From the IMG/VR virus record IMGVR_UViG_3300002053_000020, positions 1 through 55,574 of that record: a DNA stretch of 55,574 nt; one strand, written 5' to 3'. How positions within the stretch are numbered: the stretch's first letter is position 1; each line of letters starts with the position of its first letter. Shown one piece after another: positions 1 to 55,574 of this stretch. Below the pieces are notes generated by a model. The model did not search any database. It was not told the DNA's origin and worked only from the letters and a program-made list of their open reading frames with translations. Both the position numbers and the translations under genes were made by a program. Origin of the DNA: a virus. Its lineage: Duplodnaviria; Caudoviricetes.

Positions 1-1
1 C

Positions 2-40
2 AATTATGTTCTGAACTTCTTCACTCTGAATGGCCCATAA
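2..40 (+). CDS. 3' end of a tail protein (NYVLNFFTLNGP*), probably the C-terminus of the gene starting at 54705
   Basis: Open frame from base 2 to TAA 38-40, followed by SD AGGAG for the next gene. The gene at the far end of the window runs off without a stop. Confidence 0.55.
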   Translation, partial: NYVLNFFTLNGP

Positions 41-51
41 GGAGATACCTA

Positions 52-495
52 ATGTTAACTGAGAACTTCAAGCTGAAAGGCGATGTCCTCATTGAAGTAT
101 TTGACCCCGTAACTGGAGAAGTCAAAGATAAGCGCGAGATCCATAACCTAGTTGTTGATACCGGATTGGCATATATTGCTAGTCGCATGGTTGGAACAGC
201 GTCAAGTGTTATGTCTCACATGGCTGTTGGCACTAACGGCACTAGCCCAGCAGCAGGTAATACAACCCTAGGCGCTGAGGTTGCGCGTCAATCATTGACA
301 TCAGGATCAGCAGCATCTAATGTTGTTACCTATGTTGCATCATTTGGCGCTGGCGTAGGCACTGGTGCTTTGCAAGAAGCTGGCATGTTCAACGCTGGTT
401 CTAGTGGCACAATGCTTTGCCGCACAACCTTTGCTGTTGTGAACAAGGGCGCGTCTGATGCTATGACCATTACTTGGACTGTAACCGCGGCTTAA
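52..495 (+). CDS. Tail/virion structural protein
   Basis: SD AAGGAG; G/A/S/T-rich beta-type protein ending VVNKGASDAMTITWTV; lies directly before the tail fibre. Confidence 0.7.
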   Translation: MLTENFKLKGDVLIEVFDPVTGEVKDKREIHNLVVDTGLAYIASRMVGTASSVMSHMAVGTNGTSPAAGNTTLGAEVARQSLTSGSAASNVVTYVASFGAGVGTGALQEAGMFNAGSSGTMLCRTTFAVVNKGASDAMTITWTVTAA

Positions 496-509
496 TAGGA
501 GCATAACGA

Positions 510-1784
510 ATGGCAATCAAATGGACTAATAATGCTAGTACTACACTAGCAAGTTCCATCTCAGCCTCAACTACGACTATCACGGTTGCCTCCAGCGGTG
601 GTGCTTTGTTCCCCACATTGGGAGCTGGCGATTACTTCTATGCAACTCTTGTTGATTCATCAAACAATCTTGAGATTGTAAAAGTTACCGCTCGTGTTGG
701 CGACGTGATGACTGTGGTTCGCGGTCAAGAAGGAACATCTGCTCACTCTTATGTTGGTGGCGACAAGTTTGAACTGCGCCCAACTGCGGCTGGTTTTGCT
801 TCTGCTGCGGCTGGCGAGAATATTGTTGCACTGCCAATATCGCAGGGCGGAACCGGCGCGGGAAATGCTGCAGATGCTAGAGCAAATCTTGATGTGGTGC
901 AAGATCCGGGTGCCAACGGCATTATGGTTCGCACCGCAGATGGGGCGTCAACTGCTCGTTCTATTGCCGCCGGTTCTGGAATCAGCGTTTCTAACGGAAG
1001 CGGTGTTTCTGCAGACCCTACAGTTACAAATACTGGTGTTCTTGCTCTAACAGCTGGATCAGGTATAAGTATAAGCGGCGGTCAGGATAATAAGACAATT
1101 ACAAATGCAGGGGTAAAAAGCTTTAATGGCGCTACTGGTGATGTTACATTTACAGCAGACCCTCCGGTAGTTCAAGTATTCACATCAAGCGGCACTTGGA
1201 CAAAGCAATCAGGGTTAAAAGCTGTTCTGGTGGAGGTTGTTGGTGGTGGCGGTGGTGGTGGAGCAAGGTATGTTTCTGGCAAAACTACTAACGTAGGCGG
1301 GAATGGTGGTGGCGGAGGTTACTCTCGCAAGGTAATCACTGCGGCATCCCTTGGCTCCACTGAAACAGTCACAGTTGGAGCTGGCGGTACTGCGCAAACA
1401 TCAGGCACGGCTACCACCAACGGAGGCGCTGGGGGCACATCTTCGTTTGGGTCTCATGTTACTGCTACTGGTGGAGCCGGCGGTGTTGCTGGTAAATCTT
1501 CTGGGTCTGGCTCAAGTGGCGCAGGAGGTACTGGTACGTCAACATTCTCTAATACTCCGCCGGAAGGAGTTAATTTTGATGGACAAGATGGTAATTATAG
1601 TGGCGGCGGGCCTGCTGGTGAGTCTGCACGTGCGTTCGGGCTAGGCGGCACAGCACAAGCGGCAACAGTTGCAAGTCACACTGGCGGATTGTATGGTGGC
1701 GGCGGATATAGCAGTTCTAGCGCAACTGCTCAAAATGCTGGCCCGGGTGCTGCTGGAATTGTAATTGTTACAAACTTTTTCTAA
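510..1784 (+). CDS. Tail fibre protein with C-terminal glycine-rich domain
   Basis: N-terminal NNASTTL...EIVKVTAR...VVRGQEGT anchor domain; LPISQGGTGA motif; VKSFNGATGDV repeat; VFTSSGTW-GGGGGGG glycine-rich C-terminus. Confidence 0.85.
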   Translation: MAIKWTNNASTTLASSISASTTTITVASSGGALFPTLGAGDYFYATLVDSSNNLEIVKVTARVGDVMTVVRGQEGTSAHSYVGGDKFELRPTAAGFASAAAGENIVALPISQGGTGAGNAADARANLDVVQDPGANGIMVRTADGASTARSIAAGSGISVSNGSGVSADPTVTNTGVLALTAGSGISISGGQDNKTITNAGVKSFNGATGDVTFTADPPVVQVFTSSGTWTKQSGLKAVLVEVVGGGGGGGARYVSGKTTNVGGNGGGGGYSRKVITAASLGSTETVTVGAGGTAQTSGTATTNGGAGGTSSFGSHVTATGGAGGVAGKSSGSGSSGAGGTGTSTFSNTPPEGVNFDGQDGNYSGGGPAGESARAFGLGGTAQAATVASHTGGLYGGGGYSSSSATAQNAGPGAAGIVIVTNFF

Positions 1785-1793
1785 GGCAAAATT

Positions 1794-2009
1794 ATGAAAG
1801 CTTTAATTTCACCATCGGAGAAGTCTAGCAACGGTCAGCGCATAGCTTATGTCGGTGAAGAGTTCCCTGTTACTGATCCTATGTTCTGGGTTGATTGTCC
1901 TGATTCAGTTGTGGCTGATTCTTGGTATTACCATGATGGCATGTTTGTTAATAAGTTTGCTGATCAAGAACAAGAAGAAGCAAAAGATCAAGAAATAGAG
2001 GTGATCTAA
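1794..2009 (+). CDS. Small tail-fibre-associated protein (assembly chaperone-like)
   Basis: Directly after the fibre gene; F-P-V...WVDCPD...WYY pattern typical of small proteins in this position. Confidence 0.6.
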   Translation: MKALISPSEKSSNGQRIAYVGEEFPVTDPMFWVDCPDSVVADSWYYHDGMFVNKFADQEQEEAKDQEIEVI

Positions 2010-2521
2010 TGGAAATGAAAAGTTACCCATGCCACGGGTGGATCATCGACCGAACCAAGGTTGAAAAGGGCGAAAGCATCAATGACAAAGTAATGTCAAG
2101 CAATTACTTTACTATTGATGCAAACGGAGACGTGGCAGGTGTCGGCAAATATCTTTGGTTCATTCAATCTGGCAAGCATAAGCATGAAAACTTGGATACC
2201 GGATCTATAACAAATTGTGTCCGAGGTTGGAACACATTGGATACTCCGCATAATGCAGGAGAGTATCGGATGATTCCAATGGAAGACACTGTTGTTTGGT
2301 GTTTCAATGAAGTATCCAATGAACAAGGGCTTCCAAACTGCTCTTTTATCAATGCTCCAGTTGGCAGTCAAGTTTCCTTTGGCGCTGGCGATAAGCTATT
2401 TATAATGGACGGGCGGTTATCAACAGGCACCAAAGATATCTCCGGCCCTCGGCAAGTTGTCTTGCAAAACGCAACAGTCCTAACCGCAATAGAAGATTCG
2501 TTAATTCTTAAAGTGGCATAA
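2009..2521 (+). CDS. Hypothetical protein, possibly cupin-like beta fold
   Basis: TAATG coupling to the upstream gene; beta-rich sequence; no clear metal motif. Confidence 0.55.
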   Translation: MEMKSYPCHGWIIDRTKVEKGESINDKVMSSNYFTIDANGDVAGVGKYLWFIQSGKHKHENLDTGSITNCVRGWNTLDTPHNAGEYRMIPMEDTVVWCFNEVSNEQGLPNCSFINAPVGSQVSFGAGDKLFIMDGRLSTGTKDISGPRQVVLQNATVLTAIEDSLILKVA

Positions 2522-2523
2522 CA

Positions 2524-3069
2524 GTGGAATGCAAAGGTTACTTCCGTAAACTAGACATCAAGTTCGATACAGATGGGTACACCCTCGACTGTGCTGGGCT
2601 TGATGTCATTCATGTATACGACAAGACTACAAAGTATGCTCAACGCGCCATGCGTCAATACAAAGACTATGGCGATGTTCCTGTTACGACTTATAGGCCG
2701 TTACAAGAAGATGAAAGCAGATTGCTCCAGTACTTGCCAAAGGATTTGCTTGACATAGAGGTTCCTGAGTTGTGGGCTATGAACATAACCCCTGTCGATG
2801 ACAAGAGTTATCTTCCGGCTCACAAGGATGGCACCAGACTATGCTCGATAAATTTTTACTTCGATACGCATGGTGAAGTAACTTCCTACTACCGCACGAA
2901 TGCTAACATACTTGAAAGGGTGGGGTCGTTCTGCGCTAACCACGGCGAAGCTTGGTTATTGAATAGTGATGAGATCCATGATGTCAAGTTAAGCAATCCG
3001 CACATCCGAAAGTCTCTTGGCTTCTCATTTAAAAACACTCCATACGAAGTTGTGTCGAGGTACTTATGA
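2524..3069 (+). CDS. Putative 2OG-Fe(II) oxygenase / DSBH protein
   Basis: PAHKD...SINFY...WLLNSDEIHDV gives an HxD...H facial triad, with a downstream R in RKSLGFSF. Confidence 0.65.
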   Translation: MECKGYFRKLDIKFDTDGYTLDCAGLDVIHVYDKTTKYAQRAMRQYKDYGDVPVTTYRPLQEDESRLLQYLPKDLLDIEVPELWAMNITPVDDKSYLPAHKDGTRLCSINFYFDTHGEVTSYYRTNANILERVGSFCANHGEAWLLNSDEIHDVKLSNPHIRKSLGFSFKNTPYEVVSRYL

Positions 3070-3620
3070 AAGAGGCTTGCAAATTAGATATTAACTTGGA
3101 CATTAGTTGCTTGGATGGTATCGCACTGCCACTGTTCCGCAGAATAACTAGGCACCAGAAGTACTCTAAGCAGCAAGCCGATAAGTACGACCTGCTACCT
3201 GTTGACGTAATGTTAATGCCGGGGAGCAGGGCCAGAGATTATGTGCTTGCACAGCTTCCAAAAAGTGTGTTACAACATGAGGTGCCAGAGCTTTCTATTC
3301 TTGAGGTAGCAGCGCCCAAAGACAGGGATTCCGTATTGGCGATCCATGTTGATCTTGCAAGAGTTGCGGCAATCAACTATTACATAGACGGGGCCGACGA
3401 TGAGGTTACATCATTCTTTGATTGGGATGATGATAAAAAGATAGCAACAGAGAAAAGCAACTTCACGGCTAAGACGGGTGAGACTTGGATACTAAATGTT
3501 TCTGAGCCGCACTCAGTAAGAATGAAGGCTGGGCATACTCGTAGGGTATTGACAATGAGCTTTACCCACACCGACTATGAGACCCTGCGGAGGATCTGTG
3601 CATCTAAGATTTGTAAATGA
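3066..3620 (+). CDS. Putative 2OG-Fe(II) oxygenase / DSBH protein, paralog of 2524-3069
   Basis: IHVD...AINYY...WILNVSEPHSV...RRVLTMSF; motif spacing matches the upstream gene; ATGA overlap. Confidence 0.65.
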   Translation: MKEACKLDINLDISCLDGIALPLFRRITRHQKYSKQQADKYDLLPVDVMLMPGSRARDYVLAQLPKSVLQHEVPELSILEVAAPKDRDSVLAIHVDLARVAAINYYIDGADDEVTSFFDWDDDKKIATEKSNFTAKTGETWILNVSEPHSVRMKAGHTRRVLTMSFTHTDYETLRRICASKICK

Positions 3621-4317
3621 ACAAGAAAATGTAGCGCAACTATTCCCTATGGAGATGGCTAAAAACATCTCTTATGGGTGGATGGATAGGATGCGCCAAG
3701 ATTACGCAAGTAAAGCCAAGAGCCAAGATTACAAATTACAAAGGAACAGCCATGTAGCTAGGTGCCCCGGAATATTTGGGTTGCTTAGGCACGGCTGGGT
3801 GATGAGAACTTGGAGTGATATTGTTATTTCAACAATAGGAGATGGTGTTTCTTTTGAATGGAGAACTCCGCAATCATTATCCCCTCCGGCTATTGAGTTC
3901 GTTGAAGAAGATCATTTTGTTAGGTTTCATGAGCATTGGCCTAAGGATTCCCTGAAGCATGCGCTGAAGTACAACAGTGGTTGGAGAGTAGAAGTGCCCA
4001 AGGGGTTCTACTTATTGGAGATGCCGATCCCATATCAAGATGATTCGCGCTTCGATGTGTTGCCCGGAGTGTTTCACCGAGATTATGGATGGGCCTCTAT
4101 GAACCCGTTCTTCCGATGGAATGTTAAAGATGGGTCTGAATTGATTCCTGCTGGCACGCCTATCGCACAATACATACTGGTTCCCAAAGAGGAGCATAGT
4201 TTTTCTTGTGAGACATACGATCCTAAGGTTCATGATAAAACGCAGTGGGTTGATTGGCTAAAGAAAAACAAATTCGTGAATGACATAGGGATGCTGAAGA
4301 AAATCTTCGGAGACTAA
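3577..4317 (+). CDS. DUF6065-like / dUTPase-like beta-fold protein (start uncertain)
   Basis: RCPG...GW motif and the PGV...D...N F...IPAGTPIAQ pattern. Confidence 0.55.
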   Translation: MRPCGGSVHLRFVNEQENVAQLFPMEMAKNISYGWMDRMRQDYASKAKSQDYKLQRNSHVARCPGIFGLLRHGWVMRTWSDIVISTIGDGVSFEWRTPQSLSPPAIEFVEEDHFVRFHEHWPKDSLKHALKYNSGWRVEVPKGFYLLEMPIPYQDDSRFDVLPGVFHRDYGWASMNPFFRWNVKDGSELIPAGTPIAQYILVPKEEHSFSCETYDPKVHDKTQWVDWLKKNKFVNDIGMLKKIFGD

Positions 4318-4340
4318 CAATGTCAAGCAAAACTTTACAG

Positions 4341-4372
4341 ACCGCATCGGCAATCGCCCTTGCGGTTTTTTT
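4341..4372 (+). terminator. Rho-independent terminator
   Basis: ACCGCA...TGCGGT stem followed by a T run, between the fibre/oxygenase cassette and the lysis genes. Confidence 0.7.
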
Positions 4373-4424
4373 ATCTCTTGCAAGTTTTTATGGTGTGCTC
4401 TGGTTGTTCTTAAGCGGGAAATAG

Positions 4425-4709
4425 ATGAAGAAACTTTTTGGCGATGATTGGATGCGCACACAGTGGCGACCTATGATGGCGATTGTCTATATGATAATCA
4501 ACCTGTGTGACTTCATTATCTTCCCTATTTTCTGGACATGGATGCAAATGAAGGATGCTGACGGCATGATAGCCCAACAGTGGGTGCCTATGACCCTTGG
4601 TAGTGGGGGTTTCTTTCACATGGCTTTCGGAGCAATCCTTGGAGTAGCCGCTTGGACTAGAGGGCAAGAAAAGGTTGAGGAGGCCAAGAAGAATGTTAAA
4701 ACTAATTGA
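4425..4709 (+). CDS. Holin (GTA 3TM holin-like)
   Basis: WRPMM...GGFFHMAFGAILGVAAWTRGQEK; hydrophobic helices; first gene of the lysis cassette. Confidence 0.75.
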   Translation: MKKLFGDDWMRTQWRPMMAIVYMIINLCDFIIFPIFWTWMQMKDADGMIAQQWVPMTLGSGGFFHMAFGAILGVAAWTRGQEKVEEAKKNVKTN

Positions 4710-5211
4710 GGGATACGCATGGGTGATCAAGATAATTCTTCTGGGTGCCCTGTTTGCCGGGGGCTGGTGGTTAGGGGATACTCTGAAGCAGGGCGAGTGG
4801 GATGCGGTTCGTGCCACCCAAGCAGAGGAGGCGGCAAAGCAGATCAAGGCGGCAAGGGATCGTGCAGATGCGGCGGAAATTGCTCTTGCCAAAAAGCTAA
4901 ACAAAGCATCGGCTCAGTACCAAAAGAAACTACAGGAGAAGAATCGTGAAAAGGATGATGCTATTGCTCGCGCTAAGTCTGACGGGCTGTGGGTCAATGC
5001 AACCTGTGACGGTGGTGGACAAGTGCCCGACTCTCCCTCCTCCTCCGGCGGACATAATGGTGAAACGAGAGCCCGACTTTCTGAAGGAACTGGAGCGGAT
5101 CTTATCGCCCTCGCCCACAGAGCAAACGAAGTAGTCGAACAGTTAACTGCCTGTCAAAAAGTTCTCAAAGACCAAGAAAGATTAGTAAATGACCAACAGC
5201 CGAAGGATTGA
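4693..5211 (+). CDS. Rz: Rz-like inner-membrane spanin
   Basis: N-terminal TM segment, coiled coil, and C-terminal ARLSE...A RA...L ACQ signature; contains an embedded lipoprotein ORF. Confidence 0.8.
   Translation: MLKLIEGYAWVIKIILLGALFAGGWWLGDTLKQGEWDAVRATQAEEAAKQIKAARDRADAAEIALAKKLNKASAQYQKKLQEKNREKDDAIARAKSDGLWVNATCDGGGQVPDSPSSSGGHNGETRARLSEGTGADLIALAHRANEVVEQLTACQKVLKDQERLVNDQQPKD
4946..5134 (+). CDS. Rz1: Rz1-like outer-membrane lipoprotein spanin, embedded in Rz in an alternative frame
   Basis: Signal peptide with lipobox LTG-C, Pro-rich mature part (CPTLPPPPA), fully nested in Rz. Confidence 0.8.
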   Translation: MKRMMLLLALSLTGCGSMQPVTVVDKCPTLPPPPADIMVKREPDFLKELERILSPSPTEQTK

Positions 5212-5608
5212 TGACCTGTTGCCAGCAGTGCAAGATAAGGTTCGTAAGTTCTTAGAACTATGTCATGAGAATGATATAGACATCTTGATAACTTCTACGT
5301 ACCGGGACGCAGAAAGCCAGAACGCACTATACGCACAAGGCAGAACGCAACCCGGCAAGATTGTAACTAATGCAAAAGCCGGAGAAAGTTGGCATAATCA
5401 CAGGTGCGCCGTTGATATAGTACCGATAATTAACGGCAAGCCGTGCTGGGATGTGAAGAATCCTATATGGAAAGAAGTTGGTAGGCTGGGTAAAGAGGCC
5501 GGGTTGGAGTGGGCAGGAGATTGGAAGCGGTTCAAAGAATTCCCGCACTTTCAATACACAGGTGGTAAGACACTAGCTCAACTCCGCAATGGGGAAAGGA
5601 TTGCGTAA
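5189..5608 (+). CDS. Endolysin, M15-family (L-Ala-D-Glu type) peptidase
   Basis: TYR..ESQNALYAQGRT, SWHN...AVD and WAGDW...PHFQ zinc-peptidase motifs. Confidence 0.9.
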   Translation: MTNSRRIDDLLPAVQDKVRKFLELCHENDIDILITSTYRDAESQNALYAQGRTQPGKIVTNAKAGESWHNHRCAVDIVPIINGKPCWDVKNPIWKEVGRLGKEAGLEWAGDWKRFKEFPHFQYTGGKTLAQLRNGERIA

Positions 5609-5853
5609 TGGACATCGAGGTTCACCGCGACTTAGGTCGTCATGAGGCGGAGATCGAGGCCCTTCAGCGAGAGCTGATCGCAGTCCATGCAGAACTCCGT
5701 GAAGTAAAAGAATGTCTACAGTCGATTAGAGAAACTCTCTCTGAAGCAAAAGGCGGCTGGAAGACATTGATGTGGTTGTCAGGCGTATCGGCAACTGCTG
5801 GCGCTCTAATATTTAAACTGCTGAGCATGGCAATGACTATGTTCCCAAAATAA
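5608..5853 (+). CDS. Small coiled-coil protein with C-terminal TM segment (holin/antiholin-like)
   Basis: Coiled coil followed by KGGWK and a hydrophobic helix; coupled to the endolysin. Confidence 0.55.
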   Translation: MDIEVHRDLGRHEAEIEALQRELIAVHAELREVKECLQSIRETLSEAKGGWKTLMWLSGVSATAGALIFKLLSMAMTMFPK

Positions 5854-5862
5854 GGGTGCTGT

Positions 5863-6798
5863 ATGAAGGTATCTGAACAAGAGTTTATTGATAGCTGGAA
5901 TAGAAACGGATCTGCCGCAAAGGTTGCTGAAGAGACGGGGCTAGGACTACGCGCTGTGTATCGCAGACGTAAGAGAATAGAGGCGAAGCATGACACAATT
6001 CTTAAATCCGATCACCCGAGTTCCCCTACGTTCACGTTTAGAGAGCATTCGCCACGCGTTGATTGTGAATTATGGAACGGCACAATACTTGTTGCATCAG
6101 ACGCCCATTACTGGCCCGGCGTTGTCAGTCCTGCACATGAGGCTTTTGTATCATTAACAGAAGAACTACGACCACAGATGATCGTCATGAATGGCGACCT
6201 GTTCGATGGTTCATCAATAAGCAGATTCCCCAAGACTGGATGGGGCTCGACACCAAACGTGAAGCAAGAGCTTGATGCCGTTCAAGAGCGTCTGGCAGAA
6301 ATCAAAGAGGCATCTCCTAGAGGGTGCGCTCTGCGGTGGACGCTTGGCAATCACGACATGCGTTTCGAATCTAGGCTTGCACAGAATGTCCCAGAGTTCG
6401 AGGGAGTTGGCGGGTTCACACTCAAGGATCACTTCCCTGATTGGAACATGTCGATGAGTCTGCTTGTCAATGAAGAAATAATGATCAAGCATCGTTTCCG
6501 TAACGGAGTCCATGCAACATGGAACAACACTCTGTACGGCGGCTTGACAATGGTTACTGGTCATCTACACAGGCTACAAGCCACATTGCTAACTGATTAC
6601 CGCGGTACTCGGTGGGGCGTGGACACTGGCACCCTAGCTGAAATAGATGGCGATCACATGCACTACGGCGAAGACAACCCAACGAATCACTGTTCTGGGT
6701 TTGCTGTGCTGACAATCATAGACGGACAATTAACATATCCAGAGTTCTGCTCTGTCCACGACGGTAAAGCGTACTTCCGTGGGGAGCGAATTGTGTAA
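5863..6798 (+). CDS. Calcineurin-like metallophosphoesterase with N-terminal HTH
   Basis: SDAH, NGDLFD, GNHD and GHLH motifs; N-terminal SAAKVAEETGLGLRAVYRR HTH. Confidence 0.85.
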   Translation: MKVSEQEFIDSWNRNGSAAKVAEETGLGLRAVYRRRKRIEAKHDTILKSDHPSSPTFTFREHSPRVDCELWNGTILVASDAHYWPGVVSPAHEAFVSLTEELRPQMIVMNGDLFDGSSISRFPKTGWGSTPNVKQELDAVQERLAEIKEASPRGCALRWTLGNHDMRFESRLAQNVPEFEGVGGFTLKDHFPDWNMSMSLLVNEEIMIKHRFRNGVHATWNNTLYGGLTMVTGHLHRLQATLLTDYRGTRWGVDTGTLAEIDGDHMHYGEDNPTNHCSGFAVLTIIDGQLTYPEFCSVHDGKAYFRGERIV

Positions 6799-6807
6799 GG
6801 GGGAAAA

Positions 6808-8646
6808 ATGGCAGGTCTGAAGCTAATGACGCAGGGCGGTTATGTACCACGGGTGGCCGCCCACTTGCTTCAAGACAATGAGGCTCAACGCGCCATCAAT
6901 ACAAAACTGTATGCCGGAGATCTCAGGGGTTGGTACAAGTCAGCCCCCGCGACTCCGGCTTTTCAATGTATTGAATTTGGCGAAACCCTCTACAAGATAA
7001 AAGATCCTGATCAAGATAATCGCTGGCTAGTCTGGGATTCCGTTGTGACGGTTGCCCTGAACCCGGTTATCGACGACACGAATCCTTCCTCGATCTACTA
7101 CACAGAAAACGCAGAGTTGAAAAAAACCAATTCAGATCTTGCGGGATCTGACAGTGGCAACCCTCCTGATGATTGGTTGTATGGGAAAGTTCCAGAACCG
7201 ACCTCAGCTCTTACTGCAACTAAGGTAGGTAGCGGCAGTGGGTCTTCTGAGGATAGAATCTACGTCTACACTTTCATTCAAGAGTTTGGCGGCATTGAAG
7301 AAGAGAGTGCGCCTTCTGTTGCTTCGAATGTAGTAACTGTTAAGGCAACTGGCGAAACTGTTAACCTTACTAACTTTCAAAATGCAACAGGTCTTTCTCA
7401 CCAGAACGTAACAAAGATTCGCATCTACCGATCTGTTTCTTCTGCTGGTGTAACGCCGACATTTTTGTTTGTTGATGAGATCCCTGCAAGTAACGCAGCA
7501 ACTCCGGGCTATACCTACAACGACAACAAGACAGCAACTCAGCTTGGCGAACAGCTTCAAACTGTAGAGCGAATTCCTCCCGGGCCGTTGACTGGTATTG
7601 TTGGTCATCCATCTGGGTTCTTGGCTGGATTCCACTTGCGAGAGGTATTGTTCTCTGAGATTGGATACCCGCAAGCTTGGCCTATTGCTTATCGCTACAC
7701 TGTAGATGCTGACATCGTTGCTATTGCAGTGTACGGTCAAAGCGTTGTTGTTCTGACGAAAGGATATCCGGTCGTATTCTCTGGCTCAGATCCAGCGGCT
7801 ATGACTCCAGAGAAGTTGACTGAGCTTGAGCCTTGCATCTCTGCTCGATCGGTAGCGTCTGATGCAAACGGCGTGATGTACGCAAGCCCTAACGGGATCT
7901 GTCTTGTCGGCCCCGCCGGAACTGGCTTGGCAACTGGCAACATCATGCTGCGCGACAACTTCGAGAAGTTCAACCCGGCTACGATTCGAGGCGCTGTTTA
8001 TAGTGGCAAGTACTTCGGCTTCTATCAACAGGGAACCGAGTATCTGACCAGCGGCGGATTGATTCTTGACCGGACGATGCAAAGCTCTCCGTTCTCGATG
8101 ACTAACATCAAAGCAAGAGCAACATTTGTAGACCCAGAAACAGCTGATCTTTACTACCTCTGGGATACAACGGTCTACAAGTGGGAGGGCGATAAGCTAA
8201 ACAACTGGCCTTTCGAGTGGTTGTCTAAGAAGTTCATCTTCTCTGACCCTGTTAACTTGGGTGCCATAGAGCTTGATGCCGACTTCTTGAGCGCCGAGGC
8301 AGAAGCCCAATGGGAAGCTTACGTTCAGTCTATTAAGGATGCTAACCAGATTCTTTTTGATACTGGCGATCCACTAGAGGGCGACCTTAACGACACACCA
8401 CTGAACCACTTTGCTCTTGGTGGCTCTATCCTTCAACCAATCCCGGAAGCACTTGATGATCGCTTCATCCAGTTTACTTTGTATGTCGATGGCGTAGAAA
8501 AGTACAACACTGTGTATGTTGAGAGTGGTACTTATCGGTTGCCATCTGGTTACAAAGGGCAGATCTTTGAGATCAAGCTAGCTGGTAATGTTGAGTTCCG
8601 CTATATCAAGATGGCCGAGACCATGAAGGAGCTTAAGTCACTATGA
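6808..8646 (+). CDS. Tail nozzle / tail tubular protein B (P22 gp10-like stabilisation protein)
   Basis: 612 aa beta-propeller-like sequence (FSE...PQAWP, CISARS, YASPNG); position ahead of the GNAT and ejection genes. Confidence 0.7.
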   Translation: MAGLKLMTQGGYVPRVAAHLLQDNEAQRAINTKLYAGDLRGWYKSAPATPAFQCIEFGETLYKIKDPDQDNRWLVWDSVVTVALNPVIDDTNPSSIYYTENAELKKTNSDLAGSDSGNPPDDWLYGKVPEPTSALTATKVGSGSGSSEDRIYVYTFIQEFGGIEEESAPSVASNVVTVKATGETVNLTNFQNATGLSHQNVTKIRIYRSVSSAGVTPTFLFVDEIPASNAATPGYTYNDNKTATQLGEQLQTVERIPPGPLTGIVGHPSGFLAGFHLREVLFSEIGYPQAWPIAYRYTVDADIVAIAVYGQSVVVLTKGYPVVFSGSDPAAMTPEKLTELEPCISARSVASDANGVMYASPNGICLVGPAGTGLATGNIMLRDNFEKFNPATIRGAVYSGKYFGFYQQGTEYLTSGGLILDRTMQSSPFSMTNIKARATFVDPETADLYYLWDTTVYKWEGDKLNNWPFEWLSKKFIFSDPVNLGAIELDADFLSAEAEAQWEAYVQSIKDANQILFDTGDPLEGDLNDTPLNHFALGGSILQPIPEALDDRFIQFTLYVDGVEKYNTVYVESGTYRLPSGYKGQIFEIKLAGNVEFRYIKMAETMKELKSL

Positions 8647-8843
8647 CCAGAATAAGGAAACCAGCAATCCCAGCGGTTGTTGTTCCTGATAGGCGGCTAT
8701 CAACCCTCCTGAATCCCATGAAGCAAAATATTGAAATTTTGACAGGGGTTCGTGGAGGGGAGATCAAGTACCTAGAAGAGACAGCAACAGTGGATGAGGC
8801 AGTCGCAAAGATCAACGAGATCATTGACCGACTTAACCAATAA
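8643..8843 (+). CDS. Small virion-associated protein
   Basis: ATGA-coupled; KPAIP...ILTGVRG...KINEII pattern. Confidence 0.6.
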   Translation: MTRIRKPAIPAVVVPDRRLSTLLNPMKQNIEILTGVRGGEIKYLEETATVDEAVAKINEIIDRLNQ

Positions 8844-8846
8844 TTT

Positions 8847-9260
8847 ATGGAACGACTAATCAACGATCCAGACCGTGTGTGGCACTTCCTGAAAGATCTC
8901 GGAGTCCCGGTGATGTATACCGCCGGGATGCAAGGGATCGCTCGGGAAGTGGACGGTGGTCTGATGGGTGCGGTGTTGTATGATGGTTACACAAATAACA
9001 ACATTTTTATGCACTGTGCAGGTAGAGGGAAACGGTGGGTAAGCAAAAGCCTGTTGAAGGCAGCTTTCGCATACCCATTCCAGCAGATGAATTGCAAGAG
9101 GATCACAGCTTGGGTAGATGAATCCAATGTGGACTCTCGTCGCTTTGTAGAAAACGTCGGCTTCGAGGTTGAGGCTACGCTCAAGGGCGCGGCTCACGAT
9201 GGCGGTGATGTCATCCTGTACGTTTTGTGGAAAGAAAATTGTCGATTTATAAAGGACTGA
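8847..9260 (+). CDS. GNAT acetyltransferase-like protein (T7 gp13 / DUF2824-like)
   Basis: AFAYPF...RITAWV..SN..SRRFVENVGFEVE RimJ/RimL-type motif; podovirus position before the ejection proteins. Confidence 0.8.
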   Translation: MERLINDPDRVWHFLKDLGVPVMYTAGMQGIAREVDGGLMGAVLYDGYTNNNIFMHCAGRGKRWVSKSLLKAAFAYPFQQMNCKRITAWVDESNVDSRRFVENVGFEVEATLKGAAHDGGDVILYVLWKENCRFIKD

Positions 9261-9262
9261 GA

Positions 9263-10462
9263 ATGTTCGACAAATACAACAGCTTCACTGAGTTCTATGG
9301 GGAAGTAAACCCTAGAGACCGTGTTGAGCAGAAGCTAGCCGTTTGGGAAAAGCGGAACATTTGCTTTGGCGGCGGCAAGGGAAGTGCTCCAGATCCAAAC
9401 CCCGGCATGGTTGCTAGTGCTGAAGCAGCTAAGACCGCGGCAGAAGCCCAGAAGGAAATTGCCAGAGAGAACTTAGCGTTCTATAAAAAGCAATACGAAG
9501 AGTTCAAGCCGATCATCACTGAGGTTCTTCAGGGCGAGGTCAAGACCCAGCAGGAATCTATGCGGCAAGCTGCTGAGTACGAAGACTACATGAAGGGCAC
9601 CTTCCGTCCGCTTGAGAAGAAGCTGACTGACGAGGCCATGCAGTTTAGTACTGAGGCTGAGCAGGAGAAAATGGCTCGCGCTGCTGTCGGTGACATCGGT
9701 CAAGCGTTTGCCAATGTGCGCGGTCAAGCCCAGCGTCAGTCCCGTGCTTCCGGCATTAACACTAACACCGGTAGGTTTGCAGCTCTGAACCAGCAGCTCA
9801 ACCTGCAAGAAGCTTTGGCTCGTGCTGGCGCTGCTACTGGCGCTAGGGAGACTGCTGTTGATAAAGGCCGTGCTCTGACGTATGACGCTGCTGCCCTTGG
9901 TCGTGGACTGCCTTCAAATGTTTCCGCGTCTTTTGGAACTGGCCTGCAAGCTGCTGCTGGTGCCCGTCAGTCTGCGATGGCTCCGGGTCAGATCATGCAG
10001 CCCGGTTATCAAGGCTACTCACAGCAGATGGCTGGCGTTCAGCAGGGTTACGGAAATGCTGGCGGCATCTACGGTCAAGAGTTTGGCGCTCGTATGCAGG
10101 GCTATAATGCTCAGCAACAAGCCGATGCTGCGCTCTGGGGTGGGGTTGGTCAAGCTGGCGGTATGTTGTTTGGCGGTGGCACGAAGCCTTGGTTCCTTGC
10201 TGCTGACGGTGGTGAGGCTGATGTCTCTACCCCATTCAACCGCAAGGCAATCGGCATGATGCACGAAGGCCCCGGCCCCGTGCGTGGCCCCGGTGGGCCG
10301 GTGGATGACAAAGTCCCAGCCATGCTATCGAACGGCGAGTACGTCATCCCGGCTGACACGGTGAAGCGTATAGGCAAATCAAACCTAGACAAACTGGTGA
10401 AGCAGACCCACACACCGGCTGCAACCCAGCGTCGTAGAAAAGCATTGAAAGGTAAAAAATAA
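9263..10462 (+). CDS. Internal virion / DNA ejection protein
   Basis: GGGKGSAP N-terminal motif; A/G/Q-rich helices; C-terminal ADGG...GPGGPVDDKVPAMLSNGEYVIPA domain. Confidence 0.75.
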   Translation: MFDKYNSFTEFYGEVNPRDRVEQKLAVWEKRNICFGGGKGSAPDPNPGMVASAEAAKTAAEAQKEIARENLAFYKKQYEEFKPIITEVLQGEVKTQQESMRQAAEYEDYMKGTFRPLEKKLTDEAMQFSTEAEQEKMARAAVGDIGQAFANVRGQAQRQSRASGINTNTGRFAALNQQLNLQEALARAGAATGARETAVDKGRALTYDAAALGRGLPSNVSASFGTGLQAAAGARQSAMAPGQIMQPGYQGYSQQMAGVQQGYGNAGGIYGQEFGARMQGYNAQQQADAALWGGVGQAGGMLFGGGTKPWFLAADGGEADVSTPFNRKAIGMMHEGPGPVRGPGGPVDDKVPAMLSNGEYVIPADTVKRIGKSNLDKLVKQTHTPAATQRRRKALKGKK

Positions 10463-11646
10463 TGGCTACTGGACTTGGCGCATTTGTTGGAGGTTTCGCT
10501 AAGGGCATGAGCGACGTGCAAGATATGGAAGCACGGAAGCAAGCCATTGAGCGGGACAAAGAGCGCATGGCTATGGATCGAGATCGTTTTGCCTTGGAGA
10601 AAGCCCGGGCAGAGCGTGATGCTCAGATGGGTGAGATCGCTCGTCAAGAGGCTCAACTTAAGCTCGACCAAGCTAAGCGTGACGAAGCTATGGCTACTGA
10701 TATGAGGGCAAGCCTAGATCAGTTTATGACCGAAACCAAGGCTGGCTATGAGGCGGAAGAGATCTCACCTGATGGCAAGACCGTTGGGTTCCGCCGCTTC
10801 CAAGATGGCCCTTCCGCTATCGCTGATGTCAAGGCTCGCGGCAATCAGTTCCGTCCCGGAAGCCTGAAGCGCGTTGGCGAGATGGATGAGATCGAGAAGC
10901 AGCTATTGTTTGCTGACCGATTCAATGCTGTTCTGGCTAAGCACGGGAGACTCACCCCGGAGCAGATGGACGCTGCTCGCACTCGACGCAAAGAGATTTC
11001 GTCCGAGGGTGCGCTGGAATCAATGCGTTACTTTTTGGCAACTGGCGATGTCGCTGGAACCAAAGATATGTTCGCCAAGAAAGGCAAGATCAAGATTGGC
11101 GATGATGTGATGTTGAAGGTCGTTCCTGACGAGTTCACCGGCTCACGTGTCATTGGCACCCGTATGGTTAATGGCAAGGAACAACAGGTCTTTGACGCAT
11201 TTCAGGATGTTATACTTCCGTCAATGTCTCCGAAAGCATACGCCGAGATTATGGGCGAGATGAAGAAGACCGGCGCTATTCAGAAAGCAGAGACAGATCG
11301 CGCCAAAATGCGTGAGGCTGGAGAAACTACCCGTAGTCGCGAGTCTAATGCGGCGGCTATGGATCGTGAAGTCTATCGTGCTCGCAAAGACATCGAAATT
11401 GCTAGCATGAAAGACAAGGGCGAGAAAGACACTGTCGGGAAACAACTGCGGGAGATTATGTTCCCGTTGGCAGAAAAGCAAGCATCGCAACCGGGCTTCG
11501 TTTTCAACGCCGACTACTATCGCAAGAATACTATTGAGCAACTGGATCGTGCGCGATACCTCTACGAGACAGGGAAAGTCAAATCCCTAGAAGAGGCCGC
11601 ATCAGCAGCGATCAAAGAAATACCTTATAACCCTCCGAAAAGGTAA
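10462..11646 (+). CDS. Internal virion / DNA ejection protein
   Basis: GLGAFVGGF N-terminus followed by a charged coiled coil; lies between two other ejection genes. Confidence 0.7.
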   Translation: MATGLGAFVGGFAKGMSDVQDMEARKQAIERDKERMAMDRDRFALEKARAERDAQMGEIARQEAQLKLDQAKRDEAMATDMRASLDQFMTETKAGYEAEEISPDGKTVGFRRFQDGPSAIADVKARGNQFRPGSLKRVGEMDEIEKQLLFADRFNAVLAKHGRLTPEQMDAARTRRKEISSEGALESMRYFLATGDVAGTKDMFAKKGKIKIGDDVMLKVVPDEFTGSRVIGTRMVNGKEQQVFDAFQDVILPSMSPKAYAEIMGEMKKTGAIQKAETDRAKMREAGETTRSRESNAAAMDREVYRARKDIEIASMKDKGEKDTVGKQLREIMFPLAEKQASQPGFVFNADYYRKNTIEQLDRARYLYETGKVKSLEEAASAAIKEIPYNPPKR

Positions 11647-11653
11647 TTGAAAG

Positions 11654-14600
11654 ATGGCAACTTCCCTCTACAAAACTTCCAACCAAGCCGGTTCTGAAGT
11701 TCGACGTAGGGGGAAGGGGATCTCCACTGGTGAATACAAACCGGGCGACTTTGTTCAGAAAGTAACTGGACAAGAGTACGTCCCGGGGCGTATTGCTAGT
11801 GAGGCAATAGGTGAAGACTACCGTCCGGGTGTGCTCGCTGATCGTGCTCTGCAAGAACCCCTTCCTTCCGCTACTCGCCGCCGTGGTATCACACCACCCC
11901 CTTCAGGCGAAGCTCCGACCACCACTTCCAGATATCAAACCGACGCAGAAGAACTAGCTGCGTGGAAAAAATCCCGAGGCATTACCGACACTCCCCCTGC
12001 TCAGGATTCGTCACGTCCATTGGAAGGCGATTTCTTTGGCGATGCGGCTAAAGACTTGGCTGCTGGCGGAGTTCAGCTTGTCAAGGGCGTGTATGAGATC
12101 GGCAACTTGGTTAGTGGAGGGGCGCTGGATGAGGCAATCAAAGCCCGCACCGGAAGCACAGGAACCGAGAATCTTGCCGAAGGCGTTCAGCAGATCAGGG
12201 AGAGTCAATCCCCTGCGCTACAGGCTCAGCGTAAAGAACTGGAAGATACCAAGGGATTCGTGGACAGCTTCAGTACCGTCCTAGCCAACCCTCGTCTTGC
12301 CGGTTCTATGCTGGTTGAGATGGTTCCGCAGCTTGCTACCGTTGGTCTTGCTGCCCGTGCCGCCGCTGTCCGGACAATCGAGTACGCGCTAAGCCGTGGG
12401 CTGTCGATGGAAGCCGCATCAGCTATGGCTACGACCAATGCTACCCGGGTGGCGATCGGTGCTAACGCTGTCATGGAGGGCACCGCTGCTGGCTCCGACG
12501 CTCGTCAGTCAATCTTGTCAATGAAACAAGAAGAGCTGGACAAGTCTCCCCAATATCAGAAGCTCCTGAAGGAGTTGGGCGATCCAGGTCTGGCGCGGCT
12601 GAAGCTGGCTAACGATGCGTCCGTGGTTTCTACCGCCTTGGCTGGCTCGATCTCCGCTCTGCTGGGCAAGGTCACTGGTGCCGGTAAGCTGGAAGCTCAG
12701 GTCTTGGGCCGAGTCACTGATGTCTCAGAGAAGGCTGTGGCTGACGCTGCCAAGAAGGGAGTCGTTCGCCGCACTGGTGAAGGCTTCCTGAAAGAGGCTG
12801 CGCAAGAGTCCGGGGAAGAGGGTGGATCTACCTTCTCCTCAAACGTGGGCGCATTCGCGTCAGGAGCCCGCCCAGAGCAAGATCTCCTTGAGGGTGTACC
12901 GGAAGCTGCCGGAGCTGCTGCTGCCGTTGGCGGCGTTTCTGGTGGCTTTATGGGGGCTATTGGTGGGCCTAAAGGAAAGCCGGGAGATACGGAATCAAAG
13001 CCCGGAGAATCCGGAACGACCCCTCCTACGCCCGGAAAAGAGTTCCGTCCTAGAACCCTAGCGGCTGTAGAGATGGTATCCGCGGTCAGGGATCAGGGCC
13101 TCATGGCGTACATGTACTCTGTTGGAGACGACGCTACCAAGGCACAACTCCGCGCTGCCAACCCCGGTCTGGACTTGGATCAACTTTCTAAGGATGTGGA
13201 TCTGGTCAACGCCGGTAAGCGCATTGCTACCCAAGCTCCGGGATTTGTCGGTCAGGTTGCCGCGCAGCTTGAGGGTTTTGATCTTGAGGCTGCAACCCTA
13301 GAAGCTGCTGAGACTAAGACTGCCGGTGGGATCTCTGGCATTATCCGGGCGAGCGAACTGGCAAAGACTATTGCCGAAGAGCGTGCCCAAGGCATTACTG
13401 ACGAGAAGATCCAGCAAGCCGAGACAGGTGAGACTGCTGTTGTTGCCCCTCGTCGTGAGCCTCTGAGCCAAGAAGATCAGGATATCCGCATCCGTGGCTA
13501 TGAGCGTCTGGTTCGTAACCTGTCGGTCTATCCAGAGAACTACCGCGTCACCCGTGCTGAGCAGATCATCCGGGACATGACAGATCAGGGCTACCCACCG
13601 GAACTTATAAGTGCCACTGTTGCCCCGATTTTGGAACCTACAGCTCTCGATATTGGTACTCAGTGGGAGCAGAACATTCCTGATGGTATCGAAGACCCAG
13701 ACCTTGACGCACTTGATGCTGAGATGGCTGATGTCGAATCCCAGCTTGGGACTAACGAGGTAGGCCTGCCGCCGGTTCCTAATGAGCCAGCCATTGTCGA
13801 AGGCCCGACCTCGGCTGAAGCTGACATGGCTCAGATGGAAGCTCCTGTTGCCACAGATCAGACCCTTGAACAGCCAATGTCTTTCGACGAGGTTCGCGCC
13901 GGGATGTCTCGTTATGATTACGGCAAGACAAATGACCCTGAGAATTTAGACGAAAGCCTGTACGTTCAGACTGAGGTGCCGCCAGCGTTCCAAGCTATTG
14001 CCAAAGCATTCGGCATGAAGATCTATGGCGTGAAGTACATGGGTTCGAACGAGCGCACACGGAATCGTCAGGGCCTGTCGCTTGGCCGTAATACAATTGT
14101 TTTGAACTTTGCTCAGGCCAAGAGGCGTAATCAGCTGCACATCTTGGGGCATGAGCTGTATCACGAACTTCGCCGCCGCAACCCAGAAGCAGCGCTGAAG
14201 CTTGAGCAAGAAGTCAAAGCTTTCTTAGATAGCAATAAGTCAAGAGAGTTCCGCAAGAAGTTGTCATCTGTAGGGTATGCCCCGTCGGATATAGACAACG
14301 AGATGACTGCTGACATTATGGGCTTTCTGTTTACTGACAAAGCCTTCTGGGAGCAGGTTGGTCAGAACAATCCATCCCTGCTACAGCGCATCATCCGTGT
14401 CTTGGATGACCTGATTGCACGATACAACGAGCTTGGTCTTCGTGAGCAGATGGCTAAGGATATGGTGGCAGACCTTGATGGCCTCAGGACTTTGCTCGTC
14501 AAGTTTGTTGATCAGCATAAGATCGAAGCTGCCGGCAATCTAGAAATCGCACAGAGCGTTGACTTCGACCCAGATCAGAACGAAGCCCTCATTAAGATCC

Positions 14601-17600
14601 GCTCCCTTATCCGGGATGGCAAGACTCTTGAGGCATCGAAGATCTTCAAGGAGCAGGGTTTCTTCCGCGAGTACGGCCTGAAGTTCAACGAGATTGTGGC
14701 CGACGAAGAAGCAAAAGCCGCTCAGGGTGACACTCGTGCTGATGCTGAGGTTATAGCTGAGAACGAGGCGTACATCAAACGTCAGCGTAAATTATGGAGT
14801 GAAGATCCTAATATTACGCCGCCCGCACAAGAGGAGCAAGAGGTACAGCTCCGTCGCCCACAGGAGGAGATTGACGCTGAGAATGCCTACGCTGCAACTC
14901 AGCAGATCTTTGACTTGTTGCGTCGCGAACAAGTTGCCCAAGCCGCCAAGGTATTCCGCGAGTCCAACCTTGCCGCCTTCGGGGAGAACTTCGTCGATCT
15001 GCAAAAGATCATCCAAGACGAGCGCACCAAGCGGGTATCCGAAGCTCAGTTCAAGACTGACGAGCAGAAGAGACTTGCCCTGACATCGAAGAGACGCGGC
15101 TACGATAAGCGCGTTGACAAATTGATGAGCGGGATCTCCAAGAAGATTGAGGAGCAAATCGCCCAGAGAAAAGCAACTGCAATAGCCGAGGCCAAAGAAG
15201 CAAAACGCAGGGCAGCAGACAAGAAAGCTGCTGAAATTGGCGGCATGGAAGAAGAGCGCGGCATACTGGATAACGACGTTGGTGGCGTGTTTACCCAGAT
15301 GGCTGTGGCTGGCATGTATGGCGGAGAAGAAGCCCAGATACAGGCGCAAGCAAAGCTAGATGCAATGCAAGGGGAGCGTCAGGTTGATGAGCGTGGACAA
15401 GAGCAGGGGTACAAAACAAAGTCAGATATGCTTGTTGAAGAACAGGCTGCAATCATGTCTGGTCGCGTCCGCACTCTGGTCTACACCGCAGATCGGAACC
15501 TAGCAGAGCTAGCCAAGATCCGAGAAGAGATGGCCAAAGAGGGTTATGAGCCATACCTGATCGAGCAGACCGTTGCTAAGGCAGAGCGCCAACTGCGTGA
15601 GCTTCGTGACGCTGAGCTTGCTGATCTGGTTCGTGCCCAACTGAAGGACACGGCGCAGCAAGTTGACGCAATGAAGGTCTCGAAGGTTGAGCCAGAGATT
15701 TACCCTGCACTTGAGGGTATTCAGGCTGAGCTTGACCTCAATGATGAACAGCGCACTGATGCTCGTCGCTTGGCTGAAGCAATGGCTGGGAAGGACGAGA
15801 TAGACGAGGAGACCGGCGAAGTCAAGAAGCGCGAGAAGATGACATTCGCTGAGGCTATCAGGGCTATCCGTGAGAATGACATTGGCCTGAAGCACCTTTA
15901 CGATCAGATGCGTAGCCTTGGCATGGAGATCAAGAAGGAATACATCGACATGTCAGGCAACGTGTCGGCCAACCACAAGCTGAACGATTGGGTAAAGAAG
16001 TTCCCATCCTCCGCTATGTGGGCGCGTCACGCTTGGTTCAAGTCGTATGAAGCATTGCCTGTCAAAGGTATGGTGCAGCTCACCGCTGGAGAGAAAGTCT
16101 CTTACGACAACTGGCAAAAGAAGATGCGCGAACTACGCACTCGTCGGTTTGAGCAAGAACCGGGCAGAGGGCTTTCGTTCATGAGTCTTGAGCAAGCATT
16201 CCCTAACGCTCTGTTCATGAACTACACCCTGAACGAGATGCGCAATCCTGACCGCATGAATCCTGAAGATGCTGTATTTATCAGGGAGATCTCAGAAGAT
16301 CCAGTACGTTCGTGGATGTTGGATATCAAGTCTGCTATTCAGGCACGTCCAGATCTTGAGCCTCAACTGTCTCAATACCTGACTGCTGACGAGATGACTG
16401 CATGGAAAGAGTTCCGCGCCCGTGAATTCCGCGAGGCTCAGCGCAACATCGAGATGAAGATGCGCTCTCCGGTTTACAGTCAACTTGACAGTCTGCGCTA
16501 CCTGTCTCCTGAGGTATACATGAATTACCGCAAGGAGATTGCAACCGCGGAGGAGGCTCAGCTCGCCAAGATCTTGCAGAATGCGTTCGAAGTTAACGAA
16601 TTAGCAAGAGAGGCTATTGAGTCAGGATATGATGTTGGTCAGACCATTGGCGAACTGATGGACGAAAGGGCTCAGGAGGACGAGCGTGCCTCTGTGTCTG
16701 CTGACGTTATGGATCTCGAAGCCAAGTACGATACAGATGGCAACGAGATTGTGCCAGATGAGAGCATCACCTTTGAGCGCATTGAGAATTCTGGCGCGAT
16801 GCCCGGTATGAACATCAATGAGGCACTAGAAACTGCGTTCGCTAAGTGGGATGTGCCGCCTCAGTACACGGTGGTACAAAACCTGAACCAGTTGCCTGAC
16901 GATGTTCGTGCTCGGTTGACCCAGCGTTTCGGTGCTACAGGATTCCAAGGTGCACTTGATCCAAAGACGGGACATATCTACATCCTGTCAGACTTCCACA
17001 CGAATCCGGAAGATGCCAAGTTCACAATGTTCCACGAATTGTACGGACATTGGGGGCTTCGTGCGTTCTTGGGTGACAAGCTGGACGACTTCCTGAACAC
17101 TCAGTACAGACTGAACCAGAAAGTACGCAAGGCTACTGATGCACTCAAGGCCAAGGCTGATGAGATGGGGCAACCTATGTCTCAGTCGGAAGCTATCGAA
17201 GAAGCAATCGCGGATATGGCTGCGGCTGGTGACACTGGCGCATTCCATACCTTGATCGGTAAGCTGATTCGCTGGCTCAAGGCACATGGGTTTGAGAACG
17301 TAGCTAAGTGGCTGGATGGTTCTGGTGATGTCGAACTAGCAACAGTACTGCAAGGTGCCCGTGACGCTGCTCGCAATCAGGGGATCTCTCCGCTTGCTGG
17401 CGCACCGATGGAGGTGATGTATAACCGTGCAAAGGATCAGCCGGTTGAAGCCTACGCTTACCGTGATGGCAACATTACTGCGTACGCTCGGATGAATCCT
17501 GTGACCGGACGCTGGACTGTGTTCACGATTAACCCGGGCGCAACCAGCATCATTGACGGTGACTACAACATCACCGATGCCGACACCCTGCAAGTGGCTC

Positions 17601-20600
17601 ATGACATCCTGAAGCAGAAGGGAACTGTCAAGGTAGCCAAGGCACGGGAGACGCTGGCTTACATCGGCCCAGATCAGGTTGTCAAGATTGCATCTCCTTT
17701 GCAAGACAATCCTTCTACTTGGAACCGCTTCAAGCGTTGGGTGGTTACTGGTGCTCAGAACCAGTTCCTCCCAATCTTCGAGGTGGCATCTCAGTTGGCT
17801 CGGGCTGGCAAGGACATTACCGTAATCGATGATCTGATCAAGTACGAGGCTCGCACTGGTTACTTCATTCAGGACTATCAGCGCCGTATCCTCAACCCGA
17901 TCATGAAGAGCCTGAGAAAGCTCGGTGAGATGGACTTGTCGATCGAGGACGTTGACCTGTACCTGATGGCTCGTCATGCAGAAGAGCGCAACGATATGAT
18001 CAAGGCTGTCACTTCTGGCAAGAACAAGAAGGGCTCAGGCATGACATCAGCCGAAGCTAAAGCAGCCCTGAAAAAGTTTGAAGCTAATCCAGAAGCATTG
18101 GCTGAGCTAAGAAAGATTGCTGCGCTGACTGATCAACTGAGCAAAGACAAGCTGGCGTACATGTTGCAGAACGGCATGATCACCAAGTTCCAGTTCGAGT
18201 CGCTGCGCAATGGTTACAAGCACTACGTCAATCTGTCTGGCAACAAGGAGACTGATCTCGACAAGTACGATGGTTCTCAGTTGGGCGGTCGTGCCTTCAA
18301 TGTCCGCGGCTCCGATGTGATTCGCTCAACAGGTCGTGGCACACAGGCTGTGGATGTTCTCGAAAACACCCTGAATGCCTACGTTGCTACATTGATCCGA
18401 GGCCAGAAGAACCGTGTGCTGAACGCAATCCTCAGTATGTTCGAGCAAAACCCTGACAAGACATACGTCGAGGTGAACCCGATCGATACCATGAAGCGCA
18501 TCGACGTGGATCGATTTAACTTTGACAACAAAGTGCTTGCTGCTCTGGGTACGGACAAGCCTACGCAACAGGCTGGTCGCAACTTCTTGGTTGGCCTAAA
18601 GCAGATGATGGAGCGTGGCGAGATTAGTTCGGATGACGCATTGGCTGCTGTGGTTGAGCGCATCCGTCTTGCCGAAGAGCGTCGTGATCTTCAGCCTGAT
18701 GAGGCGGCACGGGCTATCCGCAACCTGAATGAGGAAGTTGTCTTTGAGTCAAGGCTAAACCCTGATGGATACGTCACCACAGTTGAGACGCAAGCTCGTA
18801 ATCCTCAGTCCGTCACCGTCAAGGTAAACGGCAGAAGCGTCGAGATGGTGTTCAACAACCGTTCGGGCGACTTCTTCCAAGCAATCACCGGCATGAACGT
18901 GCAGAAGTCAAGCGCGATGTTCGAGGCTCTTGGCGCATGGAGTAGGTTCTTCAGCCAGATGGTGACTACTTGGAACCCTGCTTGGATTCCGATCAACATG
19001 CTGCGAGACATTCAGACAGCTATCGCTAACATGGCGGCTGATCCAGAGGTTGGCGCTGTATTGGCTGGGAAGATGCTGAAGGAGTATAGAAAGTCTACCG
19101 CTCTGGCGTTCCGCTACATGGTGAAAGACTACGCTGGCGCTAAGGACGGTCGCTTCCGTGATTGGCTTGACAGGATCACAACTAAGTACCCATTGTCCTA
19201 TGAGGATGCCAAGTTGATCGAAGAGTTCTATCAGGATGGTGGCGCCACGTTCTTCCTCGATCGTGACAATATAGATCTAAGCCTAGAGAAATTGAATCGG
19301 GCTATGAAGAAGGACACCGGAACGGTCGCATGGACTAAGGACAAGTTGGATTCCTTCGCCGCCACGATGGACTTGCTTTCTATGCCGACTGAGATTGCTC
19401 CACGACTAGCTGTATACAAGGCTCTTCGTGAGGCAGGTAAGTCCCGCGAGTTTGCGGCTCGGTACGCCAAAGAGCTGACCGTCAACTTCAACATGAAGGG
19501 CAGCAGCAGGGAACTGAGAGCAGCGTATGTGTTCTTCAACCCCGCTGTCCAAGGCACGGTGCGTTTGTTCAAGGATTTCCAAGCTGGCAACTACGGTCGG
19601 TTCGCTTCGGTGGCTGGATTCTGGATGGGCATGGGGTACTTGGCAACTTTGGCTGCCCGCGCATTTGGAGACGACGACGAGGAAGAGCGTCCGGGTGTAG
19701 ATAGCATTGACATGATCGCACCCTACAAGCGCAACACCACGTTGACTTGGTTGCCCGGTGTAACTGGCGGCAGTATTCCGATTGCCTATGGCTGGAACGT
19801 CTTTGCCGCGGCTGGTAGCTACATGTACGATGTGATAACTGGTCGCATGCCAGCTGGTCACGCCGCTATGGAAACTATGAAGGCTGCGTTCGATGCGTTC
19901 TCTCCGATCGGATCTGGCGCTGAGTCCAAGACGGTAAGCGGCACAATCCTGAAAACCATCACTCCTAGTGCTGTTGTTCCAATTGTTGAACTAGCAATGA
20001 ACGAGAACAGGTTCGGTGCCCCGATCTTCAAGGAGCAGAGCCCATACTCCAACGTCGAAGAGGCGAATGCGTACATGCACTTCAACTCTGTAAACCCGAT
20101 GTCGAAGTGGGCAATGCAGCGTCTTGCTGAGGTAGGTGCCGGCGGTAAGAATGCTCGGTACTCGCCCGGTCTGCTGGACGTTAACCCCGGCGCTGTCGAT
20201 CACATGATCAATAGCTATCTGCCCGGTGTGTTCTCTGAAGTCTACAAGGCAACAGGTCTGGCAATCACGAAGGCACAGGGGTATGAAGTGTCTAGGGAGC
20301 AGCCGGTACCATTGTTGGGTAGGTTCAAGGCAGAGGTGCAGGAAGATAAGTTCGACCAAGCCGCTGACCGCAGACTGCGAGCCAAGATTGATACGCTATG
20401 GAAAGCTTGGGAAGCCCCCGATACAACTGATGCTGAAAGAGATCAGATGATCAAGGACTATCCAGACTTCCCGAGCATCAAGGGATTGATACAGGGTCAC
20501 GAGAATCAAATCAAGTCTATGCGCCAGACACTCTCAGCTTTCGAAAGAGACCCGAAAATGTCTGACGAAGCCAAGGTTGATTTCCGTAACCATGTCAATG

Positions 20601-20683
20601 CAATGGAGAAGCAGTATCGGAAGGAAGCTGTTCAAGCCGCCCTCCGAAGCAACCTCCGCAACGTCATTGTTGGGAACGAGTAG
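11654..20683 (+). CDS. Giant (3009 aa) polyvalent internal virion protein with two zincin-like HExxH domains and a C-terminal LPD38-like domain
   Basis: HELYH...E (14150-14164); HELYGH...EE (17033-17050); LTVNFNMKG, FFNPAVQG and PIVELAMNENRFGAPI motifs; A/G-rich hydrophobic N-terminal part. Confidence 0.8.
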   Translation: MATSLYKTSNQAGSEVRRRGKGISTGEYKPGDFVQKVTGQEYVPGRIASEAIGEDYRPGVLADRALQEPLPSATRRRGITPPPSGEAPTTTSRYQTDAEELAAWKKSRGITDTPPAQDSSRPLEGDFFGDAAKDLAAGGVQLVKGVYEIGNLVSGGALDEAIKARTGSTGTENLAEGVQQIRESQSPALQAQRKELEDTKGFVDSFSTVLANPRLAGSMLVEMVPQLATVGLAARAAAVRTIEYALSRGLSMEAASAMATTNATRVAIGANAVMEGTAAGSDARQSILSMKQEELDKSPQYQKLLKELGDPGLARLKLANDASVVSTALAGSISALLGKVTGAGKLEAQVLGRVTDVSEKAVADAAKKGVVRRTGEGFLKEAAQESGEEGGSTFSSNVGAFASGARPEQDLLEGVPEAAGAAAAVGGVSGGFMGAIGGPKGKPGDTESKPGESGTTPPTPGKEFRPRTLAAVEMVSAVRDQGLMAYMYSVGDDATKAQLRAANPGLDLDQLSKDVDLVNAGKRIATQAPGFVGQVAAQLEGFDLEAATLEAAETKTAGGISGIIRASELAKTIAEERAQGITDEKIQQAETGETAVVAPRREPLSQEDQDIRIRGYERLVRNLSVYPENYRVTRAEQIIRDMTDQGYPPELISATVAPILEPTALDIGTQWEQNIPDGIEDPDLDALDAEMADVESQLGTNEVGLPPVPNEPAIVEGPTSAEADMAQMEAPVATDQTLEQPMSFDEVRAGMSRYDYGKTNDPENLDESLYVQTEVPPAFQAIAKAFGMKIYGVKYMGSNERTRNRQGLSLGRNTIVLNFAQAKRRNQLHILGHELYHELRRRNPEAALKLEQEVKAFLDSNKSREFRKKLSSVGYAPSDIDNEMTADIMGFLFTDKAFWEQVGQNNPSLLQRIIRVLDDLIARYNELGLREQMAKDMVADLDGLRTLLVKFVDQHKIEAAGNLEIAQSVDFDPDQNEALIKIRSLIRDGKTLEASKIFKEQGFFREYGLKFNEIVADEEAKAAQGDTRADAEVIAENEAYIKRQRKLWSEDPNITPPAQEEQEVQLRRPQEEIDAENAYAATQQIFDLLRREQVAQAAKVFRESNLAAFGENFVDLQKIIQDERTKRVSEAQFKTDEQKRLALTSKRRGYDKRVDKLMSGISKKIEEQIAQRKATAIAEAKEAKRRAADKKAAEIGGMEEERGILDNDVGGVFTQMAVAGMYGGEEAQIQAQAKLDAMQGERQVDERGQEQGYKTKSDMLVEEQAAIMSGRVRTLVYTADRNLAELAKIREEMAKEGYEPYLIEQTVAKAERQLRELRDAELADLVRAQLKDTAQQVDAMKVSKVEPEIYPALEGIQAELDLNDEQRTDARRLAEAMAGKDEIDEETGEVKKREKMTFAEAIRAIRENDIGLKHLYDQMRSLGMEIKKEYIDMSGNVSANHKLNDWVKKFPSSAMWARHAWFKSYEALPVKGMVQLTAGEKVSYDNWQKKMRELRTRRFEQEPGRGLSFMSLEQAFPNALFMNYTLNEMRNPDRMNPEDAVFIREISEDPVRSWMLDIKSAIQARPDLEPQLSQYLTADEMTAWKEFRAREFREAQRNIEMKMRSPVYSQLDSLRYLSPEVYMNYRKEIATAEEAQLAKILQNAFEVNELAREAIESGYDVGQTIGELMDERAQEDERASVSADVMDLEAKYDTDGNEIVPDESITFERIENSGAMPGMNINEALETAFAKWDVPPQYTVVQNLNQLPDDVRARLTQRFGATGFQGALDPKTGHIYILSDFHTNPEDAKFTMFHELYGHWGLRAFLGDKLDDFLNTQYRLNQKVRKATDALKAKADEMGQPMSQSEAIEEAIADMAAAGDTGAFHTLIGKLIRWLKAHGFENVAKWLDGSGDVELATVLQGARDAARNQGISPLAGAPMEVMYNRAKDQPVEAYAYRDGNITAYARMNPVTGRWTVFTINPGATSIIDGDYNITDADTLQVAHDILKQKGTVKVAKARETLAYIGPDQVVKIASPLQDNPSTWNRFKRWVVTGAQNQFLPIFEVASQLARAGKDITVIDDLIKYEARTGYFIQDYQRRILNPIMKSLRKLGEMDLSIEDVDLYLMARHAEERNDMIKAVTSGKNKKGSGMTSAEAKAALKKFEANPEALAELRKIAALTDQLSKDKLAYMLQNGMITKFQFESLRNGYKHYVNLSGNKETDLDKYDGSQLGGRAFNVRGSDVIRSTGRGTQAVDVLENTLNAYVATLIRGQKNRVLNAILSMFEQNPDKTYVEVNPIDTMKRIDVDRFNFDNKVLAALGTDKPTQQAGRNFLVGLKQMMERGEISSDDALAAVVERIRLAEERRDLQPDEAARAIRNLNEEVVFESRLNPDGYVTTVETQARNPQSVTVKVNGRSVEMVFNNRSGDFFQAITGMNVQKSSAMFEALGAWSRFFSQMVTTWNPAWIPINMLRDIQTAIANMAADPEVGAVLAGKMLKEYRKSTALAFRYMVKDYAGAKDGRFRDWLDRITTKYPLSYEDAKLIEEFYQDGGATFFLDRDNIDLSLEKLNRAMKKDTGTVAWTKDKLDSFAATMDLLSMPTEIAPRLAVYKALREAGKSREFAARYAKELTVNFNMKGSSRELRAAYVFFNPAVQGTVRLFKDFQAGNYGRFASVAGFWMGMGYLATLAARAFGDDDEEERPGVDSIDMIAPYKRNTTLTWLPGVTGGSIPIAYGWNVFAAAGSYMYDVITGRMPAGHAAMETMKAAFDAFSPIGSGAESKTVSGTILKTITPSAVVPIVELAMNENRFGAPIFKEQSPYSNVEEANAYMHFNSVNPMSKWAMQRLAEVGAGGKNARYSPGLLDVNPGAVDHMINSYLPGVFSEVYKATGLAITKAQGYEVSREQPVPLLGRFKAEVQEDKFDQAADRRLRAKIDTLWKAWEAPDTTDAERDQMIKDYPDFPSIKGLIQGHENQIKSMRQTLSAFERDPKMSDEAKVDFRNHVNAMEKQYRKEAVQAALRSNLRNVIVGNE

Positions 20684-21029
20684 GCATAAGTATCATTAGC
20701 CTACCAAGCAAGTCGAGAAGGGGACGGGTTGGAACCATGCAGTTCCGGTTCAACTCGATCCCCTGATCCTCCGCATCCTCAGCTTGTCGCAGTATAGTCT
20801 CAGCCTTCATTTCTTTAAGGCATCTGCGAATCGCGTCGAAATGTAATCTAGGATTAGAGCTAGTCTTACGCTGCATCGTTGAATAATACTCAACGAGCGC
20901 GATTGATTCTGCGTATGCGACTTGTAACTCTGGAACGGACATGTTTGCCGCTTCCTCCAGAGCGACACGAAATGCTTTTTCACCTTGATCCCCCGCCTCT
21001 TGTATAAACTCTATATCAACTAATTGCAT
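20664..21029 (-). CDS. Hypothetical protein
   Basis: Last gene of the leftward block; coupled to the MazG-like gene. Confidence 0.6.
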   Translation of the reverse strand: MQLVDIEFIQEAGDQGEKAFRVALEEAANMSVPELQVAYAESIALVEYYSTMQRKTSSNPRLHFDAIRRCLKEMKAETILRQAEDAEDQGIELNRNCMVPTRPLLDLLGRLMILMPTRSQQ

Positions 21030-21340
21030 TATTCTTCCTTAATGAAGACACCCTCCTTGGTGAGATATCCCTTGCGGTCTTTTATCTCTTGGTAAGAAGA
21101 CTCCAAGCATTGCACGATATCAAGATCCAAGATAGCTGCCATGTTGATAAGACATACCAGCACATCGCCAATAGAGTCGATCGTTAATTCTCGGTCGCCC
21201 TTGTTCACACCATCTGCCAACTCCCCCATCTCCGATACTGCCTTGAGTAGTTGAGTCTTAGCGTCAGAGTTTTGAATGATGCCGCGAGCCTCCGCCCAAC
21301 GGATCACATCCATCTGCACTATTTCATACGACCGCTTCAC
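21029..21340 (-). CDS. mazG: MazG-like nucleotide pyrophosphohydrolase
   Basis: QLLKAVSEMGELA...DSIGDVLV...YQEIKDRKG all-alpha NTP-PPase signature. Confidence 0.85.
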   Translation of the reverse strand: MKRSYEIVQMDVIRWAEARGIIQNSDAKTQLLKAVSEMGELADGVNKGDRELTIDSIGDVLVCLINMAAILDLDIVQCLESSYQEIKDRKGYLTKEGVFIKEE

Positions 21341-21780
21341 TGTTGCGTCTCCTGTATTTTCAGATGATGATACAAGCCATCTACTTGATCATAAGCGTCA
21401 CCATTTTTCGATGGTGAAACAATTTGCTCTTTTTCTTTCAGTAGCGACTTTGGAATGTGCTGCGCGAAAGGATCTTTGAACTCAGGGTTTGGCATCTCCG
21501 CCCTTGGGAAAACGTCGCCCCAGATATTTACGCGGTTCGCATGGTTCTTCAGGTTGTTTGCCTCAGTGAATTCAACCAGACGATTGAGATACCACTGTGA
21601 TTTTTGGCACGACTCAAGCCCGGCCTTCAGACGTTCCCGCCAAATGTACTTAATGATGTTGCCCTTCAGGTATCCTCGATATTCTTCCGGCGTTAGAGCA
21701 GACTCGATTGCTTGGATGCACTCGATGCCGCCTTGCCGGTAGTGTTCTGGACTGTTGACGTTGTCAGGTTTTGAAACCAT
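21337..21780 (-). CDS. DUF3310 (SaV-like / T7 gp1.7-like) protein
   Basis: DNVNSPEHY..GGIECIQAI...GNIIKYIWR...K.QWYL. Confidence 0.85.
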   Translation of the reverse strand: MVSKPDNVNSPEHYRQGGIECIQAIESALTPEEYRGYLKGNIIKYIWRERLKAGLESCQKSQWYLNRLVEFTEANNLKNHANRVNIWGDVFPRAEMPNPEFKDPFAQHIPKSLLKEKEQIVSPSKNGDAYDQVDGLYHHLKIQETQQ

Positions 21781-22001
21781 TTTGGCCTCTCCATAGTTTT
21801 TGGGTTGTCGCCACGCTTGAATGACTCTACATACATGGCTACTTCTCTTGCAGCAGTATCTCCGATCTCCATTCGCCAGCGTTTGTAAAGAATCTTACGA
21901 TCCTTTGCATTGAGTTTTACTGCTTCCTCGAAGCGTTGTTGAAACTTCAGCCTCGATTCCGCTAGTTGCTGGTTGATCACATCGTAGTTCAGTTGGTTCA
22001 C
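21693..22001 (-). CDS. Hypothetical protein
   Basis: ORF in a dense leftward operon; overlaps the DUF3310 gene. Confidence 0.5.
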   Translation of the reverse strand: MNQLNYDVINQQLAESRLKFQQRFEEAVKLNAKDRKILYKRWRMEIGDTAAREVAMYVESFKRGDNPKTMERPKWFQNLTTSTVQNTTGKAASSASKQSSLL

Positions 22002-22083
22002 CTTTGATTTTCTCCACTGTCCAGTTGGCCCCCATCCACCCCAAGGCAGAGAAGAACCCCCACGCGATCATATCAAGAATCAT
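21895..22083 (-). CDS. Small membrane protein (MILDMIAWGFFSALGW...)
   Basis: SD GGAG upstream; hydrophobic N-terminus. Confidence 0.45.
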   Translation of the reverse strand: MILDMIAWGFFSALGWMGANWTVEKIKGEPTELRCDQPATSGIEAEVSTTLRGSSKTQCKGS

Positions 22084-22279
22084 TCGGATCTCCAAGTACA
22101 AGTTCTTTCCAAGATCCGCGCACGATAACCTCATCATCAAAAAAACCGAACCAATCCCAAGGATACCTGTATACATATACAGTATCCTTGCGCATCATAA
22201 AAACTGGATTGGCTCGATCTTGCACATTAACAAAGTCGATATCTTCTGTTATGTATTTTTTGATAAGCTTCATTAGCAA
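22073..22279 (-). CDS. Hypothetical protein
   Basis: Fits the operon tiling. Confidence 0.5.
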   Translation of the reverse strand: MLMKLIKKYITEDIDFVNVQDRANPVFMMRKDTVYVYRYPWDWFGFFDDEVIVRGSWKELVLGDPNDS

Positions 22280-22476
22280 CCAATCTTATCGTACTCAAGG
22301 TCTTCGATGCGTTGCCTGAGTTCATCGATAATCTTATCGCGTTCTGCCAACTTCTGCACAAGGGAGTGTGCCAATGATATCAACGTGGCAACCTCCCTTT
22401 CAGATTTATCAAAGTCCCTAAGCCACTCGAACTTGCGATCCATCTCCTCTACTAATCGGTCTAATTGTGGTGTCAT
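22273..22476 (-). CDS. Hypothetical coiled-coil protein
   Basis: ATGA-coupled ORF. Confidence 0.55.
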   Translation of the reverse strand: MTPQLDRLVEEMDRKFEWLRDFDKSEREVATLISLAHSLVQKLAERDKIIDELRQRIEDLEYDKIGC

Positions 22477-22946
22477 AAGCTGAACCCATCCTGCAATCTA
22501 AACGGCCTACGGAAGTTGTTTTCTGATCTAATAGGAGGTGGAACAGTTACGCCACCACCCACGACAAGCTCAGTCTCGATCTCACGAACAAACTCATCTA
22601 AGTTGATGTTGTATCGTTTCTTTTTTGCGCCCTGCTCTGCGATTCTAAAGAACTCTCGCTGATCAAGAACCATGCCGGTAAATCTTGTGGTGCGAATGTC
22701 GTTATCGAAGTGAGTCTCAATCTGCCACAGAGAATCATCATCCACGATTCTCTTAAGCAAGGGGGCAAGGGCGCTTCGACGAAGGTTCTTCATAATTCGC
22801 TCGCTATTCTCAGTGCCCATATCCATCATGTGGGCACTGAACGTAGCTTTGCATTCTTTGCTGGAGGCGTCCCACATTCGACGAGCATCAAGATCATCTT
22901 CTATTAGATCTTCCTCCAGAATATCGTTGTCTAGTCCTCGGTTCAT
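22473..22946 (-). CDS. Hypothetical protein
   Basis: ATGA-coupled ORF with SD. Confidence 0.6.
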   Translation of the reverse strand: MNRGLDNDILEEDLIEDDLDARRMWDASSKECKATFSAHMMDMGTENSERIMKNLRRSALAPLLKRIVDDDSLWQIETHFDNDIRTTRFTGMVLDQREFFRIAEQGAKKKRYNINLDEFVREIETELVVGGGVTVPPPIRSENNFRRPFRLQDGFSL

Positions 22947-23293
22947 TCTATCTCTCCACTGTTCCCAAACACTCCACGAACAAAATCCATCTCGTCCGCT
23001 GTGTATGTGTAGTCTTCTTCATAATCATCATCAGTCATCAACCTAGCTGGCTTCTTGCTGCCGCCTTGAATCTTAGGTTGTGGCTTCCCTTTTTGCTCAG
23101 ACTTTTTCTTTTGCTTTGGCGGCGAAGGTTCCCTCGGGCCAGCAAACGGAATGTCAATGTCATCTAGCATCTCGATGGTTGCATGACGAGCCCCGCACTT
23201 AGGGCACTTCCGCTTGCGCCTGAGGTCTCCGTTCTCCGTCAAGCGAGAGTCATAGACCTGAGTCTTTGTCCCACACTTGAGGCAGTTCTGCAT
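22943..23293 (-). CDS. NrdR-like N-terminal zinc-ribbon protein without ATP cone
   Basis: MQNCLKCG...VYDSR...RRKRKCPKCGARHATIE, followed by a basic and then acidic disordered tail. Confidence 0.75.
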   Translation of the reverse strand: MQNCLKCGTKTQVYDSRLTENGDLRRKRKCPKCGARHATIEMLDDIDIPFAGPREPSPPKQKKKSEQKGKPQPKIQGGSKKPARLMTDDDYEEDYTYTADEMDFVRGVFGNSGEIE

Positions 23294-23294
23294 A

Positions 23295-23576
23295 TCACTG
23301 AAGCGTTGCCGCTTGGATGTGACCTCCCAAGTCTGCGTACACAACCTTGAACAGGTCGGCCAGTTGAAGGCTAGCCTCTTCCAGATTCTCGTCGCCCAGA
23401 TCGCACATCCGCGCAGCGATTGCAGATGATATTGCATAGGCACGAAGCTGGGTGCCAAGCATTACATCGGGGTTCTTGTGAGCGTAATCAACAACCAACT
23501 GAACAATCGTGTTGCAATGTTGAAATTGCTCAGGGGTATTCATTACCTTGTCAACGTCTTGAATTTGGGTATCCAT
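23295..23576 (-). CDS. Hypothetical protein
   Basis: SD GGAGG; coupled to the HTH gene. Confidence 0.6.
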   Translation of the reverse strand: MDTQIQDVDKVMNTPEQFQHCNTIVQLVVDYAHKNPDVMLGTQLRAYAISSAIAARMCDLGDENLEEASLQLADLFKVVYADLGGHIQAATLQ

Positions 23577-23767
23577 TATTCCGCCTCCGATGTCATGGTT
23601 CTGTACTGCTCTCTCAAGTACGAATCAATATCATCGCGCTTGAACCTATAAGCCCGACCGATTTTTGCGGCTGGGATCTTTCCCTCTCTTGCGAGCTTGC
23701 GGATTGTGAACGGTGTCAGCCCGACGTACTGAGACACCGCATCAACATCCATCAGTTTTGATTCCAT
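23576..23767 (-). CDS. Excisionase-like (HTH_17 / MerR-type) DNA-binding protein
   Basis: LMDVDAVSQYVGL...TIRKLAREGKIPAAKIGRAYRF..DDID. Confidence 0.85.
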   Translation of the reverse strand: MESKLMDVDAVSQYVGLTPFTIRKLAREGKIPAAKIGRAYRFKRDDIDSYLREQYRTMTSEAE

Positions 23768-24117
23768 TTGATCTCCTGTCCGTACTTGACCAGAAATTCT
23801 GTAGTCAATTCAATCTTACGCGAGTCATACATTTGCTGCTTGTTGGAGTTCAGCATCTCCGTACTGCTCATTGGAGGGGCATCGTACATGCAATACCATG
23901 TGCCCCTACCAGTTGTCTCCATCACCGCTACCGTCCGACCCGATGGCAGCAGCAGAATCTTTCCCGACAGATCTCCACTGTTCGCAGAAGTTTGCGACTT
24001 CACAGTATTCTGCGCAGCGGCGATAGACCCCTTTCCTTTCTTCGACGAAGTATCCATCAGCGAGTCCTTGTTCTGCATCCTCTCTCCTTTCGTATATCTT
24101 GATGGCTCGCTTGCCAC
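23752..24117 (-). CDS. Hypothetical protein (true start probably internal; overlaps the exonuclease)
   Basis: Fills the gap between the exonuclease and the HTH gene. Confidence 0.4.
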   Translation of the reverse strand: MASEPSRYTKGERMQNKDSLMDTSSKKGKGSIAAAQNTVKSQTSANSGDLSGKILLLPSGRTVAVMETTGRGTWYCMYDAPPMSSTEMLNSNKQQMYDSRKIELTTEFLVKYGQEIKWNQN

Positions 24118-24799
24118 CTTGCTTCATAACTGCGAAGCTGTCGCCCGTGTACCAAGTTTCTTCTGGCGTACACATCATTGGAATGTCGCCATTCTCTGTG
24201 TTCTTGTGCAGCCATATCCTGTTCCTGATGTACTCGTAAGTCTCACCAAGATCCCACACAGGAATATTAATCACATGCACTGGCATCGGCGGGTACCCGG
24301 GCTTGCGCAGCACATCAGCCTTGCGGTAGTCACGAAGGATGGCAACGATGCGCAGCTTGTCAACCTTGTATCCGTTCTTTATTGCTAGCCAACGCAGACA
24401 GTTTAGTTGCCGCTCCCACTCGATGTGACTATCCATCATCACCTTGTACGAACTGGTGACTTTGTAATCATCGAGGGTGTTGTTGTGTAGGTCGCAGCGA
24501 TCGAACTGACCTGATAGTTTCCATCCGTCAACGTCAGCGTACAGTCGATCCTCGGCAATTACATTCTCGCCTTGGTCTGCACGTTCTAGGATGGTGTGTA
24601 CCGCCTGACCCAGCAATGACCAGATGCGCTCGGTTACATCCTCAACGATTGCATTGGCATGGCGCTTACGCAGCACACGCAACTGAGGTGAATCGATCAG
24701 CTTGGTTACGCTGATGTCGCTATTGCCAGCAGAGTAAGGATCATTCTTTACTGCGTTGACAATAGCTTCGGGTAGATTGTGTAGGTTTGTAATGTTCAC
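23906..24799 (-). CDS. PD-(D/E)XK exonuclease, Cas4/RecB-like
   Basis: GQAVH, E-x-R-L, SGQFD, DYKVT and QLN motifs; C-terminal CAEYCEVANFC cysteine cluster. Confidence 0.8.
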   Translation of the reverse strand: MNITNLHNLPEAIVNAVKNDPYSAGNSDISVTKLIDSPQLRVLRKRHANAIVEDVTERIWSLLGQAVHTILERADQGENVIAEDRLYADVDGWKLSGQFDRCDLHNNTLDDYKVTSSYKVMMDSHIEWERQLNCLRWLAIKNGYKVDKLRIVAILRDYRKADVLRKPGYPPMPVHVINIPVWDLGETYEYIRNRIWLHKNTENGDIPMMCTPEETWYTGDSFAVMKQGGKRAIKIYERREDAEQGLADGYFVEERKGVYRRCAEYCEVANFCEQWRSVGKDSAAAIGSDGSGDGDNW

Positions 24800-25089
24800 A
24801 GGAGTGTCTTTGCGTTGTAAAGTTCTTCTGCGAGCAAGTATCCCTCAAGAGGCCATAGCTTGTCAACAGCATCTTTATAAGCAATCTGTTCGCCCATAGC
24901 TTGATTGAAGTTCTTTGGATCTACGCATGCGCTTTGACCCCATACCTTGTAGCCATTCTTCATGTGAAGGCAACAGAATGTTGTTCTTCCATCACCCATG
25001 TCATGATAGGTAGTCTTTTCTACTTTGGCAAGCATGTCTGTTAGGTTAACTTTGTTGCGCTGCTTTATTTCATTCCTGTCAATCAGCAT
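24796..25089 (-). CDS. N4 gp49 / Sf6 gp66 family protein
   Basis: TFCCL..KNGY.V.G.SACVDP.NF....G..IA...A..KLWPLEGYLL. Confidence 0.85.
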   Translation of the reverse strand: MLIDRNEIKQRNKVNLTDMLAKVEKTTYHDMGDGRTTFCCLHMKNGYKVWGQSACVDPKNFNQAMGEQIAYKDAVDKLWPLEGYLLAEELYNAKTLL

Positions 25090-25107
25090 ACAGTCTCCAT
25101 ATGTAAG

Positions 25108-25194
25108 TGGTGGAGGGGGCAGGATTCGAACCTGCACGGAACTAGCCGACCACGGAGTTACAGTCCGGTGCCCTTCCTACGAGGCGTCCCCTCC
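25108..25194 (-). tRNA. tRNA-Tyr(GTA), type II, CCA encoded
   Basis: GGAGGGG/CCCCTCC acceptor stem, A73-CCA; anticodon loop CT-GTA-AC; long variable arm; GCAGG-TTCGAAT-CCTGC T arm. Confidence 0.9.
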
Positions 25195-25445
25195 ATTGCA
25201 GTCTCTCCTGCTGTCACGCCGAAGCACATTACCCTGACGTTACGGGCTGTGACTAGGGTTGCCCCTAGTAGGAAGTCTTACCCCTCCCACTTAACAACGT
25301 GATGGGCTTGATGTTTTGCAGTCGGGCCGACTTGTCCGTATTCTTTCAACGGTGAGCCGATAGCTGTTACTCGTTACCCATCTCCACGGGCGGTCGGGAA
25401 GGCTCCATGTGCTATGGGATGAGCCCCCGCCCGAGGTAAGCAAAC
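25195..25445 (-). ncRNA. Putative structured non-coding RNA immediately 5' of tRNA-Tyr
   Basis: No credible ORF; several stems: CGGGCGG/CCGCCCG, GGCTC/GAGCC, CTAGGG-GCAA-CCCTAG, GTCAC/GTGAC, GCAG-GAGAGA-CTGC. Confidence 0.6.
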
Positions 25446-25449
25446 AAGA

Positions 25450-25812
25450 CTAGAATAGCAGTCTCATTGCAGCATCTTTCTGTTTCTTTGTCGGCGGTTT
25501 GCCAGACTTTTGCCTCAGTTTGTATCTTCGGTGAATCTCATCCCTAGACATTGGCTTGCGCGGCGCATCTTCTCCCTGCCCCCATGCGTATGCTGGTGTG
25601 CAGTTGCGCCCCTTAGCGTCGGGAGCCCAATCAACTATCCGTACAACTTTCTTTGCACGGAAGATCTTCATCATTCTCTGTGCCGTGTAGTGACTACAGT
25701 TAGCCAACTCACCAAGCTGGAAACAGGTGATGCCTTTGTCGCCAGCCCGGTGAAGGTGGAGAACAATGTCACAAAACTTGGCAACATTGATCTTCGTGCT
25801 ATCCATTACCAA
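25450..25812 (-). CDS. Winged-HTH-like DNA-binding protein
   Basis: GITCFQLGELANCSHYTAQRMM...VRIVDW...PAYAWG pattern; basic tail. Confidence 0.6.
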   Translation of the reverse strand: MVMDSTKINVAKFCDIVLHLHRAGDKGITCFQLGELANCSHYTAQRMMKIFRAKKVVRIVDWAPDAKGRNCTPAYAWGQGEDAPRKPMSRDEIHRRYKLRQKSGKPPTKKQKDAAMRLLF

Positions 25813-26045
25813 TCAACGAGATCGTCGTCCTGTTGACGCGCTGCATGCTGGGCACCACCCGCGCCATTGTCAGCCTCAAGATTACCCGACAGATATTGCA
25901 TGCCGTTCTTAGAGGTTCGAGGCCACAGACCACCCTTCCACTTGGTGCCATCTGCAAACTCGATGACAACATTGTGTGACGGTGCCTTGGGGTTGTCGCT
26001 AGCCTTCATGTTCTTGAAGATTGCGATGTTGTTGTACTGAGGCAT
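25806..26045 (-). CDS. Small ssDNA-binding-like protein
   Basis: IFKN...KAP...GLW...SKNG.QYLSG with an acidic C-terminal tip (DDDLVDW); next to ERF. Confidence 0.6.
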   Translation of the reverse strand: MPQYNNIAIFKNMKASDNPKAPSHNVVIEFADGTKWKGGLWPRTSKNGMQYLSGNLEADNGAGGAQHAARQQDDDLVDW

Positions 26046-26048
26046 AGA

Positions 26049-26690
26049 TTATCCCTTCTCTGAAATTTTGGTTTGTAGTTTCTTGGCGATACCTGCGAAC
26101 TTACTGCGAGGAATCTCTTCCCATGTCAGAACTTTCATGGCGTTGAGAATTGTATTCTCATCTACGCTAGCTTGCTCGACCATAACTTTTAGGATTCTGA
26201 TATCCTCTTCGGTTAGCTTCGCGTCTACTTCCACTTCCGCGAACTTCTCAACCTTGGCAAGCGTGTGTGTTTCCTTGTCTGGGTCTTCGTCGATCGGGAT
26301 TGCAAACAATTGGAAAGCCATATACTTGTACGCAATAGACAGTGCCTTGTTGGTCGCCTTATCGCCGGAGTCCATAGCCTCACCCGGAACTACGCAGACA
26401 ACCTCGCTGCCATCTAGCACGGAGCGAACGGTGTACGACATAGTCAGGGTGACGTAGAACAGTGGGTTGCCCCGGCTGTTGACGCGCTCTGATACATCAC
26501 GGCTTAACATCTGTGGAATAATGACGAGGCCAGCTTCGGTCAGGTGGTGCGACATACGGTTGAGAACATCATCGATGCCGCGGAACTTGAAACCTTGTGA
26601 CTCGTTCTTACTATTCTTTGCGATGCCCTTCTCTGCGAAGGATTGCATCACTTGTTGGATACCCTTCAATACTTCTGGTGTTGTGTTCAC
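26049..26690 (-). CDS. erf: ERF-family ssDNA annealing protein
   Basis: KN..QGFKFRGIDDV and GEAMDSGDKATNKALSIAYKY...F.IP...DPD; GTG start with SD AGGAGG. Confidence 0.85.
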   Translation of the reverse strand: MNTTPEVLKGIQQVMQSFAEKGIAKNSKNESQGFKFRGIDDVLNRMSHHLTEAGLVIIPQMLSRDVSERVNSRGNPLFYVTLTMSYTVRSVLDGSEVVCVVPGEAMDSGDKATNKALSIAYKYMAFQLFAIPIDEDPDKETHTLAKVEKFAEVEVDAKLTEEDIRILKVMVEQASVDENTILNAMKVLTWEEIPRSKFAGIAKKLQTKISEKG

Positions 26691-26879
26691 ATAGCCTCCT
26701 GTTGAACGGAACTGCATTGTGCCATAGATCTAGTCTGGCGTGTCAAGATATCTTCATTGTATTTTTTAATCGATGTACGATAATTGATAGTTGCCATAAA
26801 GATATTGTCCGAAGTTTGTATATGTTTATCGGACAGAGACCGGTTGCAAGTTTTCAAAACTAGGTGTAGCATCCGTCGT

Positions 26880-27015
26880 TATAATGGTTTTGACCTTATA
26901 GTTCCTAGTAAGTAACTAAGTTAAAATAAAAACAACTTATGCTTAGTAGTTAAGAAAATAATATAGTTGAATTAGTTCTTAGTAGTTATTAGTTCCTAGT
27001 AAGATAGTTAACTAT
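26880..27015. repeat. AT-rich region with iteron-like repeats, putative replication origin
   Basis: TAGTTCCTAGTAAG at 26899-26912 and 26990-27003; variants TAGTTCTTAGTAGT (26973) and CTTAGTAGTT (26942); divergent intergenic region before the primase-helicase. Confidence 0.6.
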
Positions 27016-27064
27016 TTGCCAGAGGTACGCCTACAGTTAGGCTACCTCTTTTTTTTTGTACCGC

Positions 27065-27093
27065 TTGACAAGAAATTTTTCTCATCCTACATT
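27065..27093 (+). promoter_or_regulatory. Sigma70-type promoter of the primase-helicase (leaderless)
   Basis: TTGACA-17 bp-TACATT; ATG at 27100 begins 7 nt after the -10 box. Confidence 0.7.
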
Positions 27094-27099
27094 TCGCCT

Positions 27100-28794
27100 A
27101 TGAACTTTTCTGACGTAGGTATCCATATCAGAGCAGGGGCGCACGGACAGGTGAAGACGACCTGCCCACAGTGTAGCCCTACTCGCAAGAAGAAGAATTA
27201 CCCATGCCTCAATGTCAACGTCGATGATGGTGTCTGGAATTGTTGGCACTGTGGCTGGAGTGGTAAGTTGAAAAACCCTGACCCTGTTAGAAGGAAGCCG
27301 ATGGAAGCAAAGCCTAAGGTAGCACCAAACTTCAAGCCTCAACTGCTGGATGAAGAGGCACTCAAGTATCTCGAAGCGCGTGGCATTACCCCCGAGGTAG
27401 CAGCGCGTAACCAAATATCCCTCGCAACAAAGTGGATGCCGCAGCGCGAAGCTGAAGTCAAGTGCATCGCGTTCCCTTACCTGAGAGATGGCAAGGTAGT
27501 CAATGTCAAGTATCGGGATAAACACAAGTACTTTACTCAAGAGTCGGGTGCAGAAAGGACGTGGTTCAAGTATGACGATATCAACCCAAAGGAAACGATT
27601 ATCACAGAAGGCGAGTTCGATGCTCTCGCTCTTGAGGTTGCGGGTTTTCGTAATGGAATATCTGTCCCTGATGGGGCACCGACATCCACGGCGAAGAATC
27701 TCACACAGAAGTTCTCGTTCCTCGATGTGGAGGATGAGAGGATTGATGCGGTGGAGAAGTTCATCATCGCTGTTGATGCCGATGGCCCGGGGAGGAAACT
27801 CGAAGAGGAATTGGCACGTCGCTTGGGCAAGGAGCGGTGCTATACGGTTAGGTGGCCCGAGGGTTGCAAGGATGCTAATGACGTACTTGTAGAACATGGG
27901 TCTGAAGCTCTTGCCAAAATAATAAAAGAGGCACAACCCTATCCGGTTGACGGTATCTTCGAACTGGCTGACATGTCGGTTGACCTTGACGAGATATACG
28001 AGAAGGGATTGCCTGCTGGCCTGACAACAGGGTGGGCAAACGTCGATGACTTCTACCGTCCAATGGAGGGGCAATGGACTCTGGTGACAGGGGTGCCCGG
28101 GATGGGTAAGTCGGAGTGGCTCGATGCCTTAGTCATGAACATGTCGCAAGAACACTTCTGGGTTACAGGCGTATGCTCACCAGAGAACCAGCCCATTAGC
28201 TTCCATGCTAGTAAGTTGATGGAGAAGTATGCTGGAAAGCGGTTGCATAAAATGACAAGAGAAGAGTATGATGCGGCGAAAGAGTGGGTTAATACGTTCT
28301 TTAAGTTCATCTTGCCTGAGGATCGTACACTTGAATCATTGTTGTCAAAAGCGAAACTCTTAGTCAAGAGGTACGGCATGAAGGGTTTGATCATCGACCC
28401 TTACAATGAGATCACCCATACCCATAGGAAGGAAGGCATCAGTGAGACTGAGTATATCTCCGAGTTCTTGGCGCAACTTCGTGGGTTCTGCCGGAGCATG
28501 GGAGTCCATATCTGGCTGGTCGCGCACCCTACGAAACTTCAAAAGGGTATTGACGGTAGGTACCCTGTTCCCACAGGATATGACGTTGCAGGTTCAGCGC
28601 ACTTCTTCAACAAGGCAGACAACATCATCGCAGTACACAGAGACAAAAGTAATCCTGACGCCCCGAGTGAGATCCATATCCAGAAGATTCGATCGAGGTG
28701 GTTAGGTCAGTTAGGTCAGACTAACCTGACTTGGGAGAGAACGAGCGGCAAGTACAACACTCCGATCAATTATGTCGGTGACTTCATGAGGTGA
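27100..28794 (+). CDS. Twinkle / T7 gp4-like DNA primase-helicase
   Basis: Zn finger CPQC...CWHC; TOPRIM motifs EGEFD, DAD and KDAND; SF4 helicase motifs GVPGMGKS, IIDPYN, VAHP and KIR. Confidence 0.92.
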   Translation: MNFSDVGIHIRAGAHGQVKTTCPQCSPTRKKKNYPCLNVNVDDGVWNCWHCGWSGKLKNPDPVRRKPMEAKPKVAPNFKPQLLDEEALKYLEARGITPEVAARNQISLATKWMPQREAEVKCIAFPYLRDGKVVNVKYRDKHKYFTQESGAERTWFKYDDINPKETIITEGEFDALALEVAGFRNGISVPDGAPTSTAKNLTQKFSFLDVEDERIDAVEKFIIAVDADGPGRKLEEELARRLGKERCYTVRWPEGCKDANDVLVEHGSEALAKIIKEAQPYPVDGIFELADMSVDLDEIYEKGLPAGLTTGWANVDDFYRPMEGQWTLVTGVPGMGKSEWLDALVMNMSQEHFWVTGVCSPENQPISFHASKLMEKYAGKRLHKMTREEYDAAKEWVNTFFKFILPEDRTLESLLSKAKLLVKRYGMKGLIIDPYNEITHTHRKEGISETEYISEFLAQLRGFCRSMGVHIWLVAHPTKLQKGIDGRYPVPTGYDVAGSAHFFNKADNIIAVHRDKSNPDAPSEIHIQKIRSRWLGQLGQTNLTWERTSGKYNTPINYVGDFMR

Positions 28795-28797
28795 CAA

Positions 28798-29037
28798 ATG
28801 GTAGAGCAAAAGGTAATGGTTCCACAGCCAGATGGAACTGAGCAAGAGATGACTGTAGTCTTTATGGATGGATGCTTCGATGGCATGCTGGAAGATGGTG
28901 TTACCCCAGAAGAGCTAGAGAGTATACGTCAAGAGATTTTGCATGCGATTCAGTCTGGTAAGTTCTTTGAAGAGAGTGAGCCCGTGGAGGATGAGGAGTG
29001 GGAACAGATAACGCAGAAGATAAACCAAAGACAGTAG
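28798..29037 (+). CDS. Small acidic hypothetical protein
   Basis: SD GAGGTG; follows the helicase. Confidence 0.6.
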   Translation: MVEQKVMVPQPDGTEQEMTVVFMDGCFDGMLEDGVTPEELESIRQEILHAIQSGKFFEESEPVEDEEWEQITQKINQRQ

Positions 29038-29267
29038 TCCCTCTGCATAAGACCGACCTTCGCAAAGAGAGGACAGATGAATGCAATGAGGTTCTTGATG
29101 ATGTGAAGGAATGGATTGCAGAAAACGGTGGCGCTGACGAGGTTCTTGTGTGGGTTAGGTATGGCACGAACTTCAGAAGATTCAATTCACCTGTTGATGA
29201 TGTCGTCAATTTGATAGGCAGGATAGAGATGCACAAGGATGATCTCATGCAATGGATGAAGTCCTAA
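28998..29267 (+). CDS. Hypothetical protein
   Basis: SD GAGGAG before GTG. Confidence 0.55.
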   Translation: MGTDNAEDKPKTVVPLHKTDLRKERTDECNEVLDDVKEWIAENGGADEVLVWVRYGTNFRRFNSPVDDVVNLIGRIEMHKDDLMQWMKS

Positions 29268-29554
29268 TGTTCAGAAACAAAAAGCTTTTAGCCTTAGCCG
29301 AGGGTATGCCGTGCGTCATGTGCGGGAATCATGATGGCACAGTAGTAGCGGCGCACAGTAACCTGCTGGAACATGGTAAGGGCAGAGGGCTCAAGGCACA
29401 CGATGGTATGGCTGCATGGCTGTGCTATCGGTGCCACACTGAATACGATCAAGGTTCGCAGATGACCAAGGCAGAGAGACGAGAGTACATCCTGACAGCA
29501 ATCTGCAAAACCTACATGGAACTATGGAATAGAGAGTTGATAGAGGTGAAGTGA
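29267..29554 (+). CDS. DUF1364 / YbcO-like HNH-type zinc-binding nuclease
   Basis: CVMC...VVAAHSN...GKG.GLKAHD...WLCYRCH. Confidence 0.75.
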   Translation: MFRNKKLLALAEGMPCVMCGNHDGTVVAAHSNLLEHGKGRGLKAHDGMAAWLCYRCHTEYDQGSQMTKAERREYILTAICKTYMELWNRELIEVK

Positions 29555-29775
29555 TGTTCTACCTACCGCCGGCACTAAAGAAGGATGATGCTATCAGGAT
29601 GGCAAAACAAATCTTGCTTGAGATGAACGGCGGAAAAGAACACTCAATGATGGAACAGGCTATCCAGTCCTTTGCAACAATGATCGAAGGGATAGAGCGT
29701 TACGAGTGTATAAAGATATTAACAAAGCACAATGATATTCAGGGTGCGCTTGACGAGATTAAGAGGAGAGGATAG
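29551..29775 (+). CDS. Hypothetical protein
   Basis: GTGA-coupled ORF. Confidence 0.5.
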   Translation: MMFYLPPALKKDDAIRMAKQILLEMNGGKEHSMMEQAIQSFATMIEGIERYECIKILTKHNDIQGALDEIKRRG

Positions 29776-29776
29776 T

Positions 29777-29911
29777 ATGAAACATGAAGAGATCAGAACA
29801 GAGACGGATGTCCCGCTTGCAGAGAAAGCGCGTTGCTTCGTTGATGATGTACTGCGAATCTTATGGCTGCTGGTTTTGATTGGCTGGCTTTATCACGGGT
29901 GGAACCTATGA
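29777..29911 (+). CDS. 44-aa membrane peptide (not in the ORF track)
   Basis: MKHEEIRTETDVPLAEKARCFVDDVLRILWLLVLIGWLYHGWNL; SD GAGGA; ATGA overlap with the next gene. Confidence 0.5.
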   Translation: MKHEEIRTETDVPLAEKARCFVDDVLRILWLLVLIGWLYHGWNL

Positions 29912-30153
29912 CCGCAGAGCTTTGGAATGAAGAAGAACACGGCGTAAGCTACGAGGATTTATCTGCTGCGTGTGCTGAATACATGTCGCTCATCACGATG
30001 CTGTGTACTCTGCTCAGGGCATATCGCGCTACGCAGGATGAAAACTTAATACATATCATGGATCATCTTTTGTATGACTACGATGTGAACGACCCAGATT
30101 ATTTTGATGACGAGCCACAGGCCGATGGGGATGATGATGGCAATAGACATTGA
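29908..30153 (+). CDS. Hypothetical acidic protein
   Basis: ATGA-coupled start (MTAELW). Confidence 0.5.
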   Translation: MTAELWNEEEHGVSYEDLSAACAEYMSLITMLCTLLRAYRATQDENLIHIMDHLLYDYDVNDPDYFDDEPQADGDDDGNRH

Positions 30154-30478
30154 AAGCTTAATGCACGAATACCGGCAGACGATCAAGGATTATTCTGCTG
30201 CCAAGGCTAGGCGAACCTACATTGAGGAGTTCCGCAAGAGTAAGTTTGCTTTGCTTATGAAGGAAGCTGATCGTCAAGGGTTCAAGACCGCGGCTGCTCA
30301 GGAGCGAGAGGCTTATTCTGCTGATGAGTACATCGAGTTCCTTGATGGGCTACAGGCAGCGGTTGAAGCGGAAGAAAGATTGCGATATGATCTTCGTGCA
30401 ATAGAGATGCAAGCTGAGGTATGGCGTACGCATCGTGCCGATGAACGATTTGAAAAGAAAGCTTATGCCAGCAGTTAA
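30131..30478 (+). CDS. Conserved phage coiled-coil protein
   Basis: EEFRKSK.A.LM...AAQEREAY...Y...AVE.EE...EVWRT pattern. Confidence 0.6.
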   Translation: MMMAIDIESLMHEYRQTIKDYSAAKARRTYIEEFRKSKFALLMKEADRQGFKTAAAQEREAYSADEYIEFLDGLQAAVEAEERLRYDLRAIEMQAEVWRTHRADERFEKKAYASS

Positions 30479-30890
30479 AGGAACTGCCCAACCTAGACGT
30501 ACGCGGAATGTGGCAAACCGAGACCCATCTACAACAGAGAAGCGTGGTTATGGGTGGAAGCCAATGTGCTTCAAGACTTACGATCAATACAAAGACTACA
30601 TCCACCTGATGCGTCAGGCGTCGAACCCTAAGGATAACGGCGTGTGCATAGACTGTACGCCGGAGTTCAAGGCAGAGATGATGGAGTGCGGCAAGTGCGA
30701 GCACCCAGAGACACGGTTTGTTCTGTGGAAGAATGAAATCGAGGGCGAGGTCGAGATGGTTGGAATTAGTTCCGAGAGCCGATACTGGCGCAGGATTCAG
30801 CGTGGCGTGACCATCTTGAATTGGGGGCAGGACGAGGATGACACAGTGCCACTTGATGTGGAGGGAATGATAGGTGCCAATAAACAGTAG
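30465..30890 (+). CDS. Hypothetical Cys-containing protein
   Basis: PMCF...CIDCTP...M...KCEHP putative metal site. Confidence 0.55.
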   Translation: MPAVKGTAQPRRTRNVANRDPSTTEKRGYGWKPMCFKTYDQYKDYIHLMRQASNPKDNGVCIDCTPEFKAEMMECGKCEHPETRFVLWKNEIEGEVEMVGISSESRYWRRIQRGVTILNWGQDEDDTVPLDVEGMIGANKQ

Positions 30891-31275
30891 AGCTAAGGGC
30901 AAGTCAGCAGAGAGGGAAGTTATCAATCTGCTACAACCATTGCTTCCTCATCTGAAGCTGGAAAGAAACCTAGACCAAACTCGGGACGGTGGGTATGACA
31001 TTAAAGGAATGGGCAGATGGGCAGCGGAAGTCAAGAGATACGCGGAGGTTGCGCCGGGGGACTTCAAGAGATTCTGGAAGCAAACCCTTGAGCAAGCGCA
31101 CGGAGTCGGCAAGTGGCCTGTCCTATTTATTAGAGAGGATAGGAGAGATTGGGTGGTATATGTTCGGCTCGAAGATATCTGTGATGGTAGACTTGATAAT
31201 GATGATTGGTGTGTTGTTGGTCTTAGTATGGATGGGTTTGTCAAAGTTTTTAAACTGACGGATTGGGAGATATAG
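30874..31275 (+). CDS. Holliday junction resolvase-like PD-(D/E)XK nuclease
   Basis: SRAKGKSAERE...GGYDI...AEVKR...W.Q...PVL..R.DR..W. Confidence 0.8.
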   Translation: MPINSRAKGKSAEREVINLLQPLLPHLKLERNLDQTRDGGYDIKGMGRWAAEVKRYAEVAPGDFKRFWKQTLEQAHGVGKWPVLFIREDRRDWVVYVRLEDICDGRLDNDDWCVVGLSMDGFVKVFKLTDWEI

Positions 31276-31308
31276 TATGCGATACGACGAAATCTTAGAA
31301 GGCGAATA

Positions 31309-31794
31309 ATGTTTCGATCACCCGATCAGGCGCTAGCCTTTGCCTTTCGCATGAGGAATAGTTCTGTCATCAGCATACCTAGTGCAACATACATTGCCAA
31401 TAAGACTGACAATGAAAGCACAAGTGATAGGCTGACGCAGTACGATCTTCATGCGCAGGTCGGTATGATCTTTAATTTCATAGAGCGACGACCAGAGATG
31501 GAGCAACTCGTCGCTTTTTATTTGCACGGAGCGATCGAGGAGCAAGTCGCAGCCGCAAAAAAAATAACGGCGAAGTTGGGAGATCACTTCCGGAAGTATG
31601 GGTTGACAGATGAACAACTTGTAACTGCTATGTTGGGGAAGACTGTACGAGACGTACGAGACAAGTGCGGACTTACTCAGCACAAGGCGTGGAAGTTCAA
31701 GCGGGAGCTGGCCGATGTGATCCAGCCCCACCTGAATAGCTTGATGGACTCGCTGTGGGATTGGTTGCGAGTATCCGAAGATGATGTAATATAG
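31309..31794 (+). CDS. Putative late-transcription regulator (antiterminator Q-like position)
   Basis: Last gene of the replication block; possible C-terminal HTH; function inferred mainly from position. Confidence 0.45.
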   Translation: MFRSPDQALAFAFRMRNSSVISIPSATYIANKTDNESTSDRLTQYDLHAQVGMIFNFIERRPEMEQLVAFYLHGAIEEQVAAAKKITAKLGDHFRKYGLTDEQLVTAMLGKTVRDVRDKCGLTQHKAWKFKRELADVIQPHLNSLMDSLWDWLRVSEDDVI

Positions 31795-31841
31795 ATACGC
31801 AGTCCTCACGACTGCACCCTTCTATCCTTCACAGGGACTTA

Positions 31842-31883
31842 GCCCCGGGAACTCCATGACAGGAACCCCCGGGGCATCTTTTT
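31842..31883 (+). terminator. Rho-independent terminator between convergent blocks
   Basis: GCCCCGGG...CCCGGGGC stem followed by ATCTTTTT. Confidence 0.7.
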
Positions 31884-32202
31884 AAGAAGACAACTGCTCG
31901 ATCTTCTTTTTCAATTGCCTAGCTGATTGCCACTTAGCATTAGCAACTCTGATGTTATGTGTTGCTTCTGGCGATCGCTTCGTGCCAAAGTCTGATCGAC
32001 GCTTCTTCCGAGGCGAGATCACACGACCAAGCTTATCCTCTCGCCTAGTCTCTTTGGTCATCACCACCTTTTGCTCGATGCTGACAGGCGCTTTGGCTTT
32101 GCGAGGATTGCGCTTTGCCTTAGTCTGAAGGTTCATCTTCTCAAGCTCTTCCTTGATTACCTGCACCATGAGTTTCTTGAATGCTATGTCAAGTGTAGTC
32201 AC
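31882..32202 (-). CDS. Basic hypothetical protein
   Basis: K/R-rich; GTGA-coupled. Confidence 0.55.
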   Translation of the reverse strand: MTTLDIAFKKLMVQVIKEELEKMNLQTKAKRNPRKAKAPVSIEQKVVMTKETRREDKLGRVISPRKKRRSDFGTKRSPEATHNIRVANAKWQSARQLKKKIEQLSS

Positions 32203-32612
32203 GACACTTTCTCCATGAAGATTGAATTTGAACGCCCAGTTTCCGCGATTACTTTACGGATTCTTGGTACTAGGCCACGTTTACGAGCAATGTTAGCAAG
32301 CAGACAAGCTCGCCAGTTATTGCTCGACAAAGAGTTTGATACACGGACTCGGATGGCTTCCCACTGAACCATAGTCATCATGATGAGAAGCTCGGATGGT
32401 TTGGGAGCGCTCAGGTGGTCATTGGCAAATACGCCAACCAAACGCTTACTATCATTGCGGCTTTGACCTATCGACCATCCAGCCTCAGCACTCTCGTCCG
32501 TCATGCACTCGGCTACTCTTACGCCGTTGGTAAGCCAGTACTCTATGTTTCGCTTATTTAAAACTACCTCCGAAGCATATCGGTCTAAGTGCCTAGTCAT
32601 CTTATTGCACAT
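32199..32612 (-). CDS. Hypothetical protein
   Basis: SD AGGAG before MCNKM. Confidence 0.55.
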   Translation of the reverse strand: MCNKMTRHLDRYASEVVLNKRNIEYWLTNGVRVAECMTDESAEAGWSIGQSRNDSKRLVGVFANDHLSAPKPSELLIMMTMVQWEAIRVRVSNSLSSNNWRACLLANIARKRGLVPRIRKVIAETGRSNSIFMEKVS

Positions 32613-33891
32613 AGCTATGGACTCCTTTCGATGTATTAGGTTTAGTAATATCTGCCATCTCAAGCAGCAGCTCTTCGTTCTCTTCCCACATGTCAACGAT
32701 AGCGTCGGCACCCCACTCAGCATCGGTGGCAACACGGTCGCTGATAACTTCTGAAGACCACTTGCTATTCGGGCCTTCATCACCATACAGTTCGTATAGC
32801 AAAGCAGCGCACTTCATTGGGTTCTCGCTGACCCAGCGCACGACACCGTGATAATCTTCGGTCATCATTGCGTTGTAGCAAGAACGGATGATGCGAGCAA
32901 GAACTTCCGTGGATACAAACGGAGAAGCCACTTGACCAGCGTTTGCTTTTGCCTTGGCAACCTTCTGCGCTTCGGTCATGGTGCGGGCTTGGCGAGCAGC
33001 ATTGCCTTTGCCTTTTGCGTTTGGCCTCTTCTTGTTGCGCTTGGTCTTGTTTCTTTGGCTAGCTGATTTACGATCATATTCCAAGGCTTGTTGATACCGC
33101 TGATAAGAGTCCTTGGTTTTCTCATCAGCCAGCGTAGAGGGGGAAACATATCCATCAGCTTCCCAAGCACCGACATCATCATCCACGTCATTCCACAGTT
33201 GCCATGATTTGCTCGAACCGTAGTGATGCTTCTTGCTTGGCGATGTGCTGGCAATCGTCGCCGTGCTAGTAGGATACAGGCTGTGACCTGTGCCAGAGTA
33301 GTAAGACTTCGGAGCACCCCCATAGCCAAACTTCCAAGGAGTCCAAGCATAAGTGTTGGAATACCAGATGCCATCGTACACAACGCCAGCATGCTTGTTC
33401 ACGATAAAGACATTACCCTTGGAATCCATCAAGCCGAACTTGTTTGATGAGCCGATGTGCGAGCCAATGTAGCCGCGTATATATGGATTTGCCAGAGCGT
33501 CTGGTGTTTGCTCCAGCATAGGCTTGATGAAGTCTTTGATGTAGTGCCAAGTGTCAGACATCTTGGGGTTCTCTTTGTTGCCGTAGCTCAGGATACCGTT
33601 GTGAGCCAGCCAAACTTCATCCTTGATAACTTCGTAAGGATGGCAGTTCTCCATGTCGATGTCGCCGTGAGTCTTCATGCGGAAGTGGATGATCGCCTCA
33701 TAGCAAGCAACCTTGTCGTAGTACAGGTCTTCGATTTCTCCCAGTGTGCCAACAGCTTTGTAGACTACGACACCGCGCTCGTCACCATGATTGACGATTG
33801 CGCCGAAACCGTCTGAGTTCTTGGAGTAGAAGTCCTTGAGTTGCTCGGAGGAAAAGCACGCGTCCTTTGGATGATGGATTAAGATGCACAT
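32602..33891 (-). CDS. Class II (Ntn) glutamine amidotransferase with long C-terminal extension
   Basis: N-terminal M-C nucleophile; N.DGFG, IHFR..THG, NCHPY, AHNG and SDT motifs. Confidence 0.88.
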   Translation of the reverse strand: MCILIHHPKDACFSSEQLKDFYSKNSDGFGAIVNHGDERGVVVYKAVGTLGEIEDLYYDKVACYEAIIHFRMKTHGDIDMENCHPYEVIKDEVWLAHNGILSYGNKENPKMSDTWHYIKDFIKPMLEQTPDALANPYIRGYIGSHIGSSNKFGLMDSKGNVFIVNKHAGVVYDGIWYSNTYAWTPWKFGYGGAPKSYYSGTGHSLYPTSTATIASTSPSKKHHYGSSKSWQLWNDVDDDVGAWEADGYVSPSTLADEKTKDSYQRYQQALEYDRKSASQRNKTKRNKKRPNAKGKGNAARQARTMTEAQKVAKAKANAGQVASPFVSTEVLARIIRSCYNAMMTEDYHGVVRWVSENPMKCAALLYELYGDEGPNSKWSSEVISDRVATDAEWGADAIVDMWEENEELLLEMADITKPNTSKGVHSYVQ

Positions 33892-33941
33892 TAGTTAGTT
33901 CCTTTCTGATTGGTTTGTAATTAAATTTTTCAAACTGAAGA

Positions 33942-35528
33942 CTAAGCTGCTTCGCGTTCGTTCGCTGCATGATCGCCTCCGATTGCTAGATAGCTACGAA
34001 GGTTCTTTGTGTCTACTCGATTAGGTGGTAGCTGAATCCATGACTTGTAGCCGTCAGCGTGGAAGTTACTGAGTGACACCGAGCCGGGAGTGCAGAACGT
34101 CATGAGTGAGTTAACAAACTCTAACGCTGCCATCACTGATTCGTAGCGTAATGAACCACGGAATATCCTGAACTCTACCGTTTCTACATTGGTAATATTC
34201 AGGGCCTCGTAACGGTCGGTGCTATGTTTATTGATGACAGTAAACTTAGCAAGCTCTCGTTTGATGCGGGAGTAACCGTTGTCGTAGCGCCGAGCGATCG
34301 AACGAATCAGTTGCTCATTGCGGGAGTCATTGAGGAATGCTTGCATCCGGTAGATCTGAGCCTGTGTAAGGAACTCTCTGCCGACATGAATATGCAAACC
34401 GCAAGCTCCGCCCTCATGTGAACGCAAGCCTTTCTTCAGCGCAGGATTCAGAAGGAACTTGCCCATCCTCTCCCTGTGTATGTCAAGGCCTGCTGGTTGG
34501 GTAACTATCTCGAAGCCTTCGCCAATAGAACCGTCGCGCTCGAAGAAGCAATACTCGCCAAGCTCAAAAGTATTATGATTCAAAGCCTCATGAACAGTGG
34601 CAAGCTTCTTCTGAGTAGTATCGGTATTAGATCTGCACTGAACCTCTAGCTCCATGCCAAAAGCTCTGCGGTTCTGCTTGAACCATGGGCTAGTGATAAT
34701 GTCAAAGCCACGCTGACGTGAGCTATGATAGTTGCCAAGAAGATCGCCGTATGGTTGCCAGTGAATATCTGTGTAGATCTCACGACCACGATGAGTGCGC
34801 TGCGTAAAGTGCGGGTTACGTCGATCGCCAATGTACCTACGTTCTGCGTAGCCATAAATATCTACTGCGAATTCGTAAAGAATCAATGAACTATCAGCGG
34901 CTTGTATACGTTGGAGCTCTCCCGGGGCATTCATAGCAGCTTGGGCACACTCACGGCACACATACTCAGTATGGTCGTAAGTTCTTGCGTTACCTTGGAA
35001 TCGTACACGGCGTGAGCTTTCTTCCCAATGACCGCAAGACTGAAGGGCTAGACCATAAGACTCAGCGAACTTCTCAACGTAGATAAGATTCTGCTGACGT
35101 GAGTCAACTCGTTCGTCATTGTCTCCGTTCTTGATCTTCTCATGCCAGATACTTACAGTCAGGCCAAGATGAGGATTGCCATTGCGTGTGTTGACATTGA
35201 TGCCAGACTTGATTATGTCCATCATGAACCGGAATCGAGGCAAGCCAAGCGATGATGCTCTGCCAAAATCGCATGCCATTTTGATAAATTCATCTGCAAA
35301 TTTATCGGCATAGACTCTATCTATGATTGCTTCATATGTTAGCTGAATGATAAAGAACCACTTGTTCTTTGGTAGATTGCCGCCAGTGCTGCGGCACAAA
35401 GAGTTAAAGGCTTTCGCCGCGTACTTCTTGAATACGATACGGTCAATGTCATCGTACTCATCTTTATCTGCATGCTTAAGCAGATGCAGATGCAGGTTGT
35501 GAACCGTTTGCATTGATGTTGTTGTCAT
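33942..35528 (-). CDS. Putative amidoligase (COOH-NH2 ligase, glutamine synthetase/GCS-like fold)
   Basis: FGMELEV, ERDGSI, FEIVT.P, CGLHIH, RY.ALN and TVEFRIF motifs. Confidence 0.85.
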   Translation of the reverse strand: MTTTSMQTVHNLHLHLLKHADKDEYDDIDRIVFKKYAAKAFNSLCRSTGGNLPKNKWFFIIQLTYEAIIDRVYADKFADEFIKMACDFGRASSLGLPRFRFMMDIIKSGINVNTRNGNPHLGLTVSIWHEKIKNGDNDERVDSRQQNLIYVEKFAESYGLALQSCGHWEESSRRVRFQGNARTYDHTEYVCRECAQAAMNAPGELQRIQAADSSLILYEFAVDIYGYAERRYIGDRRNPHFTQRTHRGREIYTDIHWQPYGDLLGNYHSSRQRGFDIITSPWFKQNRRAFGMELEVQCRSNTDTTQKKLATVHEALNHNTFELGEYCFFERDGSIGEGFEIVTQPAGLDIHRERMGKFLLNPALKKGLRSHEGGACGLHIHVGREFLTQAQIYRMQAFLNDSRNEQLIRSIARRYDNGYSRIKRELAKFTVINKHSTDRYEALNITNVETVEFRIFRGSLRYESVMAALEFVNSLMTFCTPGSVSLSNFHADGYKSWIQLPPNRVDTKNLRSYLAIGGDHAANEREAA

Positions 35529-35886
35529 GCTTCTTCTCCTTCGGGAATGGGATCTTGGTATACGAACCTATCGAGCTGCTCTTCGACATGAACTTCTGAT
35601 CCAGTGCTCGGATAGTTGCGTGATTGAAAACAATGTTCATTAGGGTGCGGACAACTACATCGACCGAGCCCCAATCATCTTGCAAGTCTTCCGATTCAAC
35701 GTCGTCGTAGTAACTGTAGTAACCACGACTTGTCTCGACGCTACAGATGTACACTTCCTCATCATCATAGCTGCACTGAACGCCAAGCTCGTTACGCAGG
35801 AAGTCTCGTACTCGACGTGCATGCTGACTACTTCCGTTAGGCATGAACGCTTGAGCCCAATGCCTAGCTCTAGTTACTGTCGTCAT
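35476..35886 (-). CDS. Hypothetical protein
   Basis: Early-region ORF tiling. Confidence 0.55.
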   Translation of the reverse strand: MTTVTRARHWAQAFMPNGSSQHARRVRDFLRNELGVQCSYDDEEVYICSVETSRGYYSYYDDVESEDLQDDWGSVDVVVRTLMNIVFNHATIRALDQKFMSKSSSIGSYTKIPFPKEKKHDNNINANGSQPASASA

Positions 35887-36277
35887 CTTTGATGCTCCTT
35901 ACTTTGTTGTGAACAGATTCCAAGGTCTCGTCTATCGAATCACTGATAGTGTCAGACCACTTTATCATCTCGTCTGCTTCCTCTTTGCTTAGCTTCAAGA
36001 GGTGGCAGATAAGAGAACTACCAATCGCACAAGAGGAGGCGAACTGCATACCCACCGCTTCACGAACTATCTCTGGCGCTTCTTTCGTTGCGGCAGATAT
36101 CATCTTGCCTGCATGACAAACGCCAGACAGAAAGCGAACTGCCTCTGCGTACTCATGACCTTTGATCTTTTGTATGCTGCCGATGTAATCATTGATCCTC
36201 TCTTCTAAGAACTGCTTCTGCTCAGACAGAATCTTTTTGATCTCTTCATCTTTTGACATAAGGATCTCCTTGCTCAT
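35870..36277 (-). CDS. Hypothetical protein
   Basis: SD AAGGAG before the second Met. Confidence 0.6.
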   Translation of the reverse strand: MSKEILMSKDEEIKKILSEQKQFLEERINDYIGSIQKIKGHEYAEAVRFLSGVCHAGKMISAATKEAPEIVREAVGMQFASSCAIGSSLICHLLKLSKEEADEMIKWSDTISDSIDETLESVHNKVRSIKDDDSN

Positions 36278-36446
36278 AATCTAAACCCATGAGTCTGATG
36301 TTTTCTTCAAACTCTGCTTGTGCTTCTTGTGCTGCTTTTGCTGCTGCCTTCTTACGCTGCTCTTCTCTGATACGTTTGAATCTCTTGCGTAAGTCTGTCG
36401 ATTCCGATCTTGTGTACTTGAAAGAAGGATCGAAACATGTAGTCAT
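36246..36446 (-). CDS. Small basic phage protein
   Basis: DPSFKY..S.STD.RKRF.RIR motif; SD GGAGG. Confidence 0.65.
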   Translation of the reverse strand: MTTCFDPSFKYTRSESTDLRKRFKRIREEQRKKAAAKAAQEAQAEFEENIRLMGLDYEQGDPYVKR

Positions 36447-36482
36447 ACGAACCTCCGAAGGTTGAAGGATGTGAAAGGGGAG

Positions 36483-36509
36483 CGCCCCTCCCGTAAGGGA
36501 AGAGGGGCG
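36483..36509. promoter_or_regulatory. Early-region leader hairpin, copy 2
   Basis: CGCCCCT-CCC-GTAA-GGG-AAG-AGGGGCG; related to 42319-42344. Confidence 0.5.
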
Positions 36510-36536
36510 TGACCCGGTGGTTGAAGGGGGGAAGAG

Positions 36537-36818
36537 TTAGAACTTGCGGCGGGAAGGGTATTGCAGATTGGGAGTAAAGTGATCGACTTGCCAATCGTCC
36601 CTCCCCGTTTCACGCTTGACCTTTGCCAAAGCTTTAGTGCATGCGTCGGAGAACGTGCTAGCTTCTACTTCAAACTCGGCTTGATCTTGACGTGATAGAT
36701 AGATCTTCCATGTGCGGTTGATCTTTGCTTCCTGTGGTGAGCAAGCTGTCTTATCCTTGACGAACTCACTCTTTGCTACTGGATTGACAAACAACTGACT
36801 AAAAGGGTTAGCGCTCAT
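36537..36818 (-). CDS. Hypothetical protein
   Basis: SD AAGGAG before MSANPF. Confidence 0.6.
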   Translation of the reverse strand: MSANPFSQLFVNPVAKSEFVKDKTACSPQEAKINRTWKIYLSRQDQAEFEVEASTFSDACTKALAKVKRETGRDDWQVDHFTPNLQYPSRRKF

Positions 36819-36832
36819 GTAATTCTCCTTGG

Positions 36833-37084
36833 TTATGAAAACACTGCGGGTACATCTTTCATACGCTCCATGCAAGCACGGAACTCATCTGTAAATAATT
36901 CCTCGGCGGCTCCGTTATTAGTTGTTCCCAGCTGTCTTAACACTTGTTCCGTCGCCGCCTGACTGCACAGGCTTTGCTTTAGAATCTCCAGCGTTTCTTC
37001 GCTTGCGTTTGCTTGGCTGGCTAGTAAATGCAGCAGGAGCACTGCAGCCATCGTCAACAATACTAGGCGTAATCCAATGTTCAT
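36833..37084 (-). CDS. Secreted/periplasmic protein
   Basis: Signal peptide ending ANA; two Cys. Confidence 0.6.
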   Translation of the reverse strand: MNIGLRLVLLTMAAVLLLHLLASQANASEETLEILKQSLCSQAATEQVLRQLGTTNNGAAEELFTDEFRACMERMKDVPAVFS

Positions 37085-37280
37085 TACGTTTCTCCATAGG
37101 TTTTGCTGTCTCTTCCCTGATGAATATGATGACTGGTATGAGAGAGTAGATCAGTGATACAAAGAAAGCCCCAACCTGTGGGACACCTACGGCACCCGTC
37201 ACCATCCAAGATATGACAAATGTAACCAGCATACATAGGACAGTGAATGTGCCTACTGTTAAATTGATAAGACTAACCAC
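36918..37280 (-). CDS. Membrane protein (2 TM segments)
   Basis: SD GGAGG before GTG; two hydrophobic helices; 3' end overlaps the next gene. Confidence 0.5.
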   Translation of the reverse strand: MVSLINLTVGTFTVLCMLVTFVISWMVTGAVGVPQVGAFFVSLIYSLIPVIIFIREETAKPMEKRNEHWITPSIVDDGCSAPAAFTSQPSKRKRRNAGDSKAKPVQSGGDGTSVKTAGNN

Positions 37281-37599
37281 GCTTCCTCCATACACAGTCC
37301 ATGCGGTATTCAAATTCATCTATGCTGATACGACCAAGAGTTTCACTGTTAACAGGATGATAATAAAAATGTCTTGTGCCTCGATCGTATACTCCGCACA
37401 GATGCTTGACCTCCTTGCCCATCTCTATGTACCCAAGATTGCCTTCGCTTCCACCCATGAATGGACAAGGCTTATTCAGATGGAACTGGAAGATGCCACT
37501 GTCATTCTTGTAGCGCCAGCAATGCTCCGTATCTGCGGCATCTGATACTGAACAATAGGCTAGAGCTATTAGTGATGCTATTCCGATAGTTTTAATCAT
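37273..37599 (-). CDS. Secreted Cys-containing protein
   Basis: MIKTIGIASLIALA signal peptide; four further Cys. Confidence 0.6.
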   Translation of the reverse strand: MIKTIGIASLIALAYCSVSDAADTEHCWRYKNDSGIFQFHLNKPCPFMGGSEGNLGYIEMGKEVKHLCGVYDRGTRHFYYHPVNSETLGRISIDEFEYRMDCVWRKRG

Positions 37600-37796
37600 T
37601 CGTTCATCTCCTTCCATGCCTCTATGGTTTTGCGGATCTTGGTTAGGATCATGACATCCTCAACTGAACTAGCCGGGAGCGCATCACACAGGCTTTCAAT
37701 TAAATCTATTGAGTTGGCTGTGATCATAGTCATGTTCGATGTATGTCCTGATGGATGGATCACATTGAGGTGACACTTGATGTGGTAGTTTTCCAT
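37596..37796 (-). CDS. Hypothetical protein
   Basis: SD AGGAG. Confidence 0.55.
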   Translation of the reverse strand: MENYHIKCHLNVIHPSGHTSNMTMITANSIDLIESLCDALPASSVEDVMILTKIRKTIEAWKEMNE

Positions 37797-37804
37797 GTGG
37801 TCTC

Positions 37805-37876
37805 CTATGTTGGTGTTAGTATTATGATAAAAACAGCAGCGATGAAGTACACCAAGAAATAACTTAGTCTAGGCAT
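37805..37876 (-). CDS. 23-aa hydrophobic micropeptide (not in the ORF track)
   Basis: MPRLSYFLVYFIAAVFIIILTPT*; SD AAAGGA; fills the intergenic gap exactly. Confidence 0.5.
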   Translation of the reverse strand: MPRLSYFLVYFIAAVFIIILTPT

Positions 37877-37878
37877 GA

Positions 37879-38298
37879 TCAGATTCCTTTCAGAGAACAG
37901 ACATACTCAGCAGCCTTAGCCGCGGGAGATCCTTGGGGGATGCGCATGAAGTCTGCTTTGCTATTGTCTATACGATTGACCACCTTGCCAGAGGCAAACC
38001 AATCTGCGTACCAGATTTGCTCGGTGACTTTATATAGACCTCGGATGCAATCGTATGTGGTGATGTTGGCGTACGATAGAGAATCTCTGCGAGCCGTGTT
38101 GAAGTTGACGACCTCTGTGGTATGGCGCATCTCTCCGACCTTGCCGCTTACTGCGAAGCTTGTGTGTTGCCAGAAAGTTAAGCCTCGACTAGGCATCATG
38201 GATACCATATTCCACTGGTTGCCAGCTGGAGTAAGTGATGCCGCGTGTGCCGTTCCAATTAGTAGGAAAATGCTGATAAGTACCGACAGTTTCTTCAT
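37879..38298 (-). CDS. Secreted protein, surface-adhesin-E-like domain
   Basis: MKKL...AHA signal peptide; YDC...Y....Y....G.V....F..IP.GS....YVC pattern. Confidence 0.6.
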   Translation of the reverse strand: MKKLSVLISIFLLIGTAHAASLTPAGNQWNMVSMMPSRGLTFWQHTSFAVSGKVGEMRHTTEVVNFNTARRDSLSYANITTYDCIRGLYKVTEQIWYADWFASGKVVNRIDNSKADFMRIPQGSPAAKAAEYVCSLKGI

Positions 38299-38591
38299 GA
38301 TGATTTCTCCTTGAGCTTAACTGCTGTTAGATATATAGCATCCCATATGTTCCTTGCCATGTCAGCTATATCCATGATCTCATCAGGGCTGAGAGGTGTC
38401 AAGTACGAATTTTGTATCAGATCCTCCTCTGAGCCTGGCCTCTCCCTCAATAAATAGGCGTTCGAGATCCTCTGGTGACAGATCTCCGCTGACACCGGTC
38501 GGCTGTCGTGAGTGTACGATCGCTCCCTTTCGGTCTCGTTCGGGATTAATGGGATGTCGATCCGAACGTGCCGTGGAATAAATACTGGCAT
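38295..38591 (-). CDS. Hypothetical protein
   Basis: SD AGGAGG; ATGA overlap. Confidence 0.55.
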   Translation of the reverse strand: MPVFIPRHVRIDIPLIPNETERERSYTHDSRPVSAEICHQRISNAYLLRERPGSEEDLIQNSYLTPLSPDEIMDIADMARNIWDAIYLTAVKLKEKSS

Positions 38592-38648
38592 TGGCTGCCC
38601 TCCTAAGAATATGTACGTCCCACCAGAGCTTAAGTCCTGTCTGGTCTA

Positions 38649-38813
38649 TTACCATCGTGCCCCCTGCTGGCTGTCGTACTTCTGGTTGCGATGGATGATG
38701 GCGCATTCTGCATGCTGGACTCTCCACTTGTGGCCTTGGCGTTCGAAGTGCCCTGCTCCCTTGGCGCACCACTTGCCACATCGATAACATATACCTGCGT
38801 ATTTATTTCTCAT
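38649..38813 (-). CDS. 54-aa zinc-finger-like protein (not in the ORF track)
   Basis: MRNKYAGICYRCGKW...GHFER...QHAEC; SD GAGGAGG. Confidence 0.6.
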   Translation of the reverse strand: MRNKYAGICYRCGKWCAKGAGHFERQGHKWRVQHAECAIIHRNQKYDSQQGARW

Positions 38814-39075
38814 TGTCTTCCTCCTCGAATTGTGTTTGAACTGGATAGATCAAGCCGCCGCAATGAGGGCAGTGCCACCACTTGCTTTCCCCGGGCGTGC
38901 GCTCTGGCAGCTCGAACTTTGTGCCGCACTCTGTGTGCCATAGATGGGGGAAGATATGGCCTTGCGTCCACTCGCAGTCAAGCGGGGCAATCTCATCTCC
39001 GAACATGCTATGGCGCTCGTAGTTGCCAGCCTCGAACTTGTCGTAGGGTACCTCAGTAGTATGCGTCGCAGTCAC
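38803..39075 (-). CDS. Zinc-ribbon protein
   Basis: CEW...WHTECG..F...WHCPHCGG. Confidence 0.6.
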   Translation of the reverse strand: MTATHTTEVPYDKFEAGNYERHSMFGDEIAPLDCEWTQGHIFPHLWHTECGTKFELPERTPGESKWWHCPHCGGLIYPVQTQFEEEDNEK

Positions 39076-39337
39076 GGGTTCTCTCCTTGTCTGATTCGAT
39101 CATGTTGATAGCAGCCTCGATCTTGAATGGGTAATCTCCGGAGGCTATGCTGTTGACGTTGTCGGCGGTGAATGCGATGGCTGTCTCAAGCGTGTCCATC
39201 TCATCCGTCTCGTACATTGAGGGAGGAACGATCCAATCCCACTCCTTGCGCTGGTTAGTCTGGTCGTATCGGTAGTGCCAGCTAATGACAAACCGACCGA
39301 CTTGCATCTCAACCTTAGTTCCTACTGGCATCTTCAT
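39053..39337 (-). CDS. Hypothetical protein
   Basis: SD AGGAGG. Confidence 0.6.
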   Translation of the reverse strand: MKMPVGTKVEMQVGRFVISWHYRYDQTNQRKEWDWIVPPSMYETDEMDTLETAIAFTADNVNSIASGDYPFKIEAAINMIESDKERTRDCDAYY

Positions 39338-39510
39338 TGTATTTCCTCCTTGATATTAACTTCTGTCCATGCAGAAAGGTGAACTACGTTACCTTCGATA
39401 TCAGTACAGTATGAATACATACCATCTATGTGATAAAACATTAGCTCATAGTCCACGCCCTTGATGGGCACGACTATCTTTGTATCGTTGGGCACCTCGT
39501 ATAGTTTCAT
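39334..39510 (-). CDS. 58-aa phage protein (not in the ORF track)
   Basis: MKLYEVPNDTKI...FYHIDGMYSYC...VVHLSAWTEV; ATGA overlaps at both ends. Confidence 0.65.
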   Translation of the reverse strand: MKLYEVPNDTKIVVPIKGVDYELMFYHIDGMYSYCTDIEGNVVHLSAWTEVNIKEEIQ

Positions 39511-39833
39511 GTGTTCTTCTCCTTCAGCTTTTTAGTAGCCCACGCTACACCTCTGGCAAAGTTCGTCGGGTCGTACTCGGCGTTAGCTCGTTCGACTACT
39601 TCCTCATCCGCCAGTTCCTGCCATTCGTGCTGTACGGTGACGGTGTCCTCTGGTGAAAAATAAGCCTCATACAACTTGAACATTCCGTTGCGTTCGCCAC
39701 AAAGCCACTCAACTGTTTCGTCCGGTTCTTCACCCACTTGTAGCGCAAGACGCTCGACAGCCTTGTAAAGACGCATTGCCTGTGTAACTTGTTCTGATTC
39801 TCGTTGTGCTTCCTCGCGTGTTAGTGTCACCAT
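39507..39833 (-). CDS. Modular hypothetical protein (TLTREEAQ head)
   Basis: Shares its N-terminus with the upstream gene; ends W.EL.DEE...FAR....KLKEKNT. Confidence 0.6.
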   Translation of the reverse strand: MVTLTREEAQRESEQVTQAMRLYKAVERLALQVGEEPDETVEWLCGERNGMFKLYEAYFSPEDTVTVQHEWQELADEEVVERANAEYDPTNFARGVAWATKKLKEKNT

Positions 39834-40363
39834 CCTTCGTCACTCCTTGCCCAAGGCGTTGTATCTCCATCAATCGGCGGCACGACAAACTCTTTCTTTG
39901 ATGCCACCGGCTCCGGTTCAGTCTGTGGTAGGGCGGTGTACAAGGCTATCGGATCAACCTTCACAGTTACAGGCGCATCTATTTTTGTTGGTTTAGCCCA
40001 ATAGAATCCGCGTTCCTGAGGATCAAAGTACGCCACCGGCTCCGGTTCAGGCTGCGCGAGTCCTTTGACTGACATTGTTTCCGCAGTCTCTTGCTCAGTC
40101 AGTCCGTTAATCATTACGTCAGGCGCGATTAGTCTGGTGCGGAAGAATGTAAGAAGCGGCTTCAACTTTTCTGGTTTTGTAGCGTTTAGATATAGTGCTT
40201 GCTGCAAAGGATCAGTTGAATCATCAAACCACAAAGCCACGTGTTCTTTACCTTCTGAAATTGCTTTGCCTACACGCACATGGGTTGTTGGGGTTTCATT
40301 TGCCAATTTTTCCAACGCATCCAGCACCTGCTGCGCTTCCTCGCGGGTTAGTGTGATGGTCAT
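39827..40363 (-). CDS. Modular hypothetical protein (TLTREEAQ head, EPEPVA linkers)
   Basis: Two EPEPVA motifs encoded by a 19-bp exact DNA repeat. Confidence 0.6.
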   Translation of the reverse strand: MTITLTREEAQQVLDALEKLANETPTTHVRVGKAISEGKEHVALWFDDSTDPLQQALYLNATKPEKLKPLLTFFRTRLIAPDVMINGLTEQETAETMSVKGLAQPEPEPVAYFDPQERGFYWAKPTKIDAPVTVKVDPIALYTALPQTEPEPVASKKEFVVPPIDGDTTPWARSDEGW

Positions 40364-40626
40364 TGCTTGCTCCCGAAAACACCCTGTGGTCGGTAGTCAT
40401 AGAGTGACGCCTTGAGATTGCCCAGTGTTGTTGAGCCACACATCAGTCCTACCAGTGCTGGTTTTTGTTGGATCAGCGAATCAAGCGCAGCACGACATTC
40501 ACGCAGTAGTGCCGCCTGTTCTTCGATCAGAACCCCATTACCTGCTGCGATAGCGTCATCCATCGTTGGAATGTAGGTTTCTGGCATATTGATTCCTGCG
40601 CGTTCTGCGGTTTCTTTGATGGTCAT
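40360..40626 (-). CDS. Hypothetical protein
   Basis: ATGA-coupled. Confidence 0.55.
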   Translation of the reverse strand: MTIKETAERAGINMPETYIPTMDDAIAAGNGVLIEEQAALLRECRAALDSLIQQKPALVGLMCGSTTLGNLKASLYDYRPQGVFGSKQ

Positions 40627-40985
40627 CGTTGTTCTCCTGTAGCTTTGGCGATGGCGGTGCGGGCTAGAAATATCGCTGTCGCCATCCTTCTGTTTGTGTA
40701 AGGGCAGTCATGTAGCGCAAACTCTGCTTCTTTCAACGCCTCCAACAACTTAGCATTCACCTCATGCAAGCGGCGTAGTTCATCAGTCAACCGCTTATTC
40801 TTACTGCGCTGTTGTTCTAACTTCTCTGCTAAGTCGCGTTTAAATCCACCAATTGACTCGTGGTATTTTGTTTCTACCTCATGCAAGCGGCGTAGTTCGG
40901 CGGCGGTTCCTTTCCAAACATCGTTTGCGTTGTTTTTCTCAATGTAATCAGCCAGCCGCAGGGCTTCGGGTTGTTTTTTATTCAT
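40623..40985 (-). CDS. Modular hypothetical protein (QPEALRLAD ... ELRRLHEV x2)
   Basis: Internal 23-bp exact repeat; ends AIAKATG. Confidence 0.6.
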   Translation of the reverse strand: MNKKQPEALRLADYIEKNNANDVWKGTAAELRRLHEVETKYHESIGGFKRDLAEKLEQQRSKNKRLTDELRRLHEVNAKLLEALKEAEFALHDCPYTNRRMATAIFLARTAIAKATGEQR

Positions 40986-41152
40986 AGCTTGTGCCCCCTT
41001 ATCATCTGGCATTTCCTACGTTCTTCTGGCGTTACGTCTGGACTTATCTCCGAGACATTGCATATGTTCATTCTGTTTGGTGGTACTGGTATTAGCCATG
41101 CCATTGCACAGAATCCAACAACGATTAGCAACATAAAGATAATGTATCTCAT
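40982..41152 (-). CDS. 56-aa membrane-anchored protein (not in the ORF track)
   Basis: MRYIIFMLLIVVGFCAMAWLIP...CNVSEISPD....RRKC; SD AGGAG; ATGA overlap. Confidence 0.6.
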   Translation of the reverse strand: MRYIIFMLLIVVGFCAMAWLIPVPPNRMNICNVSEISPDVTPEERRKCQMIRGHKL

Positions 41153-41259
41153 CACAAACTCCTATTAAATTTCGCACGGAGCGATCGCACGATTGGGGAA
41201 TAGACCAGCGAACATGCGGGAAAAGCGGGAGTCCGGAAACCCCCGAACCCACCGCTTTG

Positions 41260-41493
41260 TTAGATAGGCTGGTAACGTCCGGCATCGTATTCAGCCAATA
41301 CCGCACGGCCAATTCTATCGTCTGCCATATCGAAACCGAAAACCCATACTTGGCCACCTATGTGACGCACAAGGTCAACAAAATTAACCGACACCCACTC
41401 AAGATCATCAGGCGATACCGTGTCTTCATGCCAAATTTCCAGAACCTGCGGCTCTCCATAATCTCTGCCGGTTTTGTATTGAATCGTTTTCAT
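41260..41493 (-). CDS. Hypothetical protein
   Basis: MKTIQYKTGRDY...FVD..R.I...VL.EYDAGRY; SD AAGGAG. Confidence 0.6.
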   Translation of the reverse strand: MKTIQYKTGRDYGEPQVLEIWHEDTVSPDDLEWVSVNFVDLVRHIGGQVWVFGFDMADDRIGRAVLAEYDAGRYQPI

Positions 41494-41494
41494 C

Positions 41495-41650
41495 TCATAC
41501 TCTCCTTGGAACGTGCTCTCCTTGCGGAGTGTAGGTGAAGTCAAGTCCAGCCTCCCAGAGTTTCCGGTAGGTGTTCCATTTGATCGGCTGGAATCCGAAG
41601 TACTGCGCACGTTGGCAGTATCGGTAGTAAGCCAGAGCCATCTCACTCAT
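41495..41650 (-). CDS. 51-aa hypothetical protein (not in the ORF track)
   Basis: MSEMALAYYRYCQRAQYFGFQP...; tiles between its neighbours. Confidence 0.45.
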   Translation of the reverse strand: MSEMALAYYRYCQRAQYFGFQPIKWNTYRKLWEAGLDFTYTPQGEHVPRRV

Positions 41651-41843
41651 GATCTTTCAGCCTCTCGCAATGACGTTTGAATTCAGCGAACTCCTCAGCT
41701 TCAACGAAGACTTCCATGAGCAGGACTCCGGTCACGATGCCACCTAAGAAGATGCCAACTGACAGGAAACCTGCGAAGATCCAGATGAGAGCTGCTATGC
41801 ACAGAACTAATCCCATAGCAACGTAATTAGTATGATTAAACAT
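41643..41843 (-). CDS. Small membrane protein
   Basis: Two hydrophobic segments; SD GGAG. Confidence 0.6.
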   Translation of the reverse strand: MFNHTNYVAMGLVLCIAALIWIFAGFLSVGIFLGGIVTGVLLMEVFVEAEEFAEFKRHCERLKDHE

Positions 41844-41927
41844 GGTAAGTCTCCATAAGTCAAGGGTTAATCGCGGGAAGCACCTGCTAGAGGCACCTCC
41901 CGTCGATACAAGAGAGAGTAATAAAGG

Positions 41928-42269
41928 TTAAGAGTTAGTAGCCTTGGCACAGAACATCTGACGAAGGATAATCTCTGCTTCAATAACGAGTTCATCCTTA
42001 GAGTCACAACGTCCCAGCTTATCCAAAGCTGACAGAACCTTACGAGTCATCTCCATCTCTGAAGAAGTCATACGAGCCAATACCCGACCACCAATGTTCT
42101 TCAGTTCCTCCTTGTCACGCTTGGATGCAGGAGAAGTACGAATTGCCCAGCTCGCCTCCCACGAAGTCGTAGGAATCGGGCCAGAGTAGATACCGCGAGC
42201 AGCCATTGCTTCAAGACGCTGCTTCTGTGCAGGAGAGATAGGACGAACTGCGTTGGTGTTTGTAGTCAT
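41928..42269 (-). CDS. First early gene, hypothetical
   Basis: SD AGGAG; first ORF of the leftward early block. Confidence 0.65.
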   Translation of the reverse strand: MTTNTNAVRPISPAQKQRLEAMAARGIYSGPIPTTSWEASWAIRTSPASKRDKEELKNIGGRVLARMTSSEMEMTRKVLSALDKLGRCDSKDELVIEAEIILRQMFCAKATNS

Positions 42270-42312
42270 GATGTACTCCTAAGTTAAGGTAGAAAGAAAG
42301 AAAAGAAGAAAA

Positions 42313-42350
42313 GGCGAAGCCCCTCTTCGTAAGAAGAGAGGGGCAGAGCC
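42313..42350. promoter_or_regulatory. Early-region leader hairpin, copy 1 (terminator-like on the - strand)
   Basis: GCCCCT-CTTC-GTAA-GAAG-AG-AGGGGC, followed on the - strand by a long U/C tract. Confidence 0.55.
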
Positions 42351-42615
42351 GTACCCCAAAGAAAGACGAAGGTTTAGGGGGAGTCAGTTCAAAAAAAGTC
42401 TTATGAATCTACAAGGGATTACGCACGCGACCACAATTGTTGCAGAATTGACACCAATTCCCCTTGGATTGTCGCTGGAAAGCCTAAGAATAGACAGGCA
42501 AAACCACATAAGGTGCCTATTACTGGTGAGAGAGACTGTTCTCCTACATGTATAGCCCCCCTACCGGCACGGGCCTAACCATCACAGACCGGTGGGTGGT
42601 ATGGAACCAGCAGTA

Positions 42616-42644
42616 CCGTCTCACATACAGGCCGTCTCACATAC
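42616..42644 (+). repeat. 13-bp direct repeat CCGTCTCACATAC
   Basis: Exact copies at 42616-42628 and 42632-42644 in the divergent intergenic region. Confidence 0.8.
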
Positions 42645-42692
42645 GCGTAAAATAGATTGTCAGAAAGAAACTATATCTAGGAGACTATATGA

Positions 42693-43433
42693 ATGGAGAT
42701 TCTTAGTGAGGGCGAACGCTGGATCAGGTTGAATGAGCGGGACTATCGTTTGAAAAAACTGCAACAGTTATTGCCTGAGGTTGAAAACTGGGCAATAGAT
42801 CAAGACCCGCGGGTACGTGGCAGTAACTACTGGGGGATATGTCGGGATGCGCCCGGCGAGAACGTGGTGGTGAACCTGTCGTATGAGGGAGGTAAGCAGG
42901 GCGGGTATGAAGGCGAGGATCTGTTAATAGATTATTATGATGTGATGAGGGCATTCCCTGAGTTGAAGGAGTTGTTCAGGGAGTTGGAGTTGCAGCCTTA
43001 CCTTGGCAGGAACAGTATTGGGAATTGGGGGATACACCGGCATTGTTATAACCCGTTATCCCGGTGGAACCTAGTCTTGCTTGGGGAGGGGAATGATGGC
43101 GGCGAGGGAATTTTTTTTAGGAACCACCCGGAGTGCCCAGAAGACCCGGACTTCGACTATGTCGTGGACTACTTGGCGGAGGGGGAGTCGGTCGAGGAGA
43201 TTGAGAGATGCGCCTTGGCGGAGAGACAAGCCTACTCCATAGACACTTGGACTTGGCACTCGCACCTGAGCCCTCATGAGAAGGCGGTAGCTTGGTTGAT
43301 GCACTTCAAGTACGCAGACAGGAAGGAAAGCGTCAAGGATGTGTTGAGGCACCTAGAGACTTGGGGACTGAGGCGGATACAGTGGAGGCTATCAAAGCAA
43401 CATAAGTACCGGCATGGGACACATGAAGTTTAA
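42693..43433 (+). CDS. Cupin / DSBH metalloprotein, related to 2524-3620
   Basis: GIHRH...WNLV...YSIDTWTWHSH gives HxH...H in a similar layout to the oxygenase-like paralogs. Confidence 0.55.
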   Translation: MEILSEGERWIRLNERDYRLKKLQQLLPEVENWAIDQDPRVRGSNYWGICRDAPGENVVVNLSYEGGKQGGYEGEDLLIDYYDVMRAFPELKELFRELELQPYLGRNSIGNWGIHRHCYNPLSRWNLVLLGEGNDGGEGIFFRNHPECPEDPDFDYVVDYLAEGESVEEIERCALAERQAYSIDTWTWHSHLSPHEKAVAWLMHFKYADRKESVKDVLRHLETWGLRRIQWRLSKQHKYRHGTHEV

Positions 43434-43440
43434 CAAAGGG

Positions 43441-43469
43441 GTGTCAAATCAAACAACATATGTTATTAT
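43441..43469 (+). promoter_or_regulatory. Candidate promoter for the tRNA cluster
   Basis: GTGTCA-17 bp-TATTAT with extended -10 TGn. Confidence 0.45.
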
Positions 43470-43501
43470 TCTGCAAAATCAAATTCGTGTGCATATATAG
43501 T

Positions 43502-43576
43502 GGCGGGATAGCTCAGGGGTAGAGCAGAGGGCTCATAATTCTCAGGTCACTGGTTCAAATCCAGTTCCCGCAACCA
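43502..43576 (+). tRNA. tRNA-Met(CAT), initiator-like, CCA encoded
   Basis: Cloverleaf; anticodon loop CT-CAT-AA; 1:72 mismatch (G.A); anticodon stem GAGGG/TTCTC. Confidence 0.9.
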
Positions 43577-43585
43577 GTCACAGAG

Positions 43586-43825
43586 TCAAGCTAAGGCAAC
43601 GCAGACATACTGACATCCAGCCTATCGAAGAAGCTCACTACAGATGTCGAGGTCGGGATTCCCGGGGAGAGTCATTGATACTCCATGATCCGGAAATAAA
43701 CCTTGGAAACCCGTGCGGCTAGGATCTAGAGCCTAGTGCCTTAGCCCCTTTACTATGGCCAGCGCCGTGCGGTAATGAAGATGACTAAGGGATCACGGAC
43801 TCCCAGATTCTAAGCCATAGACCTT
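43586..43825 (+). ncRNA. Putative structured non-coding RNA between tRNA-Met and tRNA-Trp
   Basis: GCTAAGGCA(43590)/TGCCTTAGC(43737) closes a multi-helix domain; CTATGGC(43753)/GCCATAG(43814) closes a second domain; no ORF. Confidence 0.65.
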
Positions 43826-43829
43826 TTAT

Positions 43830-43880
43830 GCCCCCTGCTCCACCTACTTTGAGATTGGTGTGACCGGGGGGCTTTTCTTT
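43830..43880 (+). terminator. Terminator-like hairpin inside the tRNA cluster
   Basis: GCCCCCTG...CGGGGGGC followed by TTTTCTTT. Confidence 0.55.
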
Positions 43881-43884
43881 CTAC

Positions 43885-43958
43885 TACTCATTGGTGTAAC
43901 AGCAGCATTGCAGTCTCCAAAACTGTTGGCGGGGGTGCAAATCCCTCATGAGTAGCCA
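43885..43958 (+). tRNA. tRNA-Trp(CCA), CCA encoded
   Basis: TACTCAT/ATGAGTA acceptor stem; loop CT-CCA-AA; variant T loop TGCAAAT. Confidence 0.85.
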
Positions 43959-43959
43959 T

Positions 43960-44035
43960 TGCAAGGTAGCTCAGTTGGCAGAGCAACTCCCTGTTAAGGA
44001 GAAGTGCGTAGGTTCGAAGCCTGCCCTTGCAGCCA
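43960..44035 (+). tRNA. tRNA-Asn(GTT), CCA encoded
   Basis: TGCAAGG/CCTTGCA acceptor stem; G73; loop CT-GTT-AA; TTCGAAG T loop. Confidence 0.9.
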
Positions 44036-44043
44036 TTTTCAAT

Positions 44044-44122
44044 GCGGGTCAACAAGCGCAAGGGGCGCGCAGCAGCCTTCCAAGCTGACGACCGCGGAGT
44101 TCGACTCTCCTGATCCGCTCCA
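44044..44122 (+). tRNA. tRNA-Gly(TCC), atypical D arm, CCA encoded
   Basis: GCGGGTC/GATCCGC acceptor stem; U73; loop CT-TCC-AA; TTCGACT T loop; non-canonical 8-14 region. Confidence 0.75.
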
Positions 44123-44134
44123 CTTATTATTTTT

Positions 44135-44395
44135 ATGATCACGATCCGTGAAATTCAGAACTTCCTGAACAGCTTCGAAGCCCTGCGCGGGATCGAGGTG
44201 ACGCATGAGAACGATATCAAGAAGGCAATAGCTCCCCACGTTGTCATCCTGACAGGGATGGTCAACATACATGGCACCCCTCATTTGTTTGAGGCTGAGC
44301 TGAACCTGATGGAGTTCCACAACCGAGACGACTTGATCCTCTTGGGCGGCACCATCCTCAAGGCTTTTGAAAAGGCCGGGGTTCAAAAACTATAG
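44135..44395 (+). CDS. Hypothetical protein
   Basis: ORF between the tRNAs and TerS. Confidence 0.55.
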   Translation: MITIREIQNFLNSFEALRGIEVTHENDIKKAIAPHVVILTGMVNIHGTPHLFEAELNLMEFHNRDDLILLGGTILKAFEKAGVQKL

Positions 44396-44403
44396 GACAA
44401 CCA

Positions 44404-44655
44404 ATGGCAGCGCGAATCAAGAAAATCCGACATGACGAGAATACTCGACTGAAGATCCAAGCGGCTCAGTTGATCAATCGTCTGACTGCACACGCCCAAG
44501 GCGAGGTGGAGTTGACGAGCACTCAAGTCCGTTCGATCGAGATCCTGCTGAAGAAGATCCTCCCCGACCTGTCAGACATCAAGATGGATGTCAATGCGGC
44601 ACCCGTCACCTTCAACCTGAACATGACAAACCCGGAGGAAGGCAATGGGGAATAA
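44404..44655 (+). CDS. terS: Putative terminase small subunit
   Basis: R.KIQ..QLINRL...Q.RSIEILLKKILPDL; upstream of TerL. Confidence 0.65.
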   Translation: MAARIKKIRHDENTRLKIQAAQLINRLTAHAQGEVELTSTQVRSIEILLKKILPDLSDIKMDVNAAPVTFNLNMTNPEEGNGE

Positions 44656-45055
44656 GCCTGATTGGGTAGGCAAGAGCTATAAGAAGGGAGAGATCCTGAA
44701 GATGGCTGATGGCGGAGACGTTCAAGAGGCAGGAGAAGTAAACCTGAACCCGTATGGATTCCGTCACGCAGAACGGGTGAGTGACCCGATAGAAGTCAAG
44801 GGCAAAGGATACTTCGGTGTCATGCCTTCCAGCGAGGGAATCTCAACCGAGATCTCTGCTGACAACGGCGAGTTCAGCTACCCGATGATGGTGCCGGGCA
44901 TGTCCGAAGCAGAGCTTAACATTTTACTAAAAGGCGGGAAGCCGACCGATGCTATGTACGACAAAGCGGAAGCTCATGCCCGTAAGCGTATAGCAGAAGG
45001 CAAGTCCCCGTTTGCCGGCAAGACCGAACTAAGGATGCCGCCACCTAAGGATTAA
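44645..45055 (+). CDS. Conserved phage protein with MADGG motif
   Basis: YG.R...KGKGYFG...STEIS...P.MVP...KA..HA..R...GKSPF. Confidence 0.6.
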   Translation: MGNKPDWVGKSYKKGEILKMADGGDVQEAGEVNLNPYGFRHAERVSDPIEVKGKGYFGVMPSSEGISTEISADNGEFSYPMMVPGMSEAELNILLKGGKPTDAMYDKAEAHARKRIAEGKSPFAGKTELRMPPPKD

Positions 45056-45059
45056 CCCC

Positions 45060-46490
45060 GTGTCTGAAATCGTAAACTATCGCCCCCCGGGAAAGAATGC
45101 AGCAAAGTTCCACTCCGCCGATCATTTCGTACGCGGCCTTATGGGGCCAGTTGGCTCAGGCAAGTCCTCAAGTTGCTGCGTTGAAATCGTATCTCGCGCT
45201 CTGCGACAGCGTCCGGGCCGCGATGGGATTCGCCGTTCTCGATGGCTTATTATTCGTAACACATATCCTGAACTCAAGTCCACGACCATCAAGACATGGG
45301 AGACTTGGTTCCCAGCCGACATAGCCCCGATCAAGTGGGACACGCCTATCACCTCGACGATGAAGATCGCTAACATTGGCGACGGCACCGGCATGGAACT
45401 TGAAGTCATGTTTATGGCTTTGGACAAACCTACTGAGACCGGCAAGCTTCGCTCATTGGAGTTGACAGGCGGCTGGATCAATGAGGCTTCAGAAGTACCG
45501 AAGGAAATCTTCGACATGCTCACGCAGCGTGTTGGACGTTACCCCTCCAAGTTGCACGGTGGGCCTAGCTGGTGCGGGATTATCCTTGACACCAACCCGC
45601 CGGACGACGATCACTGGTATTACAAAGTTGCCGAAGAGGAAAGGCCAGAGGCATGGGCGTTCTTCAGGCAACCCGGCGCATTGCTGCTGGTAGATGGCGA
45701 GTATGTCCCGAACCCGGAAGCCGAGAACATCCGGAACATCCCGAACGGTTACGACTACTACACCCAGCAGCTTGCAAGCAAACCCTCGGATTGGATCAAC
45801 GTATTCATCCTTGGGAACTACGGCAGCACGATGGATGGCAAGCCTGTGTACCCAGAGTACAACGACAAGATCCACTGTCTGCCTAACAACGTAGAAGCAT
45901 CCAGTGGGCTTCCGATCATTCTTGGTTGGGACTTTGGTTTGACTCCTGCATGCGTAATCATGCAAGTGTCTGGGGCTGGCAGGTTGACGATCCTAGATGA
46001 ACTCGTTTCAGAGGACATGGGTATCCGTCAGTTTGCCAACGATATCGTAAAACCTTTCCTGAGTAACAACTATGGGCACTACCAAATCGTATCTGCCGGC
46101 GATCCTGCTGGGAACATTCGCGCTCAGACTGACGAACGAACCTGCCTCCAAGAGTTGCTTGAAGCCGGAATATATACGGAACCTGCACCAACTAACGACT
46201 TTATACCGCGAAGAGAGGCGGTGGCTTTTTTCATGACCAAGATGAGCGATGGCAAACCAGCCTTCGCAATTAACCCTCGCTGCACAAATCTGCGCAAGGG
46301 TTTCCTCGGTCGATACAAATACGAACGACTGAAGACCTCCGGGCTAGCACGGTACAAAGACAGACCACTGAAGGACGGGTACTCACACATCCAAGATGCT
46401 TTGCAGTATGGATGCTTGAAAGTCCGCAGCGGCACGACACCAGCTAGAGCGAGGTCGATTCAGAAAGTTTCCTCTAGGGGATGGACATAA
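45060..46490 (+). CDS. terL: Terminase large subunit
   Basis: Walker A GPVGSGKS; RNTYPEL; Walker B WINEA; DTNPP; nuclease motifs GWDFG and HIQDALQY. Confidence 0.95.
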   Translation: MSEIVNYRPPGKNAAKFHSADHFVRGLMGPVGSGKSSSCCVEIVSRALRQRPGRDGIRRSRWLIIRNTYPELKSTTIKTWETWFPADIAPIKWDTPITSTMKIANIGDGTGMELEVMFMALDKPTETGKLRSLELTGGWINEASEVPKEIFDMLTQRVGRYPSKLHGGPSWCGIILDTNPPDDDHWYYKVAEEERPEAWAFFRQPGALLLVDGEYVPNPEAENIRNIPNGYDYYTQQLASKPSDWINVFILGNYGSTMDGKPVYPEYNDKIHCLPNNVEASSGLPIILGWDFGLTPACVIMQVSGAGRLTILDELVSEDMGIRQFANDIVKPFLSNNYGHYQIVSAGDPAGNIRAQTDERTCLQELLEAGIYTEPAPTNDFIPRREAVAFFMTKMSDGKPAFAINPRCTNLRKGFLGRYKYERLKTSGLARYKDRPLKDGYSHIQDALQYGCLKVRSGTTPARARSIQKVSSRGWT

Positions 46491-48593
46491 ATGGGATACG
46501 CAATCAACAGGCCAGAAATCGAAGTTCGCGTTGAGGGTCAGGACGACCTTCAGGAAAATGCGCGTTTCGAATCCAACCTGTCATCCTACGTTCGCAAGTG
46601 CTGGGACGAGGCAAAGACAGCTAAGGCTGTGGTGGTAGAGCGCCTGTTGAAATGTGAGCGTCAGCGCCGGGGTGAGTATGACCCTGATCGCATGATGGAG
46701 ATTCAGCGAGTCGGCGGTTCAGATATCTTTATGATGCTGACCGATGTCAAGTGCCGAGCCGCGGAGTCTTGGATCACTGACGTTATGTTGAACCAGCAGG
46801 ATCGTGTATTCGACCTGAAGGTTTCCAACAGCCCAATGATGCCCCCTGAGATGCGGCAAGCGATTGTCGATCTGGTGCGCACCGAGGCCGAGCAGTTTAT
46901 CGCTGAAGGTGGCGAGCTTCACCCAGAGACCTTCCGTGCTCGCATGGAGGAAGTACACGATGCAATCACCACCCGCCTAAAGACTGAGGCAGAAGATGCT
47001 GCTCGTCGGATGGGTGACAAGATCGAAGACCAGTTGGATCAAGGGCACTTTGGCAAAGAGCTGAAGAACTTCATCACTGACTTCACGACGTTCCCGACCG
47101 CTATCTTGAAGGGCCCGAACATCAAGAGGCGCAAGTCGATGGCGTGGGGCCCGGACTTTGCTCCGATCGTCATGGAAGCATTCAAGGAAGAGTTCGAGCG
47201 CGTGTCGCCTTACGATATCTTCCCTGCCCCTGCATCGACGGGGGTGAACGACCAATACCTGATTCACCGTCACCGCCTAAACCTGAATAGCCTACAAGCT
47301 ATGCGTGGCACCCCCGGGGTGAACAACGACGAGCTTGAGACGGTTATCCAGAAGTACGGCATGAGCGGATACCGCACTTGGATTCAAGGCGACAACGAAG
47401 AGCGCGTGCTGGCTGGCAAGCCGTTCCGCTATCCGTTGCTGTCTGGCGAGATCGAGACCATTGAGTTCTGGGGTTCGGTCACTGGGCAGTACTTGCTTGA
47501 GTGGGGAATGACTGATATTGACCCCGAGCAGATCTATGAGATCAATGCTTGGTGGACTGACGGAAACCTGTGGAAAGTGGTGCTGAACCCAGATCCATTA
47601 GGTGAGCGTCCTTACAACATAGCATCTTGGGAAGATGTGCCGCACTCCTTCTGGGGCGTGGCTCTGCCTGAGATCATGCGCGACAACCAGATCATGTGTA
47701 ACGCAGCCGCCCGTGCGATTGCGAACAACATGGCGGTAGCCTCTGGCCCACAGGTTGAGGTTACGGTTGACCGACTGCCTGATGGCGAGCAGATCACTGA
47801 GGTCTATCCTTGGAAGATCTGGCAAGCAACGTCTGACCGCACTGGTGGTGGACAACCTGCTGTGCGCTTCTTCCAGCCAAACATGAATGCCCAAGAGCTA
47901 CTGACTGTGTTCCAGCAGTTCTCCAAGCAAGCTGACGAAGTGACCGGCATCCCGAACTATGTGTACGGTTCGTCTGCTGTGTCTGGCGCTGGGCGTACGG
48001 CATCCGGTTTGTCGATGCTGATGGACAACGCGAGCAAAGGTATCAAGCAAGCAATCGCCTCGATCGACGTGGTGGTGGCTGGCGTGGTGCAGCGGCTCTA
48101 TGTCCACAACATGATGTTCGACAACGACCCGTATATCAAGGGCGACTTCAAGGTTGTTGCCAAAGGTGCAATCGGTCTGCTGCATAAAGAGACCTTGCAG
48201 ATGCGTCGCAACGAGTTCCTCATGGCAACGGCTAATCCGATTGACTCCCAGATCACCGGGGTTGAAGGCAGGGCCTACCTGTTGCGTGAAGCTGCGCGTG
48301 GCCTGCAGATGGATACCAATAAGATCGTGCCAAATCAAGACTCACTTGAGGAGCAGAAGATTCAAGCACGGGCGCAAATGCTTGCACAGCAAATGTTGCA
48401 AGACATGGCAAACCAGATGGCTCCGCAGCCGCAACAACTTCCCGCCCCACAGCAAGCAGCACCGGGCGGTATGCCGATGCAAGGCACCACAGTTCCACAG
48501 ATGGCAGATGGTGGGATGACGGGTGACTACGCAGAGGATGACTCGACAGCATCAAGAGTACTTGCGAGTCTTGCAACAAACAATATGATCTGA
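46491..48593 (+). CDS. Portal protein
   Basis: 700 aa directly after TerL; SP.DIFP, FWGV.LP, AARA..NN...SGPQ and TASGLSML motifs; Q/P-rich tail. Confidence 0.88.
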   Translation: MGYAINRPEIEVRVEGQDDLQENARFESNLSSYVRKCWDEAKTAKAVVVERLLKCERQRRGEYDPDRMMEIQRVGGSDIFMMLTDVKCRAAESWITDVMLNQQDRVFDLKVSNSPMMPPEMRQAIVDLVRTEAEQFIAEGGELHPETFRARMEEVHDAITTRLKTEAEDAARRMGDKIEDQLDQGHFGKELKNFITDFTTFPTAILKGPNIKRRKSMAWGPDFAPIVMEAFKEEFERVSPYDIFPAPASTGVNDQYLIHRHRLNLNSLQAMRGTPGVNNDELETVIQKYGMSGYRTWIQGDNEERVLAGKPFRYPLLSGEIETIEFWGSVTGQYLLEWGMTDIDPEQIYEINAWWTDGNLWKVVLNPDPLGERPYNIASWEDVPHSFWGVALPEIMRDNQIMCNAAARAIANNMAVASGPQVEVTVDRLPDGEQITEVYPWKIWQATSDRTGGGQPAVRFFQPNMNAQELLTVFQQFSKQADEVTGIPNYVYGSSAVSGAGRTASGLSMLMDNASKGIKQAIASIDVVVAGVVQRLYVHNMMFDNDPYIKGDFKVVAKGAIGLLHKETLQMRRNEFLMATANPIDSQITGVEGRAYLLREAARGLQMDTNKIVPNQDSLEEQKIQARAQMLAQQMLQDMANQMAPQPQQLPAPQQAAPGGMPMQGTTVPQMADGGMTGDYAEDDSTASRVLASLATNNMI

Positions 48594-48601
48594 GGCTAAC
48601 T

Positions 48602-48886
48602 ATGAAGGACAAAGACGCGATGAAAATGTTCAAAGGCAAAGACACCAAGGCTGAGGAAATGAAAGAAGCCAAGGCGCTCAAGAGCGGGAAGATCACCCCT
48701 AAGCAGTACATGAAGGGTGAGAAGTCTGAAGGCGAGAAGGGCAAGGATATGACTATGGCAAAGAAAGCTGCTAAGGCCATCCCTGCTGGCAAGATGACAC
48801 CGAAGCAGTATGCCGACATGCAGAAGAAAGAAGGCATGAAGAAGATGGCAAACGGCGGCATGGCAAAGAAAAAAGGAAAATGCTGA
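48602..48886 (+). CDS. Lys/Met-rich small protein with internal repeat
   Basis: AKA...GK(I/M)TPKQY...K.EG twice; ends MANGGMAKKKGKC. Confidence 0.65.
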   Translation: MKDKDAMKMFKGKDTKAEEMKEAKALKSGKITPKQYMKGEKSEGEKGKDMTMAKKAAKAIPAGKMTPKQYADMQKKEGMKKMANGGMAKKKGKC

Positions 48887-48887
48887 G

Positions 48888-49949
48888 ATGGCAGTTCCAA
48901 AGTGGGCGAGAGAAAATATGGCAAAGTCCGGAGGCCAGCCCACCTTCGGAGTCGTCAGCAAGCCAAGTCCGTTCCATTCCCAAGAGGTTAAACATCTCGC
49001 AGACGGTACACCATCTGAAGATGAGTTCAAACGTATGGGTATTGAGGCTTCTAATCGCTACCGCGAAATTGAAAAGTCACAGGAAACTGGTGTCTTAGAC
49101 AAAATTTCAGGAGCGCTTGGTCGCACATGGGATCGCATCAAAGCAGGCAACATTGATGCACCCGGTAGCAGGGCTTACGAACAGTATGGCGCTGGTCTTG
49201 GGAAAAAAGAGTACGAAGCAGAACAAGATAGAAAGCAATCTGTTGTCGATTCAGAGAGAGCCAGAAAAGAATACGTTCCAGAAACAGGAGAGTCAATTGC
49301 TCGACGTATGGGTAGAGTTTCTCCTGTTGGATCTGCGGTAGATAGTCCAGCTCCAGCAACATCGTCGCCAACCACAGAAGTCAAGAAAACCGATTCTGAG
49401 TGGGATACTCTTCAGAGGTCTTCTGATAAAAGCACCCCTCCTTCTGAAGGCACGAAGCCTAATGGTATCTTCTCCAATCCGAACTACGGTGGCACTACTG
49501 CTGCTGAACCAAAGGCTGAGGATAAGAAGCCAGCGCCTCGTCGCGTTCCAAGGAAAGCTGCTACGAATAAAACTGCAGCTAGCACAAGCAATGTGTCAAT
49601 GCCTGACAACCAACGTCCTCCAGTAGATAACGCTACTCGGAAAGAAAAGCCCGGAGCTAGAGGTGGCGATAACGAAACTAGACCGTCGAAGGAAACGCCT
49701 ACGAAGAGTGTCCCGAACGACCAACGCCCTTCTAAACCATATCCCGCAGATGCAAAACCGAAGGGTAAGTCTTCGGATTCCTCTAGCGAGAGTGAAGTAC
49801 AGAAGGCGGGGGCCCGGTACGCAGCGACTAAGAGAGCACTTGATAATGCTCCTAAAGAGACTTCGCCTACCGCTCGCAAAGCTCTTGAGGCCGCTGTCGA
49901 AGCTGCCCTTCGTGATTACGAAGCCAAGGCTAAATCGATTAAGAGGTAA
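48888..49949 (+). CDS. Low-complexity head-module protein
   Basis: 353 aa, P/S/T/K-rich disordered middle. Confidence 0.6.
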   Translation: MAVPKWARENMAKSGGQPTFGVVSKPSPFHSQEVKHLADGTPSEDEFKRMGIEASNRYREIEKSQETGVLDKISGALGRTWDRIKAGNIDAPGSRAYEQYGAGLGKKEYEAEQDRKQSVVDSERARKEYVPETGESIARRMGRVSPVGSAVDSPAPATSSPTTEVKKTDSEWDTLQRSSDKSTPPSEGTKPNGIFSNPNYGGTTAAEPKAEDKKPAPRRVPRKAATNKTAASTSNVSMPDNQRPPVDNATRKEKPGARGGDNETRPSKETPTKSVPNDQRPSKPYPADAKPKGKSSDSSSESEVQKAGARYAATKRALDNAPKETSPTARKALEAAVEAALRDYEAKAKSIKR

Positions 49950-49952
49950 TGT

Positions 49953-50192
49953 GTGTTAACAAAACCAGATCACCCTACCGTTCAAGCTCTAGCTAGTTTG
50001 AAAGGTAATCAACAATTTGAGACCGTGTGCCAATGGCTTCGGAATACTCTCGAAGAAATCGACCGCGATTCTTGCGTTACCAAGGACGAAGTTCAACTTC
50101 GCTGGAACCAAGGCGCGGCTCAGATCATACGAGACTTCCTTGGTCGTAGCGACGAAGCACAAGCCACGATCCGCAAGTTTCAAGGGCGCTAA
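49953..50192 (+). CDS. Small conserved protein between portal and scaffold
   Basis: L....F.....WL......D.......RWNQG.AQ pattern; SD GAGGT. Confidence 0.65.
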   Translation: MLTKPDHPTVQALASLKGNQQFETVCQWLRNTLEEIDRDSCVTKDEVQLRWNQGAAQIIRDFLGRSDEAQATIRKFQGR

Positions 50193-50282
50193 GCTCTGAT
50201 ACCTCGAAGCTGACCGAGGATTACGTCAGCACTAATGAAGACCGAGGATGACAATTGCATCCGAAGCTCATGGAGAAAATTT

Positions 50283-51200
50283 ATGGCACTCCCCCGTAAG
50301 GTACGCGAAGCTGCTGATAAGGCAGACGCACTTCACAAGCAGGTTTATGAGGCCCAGCTTGTGATTGACCCCGCACCACCTACTGACCCGGCACTTGATC
50401 CGGCTCCCAATGATCCTCCGATTGATTCGGTGGCACCACCTCCTATCGAGCAGCCAGACCCGCCGAAGGATGAGCCTTGGGAACAGCGTTATCGAGTCAT
50501 TGAGGGAAAGTACCGTGCAGAGGTTCCGCGACTCGCGTCCGAGAACAAAGAACTGAAAACACAAATTCAGAACTTGTATCAGGAGATTGAGGGTCTGAAG
50601 AGTCAGGCTGTTCAAGCCCAAGCATCGACACTCATCAGCGATGCCGACAGAGAGAAGTATGGAGATGATTTGCTGGATGTTATCAAACGAGCAACCCAGC
50701 AAGCCAACGCAGGCAAGGACATGGAGATTGCGGAACTGAAGCGCCGCTTGGATGCTGTCAATGAGACAACAGTCAAGACGGTCGAGGTTTCGTTCTATGA
50801 CCAACTGAATACGTTGGCACCCGATTGGGTAGACATCAACTCCGACGAGAACTTCCTTCGTTGGCTGGATGAATATGACGAGCTGAGTGGCATGACACGC
50901 CAAGACCTCCTCTCGAACGCTGAACAAAACCGGGATGCCAAACTGGTAGCTCGCTTCTTTAACAAATACAAGAGCGAGGTAGCAGCAAGAAACAACCAAC
51001 GCCACAATCCCGCGGTGCAGCAACATCAAGTCCCAGATGACAACAAGCGTGTTAATGCACCACCCGGCAAGCGATACTTTACCCGCAAGCAGGTTGCAGA
51101 TTTTTATGCAGCATGTCGAGCAGGTCGTATCCCTGCCAAGGAGCAAGTGGCGCTGGAAGCTGAAATCCACGCCGCATCATTGGAGGGTCGTATTCGATAA
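50283..51200 (+). CDS. Capsid scaffolding protein
   Basis: WEQRY...GKY.AEVPRL coiled coil; PDW..IN....F..WL; C-terminal A..EGRI; directly before the major capsid gene. Confidence 0.8.
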   Translation: MALPRKVREAADKADALHKQVYEAQLVIDPAPPTDPALDPAPNDPPIDSVAPPPIEQPDPPKDEPWEQRYRVIEGKYRAEVPRLASENKELKTQIQNLYQEIEGLKSQAVQAQASTLISDADREKYGDDLLDVIKRATQQANAGKDMEIAELKRRLDAVNETTVKTVEVSFYDQLNTLAPDWVDINSDENFLRWLDEYDELSGMTRQDLLSNAEQNRDAKLVARFFNKYKSEVAARNNQRHNPAVQQHQVPDDNKRVNAPPGKRYFTRKQVADFYAACRAGRIPAKEQVALEAEIHAASLEGRIR

Positions 51201-51249
51201 CCTCTAGTGCTGCGGATATAAATCTATTTTTTATGAAGGAGAACGCCAA

Positions 51250-52205
51250 ATGGCAGTTCCAGTAGATACCGGTTATCCGCAGTATTCCTACAACGCTGAT
51301 CCTAACGGTTCGGCATTTATCCCAGAGATTTGGAGCGGCAAGCTTCAGGTCAAGTTCTATAAGTCCACCGTTCTTGGCGAAATCACCAACAACGACTGGG
51401 AAGGCGAGATCAAGAACCAAGGCGACACCGTTCATATCCGTTCCATTCCGACGATCACTATTTCGTCGTATGAGAAAGGTCAGAACCTGTCGAACCAAGT
51501 TCCGACTTCGACTCCGATCGAACTGACGATCGACTACGGCAAGTACTTCTCTGTTATCGTTGACGACGTTGACGCTGTTCAGGCTGATGTTAAGCTGATG
51601 GACATCTTCACCAACGACGCTGGCGAGCAGATGCTGGCGAGCAGATGAAGATCTCCATCGATAACGACGTTCTGAACAACGTCGCCCCCGATGCTGCTGC
51701 CGCCAACCAAGGCGCAACCGCTGGCGCAATCTCCGGCGACATCGATCTGGGTACCACTGGTGCTTCGGTCGCTCTCGACAAAGACAACATTCTGGATAAC
51801 ATCCTGAAGTGCGGTCAAGTTCTCGACGAGCAGAATGTCCCTGAAGATGGTCGCTGGATGGTTATCCCTGCTTGGATGTCCGCTATGCTCAAGACCTCTG
51901 ACCTGCGTCAAGCTTACCTGACCGGCGATGCAGAGTCTCCGCTGCGTAACGGCAAGATCGGCATGATCGACCGCTTCACGCTGTACGTTTCTAACAACCT
52001 CGACGTTGTTAGCGATGGCGGCACGAACTGCTGGCACGTCCTGTCTGGTACCCGCGATGCAATTTCGTTTGCTTCGCAGATCACCAACGTCGAAACCCTC
52101 CGCGCTCAAACTACGTTCGGCAACATCGTTCGTGGTCTGAACGTCTACGGTTTCAAGGTCGTCAAGCCCGAAGCTCTGGTTGACCTGTATGTTTCGAAAG
52201 CCTAA
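51250..52205 (+). pseudogene. Major capsid protein (P22 coat / HK97 fold) split by a 14-bp tandem duplication into ORFs 51250-51648 and 51645-52205
   Basis: FIPEIWS.KL, GDTV.I, VP..GRW.V.P and NG.IG.IDRF..Y.SNNL motifs. GCTGGCGAGCAGAT is duplicated at 51619-51632 and 51633-51646; removing one copy gives a single frame. Confidence 0.9.
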
Positions 52206-52221
52206 TCTAGGCTAACGGGAC

Positions 52222-52262
52222 GGGAGGGGGCTCTATCACGGGAGCCTCTTCCCATTTTTTTT
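52222..52262 (+). terminator. Rho-independent terminator after the capsid gene
   Basis: GGGAGGGGGCTCT...GGAGCCTCTTCCC followed by A and a run of 8 T. Confidence 0.85.
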
Positions 52263-52273
52263 ACTGAGGATTT

Positions 52274-52519
52274 ATGAAATCTAAATTCAACAAACTGATC
52301 CACATCCCAACTGGTCGCCTGTTTGCATGGCATGAGAAGTTGGCAAAGCGGCAAGACATGAAGCCGTATGTGGAGCCAGAGAAACCCAAGAAGACTCAGA
52401 AAGAGCTTCCTCCCGTTGAGGCTGAGGCTGAGGCTGTTGAGGCAGAACAAGTTGCCGAACCCGATATGGCTTCTATGGCTGGTGCCGTGTTCGGACGCAA
52501 GAAGGCATCCAAAGAGTAA
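52274..52519 (+). CDS. Small head-associated protein
   Basis: SD GAGGA; follows the capsid gene. Confidence 0.6.
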   Translation: MKSKFNKLIHIPTGRLFAWHEKLAKRQDMKPYVEPEKPKKTQKELPPVEAEAEAVEAEQVAEPDMASMAGAVFGRKKASKE

Positions 52520-52565
52520 TTAACTCAGAGGGTGCTGCATGCCCTCTATACCCGAGGGTACAGCA

Positions 52566-52913
52566 ATGAAAAAGATACTGGTTGCAGCACTGATGGCGCT
52601 TAGCGCATTTGCTTGGGCACATGAATGCCCCGAGTGTGATGACCCCGGTAGGACGCACTACCACGCAATGTTCTTTGCGAACAACGTGGGCGGCTTAACC
52701 GTTATCACTAGCGACACAAAGCATTGTGGTGATCACCAAATGTTTGATGGCTATGCTTACGGAACGGACGGGGCTGACTTCGTCCGGTTCTGTTGGGTTC
52801 CAAGGGGAAACGCTGTTATGGTTCAGTTCCCCGGACAGCCCACAGGCATCTGGCCTTTCTCGGCATTCGAGCCGATGTATGAACAGCCTGACATTTCTAA
52901 ATTTGAAAAGTAA
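52566..52913 (+). CDS. Secreted protein inserted in the head module
   Basis: MKKILVAALMALSAFAWA signal peptide; N..GG...I.....C...Y......CW pattern. Confidence 0.65.
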   Translation: MKKILVAALMALSAFAWAHECPECDDPGRTHYHAMFFANNVGGLTVITSDTKHCGDHQMFDGYAYGTDGADFVRFCWVPRGNAVMVQFPGQPTGIWPFSAFEPMYEQPDISKFEK

Positions 52914-52922
52914 GGAGCAGTA

Positions 52923-53105
52923 ATGGCTAAGAAGGAAAAGTGGATTCAAGACGCTATCAAGAAGCCGGGCGCTCTTCGTAAGCAACTAGGCGTGAAAGAG
53001 GGCGAGAAGATCCCTGAGAAAAAATTAGCCAAAGCTGCTAAGGCTCCGGGCAAGCTGGGTCAACGCGCTCGACTTGCCCAGACCTTGAAAGGTTTTAAGA
53101 AATGA
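52923..53105 (+). CDS. Small Lys-rich phage protein
   Basis: KWIQ.AIKKPGALR..LG..EGEKIP.KKL...G.RARLAQTL. Confidence 0.75.
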   Translation: MAKKEKWIQDAIKKPGALRKQLGVKEGEKIPEKKLAKAAKAPGKLGQRARLAQTLKGFKK

Positions 53106-53380
53106 AGAAAGACCCAAGGCTTGAAAGAGCTGGTGTTGAAGGGTACAACAAACCAAAGCGCACCCCCAATCATCCAACCAAGTCTCACGTTGTTGTTGCC
53201 AAGGAAGGCGATCAAGTGAAGACGATTAGGTTCGGGCAGCAAGGTGTGAGTGGCGCTGGGGCGAACCCTAAGACAGCTAGCGAGAAGGCAAGACAAAAGT
53301 CCTTCAAAGCTCGGCACGCTAAAGACATAGCCAAAGGGAAAATGTCGGCGGCGTATTGGGCAGACAAGGTTAAATGGTGA
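53102..53380 (+). CDS. Basic phage protein (DUF6321-like)
   Basis: NKPKRTP.HP.KSHVV....K.IRFGQQG...SF.ARH...SAAYWA.KVKW. Confidence 0.7.
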   Translation: MKKDPRLERAGVEGYNKPKRTPNHPTKSHVVVAKEGDQVKTIRFGQQGVSGAGANPKTASEKARQKSFKARHAKDIAKGKMSAAYWADKVKW

Positions 53381-53388
53381 GGAAATAA

Positions 53389-53724
53389 ATGGCACACACT
53401 TTCCAAATGGTAGTCGATGATGTCCGCGTCACACTGAATGACGAAGACGGAGTGCGATATACCGACCCTCAGTTGATGGGGTACTGCAACGATGGGGTTC
53501 AGGAAATGTGGCGCATCCGTCCTGACCTTCGTCTTGGTATGGGGTGGATGAATGGTTATACGGAATACGAACTGCCTGATGAAGTTCCATTACCACACAA
53601 TGTTTCCCATTTGCTATCCTACTATGTAGTGTTCCGGGCTGAGTTGCGGGATGATGAATATTCCGAAGGTACTCGTGCCTCCAACCTACGCGCACTGTGG
53701 GAGAAGGAGCTTAAGCGAGGATGA
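53389..53724 (+). CDS. Head-tail adaptor-like protein
   Basis: L.D....RY.D..L..Y.NDG......RPD. Confidence 0.65.
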   Translation: MAHTFQMVVDDVRVTLNDEDGVRYTDPQLMGYCNDGVQEMWRIRPDLRLGMGWMNGYTEYELPDEVPLPHNVSHLLSYYVVFRAELRDDEYSEGTRASNLRALWEKELKRG

Positions 53725-54371
53725 AAAACCACACCGACTTCCTAGACTATGTGATGCCGCAAGTCCCGGGGGCGAATCCAGATATGGCACTTCTCGAAGT
53801 CAAGAACACTATCATTGATTTCTGCGAGAAGTCTTTCATCCTACAGGAAACGCTAGACCCGGTCACAGCTATTGATGGATTGGCAGACTACGACCTAGAA
53901 CCTCCAAGCAATCGCAGGGTTACAAAGATCCTGAAGGCTTGGTACAAAGGGCGAGAGCTTGTGCCAGTGTCTTTCGACGAAATCAATACACCAGCGGCTT
54001 ACAACCCCAATGCACCAGAAGCACCCGTCCGCAGGGAAGATCCAAGAAATGTCTTCCAGAAGGGCCCGGATGTGTTCAGTGTGTATCCAATTCCAAATGA
54101 AACTGTAGCCAACGCAATGACGCTGGTTGTTGCGCTCAAGCCTACTCGTAGTGTGGACACCATTGATGATGTCATCTTCGAGGACTATGCTGAGATCATC
54201 GGCCACGGAACAATTGCTAGAATGGCAATCTCTCCAACCAAGCCGTACTACGATCCCAAGCTGGCTGTTGCGCGTGAAGCTTTGTACCGCGCTGGCTTGA
54301 ATGTAGCTCGCGATCGCGCACTGAAGAACTATGTGCGGGTCAGCAAGCATGTGAAAATTCGGAGAATCTAA
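53721..54371 (+). CDS. Tail tubular protein A / adaptor
   Basis: V.P.VPG.......DFCE.S, YPIP and LKPTR motifs; position in the tail module. Confidence 0.7.
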   Translation: MKNHTDFLDYVMPQVPGANPDMALLEVKNTIIDFCEKSFILQETLDPVTAIDGLADYDLEPPSNRRVTKILKAWYKGRELVPVSFDEINTPAAYNPNAPEAPVRREDPRNVFQKGPDVFSVYPIPNETVANAMTLVVALKPTRSVDTIDDVIFEDYAEIIGHGTIARMAISPTKPYYDPKLAVAREALYRAGLNVARDRALKNYVRVSKHVKIRRI

Positions 54372-54703
54372 TGACGGACAAGATCAAGCTAGTGCAAGGA
54401 GATACTAAGCCGACCTTGGTCTGCACTCTGAGTGACGAGACTACCGGAGATGCAATCAACATCACTGGCGCTACCGTCCTTCTGAAGTTCCGACAGGTAG
54501 GCTCCACCACCCTGACAGCTACGATTACTGGTGTAGTAACCAACGGCGCTGCCGGCATCGTTGCTTTCTACTGGACTAGCCAGCCTACTGCGCTGGATGG
54601 CCCACCCGGTGAGTACGAGGGTGAGATTGAAATTACGTTCAGCGACGGTTCGATTCAGACTGTCTACGATCTACTAAAGTTCAAACTACGTTCGGAGTTC
54701 TAA
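54371..54703 (+). CDS. BppU-N-like Ig-fold tail protein
   Basis: IKLVQGDT.P....L.D...G.AINITGA...G.YEGEIEITF.DG.IQT. Confidence 0.7.
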   Translation: MTDKIKLVQGDTKPTLVCTLSDETTGDAINITGATVLLKFRQVGSTTLTATITGVVTNGAAGIVAFYWTSQPTALDGPPGEYEGEIEITFSDGSIQTVYDLLKFKLRSEF

Positions 54704-54704
54704 G

Positions 54705-55574
54705 ATGGGAGCGACGGTATCTTCCGTCCTCGCCTCAGCCATAGTCTCAGAAGTAAGGGTAGCAAGCAGTATTAGTGTCCAAGCGGTGAATGTAGTCATC
54801 GAACGGGCACAGGCTTCGGCCTCTCTGTTTGCTGCTGTCGGAACCGCAACGGTATCAATAGAGTTACCGCAAACGGCGATTCAAGCTGCTTTGATAGAAG
54901 CCACATCCTATCTCGACGAGGCTGGATGGTATAAGCTCTACCAAGACGTAGTATCGGCAAACGATAGCATCTCCCTTTCTATAGAAAAACTAAGGGTTGA
55001 TTCTTTCTCTAGTAACGATGCGGCGGCTAAAGCTGTTGAGAAACCATTTAGTGATTCCTATGGAGTTACTGATGTTATCGTAGTAACAATTGTTATACTA
55101 CGAAGCTTCTCTGATAGCGTTGCGATATCTGATGCCAACATCATTGATGTAGATAAATTACTATCTGATGCGGTTGTTGCTACTGAGAGTTTGGCTAAGG
55201 ACGTGGGCAAATCAATGTCCGACGCGTCCGTACTCAATGATAAGTTATCAAAGAGTATAGCCAAGCCTGCGTCAGACACATTTGCTGTTAGTGATAGTGA
55301 GAGACGAAACGTATCCAAGTTGGTTGTTGACACAATAACAACATCCGACTCTGCTACGAAAAATGTATCCAAGCAAATACAGGATACGTCAACTATCTCT
55401 GATGCATCTGTAAAAGATATGGCAAAGGCTTTGACTGAAGGCTTTGTTTCATCAGATGTATTCACTAGGTTAGTACAATTCAATCGTAGCTTCAATGATA
55501 CGAGCATCGTAACTGAGGCACTGAGTAAGCAGTTCAGTAGACCTCTGGCAGACTCGGCAACAATAACGGATGCC
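54705..55574 (+). CDS. Tail/virion protein with ~18-aa periodic repeats (partial, runs off the window; not in the ORF track)
   Basis: Open frame from ATG 54705 to the end; about 11 repeats of K-x3-D-x5-D (e.g. AKPASDTFAVSDSERRNV, SKLVVDTITTSDSATKNV). Confidence 0.8.
   Translation, partial: MGATVSSVLASAIVSEVRVASSISVQAVNVVIERAQASASLFAAVGTATVSIELPQTAIQAALIEATSYLDEAGWYKLYQDVVSANDSISLSIEKLRVDSFSSNDAAAKAVEKPFSDSYGVTDVIVVTIVILRSFSDSVAISDANIIDVDKLLSDAVVATESLAKDVGKSMSDASVLNDKLSKSIAKPASDTFAVSDSERRNVSKLVVDTITTSDSATKNVSKQIQDTSTISDASVKDMAKALTEGFVSSDVFTRLVQFNRSFNDTSIVTEALSKQFSRPLADSATITDA

Follow-up and report, generated by a model that had tools for sequence, protein, structure and literature searches.

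What does the DNA between an upstream ORF and tRNA-Tyr (positions 25195–25449, minus strand, 255 nt) encode in the 55,574-nt stretch analysed here, hereafter the window? A sequence-only reading had described this gene-free interval as a succession of stems on the minus strand and had taken it to be one new RNA of about 250 nt joined to the tRNA. The interval is gene-free, and every stem in that description can be read on the minus strand at the place given, down to the last hairpin, GCAG-GAGAGA-CUGC (25198–25211), which ends 3 nt before the first base of the tRNA. Taken alone, the fold of this one sequence is within chance, as its minimum free energy is −87.8 kcal/mol compared to −82.2 ± 5.2 kcal/mol in shuffled sequences (z = −1.08), and the native interval is equalled by 30 of 200 of these. 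On comparison with its relatives the interval reads as a non-coding structured RNA, and as a mosaic rather than a single 250-nt RNA. It is well supported that two RNA families are represented, module B being nested within a second RNA formed by modules A and C (A+C), and that neither depends on a tRNA. We are highly confident in the anatomy and homology of these units, which, with their flanking features, are as follows.

25450..25812, minus strand: upstream ORF, 120 aa, winged-helix; homologues with 30–71% identity lie beside A+C.
25387..25433, minus strand: module A, a hairpin; stem a1 in 12 of 13 homologues, loop helix with C in 13 of 13.
25301..25382, minus strand: module B, an inserted hairpin; R1 88.2 bits, covariation in P1 and P2.
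25198..25291, minus strand: module C, made of c1, c2, c3, a pseudoknot and c4; R2 136 bits over 25193–25444.
25108..25194, minus strand: tRNA-Tyr (GUA); ARAGORN, and Rfam tRNA at 47.6 bits.
24796..25089, minus strand: downstream ORF, 97 aa, N4 Gp49 / Sf6 gene 66 family; PF13876, E 1.4e-23.

Only the tRNAs in this region correspond to a described RNA family. At the Rfam 15 gathering threshold four tRNAs alone match in the window (tRNA-Tyr itself scores 47.6 bits with RF00005, for which the gathering score is 29), as had been expected for the interval, and when positions 24900–25700 are searched with E up to 10 the tRNA is joined by four sub-threshold matches of 11–17 bits. The corresponding intergenic region of a relative (L057) has RAGATH-20 as its best match at a chance-level 14.3 bits vs. 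101.4, the array of another (L075) gives nothing with E up to 5, and among 16 B loci no Rfam family overlaps B. GOLLD, ROOL, HDV-like, hammerhead, twister, T-box, RNase P and riboswitch families are among those that give no score at or near their gathering threshold. A blastn search with positions 25100–25460 matched 50 of 50,697 phage records, and all 50 matches are confined to a core of about 50–60 nt (window positions of approximately 25311–25370), with no record reaching 80% query coverage. Two coding readings were set aside. The 50-codon frame at 25291–25443 spans A and B and so cannot exist in relatives without B, and the ORF clusters that overlap B in 48 B loci are artefacts of the conserved RNA.

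The matching core belongs to module B, in which a closing stem, P1, pairs GAUGGG (25377–25382) with CCCAUC (25301–25306) and contains internal loops in addition. The near-invariant core of 42 nt (25322–25363) consists, in order, of a 3-nt bulge CUA, the helix P2 (UCNGCU with GGCN'(C)GA), an internal loop CA/AYAAGUN, the helix P3 (CCGU with ACGG) and the loop UUGAAAGAAU. The sequence of P1 is arbitrary and different in every phage, while the core is nearly fixed, and we therefore define the B family by the core CUAUCNGCUCACCGUU.AAAG.AUACGGA.AAGUNGGCN'CGA with any closing stem and with N paired to N'. Successive exact-pattern scans of IMG/VR returned 23, 40 and then 49 stretches, the 9 new stretches of the final scan being 8 chance matches and 1 true variant (L051), and the same pattern run over 185,579 species genomes returned 2 bacterial contigs. 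A covariance model (R1) was built from the gapless alignment (A1) of 41 distinct copies taken from IMG/VR and two bacterial genomes. Family members score 60–90 bits with R1 (the copy in the window scores 88.2 bits at 25308–25377), and the next best match in the 0.5 Mb scanned scores 15 bits.

The pairing of B is borne out at the level of the family. The proposed base-pair cells are paired in 97.6% of cases over the 41 copies vs. 91.0 ± 0.5% in shuffles, a value that none of 500 shuffles reaches, and controls with slid partners are 18–35% paired. The N:N' pair of P2 is paired in all 41 copies while changing its identity (AU 21, GC 13, GU 3, UA 3, CG 1), its neighbour changes as well (CG 38, UA 3), and three pairs of P1 covary. 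The CCGT/ACGG stem of the sequence-only reading is P3, for which the variant L051 supplies a swap from G-C to C-G (together with two swaps in P2), and which is otherwise fixed by the search pattern. Because columns 24–48 of A1 were fixed by the exact patterns used in the search, with L051 the one divergent member found, the invariance of the core is in part a matter of ascertainment. The local hairpins preferred by folding energy inside B (AGC/GCU and GUCG/CGAC) were rejected, since they have no compensatory pairs across copies and one pair among them fails to form in 15 of 41. The closing stem is also visible energetically across the family, where native flanks give −21.3 kcal/mol vs. −14.1 kcal/mol after shuffling and, in 25 of 42 copies, at most one of 30 flank shuffles does as well as the native flank. 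In the window itself this stem is weak, as the −18.9 kcal/mol of its native 3' flank is reached by 10 of 30 shuffled flanks.

The strand on which B is read can be fixed from two observations, namely that a U-G pair in P2 is kept in 41 of 41 copies and that, wherever B falls in a tRNA cluster (14 of 14 loci), it is read from the same strand as the tRNAs. The retention of G-U in 11 of 13 sequences at a second helix (ACGUC/GRCGU, described below) agrees with this, so the assignment of the RNA to the minus strand, which had been proposed from a GNRA loop, stands. A single-stranded DNA hairpin on that same strand is compatible with the sequence data.

Module B is carried well beyond the window. Its GenBank carriers are T4-like phages of Aeromonas and phages of Enterobacter, Serratia, Salmonella, Acinetobacter, Pseudomonas and Stenotrophomonas, and small uncultured phages carry the core too; the presence of B in cultured phages, among them Aeromonas phage Aeh1, Enterobacter phage vB_EclM_CIP9, Pseudomonas phage Astolliot and Acinetobacter phage YMC13/03/R2096, makes its role directly testable. 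In all four annotated hits examined, the core is unannotated, shares its strand with the many tRNAs around it and lies a few nucleotides past a ...CCA end (one of these, Aeromonas phage AS-zj, has a record without annotated tRNAs, and the flanking tRNAs were read from the sequence). The tRNAs beside B vary by phage (Asn, Ser, Pro, Thr, Met, Val, Tyr and others), and 23 of 34 B loci scanned are without any tRNA. Structurally, B forms the tip of plain stems between tRNAs, or of a stem followed by a U-run (L021), and the tip of stems of two other recurring kinds, the X and Y frames (L022, L040–42; L008, L032, L033, L036, L046), while in the window its host stem is the junction between A and C. 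That B is nested in several conserved stems suggests an exchange of RNA modules among phages similar to their exchange of genes. A terminator-like site lies 3' of B in two loci (L010 and L025), and scans near stand-alone copies gave 0 sigma-70-like promoter sites, a weak negative for phages without an assigned host. No recurring neighbour protein family was found around 48 B loci, no match to B was found in 5,426 E. coli genomes or in PLSDB plasmids, and among 151 genomes of the order to which one of the bacterial carriers (G001) belongs B is present in that genome alone.

Modules A and C are parts of a single pseudoknotted RNA, about 165 nt long. In A, an outer stem a1 (25427–25433 with 25387–25393) encloses a GGG../..CCC stem and, within it, a conserved loop whose bases AGCACAU (25407–25413) pair over 7 bp with the loop AUGUGCU (25223–25229) of C. 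The remainder of C comprises c1 (25283–25291 with 25267–25275, of which the GGAG/CUUC pairing is a part), the GCAA hairpin c2 (CUAGGG-GCAA-CCCUAG, 25253–25268), the stem c3 (25244–25247 with 25231–25234), a pseudoknot in which ACGUC of the c3 loop (25236–25240) pairs with GGCGU (25216–25220), and the terminal hairpin c4. A pattern derived from C found 16 loci in IMG/VR which, with a metagenome relative (L075) and the window, provide 13 distinct A+C sequences. The sequence-only reading overlooked both long-range pairings (the A-loop/C-loop helix and ACGUC/GRCGU) as well as the actual P2 of B.

The long-range helix between the two loops is paired in 13 of 13 sequences (alignment A4), and two of its pairs covary (UA 8, GC 3, AU 1, GU 1 for the first and CG 8, GC 5 for the second), the A-loop strand having been absent from all search patterns. 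ACGUC/GRCGU likewise pairs in 13 of 13 sequences and includes two replacements of U-G by U-A, a change that breaks the alternative small UUCG hairpin. Overall, the A+C cells are paired in 98.1% of cases over the 13 sequences vs. 87.0 ± 1.4% in shuffles (0 of 500 reach this value), the covariation score is 0.304 vs. 0.102 for shuffles (again 0 of 500), and slid controls are 26–45% paired. The set was collected with a pattern inside C and includes close relatives, so these shuffle counts overstate the independence of the sequences. We define the A+C family by the A-loop/C-loop pairing, c3 together with ACGUC/GRCGU, the GAGAGA loop of c4, and the position between the winged-helix and gp49/66 genes; the window, with B treated as an insertion, scores 136 bits with the covariance model of this family (R2).

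Several stems of the sequence-only reading are upheld by these relatives. The CGGGCGG/CCGCCCG stem is a1 and forms in 12 of 13 single-sequence folds, among at least 7 unrelated sequences; CTAGGG-GCAA-CCCTAG is c2, whose sequence is lineage-specific, with other stems taking its place in other lineages under GCAA, CUUG, UUCG and other loops (c1 and c2 are adjacent hairpins in 10 of 13 folds); the CCC/GGG stem, c3, changes to UCA/UGA; and GCAG/CTGC, c4, shows three pair types. Other stems fare less well. The proposed TTACC/GGTAA stem is unsupported because its 3' half falls within the B insertion, which is absent from relatives, and the outer GTCAC/GTGAC stem is unsupported as well, since other lineages retain only about 3 of its 5 pairs and its 3' strand is invariant.

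The position of A+C in the genome is kept as well. The operon runs from an Erf-like gene through the winged-helix gene, the RNA, tRNA-Tyr and the gp49/66-family gene (Pfam Phage_gp49_66) to an exonuclease. Homologues of the upstream ORF (30–71% identity) lie just before A+C in 9 of 16 loci examined and homologues of the downstream ORF (43–95% identity) lie 34 to 461 nt past the C pattern in 11 of 16, so that the place of A+C between both flanking genes is kept down to approximately 30–47% protein identity. From these comparisons A+C reads as a fixed feature of one gene neighbourhood in a clade of uncultured phages. Judged by the primase/helicase, cultured phages are 38% identical at best, and A+C therefore has no known cultured host. 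In GenBank phages R2 finds c4-sized pieces alone (Morganella phage IME1369_02 and Stenotrophomonas phage SOVA965), the pattern GGGGTAANACTTCCTAC returned five relative contigs already known plus two chance matches, none of the IMG/VR relatives sought via the upstream ORF was confirmed, and A+C was found in 0 of 151 bacterial genomes of the order of G001 in a search without a positive control among bacterial genomes. Metagenome runs labelled marine sediment, seawater and mangrove contain the stretch in whole or in part, and four of them entered the comparison. The upstream ORF encodes a winged helix whose C-terminal tail is basic (AlphaFold2 mean pLDDT 80), with weak, MarR-like fold matches (E ≥ 1.2e-3) and no Pfam or PHROG family. 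We considered this fold as a clue to the RNA and set it aside, as a generic winged helix is uninformative.

The content of the A/C junction varies among these relatives. In five of them (L057–L061), which have a downstream protein 91–95% identical to that of the window and the same upstream ORF, the intergenic region is about 190 nt, contains neither B nor a tRNA, and has A and C contiguous. The junction is empty in types such as L057 and L042, holds small hairpins in L075, L093/L097 and L095 (the downstream protein of L075/L076 is 89% identical to that of the window), and holds B in the window; it is a site tolerant of insertions. What lies 3' of c4 also differs, being an ORF in L057 (after 34 nt), L093, L095 and L097, further structured modules in L075, L042, L096, L098 and L099, and tRNA-Tyr in the window and in L091/92/94. 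In L075/L076 the stretch free of ORFs extends to approximately 620 nt and consists of A, a small hairpin, C, an X frame, B, an X frame and two Y-type frames. The idea of a single 250-nt unit gives way here to the mosaic.

How might such a mosaic be expressed and used? No sigma-70-like promoter or terminator-like site was found within the interval on the minus strand, and co-transcription with the operon is then the simplest reading. Contigs of two metatranscriptome libraries, from relatives that are approximately 90–95% identical, span the whole ORF-tRNA-C-B-A-ORF arrangement (X20 record 7, 24989–25614) and are a weak hint of transcription, as one DNA run shows the same arrangement and the contigs of the RNA libraries may derive from DNA. 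The explanation that we consider on balance the probable one, if narrowly so, is that of a co-transcribed RNA with a 3' end freed by RNase P, displaying B as a portable binding module. A-B-C would be transcribed as part of the recombination/replication operon, the transcript would fold into A+C with B protruding at the junction, and cleavage by RNase P at the first base of the tRNA would set the 3' end and free an A-B-C RNA of about 250 nt; that RNase P would define this end we infer from the RNA abutting the tRNA. Co-transcription and release by RNase P seem reasonably probable in themselves. The A+C pseudoknot may then act as a stable scaffold for B and may also have its own function, linked to the genes on either side. 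B could work in trans as a decoy or sponge that binds a conserved partner of host or phage origin, perhaps taking the part in host takeover or counter-defence that has been proposed for phage tRNA arrays. In other phages B normally occurs as an extra unit within tRNA arrays or caps other conserved stems. Its invariant core, arbitrary closing stem and numerous carriers fit a portable trans-acting module, and we put forward this role for B as a tentative possibility, rather less than probable.

A cis-regulatory role accounts for the close synteny of A+C with its flanking genes no less well than a trans role does, and the alternative that survives best, which we nevertheless judge fairly unlikely, is that A+C is a cis co-transcriptional element, a processive antiterminator or anti-Rho RNA that would keep RNA polymerase going through an untranslated, hairpin-rich stretch, made up of B, the tRNA and, in relatives, longer RNA arrays, into the downstream genes, with B and the tRNA as passengers. 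A+C always heads the non-coding stretch at a fixed place in the operon, whatever follows it, be it 34 nt to an ORF (L057) or up to 461 nt with further structured RNA (L075), and the lack of detected promoters or terminators inside the interval agrees with such a role; counting against it, no terminator-like site was found on the minus strand from 24700 to 26900. A c3/c4-like element in Morganella phage IME1369_02 (R2 25.4 bits, in the c4 part) is followed by a hairpin and U-run, terminator-like by eye, and then by a gene, although this match spans 23 nt only. That phage RNAs can act in this manner is known from the put RNA of HK022, which (PMC9378689) lies within the early operon, consists of two stem-loops with little or no spacer, and acts alone as an antiterminator. 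The 3' part of C (c3, 1 nt, c4) superficially resembles these two stem-loops. However, put RNA spans about 70 nt and, unlike A+C, lacks a long-range loop-loop pseudoknot with a second domain, and we found no similarity to the HK022 immunity region, as a motif scan of 27.4–30.2 kb gave no match and R2 gave none in the corresponding locus (L103).

A weaker case can be made that one or both RNAs are self-cleaving ribozymes that divide the polycistronic transcript. A small conserved core with an arbitrary closing stem, as in B, is typical of small ribozymes, A+C is a compact double pseudoknot, and both occur beside tRNAs in phages. The same is true of theta ribozymes, an HDV-like phage RNA motif beside tRNA genes according to PMC10879173. 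No ribozyme family in Rfam 15 matches even with E up to 10, and the HDV-like (theta) families give no hit in 24900–25700 or in the L057 intergenic region. The HDV fold is a nested double pseudoknot, and the helix order of the RNAs described here differs from that fold as generally known; the RNA in the window also lies 5' of the tRNA, unlike theta ribozymes. Moreover, the outer borders of A+C have no conserved nucleotides, the topology of B is a simple bulged hairpin, and the helices of B are invariant in sequence too, which is more typical of a binding site. We regard self-cleavage as quite improbable.

The proposal of a single new 250-nt RNA tied to tRNA-Tyr, for example by recognition of the tRNA elbow through T-loop-like loops, is largely refuted by the relatives and seems very unlikely. 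It is true that the tRNA (which has a long variable arm and an encoded CCA end) follows C after 3 nt in two lineages, with a near-identical tRNA-Tyr carrying compensatory stem changes at the same C junction in L091/92/94, that environmental relatives (X7, X19 and X20) also have C followed by tRNA-Tyr, and that the array of L043 contains a tRNA-Tyr-like gene. Against this, 11 of 13 distinct A+C RNAs lack an adjacent tRNA and most also lack B, and the tRNA neighbours of B vary among phages. The R-A-G-A ending said to be shared by three loops is not a conserved motif, as the c1 loop differs in nearly every lineage. Binders of the tRNA elbow with a double T-loop (T-box stem I, RNase P, the L1 stalk) have two conserved, interdigitated T-loops; of the three loops named here, the B loop and the GAGAGA loop are conserved. 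Finally, that the hairpins act as DNA, for example as single-strand hairpin recombination sites that shuffle cassettes, is highly improbable, since the sharply different content of the site among close relatives, B as the tip of unrelated stems and the unrelated inserts enclosed by X frames all suit such a role, but G-U pairs (A-C mismatches on the other strand) are kept, the strand matches that of the tRNAs in 14 of 14 loci, and the caps are the stable RNA tetraloops GCAA, CUUG and UUCG.

One intergenic region yields two RNA families, a double pseudoknot of about 165 nt and a 42-nt hairpin core, and the role of B bears on the old question of what purpose the non-tRNA RNAs in phage tRNA clusters serve. 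It is conceivable, though rather unlikely in our estimate, that B is one member of phage "RNA islands", arrays of modular RNAs in which conserved base stems display interchangeable tips. The base stems would be the A/C scaffold, the X and Y frames, and the plain stems between tRNAs. The X frame was located at 127 or more sites in IMG/VR, at least 117 of which have a matching 3' half (from 120 loci among the matches listed), and in related arrays X-frame stems enclose unrelated inserts to a total length of 58–138 nt. Tips of the frames are mostly unrelated to one another, a few carrying T-arm-like hairpins. If the proposal is correct, the tips would be decoys or aptamers, each directed at a host factor of its own, phages would shuffle cassettes among themselves, and RNA islands would be the RNA counterpart of anti-defence protein islands and phage tRNA arrays.

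It is well supported that B and A+C constitute new phage RNA families without an Rfam entry, subject to one catalogue whose supplements may list them. The part of PMC10690425 available to this comparison reports 8,495 candidate structured RNAs obtained from IMG/VR by covariation and mentions tRNA-like candidates; that text contains no description of B or A+C, and the individual motifs are listed in its supplements. Literature searches by keyword and by sequence string likewise found no description of either RNA in the paper texts searched. Among known phage-associated structured RNAs, GOLLD and ROOL are often adjacent to tRNAs. Neither gives an Rfam match here, and the RNAs of the present work, at 165 and about 80 nt, are modular and much smaller. 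In kind, B comes nearest to rnaC and rnaD of phage T4 (species 1 and 2), small stable RNAs that, according to the annotation of the T4 record, lie in the phage tRNA cluster, on the tRNA strand and adjacent to tRNAs. They are 139 and 119 nt long, compared to the 42 nt of the conserved core of B, and are not homologous to it, as R1 run with filters off over 67–75 kb of T4 has no match within 70908–71171 and a best score elsewhere of 7.2 bits. Module B nonetheless occupies, in other phages, the same kind of position as rnaC and rnaD do in T4.

In the loop of module B, the hairpin inserted at the junction of the two parts of the pseudoknotted A+C RNA, the bases at columns 31 and 36 of its gap-free alignment (window positions 25347 and 25342) change jointly from G...A to U...G in 4 of the 41 distinct copies, namely those of loci L005, L009, L029 and L039, which lie in unrelated contexts. 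A change at either column alone occurs in none of the 41. The fact that both bases change together and never singly suggests, at the level of the alignment, that they interact with each other.

Two further conserved stems were found among the loci compared with the window. The first, the X frame, surrounds unrelated inserts in IMG/VR loci L107-L224 and also in L075, with a 5' half of CAASACGCAUGRGGAUUG and a 3' half of CAGUCCYCAGYCGUGUUGG. The second, the Y frame, has a conserved base of GGGGAAAGCGG...GCGAGUACCCC, covarying to GAGG.../...CCUC, and carries either B or other tips.

L160 6881-7287, X frame
L091 5799-6150, X frame
L139, L141 and L171, X frame
L075 760-1030, X frame
L075 1030-1190, Y frame
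L008, L032, L033, L036 and L046, Y frame

Among the matches listed in the IMG/VR scan, there are at least 127 X-frame sites on at least 120 stretches, the 3' half lies no more than 320 nt away in 117 of the 127, and the total length of the frame is 58-138 nt. Tandem X frames are common, with a spacing of approximately 180-210 nt. Hairpins resembling a T-arm occur in a small number of the tips. Rfam gave no match on L075, X frame included, and no description of the X-frame sequence strings was found in the literature.

An X frame also lies directly 3' of a tRNA-Tyr-like sequence in L043 (GUA anticodon loop, long variable arm and CCA end), which is located ~350-440 nt 5' of B and is not called by ARAGORN. 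An unannotated tRNA-like gene in Pseudomonas phage Astolliot (L002, ~1622-1815), has its 5' part (D-arm) separated by ~130 nt from its 3' part (T-arm, acceptor and CCA) and may be an intron-containing tRNA. The 55.6-kb phage genome itself encodes three tRNAs beyond tRNA-Tyr, elsewhere in the window.

43502-44035, plus strand, tRNA genes Met, Trp and Asn

Elements resembling parts of module C were also seen in GenBank phages. In Stenotrophomonas phage SOVA965 (L101), ~920 nt without an annotated gene (record positions 37140-38063) lie immediately 5' of four tRNAs and contain a hairpin like c4, the GAGAGA-loop hairpin of C, scoring 20.8 bits with R2, the covariance model of the A+C RNA. By eye, parts of this stretch resemble the long X-frame insert, and parts resemble a module found next to B in L026 and L030. 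Morganella phage IME1369_02 (L102, 660-770) carries, between the spanin genes and the next gene, an element resembling c3, the ACGUC/GGCGU pseudoknot and c4 (25.4 bits with R2 for the c4 part), and a hairpin followed by a U-run 3' of it appears terminator-like by eye. A known RNA occurs in L042, ~1.9 kb from the A+C RNA on one contig.

L042 9070-9191, minus strand, Betaproteobacteria-1 RNA (Rfam, 83.8 bits)

Follow-up and report, generated by a model that had tools for sequence, protein, structure and literature searches.

The 308-nt spacer between the genes for tRNA-Met and tRNA-Trp in the tRNA cluster of this phage (positions 43577-43884 of the window, i.e., of the whole stretch of 55,574 nt that was analysed) is, as judged from comparison with related loci, composed of three separate RNA modules, the first two of which are present or absent independently of each other. 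Module 1 is recognized from its homologues as a real structured RNA that was previously undescribed, module 2 is identified by a family model as a shortened copy of an element that phages carry in the intervening segment of their permuted tmRNA genes, and module 3 is a terminator-like hairpin. A preliminary description of this DNA had envisaged one or two novel non-coding RNAs in the spacer, which comes close to the present findings. The modules lie within a tRNA operon, downstream of a promoter-like site that is conserved, but a single multi-domain RNA is not supported, because its second domain (module 2) occurs in the window and in the related locus L102, is absent from L002 and L100, and is independent of the first domain. 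The exceptional length of this spacer, which had also been pointed out, is borne out by the gene boundaries obtained with ARAGORN and Rfam, according to which tRNA-Trp and tRNA-Asn are separated by 1 nt and the next gene starts 7-8 nt past tRNA-Asn. The elements of the locus are as follows.

43441-43469, plus strand: sigma-70-type promoter-like site (GTGTCA, 17 nt, TATTAT with a preceding TG) upstream of tRNA-Met, from a consensus scan
43502-43576, plus strand: tRNA-Met (CAT), which anchors the locus, from ARAGORN and Rfam (59.1 bits)
43577-43589, plus strand: linker of 13 nt from the CCA end of tRNA-Met to helix P1 of module 1, from alignments and sequences
43590-43745, plus strand: module 1, structured RNA of 156 nt, from its fold and homologues
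43752-43825, plus strand: module 2, copy of the intervening-segment element of phage permuted tmRNA genes, from model R1 (68 bits)
43830-43881, plus strand: module 3, terminator-like hairpin with a T-rich run, from folding energy (z -4.83) and relatives
43885-43958, plus strand: tRNA-Trp (CCA), from ARAGORN and Rfam
43960-44035, plus strand: tRNA-Asn (GTT), from ARAGORN and Rfam
44043-44119, plus strand: non-canonical tRNA-like gene ending in CCA, from the tRNA-Sec model (27.9 bits at a cut-off of 47)

The stretch 43440-43501, which includes the promoter-like site, is identical over its full length in L002 and 89-97% identical in other relatives, and tRNA-Met is found at the same place in 27 of the 50 distinct related IMG/VR loci. 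The linker behind it is reduced to 5 nt in L100 and L102. The tRNA-like gene at the far end of the cluster is not called by ARAGORN and shows 97-100% identity in L002, L003, and L004. The whole RNA-gene locus is located just upstream of the packaging genes (TerL, 45060-46490; portal, 46491-48593). Members of this phage group are found in aquatic and sediment metagenomes, and the best match of TerL among cultured phages is only 46% identical, so that no host can be named.

The spacer (43577-43884) gave no family match in Rfam 15 even at E ≤ 10, the only two hits having E values of 6-7, in agreement with the earlier reading of the spacer as novel RNA. In the same stretch, no tRNA was called by ARAGORN and no match to the tRNA clan was obtained at E ≤ 10 (RF00005; >29 bits), and neither ARAGORN nor Rfam detected a tmRNA in the window (RF00023, RF01849-51, RF04321), while the same programs detected tmRNA in four (ARAGORN) and all (Rfam) of five comparison loci. 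In a blastn search with positions 43400-44200 against 50,697 phage records, the matches were confined to the tRNA parts. A literature search covering a part of the PMC articles and their main texts yielded no account of module 1 or of the module 2 element, and the core motif strings of both are absent from the papers that were text-searched. A second region, 25195-25445, which had been named together with the spacer as a candidate for a tRNA-linked RNA system, shows no Rfam match, a z value of -1.34, and no hit by either module model.

The folding energy, which had been named as a possible ground for refuting the structure, does not set the spacer apart from shuffled controls (z -0.48; 27 of 100 shuffles fold equally well), and the homologues rather than the energy are decisive. 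The energy is uninformative for the full spacer on both strands as well as for module 1 (z -1.59; 15 of 200 shuffles equal) and module 2 (z +0.13; 113 of 200), the sole outlier among the spacer parts being the module 3 hairpin (z -4.83; 0 of 200). Even the perfect 9-bp inverted repeat closing module 1 arises in 238 of 2000 shuffles. Taken alone, the helices are thus not significant, and the evidence for real structures is supplied by the homologues.

Architecture and conservation of module 1

In the predicted architecture of module 1, helix P1 closes a three-way junction with P2 and P6, and P2 opens into P3 and P4. The perfect 9-bp closing helix of the preliminary description was located in P1, and the helices that had been drawn inside it (CGCA/TGCG, GACATC/GATGTC, GAGGT/ACCTT, CCGG/CCGG, GGAG/CTCC, and CTAGG/CCTAG) were recovered by folding positions 43590-43745 alone. 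The individual features are listed below.

43590-43598/43737-43745, plus strand: P1, perfect 9-bp inverted repeat
43600-43603/43714-43717, plus strand: P2, from the MFE fold
43612-43617/43643-43648, plus strand: P3, from the MFE fold
43649-43653/43700-43704, plus strand: P4, from the MFE fold
43658-43665/43690-43697, plus strand: P5, from the MFE fold
43666-43669/43681-43684, plus strand: P5a, from the MFE fold
43719-43723/43732-43736, plus strand: P6, from the MFE fold
43654-43657, plus strand: CGGG in the P4 loop, candidate pseudoknot partner of 43710-43713
43710-43713, plus strand: CCCG in the conserved single-stranded stretch linking P4 to P2, candidate pseudoknot partner of 43654-43657

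The homologues of module 1 comprise four close copies and a diverged one, located at positions 1622-1760 of L061 in a syntenic position and on the same strand, which was found by a model built without L061 (27.8 bits, E 1.8e-4 in 795 kb). In the L061 copy, P1 is changed at four pairs and P6 at all five, with pairing kept in both, while the P4 region and a stretch of 19 nt are the same as in the window and 2 nt stand in place of the P5 arm, leaving a conserved core of about 35 nt. In the alignment of the homologues, 12 of the 41 pairs show compensatory changes and 96.9% of the cells pair, which is reached by none of 500 shuffles, with nearly all of the covariation coming from one sequence (L061) on an alignment fitted to the model. 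When the structure is slid by 1-3 columns, only 29-42% of the cells pair. The same helices were returned by RNAalifold on the homologues, and independent MFE folds of the window and L061 copies show the same architecture. Where P1, P2, P5, and P6 differ between the window and L002, inspection by eye shows that the pairing is kept as well (one compensatory pair and three wobble-compatible changes). A single change in P5a breaks a pair, and a 1-nt insertion in the 3' strand of P1 is treated as unpaired by MAFFT. The drawn secondary structure of this domain, like the two helices of the second one, is thus backed by compensatory changes in homologues.

The CGGG and CCCG motifs are complementary and invariant in all five homologues, and the latter lies within the 19 nt which the window and L061 share without change. 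The two strands, which never vary, probably form a pseudoknot in the core of the RNA. As deduced from the alignment, the conserved core probably consists of P2, P4, and the single strand connecting P4 to P2, together with this putative pseudoknot, whereas the tip of P3 and the P5 arm appear from the same comparison to be dispensable. The conserved P3 loop was also considered as an antisense sequence, but no second match with up to three mismatches is present in the window.

Module 1 is rare, being present in 2 of the 50 distinct related IMG/VR loci and in two metagenome contigs. Exact-pattern scans of IMG/VR yielded only the L002 contig and a chance hit in a coding region (L094), those of the metagenomes gave 11 stretches, two of them real, and those of genome contigs gave 15 stretches at about 17 expected by chance, none of them real. 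Models R2 and R3, applied to 183 loci, detected no members past the five known ones. The locus L116 was rejected as a further member, its score of 12-16 bits being regarded as a chance match in what by eye seems to be coding sequence. No open reading frame of at least 20 codons for amino acids is present inside modules 1 and 2, and a frame of 14 codons in module 1 was dismissed as a peptide gene, since by eye it shows five non-synonymous versus two synonymous sites between the window and L002.

Module 2 and the intervening segment of permuted tmRNA genes

The two helices reported earlier for the second domain of the spacer are both present, as follows.

43753-43759/43814-43820, plus strand: outer stem of module 2 (CTATGGC/GCCATAG), from the sequence
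43765-43769/43794-43798, plus strand: inner stem of module 2 (CCGTG/CACGG), from the sequence

By eye, the spacer had not seemed to match the tmRNA consensus, a view which has to be qualified for this domain, because it is a member of an element family which in 65 other IMG/VR contigs occupies the intervening segment of permuted tmRNA genes borne by phages. Model R1, which was built from 29 tmRNA-context copies with the window excluded, matches positions 43752-43825 over its full length (model positions 1-80) with 68 bits and an E value of 4.6e-20. The element consists of an outer stem, an internal loop of 5 and 17 nt, a 5-bp inner stem (CCGTG/CACGG), and a conserved loop of 24 nt. In this family, 8 of the 17 pairs are compensatory and 96.9% of the cells are paired, again a value reached by none of 500 shuffles; apart from the 20 nt that the search pattern fixes, the unpaired loops hardly vary, in contrast to the freely varying outer stem. 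All 29 full-length distinct IMG/VR contexts show CCACCA before and GGG after the element, and its stem begins 1 nt past the CCA in the tmRNA genes. The mature form of permuted tmRNA is described as lacking the intervening sequence, the transcript being cut by tRNA-processing enzymes (PMC11915505).

Module 2 shares both helices and the entire 24-nt loop with the elements of the permuted tmRNA genes of the beta-proteobacterial type (RF01850 / RF04321), but differs from them in several respects. The window contains no tmRNA, and module 2 adjoins module 1 and the hairpin instead of the CCA of an acceptor piece and the GGG of a coding piece. Its outer stem comprises 7 instead of 12 bp (5 of 12 pairs lost), the 3' strand of the internal loop is 15 rather than 17 nt long, and further differences, including a 2-nt deletion, affect positions which are invariant in the tmRNA-context set. 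The copy in the window could accordingly be read as a decaying relic. It is 100% identical in L102 and missing in L002 and L100 as a clean indel, with the copies of an imperfect direct repeat (AGCCCCTTTA / AGACCTTTTA) on its two sides, and model R1 gave no hit in L002-L101.

The beta_tmRNA model of Rfam finds 77 nt where 18 are expected, and Rfam treats the stretch of the element as an unmodelled insertion. In the one bacterial permuted tmRNA inspected, the intervening segment comprises only 5 nt. The core of module 2 was found with two mismatches in 4 of 401 sampled bacterial genomes of one class, compared to one case in the reversed control, and in none of them together with the flanking element; cultured phages gave no blastn match to the tmRNA plus its element. 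A glutamine riboswitch (glnA RNA) has been reported from a marine phage tmRNA gene, where it is located in the 3' domain rather than in the intervening segment (PMC9004378), and at E ≤ 10 neither the window spacer nor a tmRNA intervening segment matches the glnA or Downstream-peptide models. A catalogue of 8495 candidate structured RNAs of 29-151 nt from phage intergenic regions was derived from the same IMG/VR collection as the modules, and its main text, to which the comparison with the module 2 family (65 contigs) extends, does not mention tmRNA intervening segments (PMC10690425).

Several other assignments were considered for module 2 and dropped. An nhmmer alignment to the tRNA-Met of L005, which had hinted at a decayed tRNA, was anchored in the hairpin and gave way to the homology with the tmRNA segment. 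A frame of 11-12 codons is invariant at all three codon positions by eye, with a freely varying codon before the stop, which speaks against a peptide; a promoter inside the family was rejected by eye as well, since the best-conserved bases of the -10 hexamer vary and the window copy carries a deletion there. The pseudoknot proposed earlier between GGGA and TCCC is not sustained, as it shows no compensation in the family, has one pair broken in 7 of 21 distinct sequences, and relies on a 2-nt linker that seems too short by eye; the alternative register GGAT/ATCC is without compensation, too.

It appears unlikely that module 2 and perhaps also module 1 are self-cleaving RNAs which set the ends of the neighbouring tRNA-like RNAs, by analogy to the theta ribozymes. 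These minimal HDV-like ribozymes occur directly downstream of phage tRNA 3' ends, which they are proposed to mature, with cleavage sites within ±5 nt of the tRNA end, more than 80% of them coming from gut phages (PMC10879173), and they show that phages use ribozymes for end maturation. The modules resemble them as small structured RNAs downstream of phage tRNA 3' ends, and the constant position of the module 2 family, which is preceded by a CCA 3' end, with the stem starting right behind it, and followed by the 5' start of another RNA, would fit such a role, as would the combination of near-invariant loops with a freely varying outer stem known from small ribozyme cores. A stable stem directly after the CCA would moreover block 3' exonucleases and make an endonucleolytic cut necessary. 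However, no ribozyme family of Rfam 15 matches at E ≤ 10, neither the HDV-like ones in module 1 or 2 nor hammerhead, twister, twister-sister, pistol, hatchet, and hairpin in 43577-43884, L133:7236-7345, and L061:1560-1900. The topology is not HDV-like either, because in both modules the 5' strand is paired with the 3' strand and no nested double pseudoknot is present, the only candidate pseudoknot of module 2 being the uncompensated and frequently broken one mentioned above. Module 1 begins 13 nt (window) or 5 nt (L100, L102) past the CCA, module 2 is not adjacent to a tRNA or CCA end in the window, and the phage group occurs in aquatic and sediment metagenomes.

Proposed transcription and processing of the array

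Two contigs from metatranscriptome (RNA) libraries cover the spacer wholly or in part, although such contigs cannot show RNA ends and may stem from DNA carry-over: contig X7 (496 nt) starts 15 nt ahead of tRNA-Met, spans all three modules, and reaches into tRNA-Asn, and contig X16 (213 nt), from another study, covers positions 43677-43875. The terminator-like hairpin that had been noted after the second domain is present as module 3, with a stem at 43830-43872, a conserved apical loop of 12 nt containing GAGATTG, and the T-rich run TTTTCTTTC. In its homologues 97.3% of the cells pair and three pairs are compensatory, and it also occurs in relatives without modules 1 and 2. It was not called in a terminator scan because its loop exceeds the limit of 8 nt. 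Since a tRNA gene starts within 4 nt downstream and the RNA-library contig spans the hairpin, termination at this site cannot be complete, and co-transcription of the downstream tRNAs requires read-through of this T-run hairpin in the middle of the array.

Our best guess from these sequence data is that the modules represent stable RNAs cut from the transcript of the tRNA operon. The array as a whole is read, with somewhat better than even confidence, as consisting of three cassettes, with modules 1 and 2 excised as stable RNAs, the former acting in trans and the latter serving as a module between genes. The array would be transcribed from the conserved promoter-like site at 43441-43469, and the tRNAs would be released by the tRNA-processing enzymes of the host, with RNase P acting at the 5' sides and endo- and exonucleases at the 3' sides. 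Modules 1 and 2 would be left as discrete RNAs whose paired ends resist exonucleases. In the window, each closing helix precedes an N-C-C sequence, as a tRNA acceptor stem does, namely CCC (43746-43748) in module 1 and ACC (43821-43823) in module 2. Module 1 would most likely act in trans by binding a protein or RNA partner, as a stable accessory RNA whose gain, loss, and exchange parallel those of the accessory tRNAs. The most likely role of module 2 is that of an autonomous module between genes, defining or insulating RNA ends; in its tmRNA context the element is flanked by the CCA 3' end of the preceding piece and the 5' end of the following one and would be discarded when the precursor is cut. 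Module 3 would correspond to the conserved hairpin and T-run that end the tRNA-Met unit in relatives.

Precedents for such RNAs are known from other systems. The tRNA cluster of phage T4 encodes species 1 and 2 (RNA C and D), stable non-tRNA RNAs of 100-150 nt which are co-transcribed and co-processed with the phage tRNAs and are dispensable and of no known function; the modules are likened to them by description only. Functional RNAs also arise from the non-tRNA parts of bacterial tRNA operon transcripts, as in the case of the 3' external transcribed spacer RNAs. Module 1 resembles tRNAs and the tRNA-like domain of tmRNA in its terminal helix followed by N-C-C and in the 5-bp P6, which abuts the 3' strand of P1 as the T arm abuts the acceptor stem. 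It differs from them by its terminal helix of 9 bp and by lacking a cloverleaf, a T-loop, a D-loop sequence, and a G-U at the third pair, and no tRNA or tmRNA model matches it at E ≤ 10. L061 contains no tRNA nearby and has TCTT instead of NCC after the closing helix, indicating that tRNA-linked processing is not essential to the module 1 family.

The latter copy also enters into another view, to which we assign a low probability, namely that module 1 works in cis, as a riboswitch-like or antitermination RNA governing the read-through of the hairpin into the downstream tRNAs and packaging genes. Module 1 is always located upstream of, and on the same strand as, small ORFs and TerL, even in the tRNA-less L061, and the order in L100 is module 1, hairpin with T-run, and start of an ORF. 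The 3' strand of the hairpin is complementary to AGCCCC, located at the P1 end, and could pair with it, and the conserved junction core may resemble a binding pocket. However, a hairpin of the same sequence is present in relatives without module 1 and is therefore not a dedicated expression platform, no comparable terminator follows the L061 RNA, and the complementarity of 6 nt is weak. Moreover, 75 nt of module 2 separate module 1 from the hairpin in the window and L102, and three tRNA-type genes lie between the hairpin and the ORF in the window.

Modules 1 and 2 have some bearing on how such loci are read. Phage tRNA arrays are usually annotated as tRNAs with meaningless spacers, while the spacer described here holds two RNA families that are contained in no library, the first with an architecture supported by covariation and a small invariant core, the second joining two previously unconnected contexts, a tRNA operon and the discarded segment of the two-piece tmRNA of phages. 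This suggests that the "discarded" tmRNA segment is a functional portable module. A much broader reading, which we regard as unlikely, would see both as portable "punctuation" RNAs: the module 2 family would be a self-cleaving or nuclease-guiding class that sets tRNA-like ends without the usual host pathway, and module 1 an effector decoy with a pseudoknotted three-way-junction core, binding a host factor such as a tRNA-directed defence nuclease or a processing enzyme. Should either RNA serve in end maturation or host takeover, the idea of an RNA toolkit of the phages' own, as raised by the theta ribozymes, would be extended. Both families are small (about 80 nt and 130-160 nt, respectively) and suited to direct biochemical and structural work.

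Exchange of the modules between phages

In relatives of this phage, tRNA-Met is followed directly by the hairpin, or by tRNA-Pro in between. Between the window and L002, the flanks are 95-99% identical, compared to 75% for tRNA-Met, 88% for module 1, and 81% for tRNA-Trp. Conversely, most flanks show about 80% identity (67-91%) between the window and L100 or L102, compared to 96-98% for module 1, and module 2 and tRNA-Asn are 100% identical in the window and L102. As indicated by these values, the modules are exchanged between related phages independently of their flanks, like the tRNA genes of this locus. Recent transfer instead of selection may account for the high identity seen between distant phages.

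The modules might on these grounds be taken for decaying remains of tRNA or tmRNA genes at a recombination hot spot, whose conservation is only apparent and due to recent transfer. Such a decay would agree with the sporadic distribution of module 1, the near-identity between otherwise diverged phages, the unremarkable folding energies of modules 1 and 2, the truncation of module 2 with changes at otherwise invariant positions, and the presence of a permuted tmRNA at the same locus in the distant relative L013. It is nevertheless considered improbable, because L061 keeps every core helix of module 1 despite the full sequence turnover of P1 and P6, which is unlike decay, the allele of L002 has maintained its pairing through the changes in four helices, module 1 bears no sequence marks of tRNA or tmRNA, and module 2 has retained both helices and its complete loop.

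Endonuclease ORFs are found at some of these loci. The locus of L102 contains an inserted PD-(D/E)XK endonuclease ORF (Pfam, E 3.7e-24), which by eye recurs in L100, with similar ORFs, again by eye, in L003 and L010, and the ORF immediately preceding the module 1 copy of L061 shows an HNH-like motif on visual inspection. That the modules spread with homing-type endonucleases, or as their targets, and have no function for the phage is very unlikely, even if these ORFs, the direct repeat around module 2, and the mosaic phylogeny would suit it, because mobility accounts for the spread but not for compensatory change at the RNA level or an invariant core, the window and L002 carry modules without an endonuclease ORF, and the tRNA genes of the locus, which are presumably useful to the phage, are equally mosaic.

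The tRNA cluster and its spacer

The viral record of 55,574 bp, estimated to be about 99% complete (IMG/VR virus record), carries four tRNA genes as judged by ARAGORN and Rfam, three of them clustered on the + strand together with a non-canonical tRNA-like gene. The latter ends with CCA, scores 27.9 bits with the tRNA-Sec model, under the cut-off of that model, and receives no ARAGORN call. By eye, it shows an acceptor stem of 7 bp, an anticodon loop with TCC and 5 nt, not 2, ahead of the D stem, and it is 97-100% identical in three comparison loci (L002, L003, and L004) despite their differing flanks. Downstream of the cluster, three small ORFs without a family match are followed by the large terminase (TerL) and the portal gene; the closest TerL of a cultured phage shows only 46% identity.

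Genes of the tRNA cluster and the downstream region
43502-43576, + strand: tRNA-Met (ARAGORN, Rfam)
43885-43958, + strand: tRNA-Trp (ARAGORN, Rfam)
43960-44035, + strand: tRNA-Asn (ARAGORN, Rfam)
44043-44119, + strand: non-canonical tRNA-like gene with CCA end (tRNA-Sec model, under cut-off)
45060-46490: large terminase (TerL)
46491-48593: portal

The 308-nt gap behind tRNA-Met and all helices listed for it in the preliminary description were confirmed at the positions reported, and the gap gave no match with Rfam 15 families up to E<=10; ORFs of at least 20 aa are absent from its two domains. From the window sequence alone, the helix pairing in the spacer is no more than expected by chance. 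Folding energies gave z values of -0.48 for the whole spacer (27 of 100 shuffles at least equal), -1.59 for domain 1 (15 of 200), +0.13 for domain 2 (113 of 200), and -4.83 for the terminal hairpin (0 of 200), and a perfect 9-bp inverted repeat is present in 238 of 2000 spacer shuffles. Folding energy relative to shuffled controls, which had been proposed as a refuting criterion, would thus have thrown out the finding (spacer z -0.48), and it is the comparative evidence from covarying homologues that overturns this rejection. Of the preliminary interpretation, the claim of RNAs without a described counterpart is retained, while the single multi-domain RNA gives way to three separable modules, which are conserved at the RNA level and share the strand of the tRNAs, downstream of a promoter-like site that is itself conserved. 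We are confident that modules 1 and 2 represent genuine conserved RNA elements.

The other RNA candidate of the window, at 25195-25445 on the - strand directly upstream of tRNA-Tyr (25108-25194), gave chance matches only with Rfam at E<=5, a folding z of -1.34 (21 of 200 shuffles), and no match by the covariance models of module 1 or module 2.

Structure and relatives of the three modules

Close copies of module 1 (43590-43745) were recovered by nhmmer and exact-pattern scans in four contigs only: those of the window and of L002, and two from metagenomes (L100 and L102). These copies contain one compensatory pair and three wobble-compatible changes, which is no different from shuffles; between the window and L002, the counted changes in helices P1, P2, P5, and P6 preserve pairing and most of the remaining ones fall in predicted loops. 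With the four copies as input, a covariance model (R2) detected a fifth one at L061:1622-1760 (27.8 bits, E 1.8e-4 in 795 kb), unchanged in strand and in its position with respect to the small ORFs and TerL, in a phage whose TerL is 70% identical and which is without any tRNA. This copy is exactly like the window in a 19-nt stretch and in the P4 region, differs in the sequences of P1 and P6 with their pairing kept, contains 2 nt in place of the 41-nt P5 arm, and has a longer, unrelated hairpin as P3. Over the five sequences, pairing holds in 96.9% of the cells and 12 of 41 pairs are compensatory, a level that 0 of 500 shuffles attain, with the covariation contributed almost wholly by one sequence in an alignment fitted to the model; sliding the structures along the alignment as a control left 29-42% of the cells paired. 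RNAalifold yields the same helices, as does an independent fold of the L061 sequence. The conserved core consists of P2, P4, and the single strand from P4 to P2, together with a possible CGGG/CCCG pseudoknot, whose bases are invariant and therefore give no covariation signal either way. Neither the window form nor the L061 form matches an Rfam family, and the module is present in 2 of 50 related loci.

Module 2 (43752-43825) behaves as a clean indel, missing from L002 and L100 and bordered on both sides by an imperfect direct repeat. Pattern scans, prompted by a metatranscriptome contig matching its core alone beside a tmRNA-like 3' end, detected the core in 65 other IMG/VR contigs representing 31 distinct contexts. 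In all full-length contexts (29/29), the element sits between ..CCACCA and GGG and so occupies the intervening segment that characterizes beta-type permuted tmRNA genes; tmRNAs were called by ARAGORN at four of five examined element loci and by Rfam (RF01850 and RF04321) at all five, the element appearing as an insertion of 77 nt where the Rfam model expects 18 nt. The one bacterial permuted tmRNA examined has an intervening segment of 5 nt only, a search of 401 sampled genomes of that bacterial class returned chance matches only, and the core was not found in cultured phages. The family is composed of a 12-bp outer stem, an internal loop of 5 nt and 17 nt, a 5-bp inner stem, and a 24-nt loop, with 96.9% of the cells pairing and 8 of 17 pairs compensatory (reached by 0 of 500 shuffles); the 20 nt of the search pattern are bound to be invariant, whereas the remaining invariant positions are unforced. 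A model of the tmRNA-context copies from which the window was left out (R1) matches the window copy over the full model length (68 bits, E 4.6e-20). In the window copy, the outer stem is 7 bp long and the 3' strand of the internal loop has lost 2 nt and acquired two substitutions. Judged by eye, this copy is similar to the L131/L136 variant in outer-stem sequence and 3' flank. The GGGA/TCCC pseudoknot proposed for this module found no support.

The hairpin and T-run of module 3 (43830-43881) occur in relatives with and without modules 1 and 2, with 97.3% of the cells pairing and three compensatory pairs. The 12-nt apical loop (43845-43856), which includes GAGATTG, is conserved over a covarying stem and beyond what a plain terminator needs; a longer form is present in L010 and L011. 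The module resembles a terminator closing the tRNA-Met unit, but since tRNA-Trp begins 4 nt past it and an RNA-library contig spans it, termination must be partial.

Hints of transcription, proposed function, and known systems

Parts of the stretch are contained in 20 public runs from 17 studies among the matches listed. Four of these runs were aligned to the stretch. One metatranscriptome contig of the L102 type (X7, 496 nt) extends from 15 nt before tRNA-Met across modules 1-3 into tRNA-Asn, and another from a different study (X16, 213 nt) spans 43677-43875. Both hint at transcription of the modules, although such contigs are blind to ends and strand and DNA carry-over is possible.

The whole array may be made as a single transcript, from which the tRNAs would be released by tRNA-processing enzymes, leaving modules 1 and 2 behind as stable RNAs whose ends are paired. 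In the window, the closing helices of both modules are followed by N-C-C in an acceptor-stem-like manner, while the L061 helix is without N-C-C. Module 1 would act in trans via its conserved junction core, and module 2 would be a portable module residing between genes, because its family always fills the stretch cut out between two mature RNA ends. Taken as a whole, we place this reading just on the probable side. Competing explanations are a self-cleaving role of the modules in end maturation, a cis-acting leader governing read-through, decaying relics, or purely selfish cassettes.

The finding extends the known non-tRNA RNAs of phage tRNA operons by two RNA families without a described counterpart; no description of the module 1 or module 2 elements was found in the literature searched. 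The nearest precedent in kind is provided by small stable RNAs encoded within the tRNA cluster of T4. As to location beside a tRNA, theta ribozymes are the closest functional analogue, but their defining fold is not present here (PMC10879173). The closest described equivalent of module 2 is the tmRNA intervening sequence itself, treated in the literature consulted as a discarded spacer, occasionally perhaps with a tRNA gene or repeat (PMC11915505), and the link between a tRNA-operon spacer element and phage tmRNA genes was unexpected. A glutamine riboswitch has been reported as embedded in a marine phage tmRNA gene (PMC9004378); its models do not match the window spacer or a tmRNA intervening segment (Rfam, E<=10). 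A published catalogue lists 8495 candidate structured RNAs from IMG/VR, and the module 2 family may already be among them (PMC10690425).

In two of the contigs with an element-containing permuted tmRNA (L122 and L130), arrays of 19 tRNA genes lie no more than a few kb away. In the precursors of L121-L185, the 5 nt that follow the 3' strand of the acceptor stem (ACCA plus 1) are by eye pairable at four of five positions with the 5 nt ahead of the first G of the coding piece, so that acceptor stem, 5 nt, and 12-bp outer stem would give a near-continuous duplex of about 24 bp, which may serve as a site for a double-strand-specific nuclease.

Exchange of cassettes at the locus

Relatives were collected via the upstream 246-aa protein (12 loci) and via TerL (best 80 of 167 relatives), yielding 50 distinct IMG/VR loci with at least 1.6 kb upstream of TerL. 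A tRNA-Met is present at the equivalent position in 27 of these 50, corresponding to 27 of 32 loci with at least 75% TerL identity, and absent from all 18 loci of lower identity; it is followed, depending on the locus, by nothing, the hairpin only, tRNA-Pro, tRNA-Trp, or other non-coding stretches. Compared with L002, the window is 95-99% identical in the flanks, but 75% in tRNA-Met, 88% in domain 1, and 81% in tRNA-Trp, whereas against L100 and L102 identity is about 80% (67-91%) in most flanks and 96-98% in domain 1; domain 2 and tRNA-Asn are 100% identical to those of L102. These mosaic identities imply that the RNA genes are swapped as units, with both domains behaving like tRNA genes, and mark the locus as a hot spot for cassettes.

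Ahead of tRNA-Met, L102 encodes a 111-aa PD-(D/E)XK endonuclease (L102:2142-2477; PDDEXK_5, Pfam E 3.7e-24), and inspection by eye places the same ORF, or one similar to it, in L100, L003, and L010. The ORF separates the conserved promoter-like site from tRNA-Met; it is preceded by a GC-rich paired leader, has its stop codon within the tRNA gene, and looks like a homing-type insertion. L013, a distant relative of the window phage (upstream protein 31% identical), harbors at the same locus, but on the opposite strand, a permuted tmRNA with the tag ANDEVYALAA (L013:4627-5031, - strand), whose intervening segment is long, different, and not matched by R1. In other relatives, tRNA-Met is followed by about 130 nt of a different, G+C-rich non-coding sequence (L021:4015-4150, L041:3140-3200), which may represent a further RNA cassette, its first 50 nt or so being common to L021 and L041.
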